The position numbers and the translations under genes were made by a program. From positions 1 to 32,863 of IMG/VR virus record IMGVR_UViG_3300048599_000105: a stretch of 32,863 nt of DNA; one strand, given 5' to 3'. Positions 1 through 32,863 of the stretch are shown here, piece by piece. Each line of letters starts with the position of its first letter. The first letter of the stretch is position 1. Source of the DNA: a virus. Lineage: Duplodnaviria > Caudoviricetes. The notes beneath the pieces were generated by a model that was not told the DNA's origin, did no database searches, and saw only the letters and a list, made by a program, of their open reading frames with translations.

Positions 1-149
1 ACGAGGTCGACAAGCATGATAATGAGGACGGCGCCCGCCGCCGTCATATAAGCTTCGGACGGGAACAGAAGCGCCCCGACAGTACCGATGAAAGCGCCGA
101 GGGAGACGACGAGCCCGTCGCTAAAAAGAGTTTTTACGTAGCACCACAT
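1..149 (-). CDS. Probable holin (5' part; runs off the window edge)
   Basis: ATG at 149 preceded by GGAGGAG; MWCYVKTLFSDGLVVSLGAFIGTVGALLFPSEAYMTAAGAVLIIMLVDLV has two hydrophobic helices and a holin-like 'IIMLVD' motif; located after the tail genes. Confidence 0.7.
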   Translation of the reverse strand, partial: MWCYVKTLFSDGLVVSLGAFIGTVGALLFPSEAYMTAAGAVLIIMLVDL

Positions 150-206
150 TGGTATCTCCTCCAAAATAAAAATACCGCTCTCGGCGGCGTTACTAGATGT
201 AGAAGT

Positions 207-226
207 GGGGCGGATTCCTCCGCCCC
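207..226 (-). terminator. GC-rich hairpin after the tail operon (possible terminator)
   Basis: GGGGCGGA-GGAA-TCCGCCCC perfect 8-bp stem with GNRA loop; U-tract is weak. Confidence 0.45.
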
Positions 227-234
227 TGTGTCCG

Positions 235-393
235 CTACTGCCCGAGCGTCCCGCCGTATTCGACGGGGACAAGCTCCGGCATTCCGCACTCGTTGATGAG
301 GATGTTCGCAACCTGGGCCTTGAGTGTCGCCGGTACCTGGTCAAACGTGGTTTTCCCGAGAATGACCCTCTGAGCAAAAAGCATTGCCATCAT
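235..393 (-). CDS. Small tail-associated protein, CD1375/XkdX-like (52 aa)
   Basis: GGAGGT RBS before ATG 393; MMAMLFAQRVILGKTTFDQVPATLKAQVANIL pattern typical of the small genes that follow tail fibre genes in Firmicutes phages. Confidence 0.7.
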   Translation of the reverse strand: MMAMLFAQRVILGKTTFDQVPATLKAQVANILINECGMPELVPVEYGGTLGQ

Positions 394-436
394 GTCTATA
401 CCTCCGATCAAAATAATGATGTATTCGATAAAACGT

Positions 437-721
437 CTAACCATAGACGATCATCGCCATTTCCACGATGCACTCCTCATAGAAGTCCATCATCGTGCTT
501 GTTGCCGCGATCTGTGCGGTAAGCGTCGCGTTTTGCTGCTCAAGCTCCGCGATGCGGTCTGTCGGTTCTGTCGGTAGCTCTGGCGGCATGACGGCAATCA
601 GCGCCTCATACTCCTGCTCTGTTATTTCAATGTAATGAATTTCCGCTGTATCCTCCGGCGTTCCGTTCGTTGCCGTAACGCCCGTCACTGTCCCGCCGCA
701 TATCTCTTTATATAGCTTCAT
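437..721 (-). CDS. Hypothetical tail-fibre-associated protein with C-terminal coiled coil (94 aa)
   Basis: GGAGG RBS, start overlaps the stop of the upstream gene; 'PTEPTDRIAELEQQNATL' pattern typical of XkdW-like fibre chaperone genes. Confidence 0.65.
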   Translation of the reverse strand: MKLYKEICGGTVTGVTATNGTPEDTAEIHYIEITEQEYEALIAVMPPELPTEPTDRIAELEQQNATLTAQIAATSTMMDFYEECIVEMAMIVYG

Positions 722-1389
722 TTGTATACCTCCGCCGTCCATTTCCCCTCAAGAGACTTCGCCGATCCTGATGTATTGTAAAAGGTAAACACGATATTTG
801 TGGACGTAAAGGTTATGTCATTGAGTCGGATGTACACGCCGAGAGACCCGTAATAATATGTTCCGTCAGTGTCAAGAACGTAGGTACCTTTTTTGCCTTG
901 CCACGGTCTGAAAACTGTTGACCCATTTGTAAATGAGCCAGATATAGAAAAATCGTAGGTTGATCCGTTGTAGGTAATGTCTATGATTACCCCGTAATTA
1001 CCCGCTACACCCACATGATGAAGCCTTACACGCGACGGGACTTTGCCTAAGCCGTGAGGCAGCGATTTTTGAAGCTGTGTCGTTGCGGCGATGCTGTTTG
1101 TCCATGTCGCCGAGTCGATCTCCGCCGGATAGTGAATTGTTTTCAATGCGGCAAAAGCTTTATCCGGCGTCGGTTCTCCCGTAAAAGTAAATCCAAACTC
1201 CGCCTGAAGCGCTGTGACGGTCGGGTCGCTGAGGATGTTGGCTTTGTTGAGCGTATCCCCTTCCTCGCTGGGGTCATCCTCTTTTTTGATGTACAGATAT
1301 TCGACTAGCTCCTCCGTTTCGTCGTATACCCCGTACCGGATCGCACCGTTTGAAAGAACGTAATTAGGGTTTGATGCTCTGTCTTTCAT
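718..1389 (-). CDS. Putative tail fibre / receptor-binding protein (223 aa)
   Basis: N-terminal 'DDPSEEGDTLNKANIL' baseplate-anchor motif; beta-rich aromatic C-terminal domain; position in the tail module. Confidence 0.65.
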   Translation of the reverse strand: MKDRASNPNYVLSNGAIRYGVYDETEELVEYLYIKKEDDPSEEGDTLNKANILSDPTVTALQAEFGFTFTGEPTPDKAFAALKTIHYPAEIDSATWTNSIAATTQLQKSLPHGLGKVPSRVRLHHVGVAGNYGVIIDITYNGSTYDFSISGSFTNGSTVFRPWQGKKGTYVLDTDGTYYYGSLGVYIRLNDITFTSTNIVFTFYNTSGSAKSLEGKWTAEVYK

Positions 1390-1856
1390 AAATAGTCACC
1401 TCCGCAGACGGCAGAGCCGCAACGCTGAAAGTTAGCGACCATGCTGTTAATATTTGCATCAATCTCCATGAGCAGCCGCTCGGCAGCGTTTGCGATATCG
1501 ACCGTGAAATATTCACACGCCGCCGGCAAGTCCTCAGTCCCGTAAAAAACGTCCTTGAGCGCCTGGAGGTCTGCCAAATATGCGGCCCGCTCCGTGGCGT
1601 TCGGCTCATAGCCCTCCGGCCAATCGCTTCGGCCCGTGATCGTGACGGCGTATCCGTAGCCATTCAGGAGGCCGGCCAGGTAAGAGACTGCCGCTCCGAC
1701 CCTGTTATAGTCGGTGTCGGAATAGCAGCCCTTGAGCGACGTGTTGTCGTACTCGTCCTGTTCCGCCGCCGTCATGTCCTCGTACCTTTTTGACAGAAGC
1801 GCGATTGCGTGGGCGACGTCCTCCGCCGTGCGGTCTGTGATTAAGCTCAGGCTCAT
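1386..1856 (-). CDS. Minor tail / baseplate protein (156 aa, start MSLSLITDRT)
   Basis: AGGGGG RBS before ATG 1856; 'LITDRTxEDV...KGCYSDTDYNRV' pattern; the upstream 92 codons of the ORF-track call overlap the previous gene and are spurious. Confidence 0.7.
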   Translation of the reverse strand: MSLSLITDRTAEDVAHAIALLSKRYEDMTAAEQDEYDNTSLKGCYSDTDYNRVGAAVSYLAGLLNGYGYAVTITGRSDWPEGYEPNATERAAYLADLQALKDVFYGTEDLPAACEYFTVDIANAAERLLMEIDANINSMVANFQRCGSAVCGGDYL

Positions 1857-1867
1857 AACGCGCCCCC

Positions 1868-4045
1868 TTACTTGTCGTACATGACGATGATTGCGCCTTT
1901 GCCTCCGGGCGCTCCGTCGCCTCCGGGGAAAGGCCCGCCGATAGACCATGTTGTAATGTTTCCCTCGGCGTCCTGTGTCTGCGCAATGAGGATTCCGCGC
2001 CCACCACCGCCGCCGCCGCCGCCGTCTCCCGTGTTGGCTCCGCCCGGCGTCCCGTCTTTTTTTGTGAATTGGTACGGTTCCCCGTCCGTTCCGTCGCGCC
2101 CGTAGACGTTTCCCGATAATATGTCCGTCCACCCGTTCAGGCGCTCCCCATCCTCTGAGGAATGCCCCGCCAGCGTCGTCGCTCCACCCGGCAGTCCTGC
2201 CAATCCGCCGTCGCCGATGACGGCAGAAAGCGCGGCCCCGATAGTCGTCGATATATCGATCTCGCGGATCTTACCGCCGAGGCCCTTGACGCCCGGCGCC
2301 CCGTGAATCGGATACGGGCCTACAGGACTGTTGCCGTATGAGCCGTCCTCGCCGTCCGTTCCGCCGTCACCGGCCTGAATCAGGATGACATGAAGCGTCC
2401 CGGCCGGCGCGATATACGTCCCGGTTTCGGTGATATAGTCGATGTTCGTGTAAATCTTGTCACCCGTCGCCTGGACAAGGATGGATTTAACGCCCCGCAT
2501 GATGCTGCGCTCGTTGAGCTTATACTCTTGGTATTTTCGCCGTCCGCCCGCCGTGTCCCCGAGGCCGAGCGCCGCGATATCGAGGTCTCCGATTTCCGAA
2601 CGCATATCACCCCGGCCCATGATCTCGTATCTGTTACCTCCGAATTGACGCAGGATGTACCGCGCCACCGTGTCCGCCTGGGTTGTTGTTTTTATGAATG
2701 GGTTCGATATCGATAGCGTTTTGCTTGCCGCTTTGATCGTCCCGTCAACGGTGTGCTTTGTTTTTCCGACGTCGTTGATCTGGAATGTAATGCTCGCGAT
2801 ATCCTCATTGTCGCTCTGCTTTGGGACTTCGGTCATCTGCCCGAGCGGTATTGTCGTCCCGCCGCTCTCCGGCGGTGGCGCTACCTTGAGATACCCCGTC
2901 GCATCGTCCGCTTTCGGATACGACGACGTCGCCATGCAGACGTACCGCAGGAGGTTTCCGCAAGTGATGTTTGCCACGTCGGTCGCCGTCAGCGTGAGCG
3001 CGGTTGAGGCGATGGACGCGTCGATGATATACCTCCCGGCGAAATTATCGCCGAGCTGCAGCACGATTGATGCGATCCACCCCTCCGCCGTCGTCGGGAG
3101 CACGGCAGGCGGGTTATACTTTCTGCTCGCTAAAAGCCCAATGATGTCCACGAGCTTGAATTTCATCGTCAGGCCCCGGCGTCCCGTCTCCCAGCCTCCG
3201 TTTTGCTGATAATAAACGCCTTTAGCTATGTATTCGACGGTGCCGTCCGGCAGCGTCGGGCCGATATACAGCGGGATGCCCTGACGTTCCTTGATGGACA
3301 GAAAAAGGCCGGATTTGTTTCTCCGGTCAAAGCGCATATTTTTGTTTCTGATTTCGAGGACAGCCGTCCCATAAGGGAGCGACATACATGAAAAATCGGC
3401 CTCCTGAGATATGGACAGCGTGTAAATCGTGTCGTTGTACCATTTTTCATAAATGCCCGGTATGATTTCTGTGAGTCTCGCGTAGCGCTTCGGGAGACTC
3501 CATTTTGTGACTGTCACTTTCAGCGCCGTCACCGAATAGACGGTAAAGCCCTCGAAGTATACCGCCACCGCCTTATTCCCCGTGACGGTCTCCGTATGCG
3601 CGAGGCTTGCCCCGCTGTAGATTTCCAGTGTGAAGTCGACGCCGACCCCGTCCCCTGTGTTCCCCGGAAACGCGACCGCCGCCGCCTGGAGGATGTCGCA
3701 GTTTGTCACCGGCATGACGATGTATTGCGGCGTCGCAAACGTCCCGTCGGCCCCGCTCATAGCGTTCATTTTGACGCCGTATTCTCCCGTGATCGCTCCC
3801 GCGCTGTCCGGCAGCCCCGCCCATGTGCCGTCTAAAATGCAGCGGTTTCGCTCCATGGACATGTATTTTGTGCCGCCGAGTATTTTGTTGTGAAGCTGCT
3901 CCGGCTTACTGAAAGCGCCGAGCCCGCTCGACGTCACTTCACTGTAAACGATGTCCGGGGCGACAAGATCGAAAAGCGCCGACCGCATGAGGCGGCGGGC
4001 GCTTCCGACAATGGCGGCGGCTGCCGCTGTTGAAGCATTATTCAA
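1868..4045 (-). CDS. Large minor tail protein (hub/Tal-like) with glycine-rich C-terminal domain (~725 aa)
   Basis: TTG start at 4045 with GGAGG RBS; follows the Dit-like gene; C-terminus rich in GGxGG motifs. Confidence 0.75.
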   Translation of the reverse strand: MNNASTAAAAAIVGSARRLMRSALFDLVAPDIVYSEVTSSGLGAFSKPEQLHNKILGGTKYMSMERNRCILDGTWAGLPDSAGAITGEYGVKMNAMSGADGTFATPQYIVMPVTNCDILQAAAVAFPGNTGDGVGVDFTLEIYSGASLAHTETVTGNKAVAVYFEGFTVYSVTALKVTVTKWSLPKRYARLTEIIPGIYEKWYNDTIYTLSISQEADFSCMSLPYGTAVLEIRNKNMRFDRRNKSGLFLSIKERQGIPLYIGPTLPDGTVEYIAKGVYYQQNGGWETGRRGLTMKFKLVDIIGLLASRKYNPPAVLPTTAEGWIASIVLQLGDNFAGRYIIDASIASTALTLTATDVANITCGNLLRYVCMATSSYPKADDATGYLKVAPPPESGGTTIPLGQMTEVPKQSDNEDIASITFQINDVGKTKHTVDGTIKAASKTLSISNPFIKTTTQADTVARYILRQFGGNRYEIMGRGDMRSEIGDLDIAALGLGDTAGGRRKYQEYKLNERSIMRGVKSILVQATGDKIYTNIDYITETGTYIAPAGTLHVILIQAGDGGTDGEDGSYGNSPVGPYPIHGAPGVKGLGGKIREIDISTTIGAALSAVIGDGGLAGLPGGATTLAGHSSEDGERLNGWTDILSGNVYGRDGTDGEPYQFTKKDGTPGGANTGDGGGGGGGGRGILIAQTQDAEGNITTWSIGGPFPGGDGAPGGKGAIIVMYDK

Positions 4046-4412
4046 GCGCGGCGACCTCCTCCAGCGTAAAGACGTAATTGTGCCAGTACGGGACATTTCC
4101 TTTCTCAAACGCGAGCGTCGGCTCCGGCCACTTTTCACATTTGAACGTCCCGACCTTGATCTCGTTTGCCTCCGTGTCAAGATAGATGACGTCGAGATTG
4201 TCGTGTGTTCTAAGGTCTCTCAGACATGCGGCTCTCAGCGCGTCCTCAAAATACTCATAAGCGTAGTCAATGGCGACGGACTGCGGGCCGAGCTCGTAGA
4301 CGATCGATCCGTCCGCCATCTTGATTTTTTCCGAATCGTCTTTGATGTAACACTTATAAGCGTCTTTTATGGCGACCGGGTATGTCGTGCCGTTGATGAT
4401 TAACTGTACCAT
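4038..4412 (-). CDS. Distal tail protein-like (124 aa)
   Basis: Immediately downstream of the tape measure gene; AGGAGG RBS; beta-strand pattern. Confidence 0.65.
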   Translation of the reverse strand: MVQLIINGTTYPVAIKDAYKCYIKDDSEKIKMADGSIVYELGPQSVAIDYAYEYFEDALRAACLRDLRTHDNLDVIYLDTEANEIKVGTFKCEKWPEPTLAFEKGNVPYWHNYVFTLEEVAALE

Positions 4413-4423
4413 TTGCCGGCCTC

Positions 4424-7400
4424 CTAAAAATCTGGCGTGATCTCCGGTGATGATTTTGATACTTCTCGGAGATCCGGGAGAATAGCGCGGGCGAATTCCG
4501 TGCTGTTGATGATGAATTTTATTTCTGCCGGGATCTGGAGCAATTTTAGAGTGTCTTTCAACCCCTCGAATGCTGTCGAAAGAGTATTGTTTTCCCCGTC
4601 TTGAATACGGTATCCGTCTTCCCTCTTGAACCTAAAATCCGGCCTTTTTCCCAGCGCAACCGCATCTTCCGGTAAAGTTTGCTTTTGCTCCTGTTGCGGC
4701 TCTGAAAAATTGAATGCCGTCGTAAATCCGTTAATTGCTTCGCGGGCAATACTTTTGTACGTCTCTCCTACCGCTTTTCTCATGCTCTCCGCGCCGGCTA
4801 TGAGGCCCTCAAAATCGAATTTTCCGACCTCTGCCATCGTTTTTGACGGCGACGCCTGATTCATGACCGCTTTATACGCCGTGAGCGCGGCGGTCGCGAG
4901 GGATGTATATTTGTCGGCGAGCGCTTGCTTTTGGCTTTCCGCTCCGAGGATAAGCCCCTGGATATTGTCCACTCCGATGACGTATGTCTGTGTCTTGACG
5001 TTCATCTCGCCGATCGCGTTGTTGAGGTCGACGGTGAGCGCTGTCATTTGTTCCTTGAAATCTGTCTCCATTTCGGCGACGGTTTTTGAAAAGGCTTCCT
5101 TGCCCTCCTCGACCTTTTTGAATTCCTCATTAAGCATAGGAATCTTTTTGCCGCCATCGGCGACGATCGCCGCGAGGATCTGTGCGGACTGCTCCGAGCC
5201 GTCCGACAGTTTTTTTACGAGGCCCTCATCGACGCCGATTTCCATCGCCTTTTTAATGTTCTCGTTATAGGTGGTCATATAGTCCACCTGACCCGAGAGC
5301 GTTTTAATCAGGTTGTCGATGCTCGTTTTCGCCGTGCCGTCGAGCTCGTTGAAAAGCCCGAGCTGCTGGTTGATGCTGTTATACGCTTTTTCCTTTGCCG
5401 CGTCATACTGCGCGGCGAGCGTCGTCATCTGTGTCGTGAGGCTCTTGACCCGCTCCTCCATGGAAGTGGTCGATGCGCCGCCGCCGCCCTCGTCCGCGCC
5501 TTTGAGAAGACTGTTCACAACATCCAAAGAGACGCCTAACTCTGTTGCTATTTGCTGAGCCGTCATTCCTGTGGCGGCAAGCCCCTTTATCGCGGTGACG
5601 TCCTCGTCTATCGACGCTTTGTTTTCGTTGAATTTCTGCGTCGAATTGTCCGTGACGCCGGCCAACCCGTCAAACCCGATGATTGTCCCGTTGACGGCTA
5701 TGCCAAGAAGCGCCACCTGTTCCGCTTGCTTCATCAGTTCACTTGTAGACGCTCCGTTTATGAGCATGTCCGCGAGCTTCTGTTGCGCCTCCAGGTGCAG
5801 TAAGGTCGCGTCCGTTTGAATGTTTGTCACGCTTGTGGTTTCGTCGATAAGGCCCTTTTGCTTTTCAAGATCGGCGGCATAGCTTGAAGCCTTGAGAAGC
5901 AGTTGAGACGTGAGGAGCTTTTTTTCTGCCTCGGCGAGCGCCCCATATTTTGAAATCTGCTCGTCGAGCGTCCCGTTCTCCTCGGCGACCGCGCTGATAA
6001 GCCCGTCAGACAACTCAATGAGCTTTTGCTTCACCGTGGCAAGCTCCGACTGCGCGTCTTTTAATTCCCCGGAGGATAGCGTCCCGCTCTCGATGTTTCG
6101 TGTGAGCGTCTGATACCGCTTTATAAGCTCCGCAGTCTGGTCTTTTTCCGCGATCTCCGCGTTGATGTCGGATACCGATTGTTGTGCCGGTATGAGCTTC
6201 CCGACGATTTCTCCGACATAGGCCTGGGCCTGCTGCTTCGTGTGATCGAGCGCGTCTCCCACCATGTCGAGGCCCCGGACGGCGTCCTCTGACATGACGG
6301 CGCCCGTGTCTTTGGCCTTTTGCATGAGGGTGTTGAGCTCGTCCGACCCGGCTTTTATAAGCGGATTTAACTCCGTGGCGGATTTCCCGAATATCTGCAT
6401 AGCCAGGGCGTCCCGCTCAGTTTCGTTACCGACCTTACCCAGGGCGTCAAGCATTTCAAAAAACACTGTTTTTGAGTCTCGGAGCGCCCCCGTCGCCGGG
6501 TCGACAGCGTCAACTTTCAGCGTTTTGAATGCTTCTGTGTATTCCTTGCCGCCGTCGCGAGCCTCGTCCATCGATTTTGTCAGCTTTTTTTGTGCCGCTT
6601 CGATGGTATCCAGTGATGCGCCGGTGTCGTCCGCCACATATTGCAGCTGCTGAAGCTCCTCGACGGAGCGCCCCGACACGTCCGACATTTTTAGGAGCTC
6701 GTCAGACGTCTCAATTGCGCCCCGGACGAGGCTTTTCAGTGCGTTCCATGCCGCCGATATACCCTGTGAAATAAGGTTTGCGGCGACGCCGCCAGCCGTG
6801 AAAGCTTTTTGCAGGACAGACATTTTTTCTGACGCCGTCTGTGTCTCATCCCCGGCCTGTTTAACCTGTTTCCCGTATCGGTCGATAGATGTCGCGCACC
6901 CGTCCGCCGACGTTTTGGCCTCAGTCAGGTGCTTTTTGTTTTCCTGAACCTCTCTCGACAGCTTATTAAGCTCAACCTCGGCGTTGTTGACCTGGCGCTG
7001 ATAGTCGTTGACGGTGTTCGCCGCTGCCCGCTGCTCCCGCTCGCTGTCCGCGAGCGTCTTTTGCATCGTGGAGAGCTCATTTTCTAGCTTTTTGACCTCC
7101 TCGGCCCCGTTATCGACGGAGCGTATGAGGTTCCCGTTTTCGTCGTAAAACTTGATCGTACCGTCTGTGGACTCGGCGAGCTTGTTTTTATACTCCTCAA
7201 TGACGTCCTTTTGCGCCGAGACGCTTTCGGCGAGGGCCGCGCCCCGCTCCGTGGCGCTCTGCTGGGCTTCCTGGGCCGCGTTGAGCCGCTCCGTGAACAG
7301 CGCAAGCTTTTGGCTTTGCGCCTCATACTGGCGCTGCAGGACGTCGCCTTTAGCGGTGAGCGCCTCCATACTGTTCGCATTGTCAGCAAAGCGGCTCTCG

Positions 7401-7516
7401 ACGAGCTTCAGTTCCGAGCCGAGCGTCTTGATCTCTCCGTTGACGGAGGACATTTTTGATTTATATTCCGCCTCGCCCTCCAGCGTCAGGCGCGTCGATA
7501 TCGATCTGACCGGCAT
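4424..7516 (-). CDS. Tail tape measure protein (1030 aa)
   Basis: Long Ala/Glu/Lys-rich helical protein, N-terminal 'RLTLEGEAEYK', 'ALAMQIFGKSATELNPLI' and C-terminal 'ASPSKTM' motifs; follows the tail chaperone genes. Confidence 0.95.
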   Translation of the reverse strand: MPVRSISTRLTLEGEAEYKSKMSSVNGEIKTLGSELKLVESRFADNANSMEALTAKGDVLQRQYEAQSQKLALFTERLNAAQEAQQSATERGAALAESVSAQKDVIEEYKNKLAESTDGTIKFYDENGNLIRSVDNGAEEVKKLENELSTMQKTLADSEREQRAAANTVNDYQRQVNNAEVELNKLSREVQENKKHLTEAKTSADGCATSIDRYGKQVKQAGDETQTASEKMSVLQKAFTAGGVAANLISQGISAAWNALKSLVRGAIETSDELLKMSDVSGRSVEELQQLQYVADDTGASLDTIEAAQKKLTKSMDEARDGGKEYTEAFKTLKVDAVDPATGALRDSKTVFFEMLDALGKVGNETERDALAMQIFGKSATELNPLIKAGSDELNTLMQKAKDTGAVMSEDAVRGLDMVGDALDHTKQQAQAYVGEIVGKLIPAQQSVSDINAEIAEKDQTAELIKRYQTLTRNIESGTLSSGELKDAQSELATVKQKLIELSDGLISAVAEENGTLDEQISKYGALAEAEKKLLTSQLLLKASSYAADLEKQKGLIDETTSVTNIQTDATLLHLEAQQKLADMLINGASTSELMKQAEQVALLGIAVNGTIIGFDGLAGVTDNSTQKFNENKASIDEDVTAIKGLAATGMTAQQIATELGVSLDVVNSLLKGADEGGGGASTTSMEERVKSLTTQMTTLAAQYDAAKEKAYNSINQQLGLFNELDGTAKTSIDNLIKTLSGQVDYMTTYNENIKKAMEIGVDEGLVKKLSDGSEQSAQILAAIVADGGKKIPMLNEEFKKVEEGKEAFSKTVAEMETDFKEQMTALTVDLNNAIGEMNVKTQTYVIGVDNIQGLILGAESQKQALADKYTSLATAALTAYKAVMNQASPSKTMAEVGKFDFEGLIAGAESMRKAVGETYKSIAREAINGFTTAFNFSEPQQEQKQTLPEDAVALGKRPDFRFKREDGYRIQDGENNTLSTAFEGLKDTLKLLQIPAEIKFIINSTEFARAILPDLREVSKSSPEITPDF

Positions 7517-7675
7517 TATTCCTCATCCTCCTGTTTTACGCCGTAGGCCTGTAAATAAAGCTCATATTGGTCGCTGACTTCACCGACGGTCAGGTACACC
7601 ATCGCTTCACGCGCCGAGATCCCGCAGACGGCGCCCCAGCGCAAAAAATGAGCTTTCGTTATCGTGTTTTTTTTT
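7516..7675 (-). CDS. Tail assembly chaperone -1 frameshift extension (gpGT-like C-terminal part)
   Basis: The -1 frame is open from the A9 run (7667-7675) as NTITKAHFLRWGAVCGISAREAMVYLTVGEVSDQYELYLQAYGVKQEDEE*; its TAA overlaps the tape-measure ATG (TAATG). Confidence 0.8.
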
Positions 7676-8048
7676 GATTAAGTTCGGCGAGGACGAGATC
7701 GACCTCCCCGTTTTCCGGTTCGATTTCGCGCCCGTACCCGAGCGTGATCGCTTGCGGCACGGCGATCTTGAAGTCTAAAATGTCGTTTGGCATGGCGACC
7801 CGCCCGAGCTTTTCCTTTGTCGGGATTTCCCCGGCTTCGTAGCCCGCGTACCGGCGGGCAAGCTCACCCTGCTCCGCTAAAATAAAAACGGCGTCACACA
7901 GCGCCGCGAATGCTTCTTTTGTATCTTCTTTTATTATGTTAAGCAGTTCGGACGCGCTGCCGAATTGCTCCTCGATCTCAAACATTGCCGCGCCGTTGAA
8001 CAAAAGGTGAAGCTCAAGCCCCGAAATCGTTACCTTGACGCATTTCAT
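7659..8048 (-). CDS. Tail assembly chaperone (gpG-like, 129 aa)
   Basis: GGAGG RBS before ATG 8048; lies between major tail and tape measure genes; ends in a slippery A run. Confidence 0.8.
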   Translation of the reverse strand: MKCVKVTISGLELHLLFNGAAMFEIEEQFGSASELLNIIKEDTKEAFAALCDAVFILAEQGELARRYAGYEAGEIPTKEKLGRVAMPNDILDFKIAVPQAITLGYGREIEPENGEVDLVLAELNQKKTR

Positions 8049-8071
8049 TATGCAAACCTCCAAACGTGGAA

Positions 8072-8097
8072 CAGGGCGGAGCAAAAAGCCCCGCCCT
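8072..8097 (-). terminator. Hairpin between major tail and chaperone genes
   Basis: AGGGCGGGGC-TTTTT-GCTCCGCCCT stem (one G-U pair) on the minus strand. Confidence 0.5.
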
Positions 8098-8111
8098 TGT
8101 TACCCGTGATT

Positions 8112-8903
8112 TTAGGAATAAATCAGCGCGATTTTGTGCGCCGCCGATACCGTTGCGATGGTGTATTTTCCGGCGGCGATGGACGCCGTCACGTCGGAGC
8201 CGTTGTCGTAAAGCTTCGTCGCGGTGCCCGCGATTGTGAGCTCAAAAGCTTCCCCGCTGGCGACCATCGTGACGCCGGCCGGCGACCCGGACTCTCCGGC
8301 GCCCGCGCCGTTGACCTGGACATCGACCGCGTACCATGTCGCGATACCGAGATAGTTTTGAACATAGCCCATTGCCGACGCAAAGGTGCTGAATTCCTTG
8401 TTGACCTCCCACTCGTCATAGAGCGGTTCAAAGATCGTCGCCGAAAAATCATGCGTATCGAGGGTGACGTTCCCGCCCTTTGTTTTCGAGGACTCGTCAC
8501 CGGGATACGACTGAGTTTTCGGGTTGATGAAAACCTTATAGACTGTCTCGTTGTTGGCGCCGTTTTTTCTGACGACGGTCTGGACATAGCCGGCGCCGCA
8601 GTACGGCGGTTCGTCCGAGCTGCGCTTGCTGAGCTTCCCGTCGACGAGGGTCTGCCCGAATACGACGGCCTGGTTTTCGAGCGAGAATTCCGATAGCTTG
8701 ACACCCAGGTCGCCCGCTTTGAATTTCTTGTATTTGTACTTTACGGTGTCGTCCGCCGGGAGTTCGGCCTCGACATAGCTGATTTTTCTGTCGACCTGGT
8801 TGAGCCCTCCCACCTGGAAACCGGCCCCATATGTCATCGCTGCAGACGCGCTCTCCGTTGCGATCGGCGCGAGTGCAAAATAGGCCGCACCCATTTTTGC
8901 CAT
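8112..8903 (-). CDS. Major tail (tube) protein with C-terminal Ig-like extension (263 aa)
   Basis: Siphovirus tube motifs ('LPADD', 'PPYCGAGY', 'SSKTKG'); ~70-aa beta-rich C-terminal appendage; AGGAGG RBS. Confidence 0.85.
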   Translation of the reverse strand: MAKMGAAYFALAPIATESASAAMTYGAGFQVGGLNQVDRKISYVEAELPADDTVKYKYKKFKAGDLGVKLSEFSLENQAVVFGQTLVDGKLSKRSSDEPPYCGAGYVQTVVRKNGANNETVYKVFINPKTQSYPGDESSKTKGGNVTLDTHDFSATIFEPLYDEWEVNKEFSTFASAMGYVQNYLGIATWYAVDVQVNGAGAGESGSPAGVTMVASGEAFELTIAGTATKLYDNGSDVTASIAAGKYTIATVSAAHKIALIYS

Positions 8904-8921
8904 AATATTAACCTCCTGTAA

Positions 8922-9377
8922 TTATTCTTCGTTTTCGACGTGTTCGTCGTGGATTTTCTGCGCCGCGTCGAGCGCGCGCGGGGACGCTGAGCGGTTCGCT
9001 TGCCATATAAAACCGCGAGCCCGCATTTTTTCGCCGCCCTCCCCGCCGATGCCGTATTCGTTGAGATAGGCGATTTCCGCCGCCCGCTTCCCGTCTGGCC
9101 TAGTCCCCTTAAATCGCACCTGAATATACCAGGTTCCGTCCCGCTCATATGGATTGCCGACGACGATGCTGTCGGCGGTGTATCCTTTTGACATACCCTT
9201 TTCATTGAGCATCGACCCGGCGTTTTTGCGCTGCTCCTCGGCGACGATCTCGGCCTGGGCCCGGAGCATTTTATGGATGACCTCCGGCGGCAGTCCCTCA
9301 TGTTTTTTTTGCACACGGAGCTTTGTATAAGCCGCGTCTCCGTTGGTGTGGTCGACCTCGACGGAAAACCGCGCCAT
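8922..9377 (-). CDS. HK97 gp10-like tail completion protein (151 aa)
   Basis: 'AEIAYLNEYG...KMRARGFI' motif; TGATG coupling with the upstream gene. Confidence 0.75.
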   Translation of the reverse strand: MARFSVEVDHTNGDAAYTKLRVQKKHEGLPPEVIHKMLRAQAEIVAEEQRKNAGSMLNEKGMSKGYTADSIVVGNPYERDGTWYIQVRFKGTRPDGKRAAEIAYLNEYGIGGEGGEKMRARGFIWQANRSASPRALDAAQKIHDEHVENEE

Positions 9378-9709
9378 CAGTCCGCCCCCGCGATCCCCAG
9401 CGCCTCGCACTCGAATATATGGCGCTGGCCATTAGCGTCCGTGGCTTCATGGTATTTCGGCCACGATCCCGTTGCGGCGAAAAGCACCGCCTTGATTGCC
9501 CGCCGTTTACCGAGGACGTTGACGCCTAGCGGCGCGGATAACTCAACCTGGACAAGATGAACCTCGTGCTCCGGCGCGTTGTCCGCGAAGTTATCCGGGG
9601 ACGACGCGTAGCTGAACACGATATAGATCGGCTCCGTGCCGCTGTAGCTGCCGGCCTCCGCCGGCGCGATCGGCGTCAGCGCGGTTTCGAGAATCCCGCT
9701 CAGGCTCAT
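9377..9709 (-). CDS. Putative tail terminator / completion protein (110 aa)
   Basis: 'YIVF...FADN...VQVEL' pattern; position in the neck module. Confidence 0.65.
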   Translation of the reverse strand: MSLSGILETALTPIAPAEAGSYSGTEPIYIVFSYASSPDNFADNAPEHEVHLVQVELSAPLGVNVLGKRRAIKAVLFAATGSWPKYHEATDANGQRHIFECEALGIAGAD

Positions 9710-10152
9710 CGTACCGCCACCTTTCTGGATAGCTTAATCTCAAACCAGACGTGCCGGTTTTCGATGTCGTCGGCGCTGATGATCTCGTACCGTATTTTTT
9801 CGAGCGCTGCTTTCACGGCGTCGGCGGCGTCCTCCGCGTCCTCGATATCGTCCCCGGCGTGTATGGCGGCATCGTGTTCGCTGGCGAGATAGGCGACAAG
9901 CCCCTGATTGATAAGCGGCGTGTACCGCGCCGTCAGCGTGGCGGGCTCATTGAGGCTCATTTGTTTCGCCGCGAAAACCTCGCTGCCGTGGGCGTTCACC
10001 CAATGGCAGAGCGCCGGCACGTCGTTCCCGTCCGCGTCCTGTCCGAATACGTTGACCTCAGACTCCGTGAAATAGCCCTCGCCGTCCGGCGTCTTATCGA
10101 CGCGCTTGAAAAAGACCGGCGTGTCCAGCGGCCCGACTTTCGGGTTATACAT
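9706..10152 (-). CDS. Head closure / head-tail adaptor protein (148 aa)
   Basis: 'G.LDTPV.F', 'HGSEVFAA', 'YEIISADDIENRHVWFEI' pattern of SPP1 gp16-like proteins. Confidence 0.8.
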   Translation of the reverse strand: MYNPKVGPLDTPVFFKRVDKTPDGEGYFTESEVNVFGQDADGNDVPALCHWVNAHGSEVFAAKQMSLNEPATLTARYTPLINQGLVAYLASEHDAAIHAGDDIEDAEDAADAVKAALEKIRYEIISADDIENRHVWFEIKLSRKVAVR

Positions 10153-10432
10153 CCTCGCTCGCCTCCAAACTGACCGCCTGGAGCTGAGGGAGGATGAAGA
10201 CCGAAAACGCGTCCGAGAACTTAACCTCCCCGCTCGTCAGGTTCCAGAGATCCGACACGCCGACGGTCAGAGCCGCGATCCCGAGATCCGTCTCGATATT
10301 TTCCAGCGTCACCCCGGCGTTAAGCATGTACTGTTTGACCGCCGCGACTTTAATGGCGAGCTGCGTGTCGTTGTAGGTGTCGCCGACGGCGAGCCCGGCT
10401 TTGACTTTTGCGAGGATTTCCGCGTCGGTCAT
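10145..10432 (-). CDS. Head-tail connector (gp6/gp15-like, 95 aa)
   Basis: 'ILAKVKAGL...YNDTQL...YMLNAGV...VSDLWN' pattern; strong RBS. Confidence 0.85.
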   Translation of the reverse strand: MTDAEILAKVKAGLAVGDTYNDTQLAIKVAAVKQYMLNAGVTLENIETDLGIAALTVGVSDLWNLTSGEVKFSDAFSVFILPQLQAVSLEASEDV

Positions 10433-10444
10433 GGCGAGTCCCTC

Positions 10445-11410
10445 CTATACGAGCAGATAGGCGTCGACAGCGTGTCCGTCCAGGGCGCTGTTCAGGTCGA
10501 TGGTGTTGCTTTCAAGCGCAGTCAGCGACGTTGTCACCGTCGGCGCGGTCGCTTCCCTGACGTCGTTTAGGCAGGCGAAAAGCACCGTATTGTGCGGCAG
10601 CTTGTACGGCAGTCCGAGCGCTTCTCCGAACCCGATAGCCGTCGTCGCGCCGGCGCCGTCATGGGCCGGAATGGTGACGCGGTTAATTTTGTCAAACGCT
10701 TTGCTTCCGGTGACGGTACCTTGCGTGTTGACGGTGAACGCCGGGAGCGTTTCAGTGATTTCTACGCCGGCACGTTCGCCCTCGACAATGACCTGAACGG
10801 CCTTGATATCTCCCGCCGTGCCTCCGGCTGTCGCCGTGATATTGCAAGGGACGCTCGGCTGTGTGAATCCCGTTGTGACGACGTCCGACGCCGCGACTTG
10901 TCCGCCCGAAAAAGAGACAACGTCCGCTTCTCCCGTGGCGATTGCCGCAGAATCCCAGTTCCCGCCCGCTGCGCATGTAATACCCGAGACGCTGACGCCG
11001 CCGACGGTCGACAATGCCCGTATCGCCGCCTGAATCAGCGCTGCAGTATTCTTTGCGGCACTCGAATCCGCAAGCGCGACGTTTATTGTTTTCGTGCCGT
11101 CCGTTTTTGTGACAGCAAGCGTATCGTTTGCCGCCGTTGTCAGCAAAATTTTCAGGTCGTTTGAAGCCACTCCAAGCGCGATCGTCGACGAGACCGTCAA
11201 AATATCGGTTATTGCCGTTGCTGCTTTGACTGTCGCGCTCGATCCTTGCGCCGGTGTCGAGCACGGCACGGCGGCGTGAATGCCGTTCGTTACCGCCGCT
11301 TTCGCGTCGGCGGCGGCGACGTGGAAATGCGCGGGAAACGCCATGTCGCATGTGACCCTCGGCACGTCGGTCTTGATCTTCTGCCCCATCTTGTGGTTAT
11401 AAGGCGTCAT
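10445..11410 (-). CDS. Putative head decoration / virion surface protein (321 aa)
   Basis: Between capsid and connector; Ala/Thr/Gly-rich beta protein; GAGGAGG RBS. Confidence 0.6.
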   Translation of the reverse strand: MTPYNHKMGQKIKTDVPRVTCDMAFPAHFHVAAADAKAAVTNGIHAAVPCSTPAQGSSATVKAATAITDILTVSSTIALGVASNDLKILLTTAANDTLAVTKTDGTKTINVALADSSAAKNTAALIQAAIRALSTVGGVSVSGITCAAGGNWDSAAIATGEADVVSFSGGQVAASDVVTTGFTQPSVPCNITATAGGTAGDIKAVQVIVEGERAGVEITETLPAFTVNTQGTVTGSKAFDKINRVTIPAHDGAGATTAIGFGEALGLPYKLPHNTVLFACLNDVREATAPTVTTSLTALESNTIDLNSALDGHAVDAYLLV

Positions 11411-11453
11411 GATTATTCCTCCTCATTGACGCGAATTTTTTGTTGCTCCATGC

Positions 11454-11485
11454 AAATATCCCCCGTCGCTTGACGGGGGATATTT
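11454..11485 (-). terminator. Perfect 14-bp inverted repeat after the capsid gene
   Basis: AAATATCCCCCGTC-GCTT-GACGGGGGATATTT. Confidence 0.6.
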
Positions 11486-11501
11486 ATTCATTTTATGGAT
11501 A

Positions 11502-12701
11502 TTATTCCGCCGGCTTGTAGTAGGCGAACGCCGTGGACGCGAACATGACGGTACCGCCGGCATAGACCTTGCCTCGCCAAACGGTGCTGTCGGCGGAGAA
11601 GCCCGCCGATGAGTCCGCCTCGATGACCAGCTCTTGGGACTCGTTGGCGATGATCTGTGAGATATCGCCGAAGATGAATTCGCCGTCCACCATGCGGGAC
11701 GTGAAGTTGACCGGGCGACCGTCGATGGTGTAGGTCGTCGCGCCCGAGCCGCCGGAGGCGATCGCCGTGATTGGCTGCCCGTTGGCGTCGGTGATGGATC
11801 TGAATTTTGTGAAAAAGGTTTTGCGCTTCATGATCCACTCGCCGGCGTCGCCGTAAGGCGACTCGACATTGCCCTGAACCTCGTTGACGAGATCCCAATC
11901 CGGGTCGTCGGTGTATGTAACGGCGGTTGCCGTCAGCGCCGTGACGAGGCCGAGGAATTTCGACGTGGAGAGCGAGCCGTTGATGAGGTAGTTTTCGAGC
12001 TGGAGGCCGATGTACTTTCCGATCTCCATCGCTAGGAACGTCTCCAGGCCCGCGATGCTGTTCTTGAGCAGCAGATTCTTGACAGTGACGGTCGCGACGA
12101 TCGCCATCTGATTGATAGTGACCTCGGTGAACACGAATGTCAGCGTGTCGGTGCCGTCTGCGTTGTTCGTCACCGCGCCCGCCGTACCGATTGGGAGAGA
12201 CACGTCGCCGTTAAAGCGGTATTTCGTGACTTTCGCGTAAAGGGCGCCGTACTTTGTGACGATCGCGGAGATCATGTTGAGCGTCCCCGTCGGGACGAGA
12301 TACTCGCCGCCGGACGTGACAGAGCCGCCGTTCATGCTTGTGACGGCGCGTTTTCCGAATTCCATGATGTCCCGGTCCGCCTCGGCGATTTTGCCCGCCG
12401 TGTAGCTGCGGTAAAAGGCGTCGCGGTACTTGTCGCTGGAGCGGTAGTTGTCCGCCGTGATGTCGCCGTGGTTCGGCGCGTTGAATCCCTTGTCCCTGGA
12501 CTCGGGCGCGGGCGCGTCTATGAGCTTCTCGTTGATCTCGTCGATCTCGTCGGAAATGTCGCCGAGGTCCTTTGCCCTTTTTGACATCTCTTCGTTTGAC
12601 CAGGTGCTGCGGTGCTGCTCACAGTCTTTCTTGAGCTTGATCCTTTTGGCTTCAAGCTCGGATTTTTCCCGCCGGAGCTCGGCGGCTTCTTTCTGAGTCA
12701 T
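11502..12701 (-). CDS. Major capsid protein, HK97 fold with N-terminal delta (scaffold) domain (399 aa)
   Basis: N-terminal coiled coil, 'GGEYLVP', 'TIDGRPV', 'FIFGDIS' motifs; follows the protease. Confidence 0.93.
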   Translation of the reverse strand: MTQKEAAELRREKSELEAKRIKLKKDCEQHRSTWSNEEMSKRAKDLGDISDEIDEINEKLIDAPAPESRDKGFNAPNHGDITADNYRSSDKYRDAFYRSYTAGKIAEADRDIMEFGKRAVTSMNGGSVTSGGEYLVPTGTLNMISAIVTKYGALYAKVTKYRFNGDVSLPIGTAGAVTNNADGTDTLTFVFTEVTINQMAIVATVTVKNLLLKNSIAGLETFLAMEIGKYIGLQLENYLINGSLSTSKFLGLVTALTATAVTYTDDPDWDLVNEVQGNVESPYGDAGEWIMKRKTFFTKFRSITDANGQPITAIASGGSGATTYTIDGRPVNFTSRMVDGEFIFGDISQIIANESQELVIEADSSAGFSADSTVWRGKVYAGGTVMFASTAFAYYKPAE

Positions 12702-12769
12702 GTTTATAAACCTCCGTCATAAAAATAAGATTTTGGGGTTGCCTGTAAGTGCGTTTGAATCGTGCCGCG

Positions 12770-13378
12770 TTATCTCGCCAAAGCAAGCGCAAGGTCGAGG
12801 GCGGCAGCGGCCTTTTTGCGAGCTTCTTCCTCCGGCGTGTCTCCCGTCCCCGCGCCGCGTTGACCGCCCGCCGTGTCCGCCGGCGTCTCCGTCGCGACGG
12901 CGACGGCCTGCTCATACGCCGGGAAAGCAACAATGCTGACTTCGAGCAGCATCGTAATATGCATGATCGTATCCTGCATTTTAATGCTGTCGGTACGGAC
13001 GTCGTCGGTGAAAAATCGGAATGACATGGCGTCCAAAATGCCGCGTGAGACCCTGTCGAAAGTATAGTCGTCAACGTATGTATTTCCGAGCGTCGCCTCG
13101 ATGAATAGGCCGGTGCTGTCGACCTCCGCCCGGAGGTTCACCCCGTATTTGGCTAGGCAAAACGACGGGTTATGCTCGATGAAAAGAAACAGGTTTGTCA
13201 GGTCTATGTCTTTCAAAGCGTCCTTGTCGACGACTTCTGTCCATTTGCTCAGATAATACGGGTGTCCCGGCACTCCGAACACGATCGGATACCCGCGTAT
13301 TCTCCTAACGCCGTCGGTTTCCGTTACGGCCCGGAATTCCGGGTGCTTAAATCTTAGGTTCCGTGCTTTCATCTCCAT
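12770..13378 (-). CDS. HK97-family prohead protease (~202 aa)
   Basis: 'IRGYPIVF', catalytic His ('EHNP') and Ser ('AMSFRF'), 'LLEVSIVAFPAY'; GGAGGTG RBS before ATG 13378. Confidence 0.92.
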   Translation of the reverse strand: MEMKARNLRFKHPEFRAVTETDGVRRIRGYPIVFGVPGHPYYLSKWTEVVDKDALKDIDLTNLFLFIEHNPSFCLAKYGVNLRAEVDSTGLFIEATLGNTYVDDYTFDRVSRGILDAMSFRFFTDDVRTDSIKMQDTIMHITMLLEVSIVAFPAYEQAVAVATETPADTAGGQRGAGTGDTPEEEARKKAAAALDLALALAR

Positions 13379-14573
13379 TTGCGTTATCACCTCCTTTCGG
13401 GGGTTCTTCTACGGTGTAATTACCAGGCGGCAGCGCCTGTTGAAAATTTTTGCTTGTCTGGTATTCGTCCAGTTCCTTCGGGCCTTTCTTCATATATAGC
13501 CGGCGCCGTACCTCGTTCCGGTTCACGACGCCCCCGAAGATCATTTCCTTGAAAAACGTCGTTTTCGCCTGGAGCGTGGCGATCTCGATGTCCAGGAGCT
13601 CCGAGGCGATCTTGTTATTGCGCCCGATTTCCCGCGCCGAGAACAGCTTGTAGGTGTCCTCCTCCTCGATTTGCCAAACGATAGGCTTGATCCGCTCAAT
13701 GAATTGCTGATATTGGATTTCCGACGCCGTTCCGTTGATGATCTCTTTGGACACGTCGAAATAATTGTATAAATAGCTGACGATGCTCTCCAGTATGTCT
13801 TTGTTCAGCGGCGTTTTGTCCGTTTTGAGATCTTTTACCTCGAATTCGCTTCCGATCATGCCGAAGCCGGTCGAGTTTTCCGAGTTGAGAAACAGTTCCT
13901 TGAATTCGTCGAGCTTTGCTTTCATGGCCGGGCCTTTGAGCGCTGTCTTTGTCTGGAGCAGCGCCGCTATCCTCTGGCTGCTTTCGCTGTCCTTGACGGC
14001 CTGGGCCTGGAGCGTGTTGACGATCTGGACATAATTCCCCGTCGCCTGTGTCGGCGTCCCGCCTTTGAGAGTCGGAAATCGCTGATAATGGATGATGTCG
14101 TCATAGTAGAACGTGGTATGGTTCCATTGCGGAAACGATATGAGGGTTTTCCCGTCCTCGTCCCGCGAAAACTCGAATTGTGTGAACGGCAGCGGATACT
14201 TTGCCCTGAGCTGCCCGGTGCTCTCGTCCCAATCTGGGAACGCGAACACGTTATTCGCGAGCAGAAGCCTTGTGATGACGTGCGTCATGTAAACTTGCGG
14301 GCTTTGCTTTGGGTTCGTCCTGACCGTATAGACATAATTGACACTGTCGTTGACGATGTCCCTGTTCCCCTCGTAATCCTCCCGGACGTGATACATCGGG
14401 ATTGACGCGATTTTTTCCGAAACGAAGTTGATCGCCGTCCGTACCTCCGGGATGTTGTATAGATCCCGACTCACCGATATCAACGGGTTTCCCCTGTTCA
14501 GCAGGTCGATGATCTTCGACACCGTCACCCTGTCGCGCCCGAAAACCGACGCGATCCTATCAAAAACTCCCAA
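13347..14573 (-). CDS. HK97-family portal protein (408 aa)
   Basis: 'VRTAINFVSEKIASIP', 'DDIIH', 'NRNEVRR'; between terminase and protease. Confidence 0.92.
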   Translation of the reverse strand: MGVFDRIASVFGRDRVTVSKIIDLLNRGNPLISVSRDLYNIPEVRTAINFVSEKIASIPMYHVREDYEGNRDIVNDSVNYVYTVRTNPKQSPQVYMTHVITRLLLANNVFAFPDWDESTGQLRAKYPLPFTQFEFSRDEDGKTLISFPQWNHTTFYYDDIIHYQRFPTLKGGTPTQATGNYVQIVNTLQAQAVKDSESSQRIAALLQTKTALKGPAMKAKLDEFKELFLNSENSTGFGMIGSEFEVKDLKTDKTPLNKDILESIVSYLYNYFDVSKEIINGTASEIQYQQFIERIKPIVWQIEEEDTYKLFSAREIGRNNKIASELLDIEIATLQAKTTFFKEMIFGGVVNRNEVRRRLYMKKGPKELDEYQTSKNFQQALPPGNYTVEEPPKGGDNANGDESTEPKI

Positions 14574-14587
14574 GCTCTCACGCCTTT

Positions 14588-16318
14588 CTATGATTGATAC
14601 TCGTCAAACAGGTCTTTGCATTTTTTATAGGCGATATAAGCAAACAGGAACGACACATAACCGTCGATCCTGCCCTTGCTTTTTGCCTTGTCCGGTTGTA
14701 TCCCGTTGTTCGGGTCTATTTTCGCCTTTGTGTTCGTCGTGCACCAACGGAAAAGCCCGTTATGTTTGCTGAACACGAGAAGCCTGTCCTTGAAAAGTGT
14801 TTTTGTTTCTTTCATCGGCTGGCTGAGTGATTTCGCGCCCATTGCGATAGGAAACAGGACGCCCCTCCCCTCGCTGTTTTCTTTCGGGAATCCGTTCAGT
14901 TCCATATCCTCGGCCCAATCGTCGTAATGCCACCTATCCCCGCCGATTTTCCAAAACGTAACCTGGTATGTCTCCGCGAGCTCAACAAACCACTCCGTCA
15001 CGTCCGAACGCTTGACCATGCTGCCCGAGCACACCTTGAGCAGTTCTTTATTGAGAGCGTCCTCGGCGTTCGTCGACTTGAATGACTCGTAGGCCATTTT
15101 GTCGAGTTTCGAGTTTTCCGCTATTCTTGCCTCGGCGATAAAATATTTTTGGAACAGGTGTAGCTTTCCGCCGATCGGGACGAGAGCGGAGGCGGCGCAT
15201 AGGTCTGTTGTCTCGGCGAGGTCAGCGCCCCCGACGGCGTACTTGTCCTTTATCGCGTCGATACTCATGTCCTCGGCGCATTTGTCGACCGTCAGTAGAT
15301 CGAAATAAACGATGCTGAGCGAGCTTGCCCGGTTTAGGTGCTTCGCGAGGAATGACGGCATTTGCGCCGGATCTTCAAGCGCTTTTTGATATTCTGACTC
15401 GATATAGCTCATTGTCGGACGGGCGTCCTCAAGTCCCGGATTTGCCTTGATCCAGCATTTCCGGTTTTCAGGGTCGTCGTCGTCGTCGATACGGAAGATC
15501 ATCGGGAACACCCGCTCCCGGCTTTTTCCGTTCAGGACTTTTTCACACCGATCTAAGATTGAATCAAATATCCCCTCTCGGACAAAACCGAAAGAGGATA
15601 TGATAATCATGAGAGGCTGGACGCGGGCTCCGAACGCCGAGGAGAAAACGTCATAGGTGTTGCGGTTTTTTATGGCGTGGCACTCGTCGATGATGACGGC
15701 GTGAGGGTTCAATCCGTCCTGGGACTCGCTGTTTTTGCTTCCGGCTTTCATATAGCTGTTGCCCGCCGGGTATAGGAGCATTTCCGAATTATCCTTGTCG
15801 CGCCGTGTTCGGACGTGCCGGCGGAGAATGTCGCTTTCAAAGACGAAGTTTTTCGCGGCCTCGTAGACAATGGACGCCTGTTGCTTCTGAGTCGCTAAGC
15901 ACCATATTTGCGCTCCGGCCTCCTGGTCGCACATGAGGAGATACAAGGCGAGGGCCGATATAAACGTCGACTTTCCCCATTTTCTGGATACGAAAAGTAT
16001 AAACTCCCGAAAGTATCTGACTTTTAGTTTGAGTTCCTTGTCGTATGTCTTTAAGCCGAGGACACAGGCGGCGGCGTATTTCTGTTCCGTTGTCAGTTCC
16101 AGCGGCTGTCCCGCCCAGCGCCCCTCTCGGTGCTTGAGCAGCCGACAGAAGTCGATAAACGCCTCGACGTCGACCTGGTCATACCATACATGCGGGTTTT
16201 TGAGAAGCTTCTCTATAAGCTTCTTTAAGAGCTTGATGTCCTTGCAATGCTTTTCCGAGTGCCTCTCGATGTAGTCGTGCCATTCCTGTATGTACTGCGG
16301 CGCTTCGATCTTAGGCAT
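14588..16318 (-). CDS. terL: Terminase large subunit (576 aa)
   Basis: Walker A 'SRKWGKST', Walker B 'VIIDECH', 'WIKANP', nuclease 'GGADLA..TDL' and 'RIDG'. Confidence 0.96.
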   Translation of the reverse strand: MPKIEAPQYIQEWHDYIERHSEKHCKDIKLLKKLIEKLLKNPHVWYDQVDVEAFIDFCRLLKHREGRWAGQPLELTTEQKYAAACVLGLKTYDKELKLKVRYFREFILFVSRKWGKSTFISALALYLLMCDQEAGAQIWCLATQKQQASIVYEAAKNFVFESDILRRHVRTRRDKDNSEMLLYPAGNSYMKAGSKNSESQDGLNPHAVIIDECHAIKNRNTYDVFSSAFGARVQPLMIIISSFGFVREGIFDSILDRCEKVLNGKSRERVFPMIFRIDDDDDPENRKCWIKANPGLEDARPTMSYIESEYQKALEDPAQMPSFLAKHLNRASSLSIVYFDLLTVDKCAEDMSIDAIKDKYAVGGADLAETTDLCAASALVPIGGKLHLFQKYFIAEARIAENSKLDKMAYESFKSTNAEDALNKELLKVCSGSMVKRSDVTEWFVELAETYQVTFWKIGGDRWHYDDWAEDMELNGFPKENSEGRGVLFPIAMGAKSLSQPMKETKTLFKDRLLVFSKHNGLFRWCTTNTKAKIDPNNGIQPDKAKSKGRIDGYVSFLFAYIAYKKCKDLFDEYQS

Positions 16319-16697
16319 CGCGGCCGCGCCCCGCTAACCGTTCAAACGCGTCGGGCTCCTTTGCCGGCGGCGGCGGCGCGAACGTCCCGACCGGGATATG
16401 TTCCGTCAAGGCGTTGATGATCGCCATGTGATTTTTTATCATGGCGTTATAAATCTCAACCTCCGGCGACTTCTTCGTCCCGTACTGGTTCTCCCCGTTT
16501 TTGTATTTTGACACCGTCCCGCTCTTATTCATTTTCTCCTGGAGCTCCGCGAGCGTGACGGTCATAAAAGCCGCGTTTTCAATCAGAGAAGATACGACAT
16601 TTTTGACGTTATCGGGAATTGTAAAGAAAACGTCTTGAAGCCTTGCGATCTCAGCCTTAATCTTCTCATTTCGCTCCATCGTCTTTTTGCTGGCCAT
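16311..16697 (-). CDS. terS: Terminase small subunit (128 aa)
   Basis: GGAGG RBS before ATG 16697; 'LIENAAFM...YKNGENQYGTKKSPEV' pattern; directly upstream of terL. Confidence 0.85.
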   Translation of the reverse strand: MASKKTMERNEKIKAEIARLQDVFFTIPDNVKNVVSSLIENAAFMTVTLAELQEKMNKSGTVSKYKNGENQYGTKKSPEVEIYNAMIKNHMAIINALTEHIPVGTFAPPPPAKEPDAFERLAGRGRDA

Positions 16698-16832
16698 TAA
16701 ATCAAAGTATCCTCCCCTCTTTTGGCGTTGAGACCACACCCCTTATGCATCCGTGAACCCCGCGAGTGATATGGAATCTGCACAGTTCGGTTTTCATAGA
16801 AAAAATTTTTCACTCCACCCCCGGGGGGGTTA
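16698..16832. other. Probable cos packaging-site region
   Basis: Segment between HNH and terS containing CCCCCCCGGGGG and an A/T tract, the usual cos location in HNH-TerS-TerL phages; the exact cut site cannot be determined by eye. Confidence 0.55.
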
Positions 16833-17094
16833 AGAATTTTTGGAGTCCGATCGATCGATCGTGTTTCGCATTGTGATGATCCGAGCAAAGGTATTGCAGA
16901 TTGTCAGGATTGAACGCTATGTTCGGATCGTCCTTGTTCTCCTCCGTGAGCTCGACGATATGGTCGACCTCGCGGCCCGGTCTGATCTTACCCTGACGCT
17001 TGCACTCCTCACATAAACCGTTCGCCCTACTGATGCACACCAGACGCGCCCGCTTGTATCTCCGATTGCGGTATACCTCTGGAAACCTTGCCAT
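16810..17094 (-). CDS. HNH endonuclease (terminase-associated, HK97 gp74-like, 94 aa)
   Basis: CEEC...VDHIVEL...[14 protein letters not shown]. Confidence 0.92.
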
Positions 17095-17116
17095 GTCTCA
17101 GCCCTCACAACAAACA

Positions 17117-17142
17117 GAGAGCGACCCTTGCGGGCCGCTCTC
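17117..17142 (-). terminator. Intrinsic terminator-like hairpin upstream of HNH
   Basis: GAGAGCGGCCC-GCAA-GGGTCGCTCTC followed by TGTTTGTTG on the minus strand. Confidence 0.6.
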
Positions 17143-17158
17143 GTCTGGCTGCTCTATT

Positions 17159-17188
17159 ACGTTACAAACATAACACGGCGCATGTCAA
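17159..17188 (-). promoter_or_regulatory. Putative late promoter
   Basis: TTGACA (17188-17183), 18-bp spacer, TAACGT, just downstream of the RinA/ArpU-like gene. Confidence 0.45.
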
Positions 17189-17212
17189 AAAAACATACAG
17201 ACTTTTTTCAAT

Positions 17213-17656
17213 TCATATCGACGCGAGCGCTCCGGCTCCGTAGTACAGCACGGCAAACTTCGACACGGCCCGATTCTTGAGATCATAGACCGTCGTTGAC
17301 GACTGATAGTTGAGCGCCTCGGCGATCTCCTCTTTCGTGTTGCGCTTGATGTACCATGCCGTGAGAATCTCTCCGTCGTCCTTTTCCATTTGCCCGATAA
17401 CCTCGTCGATCTCGGCGATCGTATCCTCTGTTGACTTGATTTCCCGCATGACCTCGACGAGATCGAGGCAATCCGTGAGAGCATTGTTTGCGCTGCTCGT
17501 CGAGACATATGGCTTTTGCAGATTGATCGACGACACGTCGGACGGCGCCCCCGCCGCGATGAGCCGCGCCTTTCGGCGTCTTAGGTTATCGAGAGAGCGT
17601 TCGAGCGTCCCCCTGTTTGCAAGTACCTTTTCAGCGGACTGAAAGTAATTAATCAT
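17213..17656 (-). CDS. RinA/ArpU-family late transcriptional activator (147 aa)
   Basis: Coiled coil plus sigma region-4-like HTH 'ILTAWYI...EEIAEALNYQSSTTVYDLKNRAV'; sits before the packaging module. Confidence 0.8.
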   Translation of the reverse strand: MINYFQSAEKVLANRGTLERSLDNLRRRKARLIAAGAPSDVSSINLQKPYVSTSSANNALTDCLDLVEVMREIKSTEDTIAEIDEVIGQMEKDDGEILTAWYIKRNTKEEIAEALNYQSSTTVYDLKNRAVSKFAVLYYGAGALASI

Positions 17657-17669
17657 CGACCTCTCCCCC

Positions 17670-18449
17670 TCATGTCTTTTTTCTCCTCTTTCCGTCGCCG
17701 CGTTGCGGCTTTCTCATAAAATGGCCGTCTTTCCTGTAGAGCCTGGCGAAAATGTAGATCCCTCCGTTGACGTCGTTGTGAAACGGCGTGGCCTCCGCGA
17801 GTATGTAGTCCGGGTAAAGCTTTTCAAATGGCTGCCGGACGCTTGTGTCCGCCGCGAGCTCCCGCGCCGTCCGCGCCGATATCCTACTGTCGTTCGTCCT
17901 AGCCGGCGGGTCGATGAGGTTTTTCGAGGCGTTCCATCGCTTATCAAATATCGGCGACTTGACTATGTAATGCCCGAGGGCCGCGACGCCGTTCTCGTCA
18001 AACTGCAGCCGCTTTGAGTTCGCCCGCCCGAGCCCCCACAGTTTTTCGATCATGTCCCGGTCGATCCCGCCGCTTACCGTGACATGATGGTGATAACGTC
18101 CTCGTGAGCTTTTCTCTGTGACGGCGATATACTTGAGAGGCGACAGCCCCAGCTTTTGACGAAGCCGCTTGAGACGGCGAATGAAATTCTGCACGTCCCG
18201 TTTCGCCGCCTCATCGTCCTCCGGGTTCACGGCATAATCGAGGCCGAGCTCCAAATCCTCCGGCGTGAAATTGGCATGGAGCAGACGGACGAGCTTCTCC
18301 TCCGCATGGCGCTTGTTTAGCTTCTCCTGGGCCTCCGTCGTCGGCTTCGACTTTTTCGACCTCTGTCCCGCCTGACGGAACGTCGGGAAAATATAAACGT
18401 CCAGGTATTCCCCGCAGATGTATTTTTTCTCCCGGTAGATCGTTCTCAT
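17670..18449 (-). CDS. HUH-superfamily rolling-circle replication initiator (259 aa)
   Basis: Motif 1-like 'LGLDY', 'NFIRRLKR', motif 2 'RYHHHVTV', motif 3 'HYIVK'; GGAGGG RBS. Confidence 0.85.
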   Translation of the reverse strand: MRTIYREKKYICGEYLDVYIFPTFRQAGQRSKKSKPTTEAQEKLNKRHAEEKLVRLLHANFTPEDLELGLDYAVNPEDDEAAKRDVQNFIRRLKRLRQKLGLSPLKYIAVTEKSSRGRYHHHVTVSGGIDRDMIEKLWGLGRANSKRLQFDENGVAALGHYIVKSPIFDKRWNASKNLIDPPARTNDSRISARTARELAADTSVRQPFEKLYPDYILAEATPFHNDVNGGIYIFARLYRKDGHFMRKPQRGDGKRRKKT

Positions 18450-18521
18450 GCTAACCCTCCGAAAGTGTCAATCGGCGACATAAACAGTCCCGCCCGATCT
18501 GTGTCAGAAAATGGTGTAGGT

Positions 18522-18550
18522 GGTCGTTAGGTTAATATTCCTTACGAGCC
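18522..18550. other. Putative double-strand origin hairpin for the HUH Rep
   Basis: GGTCGTTAGG-TTAATATT-CCTTACGAGCC imperfect stem with AT-rich loop, ~70 bp upstream of rep. Confidence 0.5.
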
Positions 18551-18638
18551 TTAAAAAGCGCCGGCAGCACTGTTTTTATTGTTAAACCCGCTCACGGGTG
18601 ATATATTATATAAGGTATGGCAATCATTCTCTGTTGAG

Positions 18639-18669
18639 GCCGCCGGCGCTCTCGTCAAGCGTCGGCGGC
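18639..18669. terminator. GC-rich hairpin at the end of the early operon
   Basis: GCCGCCGGCGCT-CTCGTCA-AGCGTCGGCGGC; the T-rich tail is on the + strand. Confidence 0.45.
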
Positions 18670-19005
18670 TTTATTTGCGTCTGCTTCTGTCTGTTCAAAA
18701 TGATCGAACGGCGCCCGGTTCCTAATGCAGTGCATACAGTGAGCAGTATGATCTTTCAGAATGTCTGTGTTTTCATGTCTGCAACCCACGCATGACATGT
18801 TCTGTAGTTCCCCTGTGGCCTCCCGTGCCAAAAGCTCAAGAATGTGTATTGCTTCGCTGCCGGTCGCCTCGACGACATACTCCTCTTTTTCCCGCTGCTC
18901 CTGGGCGTCCTCATAGTCCGCGAACCGTTCAGCAGGTGAAATTCCGCCTTTTGACGGGCCGATCCATGCTTTTCCTGTTTCGTCTCTGTGTGTGAATCTC
19001 TCCAC
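18655..19005 (-). CDS. Hypothetical phage protein with C-terminal CxxC/CxxC (116 aa)
   Basis: GTG start coupled to the upstream TAG, GGAGGAG RBS; 'RFADYED' motif; SCVGC and HCMHC. Confidence 0.7.
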   Translation of the reverse strand: MERFTHRDETGKAWIGPSKGGISPAERFADYEDAQEQREKEEYVVEATGSEAIHILELLAREATGELQNMSCVGCRHENTDILKDHTAHCMHCIRNRAPFDHFEQTEADANKAADA

Positions 19006-19286
19006 TATGTAAGCTCCTCCTCGTCTATATAGATCCTCTCCCTTGCGAGCGAGTCCTCTCGCGTCAAGCCCCTCGCGAGGTCTCGGATATAGAACGCCCG
19101 GCCCCCGTCGGCCTTGTATTCCCGAAATTTCGTCATATCGCAAGCCCCAGGCCCGTGATACCCCAAAGGCTTGCAGTCTCTTTTTCCGCATGTCTGATGC
19201 TTTTCCGGGTCGCAGTCGTAGAAAATAACCTTTTCGCCCGTGTCGGCATTGGCGAGATACCCCTCGTAGTTGATGTTGACTTTCAC
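19005..19286 (-). CDS. Hypothetical Cys-containing protein (~93 aa)
   Basis: GTG start with AAGGAGG RBS and GTGA overlap; 'YDCDPEKHQTCGKRDC'. Confidence 0.6.
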   Translation of the reverse strand: MKVNINYEGYLANADTGEKVIFYDCDPEKHQTCGKRDCKPLGYHGPGACDMTKFREYKADGGRAFYIRDLARGLTREDSLARERIYIDEEELT

Positions 19287-19654
19287 GCCCCGTCCTCCTT
19301 TATATAGTGTTTCAGCCATACTGCCCCGTAACGGTTCTCCAACGCGAATGCTTCCGTGCGCCGGGCGGAGTGGATGACGACGTCGCCACGGTATCCCGTC
19401 ATGCCGTTTTTGAATTGATCCGATCGCCTGATGCTGAGTTCGTGGACGACTCCCGGCGCCGACCTGAAATGAATGGTTTGTGCGCCCGGATCGAAGAACA
19501 TCGCCGAGGATATCGTCTCGTTTGTCTTTGCGAATTCCCGGAAATCCTGCATCATCATAGGCGCGAAAGATTCCGTCATGAGGCGGATATCCCGCTCCCG
19601 GAGCTTTTTCAGCAACCCCGCCATTTCCTGCGGCGTGATCTCATGCGATGACAC
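19283..19654 (-). CDS. Hypothetical protein (123 aa)
   Basis: GGAGGG RBS; tightly packed in the operon. Confidence 0.6.
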   Translation of the reverse strand: MSSHEITPQEMAGLLKKLRERDIRLMTESFAPMMMQDFREFAKTNETISSAMFFDPGAQTIHFRSAPGVVHELSIRRSDQFKNGMTGYRGDVVIHSARRTEAFALENRYGAVWLKHYIKEDGA

Positions 19655-19667
19655 TTATAAATCCCTC

Positions 19668-20567
19668 CTATCCTTTTTTGGGGTCGTAGTCCTCGAACCG
19701 TTCCACTGAATTGAAAATCAGTCTATTGTTTACCCAGCGTTGTAAAAGCCTTGTCTCCCTGGGCGCTGTCTCTTTTTCATAGATCATGATGTACGGTTTA
19801 AAGCCGAGATCGCGGAGCTTATAAACCCGCTCAAGGTTATGTTCATGGGCGCTGTTGTAATTCGTCAGGACGTAGGCCCCAGGCGGACGGTGCTTGTTCG
19901 GTTTCGCCGTCTTTATGTAGTGCTCGAAAAACGGCGTCAAGTCCTCCTCTGGGTAATCCCACGCGAAATGTATCCGGGCGATCCGTATTTTGTCCAGGAG
20001 CCCGATGACGTCCCCGACGAGGCGTATGTCGAGCCCCTGTGTGAAATCGACGTAGGCCCCGGAAGCGGCGAGCTGCTTGAGCAATTCCTCCCGCTCCCGA
20101 CAGGCGAGGAGGTTCGGGTCGAGGAGCTTTATTTCGTTTTGACCCCGCCAAAACTCCGATAAATCCGCGACCCGGCGGGAGACGGCGCCCTCTTTGATCT
20201 TGACGATGCACGGGCCGCACCCTCTCGGGCAGCCCCTTGTTAAAAACCCGAAAGCGCGATCGGTGTTTACCGTCTGTTCCCGATAAAGCTCATAATCTGG
20301 ATAAATGTGTTCTACCTCCGGCGTCAGTTCCGCCCCGCCGTCCGGGTAAAAATAGCCTGTCCCGCCGAAAACAACCTCGTCGGCATTGATGACGCTCTCG
20401 ATATCCGGCGAAAACGTGAAAACCTTGCTCGCGTAAACCCTGTCATAATGCGTGAGTGGAAACCATGGCTCGACGAGGTCGCCGTTTTTCTTGTGCCATG
20501 CCGATAGCTTCATAAGAGGCAGCGACGGAAAATTATGACCGTCCACGTCCGCGAGTCCGATTTTCAT
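19668..20567 (-). CDS. Radical SAM protein, phage-type (299 aa)
   Basis: CxxxCxxC motif 'TRGCPRGCGPC'; N-terminal 'MKIGLADVDGHNFPSLPLMKLSAWHK'; ATGA overlap. Confidence 0.88.
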   Translation of the reverse strand: MKIGLADVDGHNFPSLPLMKLSAWHKKNGDLVEPWFPLTHYDRVYASKVFTFSPDIESVINADEVVFGGTGYFYPDGGAELTPEVEHIYPDYELYREQTVNTDRAFGFLTRGCPRGCGPCIVKIKEGAVSRRVADLSEFWRGQNEIKLLDPNLLACREREELLKQLAASGAYVDFTQGLDIRLVGDVIGLLDKIRIARIHFAWDYPEEDLTPFFEHYIKTAKPNKHRPPGAYVLTNYNSAHEHNLERVYKLRDLGFKPYIMIYEKETAPRETRLLQRWVNNRLIFNSVERFEDYDPKKG

Positions 20568-20797
20568 TTGCTTTCCGCCTTGAGGCCCAGCAGCCAATCG
20601 GCGCTTACATGGAGCGTCGAGCACAATCTCGCGAGGATGCTCGCCGTCGGCGCGAAGTTTCCGACTGTGTACTCGATAAGCGTCCACCTTGTGATTCCGA
20701 CCGCTGCGCTGATTGTGTTAATAGATAACCCGCTCCGCTCTATTGCAGTGCAAAGCCTGTCCGGAAAGCCGCGAACAATTGATTTATGCCTTGACAT
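20564..20797 (-). CDS. XRE-family HTH regulator (77 aa)
   Basis: 'SGLSINTISAAVGIT...LARLCSTLHVSADWLLG'; GGAGG RBS. Confidence 0.85.
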   Translation of the reverse strand: MSRHKSIVRGFPDRLCTAIERSGLSINTISAAVGITRWTLIEYTVGNFAPTASILARLCSTLHVSADWLLGLKAESK

Positions 20798-21797
20798 GGA
20801 ACTCCTCCATTTCTGTTTGCCCAGCGATCGGCGCTTTTTTCTCCCGCTCCCGTGCTTCCCGCGCCTCAACCTTTTTGCGCTCTTTGAATTCTCGGTATTT
20901 GCGGGTATACTCATAGGCCTTTCCGAAAATCGCATTCGCCGCTCGAAATAGCTTTGGTTCGTATTGCTCGATAGTTTCGAGCGTGTCCTCAAAATCGCTC
21001 CCGAACGGGCATGCAGCGCATCCGGTTCTCCTCATGCCGTAAACACGGTAACAATCTGAGTGCGTAATCGTATGGTCGAGTTCGTATGTTTTTTTATCTT
21101 CCTCTGTAAAGAAAAAAACCGGGAAATATTTTGCGGTTTCTTTGGCCGTTTCCGGAGAAAAACATGACTTGATCGCCCTTGCCCTTACGCCGCCCTCGTC
21201 TCTCCGCAACCCCATTATTTGGAGAACTGCTCTGTACTTCTTGACTGCCAGTTTTGCGACTCTCTTTTTAGCACCCTTACAGCAGTAATCTGATATTGGC
21301 ATGTTGGGAGGATTTTCGATCATATATTCCTTGAGATATGCGTGATTAGATATATTGCCTTTTTTTGCTTTGTTTTTGCTGCACCACCACCTCACGCCCC
21401 AATTGCACCTAGGGTATTCAACTAATAACTCATCAAACGGTTTATCCTCCCATTTGAATCCGTTGATCTGTAGATGATGAATGCGTTGAGAAACCTCTTT
21501 AGATAAAAACGGGACTCCTCTCGTTTTACAGCTAATTGGTATTGGCACGACAGCGTTCATCCGTTCAATCGTTATCCTGTATCGTTCCTCCAGGTATGTA
21601 AGGTGCCGCTTCGTCGCGTCGTATTCGAGCCCTGTATCGAAAAATACATACTTCACGTCGGCGTCGCCTTTGAAGCGCTCGACGATATCCATCACGATAT
21701 CGCTGTCCGAACCTCCCGATATGGAGACGAGAATCGTCCCGTGAACGTCGAGGCGCATCGCCGCCCTGAGCTCCGCGTTATATATCGCCTCTGACAT
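20784..21797 (-). CDS. PAPS-reductase-family (PP-loop) protein (337 aa)
   Basis: 'SISGGSDS' PP-loop, 'FFDTGLEY', 'YCCKGAKK', 'GLRRDEGG.R', 'RTGCAACPF'. Confidence 0.88.
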   Translation of the reverse strand: MSEAIYNAELRAAMRLDVHGTILVSISGGSDSDIVMDIVERFKGDADVKYVFFDTGLEYDATKRHLTYLEERYRITIERMNAVVPIPISCKTRGVPFLSKEVSQRIHHLQINGFKWEDKPFDELLVEYPRCNWGVRWWCSKNKAKKGNISNHAYLKEYMIENPPNMPISDYCCKGAKKRVAKLAVKKYRAVLQIMGLRRDEGGVRARAIKSCFSPETAKETAKYFPVFFFTEEDKKTYELDHTITHSDCYRVYGMRRTGCAACPFGSDFEDTLETIEQYEPKLFRAANAIFGKAYEYTRKYREFKERKKVEAREAREREKKAPIAGQTEMEEFHVKA

Positions 21798-21814
21798 ACC
21801 GCACCCCTCCCCGC

Positions 21815-22120
21815 TCAGATGACGACAGGCAGATTTTTGTCGTCGATGTAATAGTCCGCCCAAACCTTGCGGCAGTTGTTGTTATACCTGGCGATGTTGT
21901 CCGGGAGATTGTCGTTGACGGCGTCGAATACGAGACCGAGACCGGCGCACCATTCGACGGCGGCGGTCAGTTCCGCCCCGCTCCTGCATGTCCAGAGGAT
22001 GAGCCTGTCCCCCCGATCCTGAAGATGCTTTATAAAATCAATAAGCGGCTGCCGAGGAGCGCCGATCTCCGGGTATTTGTTGACACAGCACGTCCCATCG
22101 AAGTCAACGGCGAAAACCAT
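21815..22120 (-). CDS. Small HAD-superfamily hydrolase (101 aa)
   Basis: 'AVDFDGT', 'LWTCR', 'RKVWADYYIDDK'. Confidence 0.88.
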   Translation of the reverse strand: MVFAVDFDGTCCVNKYPEIGAPRQPLIDFIKHLQDRGDRLILWTCRSGAELTAAVEWCAGLGLVFDAVNDNLPDNIARYNNNCRKVWADYYIDDKNLPVVI

Positions 22121-22500
22121 TAATCGACCTCTTGAGCCGCGAGACAATCAACCCACTCCATGAACGCGGCGACGATCGGCGCCGTGTTTCTGTCGTCGGC
22201 CCACCCGCAAAATCCTATAAATCCGCCCGTGTTAAAGCTTATTGCCTCGCGCTGCGTGAAATAGTTGCTGTTGATGTAGAGGTAGCAAGATATCAGAGTC
22301 CCGTTACGTTTATATTTGCTGACGATCTTCTGACTCATGCGCATTGAATCCGTTGACATTTCATGCCGTTTGTTCGCGGCCTTGACGTGCTTATTGAGGA
22401 GCATCGCGAGGACGATGATGTCCCCCTCCGTGATATTTTCATATGTAAGCCCTTTAGCTTTGAAGTGCTCCCGAGCTTTGTTGTTTGCGTCGCAAGCCAT
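22120..22500 (-). CDS. Hypothetical phage protein (126 aa)
   Basis: AGGAGG RBS; 'YFTQREAISFN.GGFIGFCGWAD' motif. Confidence 0.7.
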   Translation of the reverse strand: MACDANNKAREHFKAKGLTYENITEGDIIVLAMLLNKHVKAANKRHEMSTDSMRMSQKIVSKYKRNGTLISCYLYINSNYFTQREAISFNTGGFIGFCGWADDRNTAPIVAAFMEWVDCLAAQEVD

Positions 22501-22515
22501 TCCGGTAACCTCCTG

Positions 22516-24651
22516 TCATTCCCCGGCTTCGAGTTGGCAACTGTGGGCTTCGCTGCGCTCGACCTTGATTTTGCCTTTTGCGGTGAGCCCGATCTTTGCC
22601 TTGCACGTCCCCCAAATGGCGAGCGTGATGCTTGATATCTGGTGACGGGCGACCTTTTCGACGGCGTCGTTTAAAAGCTCTACGGGCTCCGACGCGTCGA
22701 TCGGCTTAAAATTGAGGCTCCCCGCGCCCGGCCCGAAAAGCTGCTGAATCCTGTCGCGGCCCTCGCTGATGTTTTTAACGATCCTCCGGTGATGCATAGC
22801 CGACGGGCATTTGCATATTCCCTCGGCGTCCGCGTCGGCGTCCATCTGCGTATACATCCCTTTGCCGACGGCGAGGAGCTGCCCGCAATGGTGGCACGTC
22901 CCGTAAGCGATCTCCCGCGCCTGGAGTTCCTGCGCCCGGAGCTCCGAGGCTTCTCCGTAATAGGCCGGCGGCAGTTCCAGGAATGTAAACAAGCTCATGG
23001 GGCCTCTGCACTCACAGGCGCGGCCCGCTGCCTCGTTCGCCGCTTCCCGCGACGGATATCCGAGCGCCGAGCCCGGCATAGTGACGGCCCGCTCGTCTCC
23101 GCAGAAACCGCACTTCCCGACCGTGTGTCCTTTGGGCTTCTCGGCGACCGTCGGCGGCTCCGTCGGCGTCTCGTCCGAGGCCGGCAGCGCGGCGGCTTCC
23201 CGCGTCTCGACGCCCGGCGCGTCCGCGACAGTCTCCGGCGCTGCGGGCCGTTCCTCCGTCTCCGGCGGCGCGATGTTGCCGAAGTCGAAACCGGCATACT
23301 TGCCGGCGGCTTTCATAACAGCGATCTCCTCGGCGGCGAGCACCTGAAATTCGGCTTTGACCTCTTTGTCCTTTGCTTCGGTGAGAATTTTACCGGCGAT
23401 GAAGCTTTCAAGCTCCTGACGCCGACGGCGGATATCCGTAAGGCGCGTTTCGTGATCGTCGGCTGGTGGCGGCATGTTTCCGGTCATGTCCGGGCCGGAC
23501 GCCATGTCGACACCGAAATATGTATTCCCGCCAAAGCCCTCCGCCGGCATCTCGCCGCCCTCTCCGCCGCCGACATGGATGTAATACCCCTCCGCGTTGC
23601 GTATAACATGCCCGGATGCTTCAAGCGCGGACAGTTCCGTCACCGCCATGAGCTCGACGGCCTTTTTGATCGCCGTTTCCTCGTATTCAAGTACGTCGTA
23701 TTCCTCCCTGTAGGCGTCAATGTCTCCGTCTTTCTCGTTTGCCAGGGCGAAAGCAAGCTCATTTTTACGGACGCGGATCTCCTCCAGTCGCTGATGTCCG
23801 GCGGCGGCGTATAGTCCTGTCGGCTCATCCATGCCTGTCCCTCTGACGACAGCGTCCGCGAACATGGCGGCATAAGCCTCTTTTTGCTTCTTCAGTGTTT
23901 GATAACTCTCGTTAATCGCGGCTATTTCGTCCTTTGATGCTTTGGCAATTTCGGCTATCAGCCGCATTGAATCCGTTGAATCCGCCGAGCCGTCCGACAG
24001 CTTTTCGATGATTTCGGAATTCAGGCCGAGATCAATCGCTTTTTTCATGTTCTCGGCGAATTGATCCCCCGGCGGTATGAATTTATGTGTTTCCGTTGCG
24101 TTTTCGTCGAAGTAGACTATCCCCGCTCTGAGCCCGTCGTTGATGTCTCTCGCTTTCTGCATCATGTCTGCCGCGCCGCTGGCCTGCAAGCCCGCCTCGA
24201 TACTATCGGCGTCGGACTTGCTGATTTTTTTGACGGTGATCTCCCAGCGTCCGCCCTCCTCCGTGCCGACGACGGCGAGGATCTTCTCGACGCGCCCGTA
24301 ATACCTGACGGCGTCTGCCGGCATGGACACCGGAGACGACCATGCGAAATGATTCTGTGTGTCCGGGCCGCTGACGGCGTCCGCCGCGAAGTGATAGACG
24401 TTGCTCTTGTCCCCGATCCGCTTCCATGGCTCCCGAATAAAAACGACCTGTCCCGGAAGAAACGGCTTTGTAATCGGTATCCCGCACGGTTCTCCGTCAA
24501 CAGTAAACGGCTGAAGCATTTCGCCGTCCAATGTATCTTTTAAATAATTCGTCTCTTTCGGAGGCTGCGGCTTCATCGCCTTTACGACGGTGATGACCTT
24601 TTTTCTGTCGAGATCCCGCGTCTCCGGCGCGGTCAAAATAATCGATTTCAC
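22516..24651 (-). CDS. Large mosaic early protein (~711 aa): ASCH/PUA-like N-domain, tape-measure-like segment, coiled-coil repeats, Pro/Glu linker, two CxxC..CxC modules
   Basis: GTG start at 24651 after AAGGGGA RBS; 'PGQVVFIREPW...WSSPVSMP..A.R' N-domain; internal segments are detailed in findings. Confidence 0.8.
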   Translation of the reverse strand: MKSIILTAPETRDLDRKKVITVVKAMKPQPPKETNYLKDTLDGEMLQPFTVDGEPCGIPITKPFLPGQVVFIREPWKRIGDKSNVYHFAADAVSGPDTQNHFAWSSPVSMPADAVRYYGRVEKILAVVGTEEGGRWEITVKKISKSDADSIEAGLQASGAADMMQKARDINDGLRAGIVYFDENATETHKFIPPGDQFAENMKKAIDLGLNSEIIEKLSDGSADSTDSMRLIAEIAKASKDEIAAINESYQTLKKQKEAYAAMFADAVVRGTGMDEPTGLYAAAGHQRLEEIRVRKNELAFALANEKDGDIDAYREEYDVLEYEETAIKKAVELMAVTELSALEASGHVIRNAEGYYIHVGGGEGGEMPAEGFGGNTYFGVDMASGPDMTGNMPPPADDHETRLTDIRRRRQELESFIAGKILTEAKDKEVKAEFQVLAAEEIAVMKAAGKYAGFDFGNIAPPETEERPAAPETVADAPGVETREAAALPASDETPTEPPTVAEKPKGHTVGKCGFCGDERAVTMPGSALGYPSREAANEAAGRACECRGPMSLFTFLELPPAYYGEASELRAQELQAREIAYGTCHHCGQLLAVGKGMYTQMDADADAEGICKCPSAMHHRRIVKNISEGRDRIQQLFGPGAGSLNFKPIDASEPVELLNDAVEKVARHQISSITLAIWGTCKAKIGLTAKGKIKVERSEAHSCQLEAGE

Positions 24652-24652
24652 A

Positions 24653-24707
24653 GTATGGCAATCCCCTTTTTTTATAAAATTCCCCGAGGTCGTCATCCCC
24701 TGGGGTT
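24653..24707. repeat. Intergenic direct repeat, copy 1 (hairpin + RBS)
   Basis: gtatggcaatcccc(t)n..aattccccgaggtcgtcatcccctggggtt, near-identical to 25155-25206. Confidence 0.9.
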
Positions 24708-25152
24708 AGATTCCGTATTCAAAAAAGCCCTGGCTGCCTTTTGTTTCGATCGGCTTTTTAAGCACCTCAACGAGTTCAAGCTTCCAGGCAAAACGGCCCG
24801 GCGTGTAGTCGCCGAAATACCGCTCTTTATAATAGTCCCCGTTCTTGAGCCCTTGCGTGGCGATGCAGTCCAGAACATTGACGATGCATAGGATCGCACC
24901 TTTCGGCAGCATTTCCCATGTGACCCCGTACCACTCTTTCGTTTCGTAATCGACCGGCTTCCCCATAAGAGGAGCAAGTCCCCCTTGAAACTGCCAATTG
25001 TGCATAAGTGCTCGAATGTCGGTCGTGTCCCTCCGTGCCGCATGGATCGCGAGCGGCCCCCGGTATGTCGTCGGCCAGCCGCGCGTCTCAAAAGTCTTTG
25101 CACCTGTCGCGATTAAACTCGCCCATGGCTGCCAAAGTGATATAGCTTTCAT
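24706..25152 (-). CDS. ASCH-domain protein (148 aa)
   Basis: 'AISLWQPWASLIATGAKTFETRGW.T.YRGPLAIHA' and C-terminal 'KGSQGF' ASCH signatures. Confidence 0.9.
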   Translation of the reverse strand: MKAISLWQPWASLIATGAKTFETRGWPTTYRGPLAIHAARRDTTDIRALMHNWQFQGGLAPLMGKPVDYETKEWYGVTWEMLPKGAILCIVNVLDCIATQGLKNGDYYKERYFGDYTPGRFAWKLELVEVLKKPIETKGSQGFFEYGI

Positions 25153-25154
25153 TG

Positions 25155-25206
25155 GTATGGCAATCCCCTTTTTATGAATTCCCCGAGGTCGTCATCCCCT
25201 GGGGTT
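25155..25206. repeat. Intergenic direct repeat, copy 2 (hairpin + RBS)
   Basis: Same sequence as 24653-24707, differing only in the central A/T linker. Confidence 0.9.
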
Positions 25207-25883
25207 TATTTTTCTCTGTTATCTCCCGCCCATTGTTCAGCCATAGCGCGGGCGATGCCCGGAAATGTCGAGCTTCTTACTTTTGCCCTATCCTTTCCTC
25301 TGCATGCAGTTTCAAAATACGCTTTATGTCCCTTTGGCGTTATGTACCTTGGTTCTTCAGCAGGAACAATATTTGTAGGTCGTAATGGCGGCAAATTTTT
25401 AAGCCATAGGCATGTATTTTTTCTTTGCGAGTGTCCGAATTGGTAAGGTGTGATAATCTGATCCGGTTTCCTGTAATGAGTGTTTGCATATCCTACTGGA
25501 TTTTCTATAGCAATTTTTTCAGTATCAGCCTCTACAAAAGCCATAAAAAAATTGAATGCCTTATCTCGTTCTCTTTCTCTCTCGGCTACTTTGTGCGGCG
25601 GATTCATTCGTAAGCTATAACTGCGGTTTCCGGCTACTGTCAGATATGTGCACGGCGGGAAAGCGATAAACATTTCCCATTTTTCATCCATAATGTGATT
25701 TAGTCCGTCGTCTGTTTCAAATGTGCAGTTTCCACCAAGTAAAGGAATAACGTCTTGTTGTATGTGCCATTCTGGATGCCATCCACTACATGGCTCAATG
25801 TCGCAGGAATAATCCTCATGTCCTAGTTTCCTCAATTCAATTGTCACCGCCTGGCTTTCCTCACACGCAACTAAGATTTTCAT
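25206..25883 (-). CDS. Compact C5-cytosine DNA methyltransferase-like protein (225 aa)
   Basis: Variant motif I 'LVACEES', catalytic 'FPPCT', 'IENPVG', 'KNTCLW'; ATGA overlap at start 25883. Confidence 0.8.
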   Translation of the reverse strand: MKILVACEESQAVTIELRKLGHEDYSCDIEPCSGWHPEWHIQQDVIPLLGGNCTFETDDGLNHIMDEKWEMFIAFPPCTYLTVAGNRSYSLRMNPPHKVAERERERDKAFNFFMAFVEADTEKIAIENPVGYANTHYRKPDQIITPYQFGHSQRKNTCLWLKNLPPLRPTNIVPAEEPRYITPKGHKAYFETACRGKDRAKVRSSTFPGIARAMAEQWAGDNREK

Positions 25884-26116
25884 GTCCCGTTTTCTCCCAC
25901 AATCACCGGGCGCCCGTAGCGGCAATAGAACAGAAAGGCGTCTTTCGGGATCTTCACGCGGCTGCCCATGACGACGACGGAGAAGCCTAGTTTTTCCGGT
26001 TCGTTCTGAGCTTGCCATCGGATGAGACCGTCGTCGCACCCCAGGTACTCGGCGACGTCCGTCGCGAGGAGCATTGATTTATCGATCGCCTCGATCTCCG
26101 CGAGCGTTTTCGCCAT
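25880..26116 (-). CDS. Excisionase-like winged-HTH protein (78 aa)
   Basis: 'LLATDVAEYLG...GSRVKIPKDAF' pattern. Confidence 0.7.
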   Translation of the reverse strand: MAKTLAEIEAIDKSMLLATDVAEYLGCDDGLIRWQAQNEPEKLGFSVVVMGSRVKIPKDAFLFYCRYGRPVIVGENGT

Positions 26117-26131
26117 GTCCGGCCCCTCCTC

Positions 26132-26830
26132 TCAGTCGTTCGTGTTGAATAAGGATATTTGTGCCGTGTGAGCCTCGAACCGATTTTCCTGATCTCTGAA
26201 ATAACCCTCATCGATTTCATATCCGGTGAAATCAAAGCCGAGGTTATAAGCCGCTATGCGTGAGCTGCCTGAGCCCAAATGAGTATCAAGGATTCGATTG
26301 CCGGGTTTGGCGTAGTGCGTGAGCAGCCATTCATATAGCGGTACCGGCTTTTGCGTGGGGTGGATGCGGATCTCGTTCAGCGATTTATTTCCCTGAGCTT
26401 TTTCTCCGTCTGTCATATTTCGCCCCTGGAGCATCCCGCACCATAAAAAGCGAAACATTCTTACTGCGGTACCGAAACTTGTCCAAGCAAGCTCGCAATC
26501 AGCCCAATTTGTTACCCCGTTGCATTTATCCCATACAATCCAACACGGGCTATCTCGTCTTATTTCAGCTGAAAAGAAATTCCCGCCCCATACGATTTGA
26601 TTTTTAGACACCCTAAAAAGTTCTTTAAAATATTCCTGGTCAGGTTTCTTCTGGTACCATACTGCCGGGTTATATGGAGGATGCTTTGCTACGCCTCCCG
26701 CAGATTTGCCCGTAAAATATCCACCGGGAGTAACGTCTCCATAAGGCGGGTCGACAACGGCGAGGTCGAACGCCTTATCCGGCAGCTGCCGCATGGCCTC
26801 CATGCAGTCCATGTTATAAGCGACGTTCAC
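26132..26830 (-). CDS. Beta-class N6-adenine/N4-cytosine DNA methyltransferase (232 aa)
   Basis: 'VVDPPYG', 'IHPTQKP', 'ILDTHLGSGSS'. Confidence 0.92.
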   Translation of the reverse strand: MNVAYNMDCMEAMRQLPDKAFDLAVVDPPYGDVTPGGYFTGKSAGGVAKHPPYNPAVWYQKKPDQEYFKELFRVSKNQIVWGGNFFSAEIRRDSPCWIVWDKCNGVTNWADCELAWTSFGTAVRMFRFLWCGMLQGRNMTDGEKAQGNKSLNEIRIHPTQKPVPLYEWLLTHYAKPGNRILDTHLGSGSSRIAAYNLGFDFTGYEIDEGYFRDQENRFEAHTAQISLFNTND

Positions 26831-26844
26831 CCCGGCCCCTCCTC

Positions 26845-27438
26845 TCAGTCGATGATGAGATAGACGTCATAGTGCTCCGTGATCGCGTAACAGGCCGCGT
26901 GATCCTGACAAAAGACGTCGACGCACCCCGGCCCGACGCCGGTATCCTGAACCGTGTACACCCCGAGGCCCTTGATATAGATCCGCGTCCCGAACGGGTA
27001 CCGCGTCCCGTTGATGTAAAAGCCTTTTCCGTCGCCGCACATGGCGACCGTTTTACCGACCGTCGCGACGGCCCCGCTCCGCGTGATCCCGTCTGTCTTG
27101 CCGCAACAGGCGATGCAAGCGTCGTATCCGGTGATGTAGTAGCGGCCCAGGAGCGACACCGTCGGCATGTTGGACAAATAGCAGTAATCCACCGTGTTGA
27201 TGCGCGGAGCGCTGGAGGACACCGCGCCGTATTCGTCGCTGCGGAGTATGTAAGCCGCCGGGATTTCCGCCGGCGGTGTCCTCGTCGTGTCCGGCGCGTA
27301 GATCGACGCCGACCTGAGAGGCACGAAACAGATGACCATCGCGGAGACAATGCCGATGATAAGGGTGTAGACGATCAACTCAATCCTGTCGAATATTACC
27401 GTCTTATTGCTCTCGCTGAACCGTTTGTTATTTTTCAT
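26845..27438 (-). CDS. Membrane-anchored 3D-domain protein (197 aa)
   Basis: N-terminal TM helix; 'ITGYDAC..CCGKTDGITRSG', 'PFGTRIYIKGLG', 'QDTG', 'VDVF'. Confidence 0.82.
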   Translation of the reverse strand: MKNNKRFSESNKTVIFDRIELIVYTLIIGIVSAMVICFVPLRSASIYAPDTTRTPPAEIPAAYILRSDEYGAVSSSAPRINTVDYCYLSNMPTVSLLGRYYITGYDACIACCGKTDGITRSGAVATVGKTVAMCGDGKGFYINGTRYPFGTRIYIKGLGVYTVQDTGVGPGCVDVFCQDHAACYAITEHYDVYLIID

Positions 27439-27456
27439 CCCCGGCCCCTCCTCAAA

Positions 27457-27627
27457 TTATCTCTCTATTCTTTTTCCGGCCATGAACCGCATGAAACCGG
27501 CGCGGCGGAGCAAATAGTCCGGCGAGGTCTCCATGACGACGTTTTCCGCCTTGATGACGGTCTGACGCGGCGGCGGCGGCGGCTTGAGCCCGACGAGGGC
27601 GGCGTTCTGTCGCTTTATGATCGGCAT
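27457..27627 (-). CDS. Hypothetical protein (56 aa)
   Basis: ATG 27627 with purine-rich RBS; fills the gap in the operon. Confidence 0.5.
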   Translation of the reverse strand: MPIIKRQNAALVGLKPPPPPRQTVIKAENVVMETSPDYLLRRAGFMRFMAGKRIER

Positions 27628-27827
27628 GTCTCCCGCTCCTCTCCCTGGCACTCCGCGCAAACGTCCTCTTGTTCTCCGTCGCCGTTCTCTCTCCTGATCC
27701 ACCCGGCGTCCCGCTTTGCCCGCGCCGCTTCCCGGTACTCGAATTTCGGCGGCAGCTCGTTCCCGCAGATATTGCAAACGGGCTTATAAAGGACGCCGCC
27801 GGCGCCGTAATATTTTTCGATGCTCAT
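27615..27827 (-). CDS. Small zinc-ribbon protein (70 aa)
   Basis: CNICG...AGW...CAEC; GGAGG RBS, ATGA overlap. Confidence 0.7.
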   Translation of the reverse strand: MSIEKYYGAGGVLYKPVCNICGNELPPKFEYREAARAKRDAGWIRRENGDGEQEDVCAECQGEERETCRS

Positions 27828-28588
27828 TTGGCGTCCTCCGGTATGCAGATGTTTTCAAGCTGTTCGACGTAGCGGCGCATTGCCTCCGTTATCCCGTTGA
27901 GTTTTGGAGGATACGCTAAAGACAGGGCTTTGTCGAGTTCTGCAGCCTCGTTTCCGTTCCACCCGTATACACTGTGTTTATGCATAACCTCACGGATCTC
28001 GTCCAGAGCTTTTGGCTCGTGGCCGGCGCGCTGCATTCTGCTGACGATGGTTTCAAGCTCTTGAATACGCTTTGCCATTTTCGTCCCGAGCCGGTTTCCG
28101 ATGTCATGCATCGACTCCCTATCTTCGATATATCTGCGGCAATAATCGGCGCGATCAAAATGAAACGGCGTCCTGTCTGAGCTCAGGTGATTGAAAAAGA
28201 TATGCATCAAAAACGTGGGGTCAATATCGATATTCCTCCATATGGCCCGCTTCTTCATCTTGACTTCTTTCGTCTCTGGGTTGAACCACATAAGGCCGAT
28301 GCTGTCAGGCAGTTCCTCACGCTGGATCATCCCCTTTGGACACGCTATGTATAGCTCATGGAAGTACGGCAGATAAGCATAAAACTTGTTGTCGGCCTTG
28401 AAATCACTCCGCGAAACCTTGACCTCATACCCGATGATCGCAGGGGTTGACCAGCTTTTCTTGATTGCAACGGCATCAAAGCGAAACCCGCCGCGAGCCG
28501 AGGGCCCGTTCATAACTTCCGTTGAAAAAAAGTCCATCATATGTCGTAAGCTGAGCGCCTCTTTGATGTCATATGCGGTTGTACTCAT
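27824..28588 (-). CDS. MmcB-like PD-(D/E)xK nuclease-fold protein (254 aa)
   Basis: 'RFDAVAI...GYEVKVSRSDFKAD.K...YIACP...ELP..IGL'. Confidence 0.8.
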   Translation of the reverse strand: MSTTAYDIKEALSLRHMMDFFSTEVMNGPSARGGFRFDAVAIKKSWSTPAIIGYEVKVSRSDFKADNKFYAYLPYFHELYIACPKGMIQREELPDSIGLMWFNPETKEVKMKKRAIWRNIDIDPTFLMHIFFNHLSSDRTPFHFDRADYCRRYIEDRESMHDIGNRLGTKMAKRIQELETIVSRMQRAGHEPKALDEIREVMHKHSVYGWNGNEAAELDKALSLAYPPKLNGITEAMRRYVEQLENICIPEDAK

Positions 28589-28599
28589 AACCCGCTCCC

Positions 28600-28842
28600 C
28601 TACGCGATCTCTTCGGCTGCCGGTTCCGGCTCTGGTACGGTAATCCCCAGTGTCTCGTTGATCGCTGCGACGATCTTCGGCGTCGCGTTTTGGCCGCTGA
28701 GAATTTTATAGAGATAGCCTCCATCGAAGAAAAGACCGGTTTTCTCCTTTACCTCCTCGATAAGCCATCCCTGTGAACGGTCAATATCAACAAGCCGTTT
28801 CTTGATTTCTTTACCATATTGACAAATTTTCCCTGTATTCAA
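28600..28842 (-). CDS. Cro-like XRE HTH protein (80 aa)
   Basis: First gene of the leftward early operon; TTG start with GAGGGGTG RBS; 'EIKKRLVDIDRSQGWLIEEV...YLYKILSG'. Confidence 0.8.
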   Translation of the reverse strand: MNTGKICQYGKEIKKRLVDIDRSQGWLIEEVKEKTGLFFDGGYLYKILSGQNATPKIVAAINETLGITVPEPEPAAEEIA

Positions 28843-28861
28843 TTTTTTTCACCCCTCACTA

Positions 28862-28890
28862 TTGACAATTACGTAATTTGGTAATATTCT
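28862..28890 (+). promoter_or_regulatory. Sigma-A promoter for the repressor
   Basis: TTGACA-17 bp-TATTCT. Confidence 0.7.
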
Positions 28891-28988
28891 TACGTTGCTA
28901 CACAAAAGAATTACGGAATTACGTTTTACGTGTTTATAGTAATACGTTATTACGTTATTGTCAACATAATTATGACGTTATTCCGTAA
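28869..28988. promoter_or_regulatory. Four 16-bp operator-like imperfect palindromes (consensus TTACG-N6-CGTAA)
   Basis: 28869-28884 TTACGTAATTTGGTAA; 28911-28926 TTACGGAATTACGTTT; 28942-28957 ATACGTTATTACGTTA; 28973-28988 TGACGTTATTCCGTAA. Confidence 0.75.
28936..28964 (-). promoter_or_regulatory. Sigma-A promoter for cro / the early lytic operon
   Basis: TTGACA-17 bp-TACTAT on the minus strand. Confidence 0.75.
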
Positions 28989-28997
28989 TTTTCGACT

Positions 28998-29363
28998 ATG
29001 CATAAACGGGGTGCGTTGTTTTTGTTGCCTTTATACGAAAAAATAGATACATTATGTAAATCTCACGGTATTACTGTGACTGAGTTGTGTCGCCGAATCG
29101 GTATATCACGCGCTTTGTTGAGTGACTATAAGGCCGGAAGAATTAAGAATATAGGAACATCCGCTCTTCAAAAGATTGCTGACTTTTTCACTGTTTCGGT
29201 TGATTATCTTCTCGGAAATGAAAAGTTGCCCGTTATCCTTTCGGACGACGGGCAACGGGAATATGATGAAATTTTTAACGGCTTGAGTGCTGATACTCGT
29301 GCCAAATGGCTTGAACTGGGTCGCCTTTTTTTAGACGCTCAGCGCAATAATGAAAAAAAGTGA
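28998..29363 (+). CDS. CI-like XRE repressor without peptidase S24 domain (start may be TTG 29022)
   Basis: 'GITVTELCRRIGISRALLSDYK...LQKIADFFTVSVDYLLG'; short helical C-terminus; divergent from cro. Confidence 0.88.
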   Translation: MHKRGALFLLPLYEKIDTLCKSHGITVTELCRRIGISRALLSDYKAGRIKNIGTSALQKIADFFTVSVDYLLGNEKLPVILSDDGQREYDEIFNGLSADTRAKWLELGRLFLDAQRNNEKK

Positions 29364-29439
29364 GGAATTCCCTCTGCTGCTCAGGTGTCAGGTTAATTTC
29401 TTCTTCTGAACTGTTTTGACTATGCTCATCATCATTCAT
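29275..29439 (-). CDS. Unannotated 54-aa protein, candidate anti-repressor, overlapping the cI 3' end in antisense
   Basis: GAGGT RBS before ATG 29439; MNDDEHSQNSSEEEINLTPEQQREFLTFFHYCAERLKKGDPVQAIWHEYQHSSR*; directly downstream of the riboswitch terminator. Confidence 0.6.
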   Translation of the reverse strand: MNDDEHSQNSSEEEINLTPEQQREFLTFFHYCAERLKKGDPVQAIWHEYQHSSR

Positions 29440-29493
29440 AATACCTCGCTTTCCTTTCGGTTGTGGATGTATCTAAATCACTTAATCATACCC

Positions 29494-29520
29494 AAATAAA
29501 ATGACGGCCCTGCAGCCGTC
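29494..29520 (-). terminator. Intrinsic terminator forming the riboswitch expression platform
   Basis: GACGGC-TGCAGG-GCCGTC-ATTTTATTT. Confidence 0.7.
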
Positions 29521-29534
29521 GTAAAGCATGATAC

Positions 29535-29622
29535 ATGCTTTGTGCAACTGGCTACCCCCTATGATCTGGGGCCCTGTAGCTTTGCGCCGCCGGCTCTCGC
29601 CGGGTTTGCCAAATATATAATT
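29535..29622 (-). ncRNA. Cyclic di-GMP-I (GEMM) riboswitch aptamer
   Basis: Minus strand GGCAAACCCGGC-GAGA-GCCGGCGGCGCAAAGCTACAGGGCCCC...GGGGGTAGCCAGTTGC matches the GEMM consensus: GGCAAAC, GNRA-capped P2, CGCAAAGC junction, P3 and AGCCAGTTGC. Confidence 0.88.
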
Positions 29623-29645
29623 TTCTACCGTTTTGCGGTAAATTC

Positions 29646-29673
29646 ATTATACATCCAGCCATAATAAACGCAA
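29646..29673 (-). promoter_or_regulatory. Promoter driving the riboswitch transcript
   Basis: TTGCGT-16 bp-TATAAT, about 35 nt upstream of the aptamer core. Confidence 0.6.
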
Positions 29674-29793
29674 TGGAAATAGTAATATTTATCCGTTTTG
29701 TACAAACAGAATCATAAAATATGACGGTTTTCATCCCCGCCGTGTATCCGTTGTGTCCCCATTTTGTCGCCTCGACAGTCCCAAAGTGCACCT

Positions 29794-29817
29794 ATATTAT
29801 AGTTTTTACTATAATAT
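29794..29817. promoter_or_regulatory. Palindrome carrying two opposed TATAAT boxes
   Basis: ATATTATAGT-TTTT-ACTATAATAT upstream of the Arc-like gene. Confidence 0.5.
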
Positions 29818-29830
29818 GGGGGTTACGTCG

Positions 29831-30010
29831 ATGACGGAGGAACGAAAAGAAACAAAGCTTCGGATAAGCTACGCGCTTTGGGAACAGGTCGCGGCGATCG
29901 CAAAGAATGAGGGCCGCTCAGTCAACGCTCAGATTGAGTATTTCGTCGCCCAGTGCGTCAGTACATATAAACCCTCAATCCTAGGTAAGAGAAAAAAGGC
30001 CAATCGATAG
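29831..30010 (+). CDS. Arc-family ribbon-helix-helix protein (59 aa)
   Basis: 'TKLRISYALWEQVAAIAKNEGRSVNAQIEY' Arc signature; GGGGGT RBS. Confidence 0.82.
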   Translation: MTEERKETKLRISYALWEQVAAIAKNEGRSVNAQIEYFVAQCVSTYKPSILGKRKKANR

Positions 30011-30116
30011 GATTGATTTATTCTATCTCCAATAGTGTCTAATTGAACGTACAGTGCGCGGAAATTATCGATGTTTTGAATAACCCGCTCGCGGGATAAA
30101 GAGAAAGAGTGATATC

Positions 30117-30527
30117 GTGAAAAAAATCCTTGTTCTGTATATTTTTGTTTTTACGCTTGTTTTATCCGGATGTTCCTCTTTCAGCTACAAGGAAACGCAT
30201 GGTTATGAAAATCAGATATCGCAAAATATAGGCATGACTGAGGCCAATGGCCTTAAAGCTGTTTCAGTCATGAAAAAACTGAATGAATACCGCGTCACTG
30301 TTTTTTTTACCGAACCTGTCGATAAATCATCATTCCTTAGCCTCTGTAAAGATGTAAAGAACGACGTTACCGATGCTTTTGGCGCGAAATCCGGTAATAT
30401 TAAAGAGTTGATGATTTCCTTGTCCGAAAACGGTAAATATGTGTTGAATATGAATTCCTATGACCTCGCGTCCGGTAATCTTATTGATTCCGCCGCGAAT
30501 ACTATCACAACAATAACCCTTGACTAA
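30117..30527 (+). CDS. Lipoprotein in the lysogeny module (136 aa)
   Basis: MKK + hydrophobic stretch + lipobox LSGC; AT-rich. Confidence 0.8.
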   Translation: MKKILVLYIFVFTLVLSGCSSFSYKETHGYENQISQNIGMTEANGLKAVSVMKKLNEYRVTVFFTEPVDKSSFLSLCKDVKNDVTDAFGAKSGNIKELMISLSENGKYVLNMNSYDLASGNLIDSAANTITTITLD

Positions 30528-30534
30528 ATTAAGA

Positions 30535-30648
30535 ATGAAAAAAGTCTTAATCATTGCTATTTTTGTCGTGCTTATGGTTCTAGCTTTCTATATCGGGTAT
30601 CATATCGGGCAAGAGAGCAATGTCATCCGAATTTATACGCAAAAATGA
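30535..30648 (+). CDS. Small single-TM peptide (37 aa)
   Basis: MKKVLIIAIFVVLMVLAFYIGYHIGQESNVIRIYTQK* exactly fills the gap between lipoprotein and integrase; RBS is weak. Confidence 0.5.
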   Translation: MKKVLIIAIFVVLMVLAFYIGYHIGQESNVIRIYTQK

Positions 30649-30660
30649 CCGGAGGCGCTT

Positions 30661-31791
30661 ATGATCTGCCGGAAGTGTAAAAAGGAAATCGACGAGACGC
30701 CGTTTTGTCCGCTCTGCGGGACGAAACAGGAGACGCCGGCGCAAAAGGCAAAGGCCCGAGGGAACGGGACGGGGTCTGTGTATAAGCACGGCGATACTTG
30801 GGTCTCCGCCATTACGATCGGTAAGAAAAAGGTCGACGGCAAGATCCGCTATGTCCGCAAGACAAAAGGCGGCTTTAAGACGAAAAAGGACGCCGTCGCG
30901 TACCTCTCCGATCTTCTGAACGGAACAGCGGAGAAAAAGCCCCGTGCCGTCACGCTGGACAGCTTATGGGAAAGTTATAAAAACGGCCCGTTTAAAAAAC
31001 TCAGCGCGAATACGCAGTCGGCATACAAAACAGCACGGCATAAGATGGACGATATATTTTTTTCGGATATCCGCCTTATAAATATCGACGATCTGCAGCG
31101 CTGTGTCGATCAACACGCCAAAACCTACGACCCGGCGAAAGACATGCAGAGCGTATTATCCCATTGCTATAATTTCGCAATGGCGGAGCAGTTCGTCACC
31201 GTCAACCTGTCGAAGTTTATCACGCTGCCGGTGAATAGCCCCGAGGATGGTATTCCGTTTTCGGAAGCTGAAATTAACAGCTTGTGGGAGCATTACGGCC
31301 ATGGTGACAAGGTCGCCGGGTATGCGCTCCTGATGATCTATTCCGGGATGATGCCTGGCGAGCTATTCAAGGCAGATAAAAATATGATTGATTTTGATAA
31401 CCAAACAATAGTCGGCGCCGGAATGAAAACAAAAAAGCGCCGGTCGACGCCGATCGTGATCGCCGACTTTATGCTCCCTGTTCTCCGGGATCTCTGCGAT
31501 TACTCTCAGGGTGTCAAGCTCTGCTTTACCTCGCGGGATAGATTTTACATTGCATTCCGAGAAATGCTCACTCGTTGCGACTGCCGGCCAGCGTTGACGC
31601 CGTATTCCTGCCGGCACACAACGGCGACGCTCTCCGCCCTCGGGAACGTCGCTCAATCTGTCCTTTTGGAAATTATGCGTCAGAAAAAATTCACGACGAC
31701 CCAGCGGTATATACACATCGACGTGTCTAAATCACTTGAGGCGATCAACACACTCAAAGCGGAGCTTTTAAAACAAGAGACGCCGGAGTAA
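30661..31791 (+). CDS. int: Tyrosine integrase with N-terminal zinc ribbon (376 aa)
   Basis: CRKC..CPLC; 'RGNGTGSVYK', 'GGFKTKKDA'; catalytic region 'YSGMMPGEL', 'PYSCRHT', 'TTQRYIH'; adjacent to att. Confidence 0.9.
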   Translation: MICRKCKKEIDETPFCPLCGTKQETPAQKAKARGNGTGSVYKHGDTWVSAITIGKKKVDGKIRYVRKTKGGFKTKKDAVAYLSDLLNGTAEKKPRAVTLDSLWESYKNGPFKKLSANTQSAYKTARHKMDDIFFSDIRLINIDDLQRCVDQHAKTYDPAKDMQSVLSHCYNFAMAEQFVTVNLSKFITLPVNSPEDGIPFSEAEINSLWEHYGHGDKVAGYALLMIYSGMMPGELFKADKNMIDFDNQTIVGAGMKTKKRRSTPIVIADFMLPVLRDLCDYSQGVKLCFTSRDRFYIAFREMLTRCDCRPALTPYSCRHTTATLSALGNVAQSVLLEIMRQKKFTTTQRYIHIDVSKSLEAINTLKAELLKQETPE

Positions 31792-31874
31792 TTTCTATTG
31801 CTTTCCCACTGCTCATATTTGTCGAGTGACTCCCGCTCCGTGCTTGCAATTCCTATGCTTATTATTTTGGTATT

Positions 31875-31939
31875 CTCCCCTGCTAAGGGAGTAGAGCGTG
31901 ATGAGCGCTGCGAGGGTTCAAATCCCTCCTTCTCCGCCA
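31875..31939 (+). pseudogene. 3' fragment of tRNA-Ser(GCU) = attachment-site core at the right prophage junction
   Basis: Anticodon arm CTCCC-CTGCTAA-GGGAG, long variable arm, T-arm GAGGG-TTCAAAT-CCCTC, acceptor 3' strand CTTCTCC-GCCA; the D-arm and 5' acceptor strand are absent. Confidence 0.88.
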
Positions 31940-31980
31940 AAACCCGCAAATGCTTGCAGTACAAGCGTATGCGGGTTTTT
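31939..31980 (+). terminator. Hairpin/terminator after the tRNA fragment
   Basis: AAAACCCGCA..TGCTTG-CAGTA-CAAGCG..TGCGGGTTTTT. Confidence 0.6.
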
Positions 31981-32086
31981 ACTTATTCGTCGTTGCAAGC
32001 CTTATCCCTTTATTTGGCACCACTGTGTAGCACTGGTGAAGCAAAACAAATTGTTTTATCAAGAGCCTCTATTTCTTCAAGCGTGC

Positions 32087-32863
32087 TTACTGCCCATCCA
32101 GTTTTAGTATCAGCTTCGTTATCCTCTCTGTGCAGTCGCGCTTTCTGTCCTCAGGCTTACGCCATGAATCTGACAGCGGAAAGTATATACTGTCTTTGAC
32201 CTTAACCCCCATGTCCCACTGACCGTTCTCGTCCCGATGCTTTTTAAGCCATGCGACGACAAACCCGAGCTTACTGCCTGCCAACTTATAGTCCGCCAAA
32301 ATCTCAATCGCTGCTAAATAATAGGTGGCTTCACGCGCAGTGAAATCCTCCGGCAGTACGTTTAAGGGATTTCCCGTTATGTAGTAAATCCCTGTCGGGT
32401 ATGAGATAACAAAATCGAGCATCCGGCTTTCTGTTTCGGGAGTTAGCATATTATGAAGAAGCATCAACGGATAGAAATTTACGAAGCTTTTAAAATACCA
32501 AACATCCTTACCCTTGGGACGGAGAGCATCGCGATATGCTCTTTCATATGTATTCTGGTCATAGGAACCTGGGGCAAATGTTTCCTCCATAACCCGCGCC
32601 CATCGTGTGGCGGTTGCCAGCGCCTGCTTATGCTCCGGAAGATAGATTTTCAGCCATGTCGCGAGCATAGTTTCGACGAACAGTCCCCAATCCGGCTTCA
32701 CCTCCGCACTGTCTGGAATTGAGGATACGCCGCTGATGCATTTTTCGACATATTCCAGAGCGCGACGCACATGCTCGTCGTCTTTCGTCAAGCCTAAAAT
32801 GCGAAGACGCCTAAGAGCTTGTTCGGTGGTCATTGGCTGCTTCTTCGTCGGTTGGCTCAGTGT
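32087..32863 (-). CDS. Hypothetical helical protein outside the prophage (frame stays open to the window edge; 5' end probably missing)
   Basis: 248-aa ORF plus 10 more open codons upstream; 'WLKKHRDENGQW' resembles a prenyltransferase/squalene-cyclase-type repeat. Confidence 0.6.
   Translation of the reverse strand, partial: TLSQPTKKQPMTTEQALRRLRILGLTKDDEHVRRALEYVEKCISGVSSIPDSAEVKPDWGLFVETMLATWLKIYLPEHKQALATATRWARVMEETFAPGSYDQNTYERAYRDALRPKGKDVWYFKSFVNFYPLMLLHNMLTPETESRMLDFVISYPTGIYYITGNPLNVLPEDFTAREATYYLAAIEILADYKLAGSKLGFVVAWLKKHRDENGQWDMGVKVKDSIYFPLSDSWRKPEDRKRDCTERITKLILKLDGQ

Follow-up and report, generated by a model that had tools for sequence, protein, structure and literature searches.

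The window that we analysed, meaning the whole stretch of DNA at its full length of 32,863 bases, corresponded to the virus record IMGVR_UViG_3300048599_000105, for which CheckV estimated a completeness of ~54%. It contained head genes (including those for terminase, portal and capsid), early genes, a lysogeny module and a tyrosine integrase, and the phage is a prophage of Clostridia. Relatives of the integrase (30661..31791, plus strand; PF00589 and PF14657) were found in genomes titled Oscillospiraceae, Clostridia and Christensenella, and the host gene flanking the prophage matched an 83% identical cluster with one member named Clostridiales bacterium. Beside the integrase, at 31878-31940, the sequence looked by eye like the 3ʹ portion of a gene for a tRNA, probably that for serine (GCT anticodon), with the host gene beyond it; ARAGORN called no whole tRNA at this position, and the partial tRNA is likely the attachment site. 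GGDEF domains were present in five of five related genomes (7-31 matches in each) and the c-di-GMP-I aptamer family RF01051 in 52 of 151 genomes of the related order, which indicates that these bacteria use the c-di-GMP signal.

The repressor gene of the lysogeny module (29031..29363, plus strand; the longest frame starts at 28998) coded for a short cI-like protein of the XRE type, of ~110 aa, with HTH_3 and HTH_26 over the cut-off, and was composed of the HTH domain and a two-helix tail without a peptidase domain. Since neither an S24 domain (PF00717) nor an M78 peptidase was detected in the record, ~54% complete as it is, both a self-cleaving cI and an ImmA-type protease route were rejected. 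The early lytic operon is headed by a cro-like HTH gene at 28600..28842 on the minus strand (phrog_1468, E 5.8e-5; HTH_3 below cut-off). The region between cI and cro (28862..28996) contained divergent promoters (28862-28890, plus strand, and 28964-28936, minus strand) and repeated operator-like sites, in the form of 19-nt direct repeats and inverted repeats. The consensus of the LexA box is GAAC-N4-GTTC, and the slightly wider pattern used in our scan, GAAC-N4-GTTY, was absent from the window, where 2.4 occurrences were expected by chance and where the record is incomplete to the extent given above.

The 3ʹ end of cI was overlapped by 89 nt by a convergent ORF of 54 codons (29275..29439, minus strand), which the initial annotation had named a candidate anti-repressor and which we regard as a candidate of the AimX/SinI-like type. 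It was preceded by a ribosome-binding-like sequence, and the best LexA-like site upstream of it had three mismatches. Further upstream on the same strand we found the c-di-GMP-I (GEMM-I) aptamer that the initial annotation had placed at ~29622-29535: the search with RF01051 gave a match over the full model at 29540..29620 with 53.7 bits, well over the gathering cut-off of 35 (E 5.6e-8), and it was the sole Rfam match in the window. On the other side of the riboswitch lay an Arc/RHH-like regulator gene (29753..30010, plus strand), which diverges from the riboswitch promoter and probably has its true start near 29831, together with a lipoprotein-like ORF, another ORF of 42 aa and the integrase.

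When positions were counted along the RF01051 alignment, the first G of the GGCAAA motif fell on 29610 and the C following the base of P3 on 29544. We take the model columns at these positions to be those of G20 and C92 of the Vc2 aptamer, in agreement with the equivalents named in the initial annotation. According to the available text of PMC6140456, G20 and C92 recognise c-di-GMP, while A20 marks the sensors of cGAMP; a cGAMP-type aptamer was rejected because the position-20 equivalent is G and not A, and the predicted ligand is c-di-GMP. The aptamer has a GAGA tetraloop, but the columns of the CUAA-type receptor in P3 were gaps in the alignment, and P1 was weak. The tetraloop receptor is present in almost half of the family and membership without it is possible (available text of PMC1950547); by a crude motif count it was also absent from 22 of 49 viral aptamers. 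The absent receptor and the weak P1 may lower the affinity for the ligand.

Pattern scans of IMG/VR, which represent a sample only, gave 218 screened loci, 94 of them with an aptamer, corresponding to 76 distinct sequences. A convergent XRE-type gene was located downstream of 11 of the 76 within 2.3 kb (of 7 within 700 nt), compared to none within 1.5 kb at 29 aptamer loci of a chromosomal control from one clostridial order (30 loci, 29 of them detected by the aptamer profile). The exact order of aptamer, terminator, small ORF, convergent cI and divergent cro, for which the initial annotation had suggested a survey, recurred in two of the 76 distinct viral aptamers: in L006 (identical to L058 and L205), with a tyrosine integrase and a 46-aa ORF, and in L007 (identical to L088), with a serine recombinase and a 43-aa ORF. 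Each of these contigs had a terminase match, their repressors were 28-30% identical to the cI of the window (L007: 30%), and in all three loci the small ORF overlapped cI tail to tail. The promoter, the aptamer, the terminator arm and the MND start of the small ORF were common to L007 and the window, which indicates common ancestry of the two loci.

An Arc-like gene was also located upstream in L007. Its promoter region was conserved between the window and L007, with a similar GGGAC-containing motif inside the second promoter that L007 has for its small ORF (window 29750-29800; L007:2385-2425 and 2730-2760). The Arc-like protein may provide the switch with an additional input. L006 shared with the window an integrase (59% identity) and an early protein of 78-83 aa (window 25880-26116, minus strand; L006:1711-1962, minus strand), probably excisionase-like, without a confident family. 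L006 also contained, divergent from the riboswitch and between it and the integrase, an ORF with a type IV pilin-like N-terminal methylation motif (L006:3388-3783, plus strand; PF07963).

Beyond these loci the layout was rare. Many of the remaining viral aptamers were near-identical copies or host DNA, and the last viral scan yielded 12 loci, five of them new, with no convergent HTH gene at the new five. All eight aptamers of a metagenome scan were located before ordinary genes (0/8 with the layout), none of the 119 loci found with the expression-platform pattern and none of the 10 distant loci found with a single cI had an aptamer, and blastn against INPHARED phages and PLSDB plasmids returned partial aptamer matches only. 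In L043 an aptamer preceded a small ORF whose end, we presume, recalls Sda-type sporulation inhibitors.

The elements that would make the aptamer a switch were examined further. The predicted sigma-A promoter of the riboswitch transcript, TTGCGT-16 nt-TATAAT at 29646..29673 (minus strand), had 9 of 12 consensus matches, with a perfect -10 and three of six in the -35, which is why our promoter scan passed over it; L007 has TTGCAA-16-TATAAT at the same place. The intrinsic terminator (29494..29520, minus strand) consisted of a 7-bp GC-rich stem (29520-29503) and an imperfect U tract to 29494. Terminator-like sites as such were about as frequent in 4 kb as in shuffled sequences (6 against 4.8), so the terminator call rests on its position. 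The locus anatomy of the initial annotation, including the promoter at 29673-29646 and the terminator at 29520-29494, was confirmed, but it had passed over the absent tetraloop receptor, the likeness of the ORF to a repressor tail described below, and two further elements: a predicted antiterminator strand, which is the 3ʹ strand of the aptamer itself (29546..29555, pairing with 29520-29512), and an 8-bp spacer hairpin (29523..29541, minus strand) that brings the antiterminator strands together.

We folded the transcript at four lengths without ligand. When the transcript ended behind the 5ʹ arm of the terminator, the antiterminator had a pairing probability of 0.99, whereas in the full transcript the terminator stem reached 0.95 and was 2.4 kcal/mol below the antiterminated fold. 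In L007 the same antiterminator helix, kept through a U-to-C change, had a probability of 1.00, with a gap of 3.9 kcal/mol between terminator and antiterminator, and a hairpin of other sequence occupied the place of the spacer hairpin. No antiterminator was found by folding in L006, the terminator of which differs. The computed antiterminator and terminator form an expression platform with mutually exclusive folds; since the antiterminator needs the aptamer's own strand while aptamer and terminator can fold together, the riboswitch is predicted to be an OFF switch. The terminator wins at equilibrium even without ligand, so read-through would need kinetic trapping, and the folding model predicts an OFF switch under kinetic control, with the ORF expressed at low c-di-GMP.

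On this basis we propose the following mechanism. At high c-di-GMP the ligand would lock the aptamer, the terminator would form and no antirepressor would be made, so that the operators in the cI-cro interval stay occupied by cI and lysogeny is maintained. At low c-di-GMP the 3ʹ strand of the aptamer would pair with the emerging 5ʹ arm of the terminator, allowing read-through into the ORF, and the small protein, by analogy with AimX/AimC and SinI/SinR, would cap the tail of cI in a heterodimer, block its oligomerisation and free the cro promoter. We consider it fairly probable that the riboswitch stops transcription at high c-di-GMP, that the small protein disables cI and that falling c-di-GMP leads to lysis; in this proposal the anatomy comes from the sequence and annotation tools, the RNA switch was computed and the protein step is inferred. 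It is more likely that such a switch tunes the rate of induction and the choice at infection than that it acts as an all-or-none trigger.

The same terminator equilibrium would be expected if the ORF were an antirepressor but the riboswitch were weak or inert and mostly terminating, with induction by some other input, which we regard as rather unlikely. The absent tetraloop receptor and the incompleteness of the record (~54%) agree with such an arrangement, as do second sigma-A-like promoters found in L006 and L007 between terminator and ORF, on account of which the riboswitch is one input of two in these phages; one study cited in the available text of PMC7699646 reported C. difficile prophage riboswitches to be insensitive to c-di-GMP. 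However, the prophage riboswitches examined in PMC7699646 itself were responsive, the ligand-contact bases and the antiterminator were kept in two diverged phages, and we found no second promoter able to express the whole ORF in the window phage. One candidate, TCCACA-18-TATTAT at 29467-29438, was rejected, as it overlaps the start codon.

The second promoter of L006 contains a LexA-type box. This bears on the suggestion of the initial annotation that the prophage reads the second messenger of its host rather than SOS, which can be upheld for the window phage at most, given that no LexA-type box, S24 or M78 was found in its ~54% complete record. As a general claim it is too strong, because L006 combines the riboswitch with a LexA-type box and because the available text of Kabel et al. 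(bioRxiv 10.1101/2025.11.23.689978) reports that DNA damage induces systems which have no box of this kind.

A circuit of this kind might also be real and differ in its ligand (3'3'-cGAMP or another dinucleotide) or in its sign, being ON and not OFF. The Rfam model does not tell the ligands apart, our folds were computed without ligand, and in vibriophage VP882 lowering c-di-GMP increased lysogeny (available text of PMC11315295). Against this stand the G, not A, at the G20 position as well as the compatibility of aptamer and terminator and the need of the antiterminator for the aptamer strand, and we find a different ligand or sign quite improbable.

The protein step of the proposed mechanism depends on the 54-aa product. 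No homologue was found by a word search among proteins of 29-95 aa, no family was found in Pfam or PHROGs, and the SinI family (PF08671) gave no match at E up to 1. By its pattern, the ORF could be aligned to the two-helix tails found in the repressors of the window, L006 and L007. On a cI C-terminal profile built without the window phage it scored 10.5 bits, with none of 1000 shuffles as good, and on a profile of the other small ORFs 4.3 bits, with 0.7% of the shuffles as good, shuffling being a weak control for amphipathic helices. By sequence, the ORF appears to resemble cI's own C-terminal helix pair.

We also predicted a complex of cI residues 62-110 with ORF residues 7-50, along with three controls. 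The score was 0.58, compared to 0.00 for the best control, with a partner pLDDT of at least 75 and an agreement between runs in at least 92% of contacts. Of the solved pairs, 116 of 157 reached the mark for this score, as did 2 of 215 mismatched pairs; with scores up to 0.60, however, only 18 solved pairs and both mismatched ones did so. The model lends weak support to binding of the 54-aa protein to the cI tail. The antirepressor reading of the initial annotation gained support from the synteny in L006 and L007, the likeness to the cI C-terminus and the AimX/AimC geometry, which make the ORF a putative antirepressor.

The riboswitch transcript runs head-on into cI, so the read-through RNA might act on the repressor gene as antisense or by polymerase collision, the ORF being incidental. 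Antisense RNAs are driven by the riboswitches Cdi1_4 and Cdi1_5 of C. difficile prophages (available text of PMC7699646), and at five other viral loci (L028, L033, L054, L064 and L084) the aptamer pointed antisense into the 3ʹ-terminal part of an XRE gene coding for 77-90 aa. Three of these loci (L028, L054 and L084) had, further downstream, a convergent cI and a small ORF that was accompanied by a LexA-type box. The ORF's lack of a homologue would fit an RNA-level action, but its likeness to the repressor tail would not, nor would the ribosome-binding-like sequence and the MND start that it has in common with L007. In addition, start-to-stop and recoded alleles of AimX showed that the protein acts and not the antisense RNA (available text of bioRxiv 10.1101/2025.11.23.689978). 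We consider an RNA-level action to be unlikely.

As for the target of the small protein, c-di-GMP riboswitches of C. difficile control small proteins with host functions (available text of PMC13724677). At L078:2312-2437 (minus strand) a c-di-GMP-I-like aptamer directly preceded a true SinI-family gene of 41 aa (PF08671, E 5.9e-11), followed by holin and amidase genes and with no adjacent cI; from its sequence this locus appears to be a riboswitch-controlled anti-repressor of the biofilm type beside phage lysis genes. The 54-aa protein could likewise be under c-di-GMP control but act on the host, either on a regulator of the SinR type or, as a small toxin, on the membrane. With the ORF and cI overlapping tail to tail at each of the three loci, and with a protein that is hydrophilic and has no long hydrophobic stretch, we consider a host target very improbable.

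To place the module among related phages we collected loci with the same integrase type. A query of viral contigs with the single integrase found nothing, and an alignment query was used instead, giving 160 loci (80 from genomes and 80 from viral contigs), of which one had an aptamer, namely L205, i.e. L006. With the window included, an HTH gene lay on the integrase strand in 142 of 161 loci, and many of the short HTH genes faced a convergent ORF of 33-65 aa. From these we picked 36 small ORFs by eye (window included), a biased sample, in which a LexA-type box (up to one mismatch, within 130 nt) accompanied 8 of 36, against a mean of 1.4 and a maximum of 6 in 200 shuffles. Unannotated ORFs of 33-65 aa facing a short cI were common in Clostridia prophages (L125-L284), with 28 of the 36 picked ones having no LexA-type box. 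On the cI C-terminal profile, 19 of 37 picked ORFs (L007 added) scored better than 95% of their own shuffles and 18 of 37 did not. The small-ORF profile retrieved 12 proteins at E up to 0.001, nine short ones and three long repeat proteins, at least one of them an input sequence.

Our proposal that falling c-di-GMP releases the antirepressor is weakened by the missing receptor, the weak P1, an equilibrium favouring the terminator and the failure to find an antiterminator in L006; by the second promoters of L006 and L007 and the rarity of the layout (1/160 same-integrase loci, 0/8 in the metagenome scan); and by an ORF that has no close homologue, scores 4.3 bits on the small-ORF profile and belongs to a set of which 18 of 37 did not beat their shuffles. 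It is favoured by the RF01051 match with the G20/C92 equivalents, the exclusive folds and the layout recurring in L006 and L007; by the convergent XRE gene at 11 of 76 viral against 0 of 29 chromosomal aptamer loci; and by the likeness of the ORF to the cI tail, the AimX geometry and a record in which no LexA-type box, S24, M78 or second promoter for the whole ORF was found.

In a broader sense, we lean slightly towards the view that there is a class of Firmicutes prophages with a protein-free c-di-GMP riboswitch as input, built around a plug-in slot before a repressor-mimic antirepressor that takes a LexA box in some phages, AimR antitermination in arbitrium phages or a riboswitch, and that such prophages would remain quiescent while the host is sessile and high in c-di-GMP and would depart at its dispersal. 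The riboswitch would occupy the slot alone in the window phage and together with LexA in L006. The question bears on how prophages with non-cleavable repressors get induced without DNA damage, and the circuit is small: a 150-nt RNA, a 54-aa protein and a 110-aa repressor. If true, it would be a riboswitch controlling a viral life-cycle decision, of which we found no description in the literature searched, and the release of prophages in clostridial communities would be linked to whether the host is sessile or motile. In line with the initial annotation, which knew of no characterised riboswitch-antirepressor-repressor circuit, none was found in the literature on phage riboswitches and on c-di-GMP and lysogeny, as judged from titles and the openings of abstracts, with few subscription papers covered. 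What appears new is the wiring of a known sensor to a known type of antirepressor module, and also the antiterminator predicted by folding between the aptamer 3ʹ strand and the terminator.

Several known systems resemble parts of this arrangement. In VP882, the VqmA-Qtip-cI pathway reportedly uses Qtip as a small antirepressor. As in our proposal, the fate of a temperate phage depends there on a small antirepressor and on a signal of the host that is not DNA damage, but the sensor is a transcription factor that responds to a quorum signal. The effect of c-di-GMP on VP882 lysogeny is exerted via surface sensing by the host and is opposite in sign (available text of PMC11315295). The SinI/SinR pair of Bacillus subtilis, as described in the available text of Kabel et al., likewise involves a small helical mimic of the repressor oligomerisation domain; it is, however, a chromosomal biofilm switch, and the 54-aa protein did not match PF08671.

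Known prophage-borne counterparts of the RNA are Cdi1_4 and Cdi1_5, the c-di-GMP-I riboswitches of the C. difficile prophages phiCD630-1 and phiCD630-2 (PhiCD119-like; available texts of PMC7699646, PMC3649979 and PMC11477304), which share with the window the aptamer family, the OFF regulation by termination and a transcript antisense to a neighbour gene. They differ in their output, which is an antitoxin RNA belonging to a type I toxin-antitoxin pair of the lysis module and not a protein directed against the immunity repressor. A second promoter is also present at RCd11 of C. difficile, where the riboswitch-driven transcript is dispensable (available text of PMC7699646).

A matching layout is found in the AimR-AimP-AimX-AimC-AimL system of arbitrium phages of Bacillus, as far as it is described in the available text of Kabel et al. 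(bioRxiv 10.1101/2025.11.23.689978), where the words riboswitch, c-di-GMP and Clostridi are absent from the main text. In both cases a regulated terminator is followed by a small ORF overlapping the 3ʹ end of the repressor gene, with a divergent cro-like gene. AimX, coded by an ORF of 29-80 aa that is located after the terminator, convergent on the short repressor gene and overlapping it, is the antirepressor and acts by heterodimer formation as in SinI/SinR; AimC, like the cI of the window, is a short HTH repressor (80-140 aa) without an autocleavage domain and with a divergent small HTH gene. The LexA box after the terminator also has a counterpart, being found in phi106 among the arbitrium phages and in L006 among the riboswitch phages. 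In contrast to arbitrium, read-through here would be set by a ligand-binding RNA in place of the protein AimR and the peptide AimP, a second messenger of the host would serve as signal and the host is a clostridium. With no aimR or aimP upstream, the locus would work like the arbitrium module without being an arbitrium system, and it suggests that antirepressors of the AimX type may form a general output module to which different inputs can be attached.
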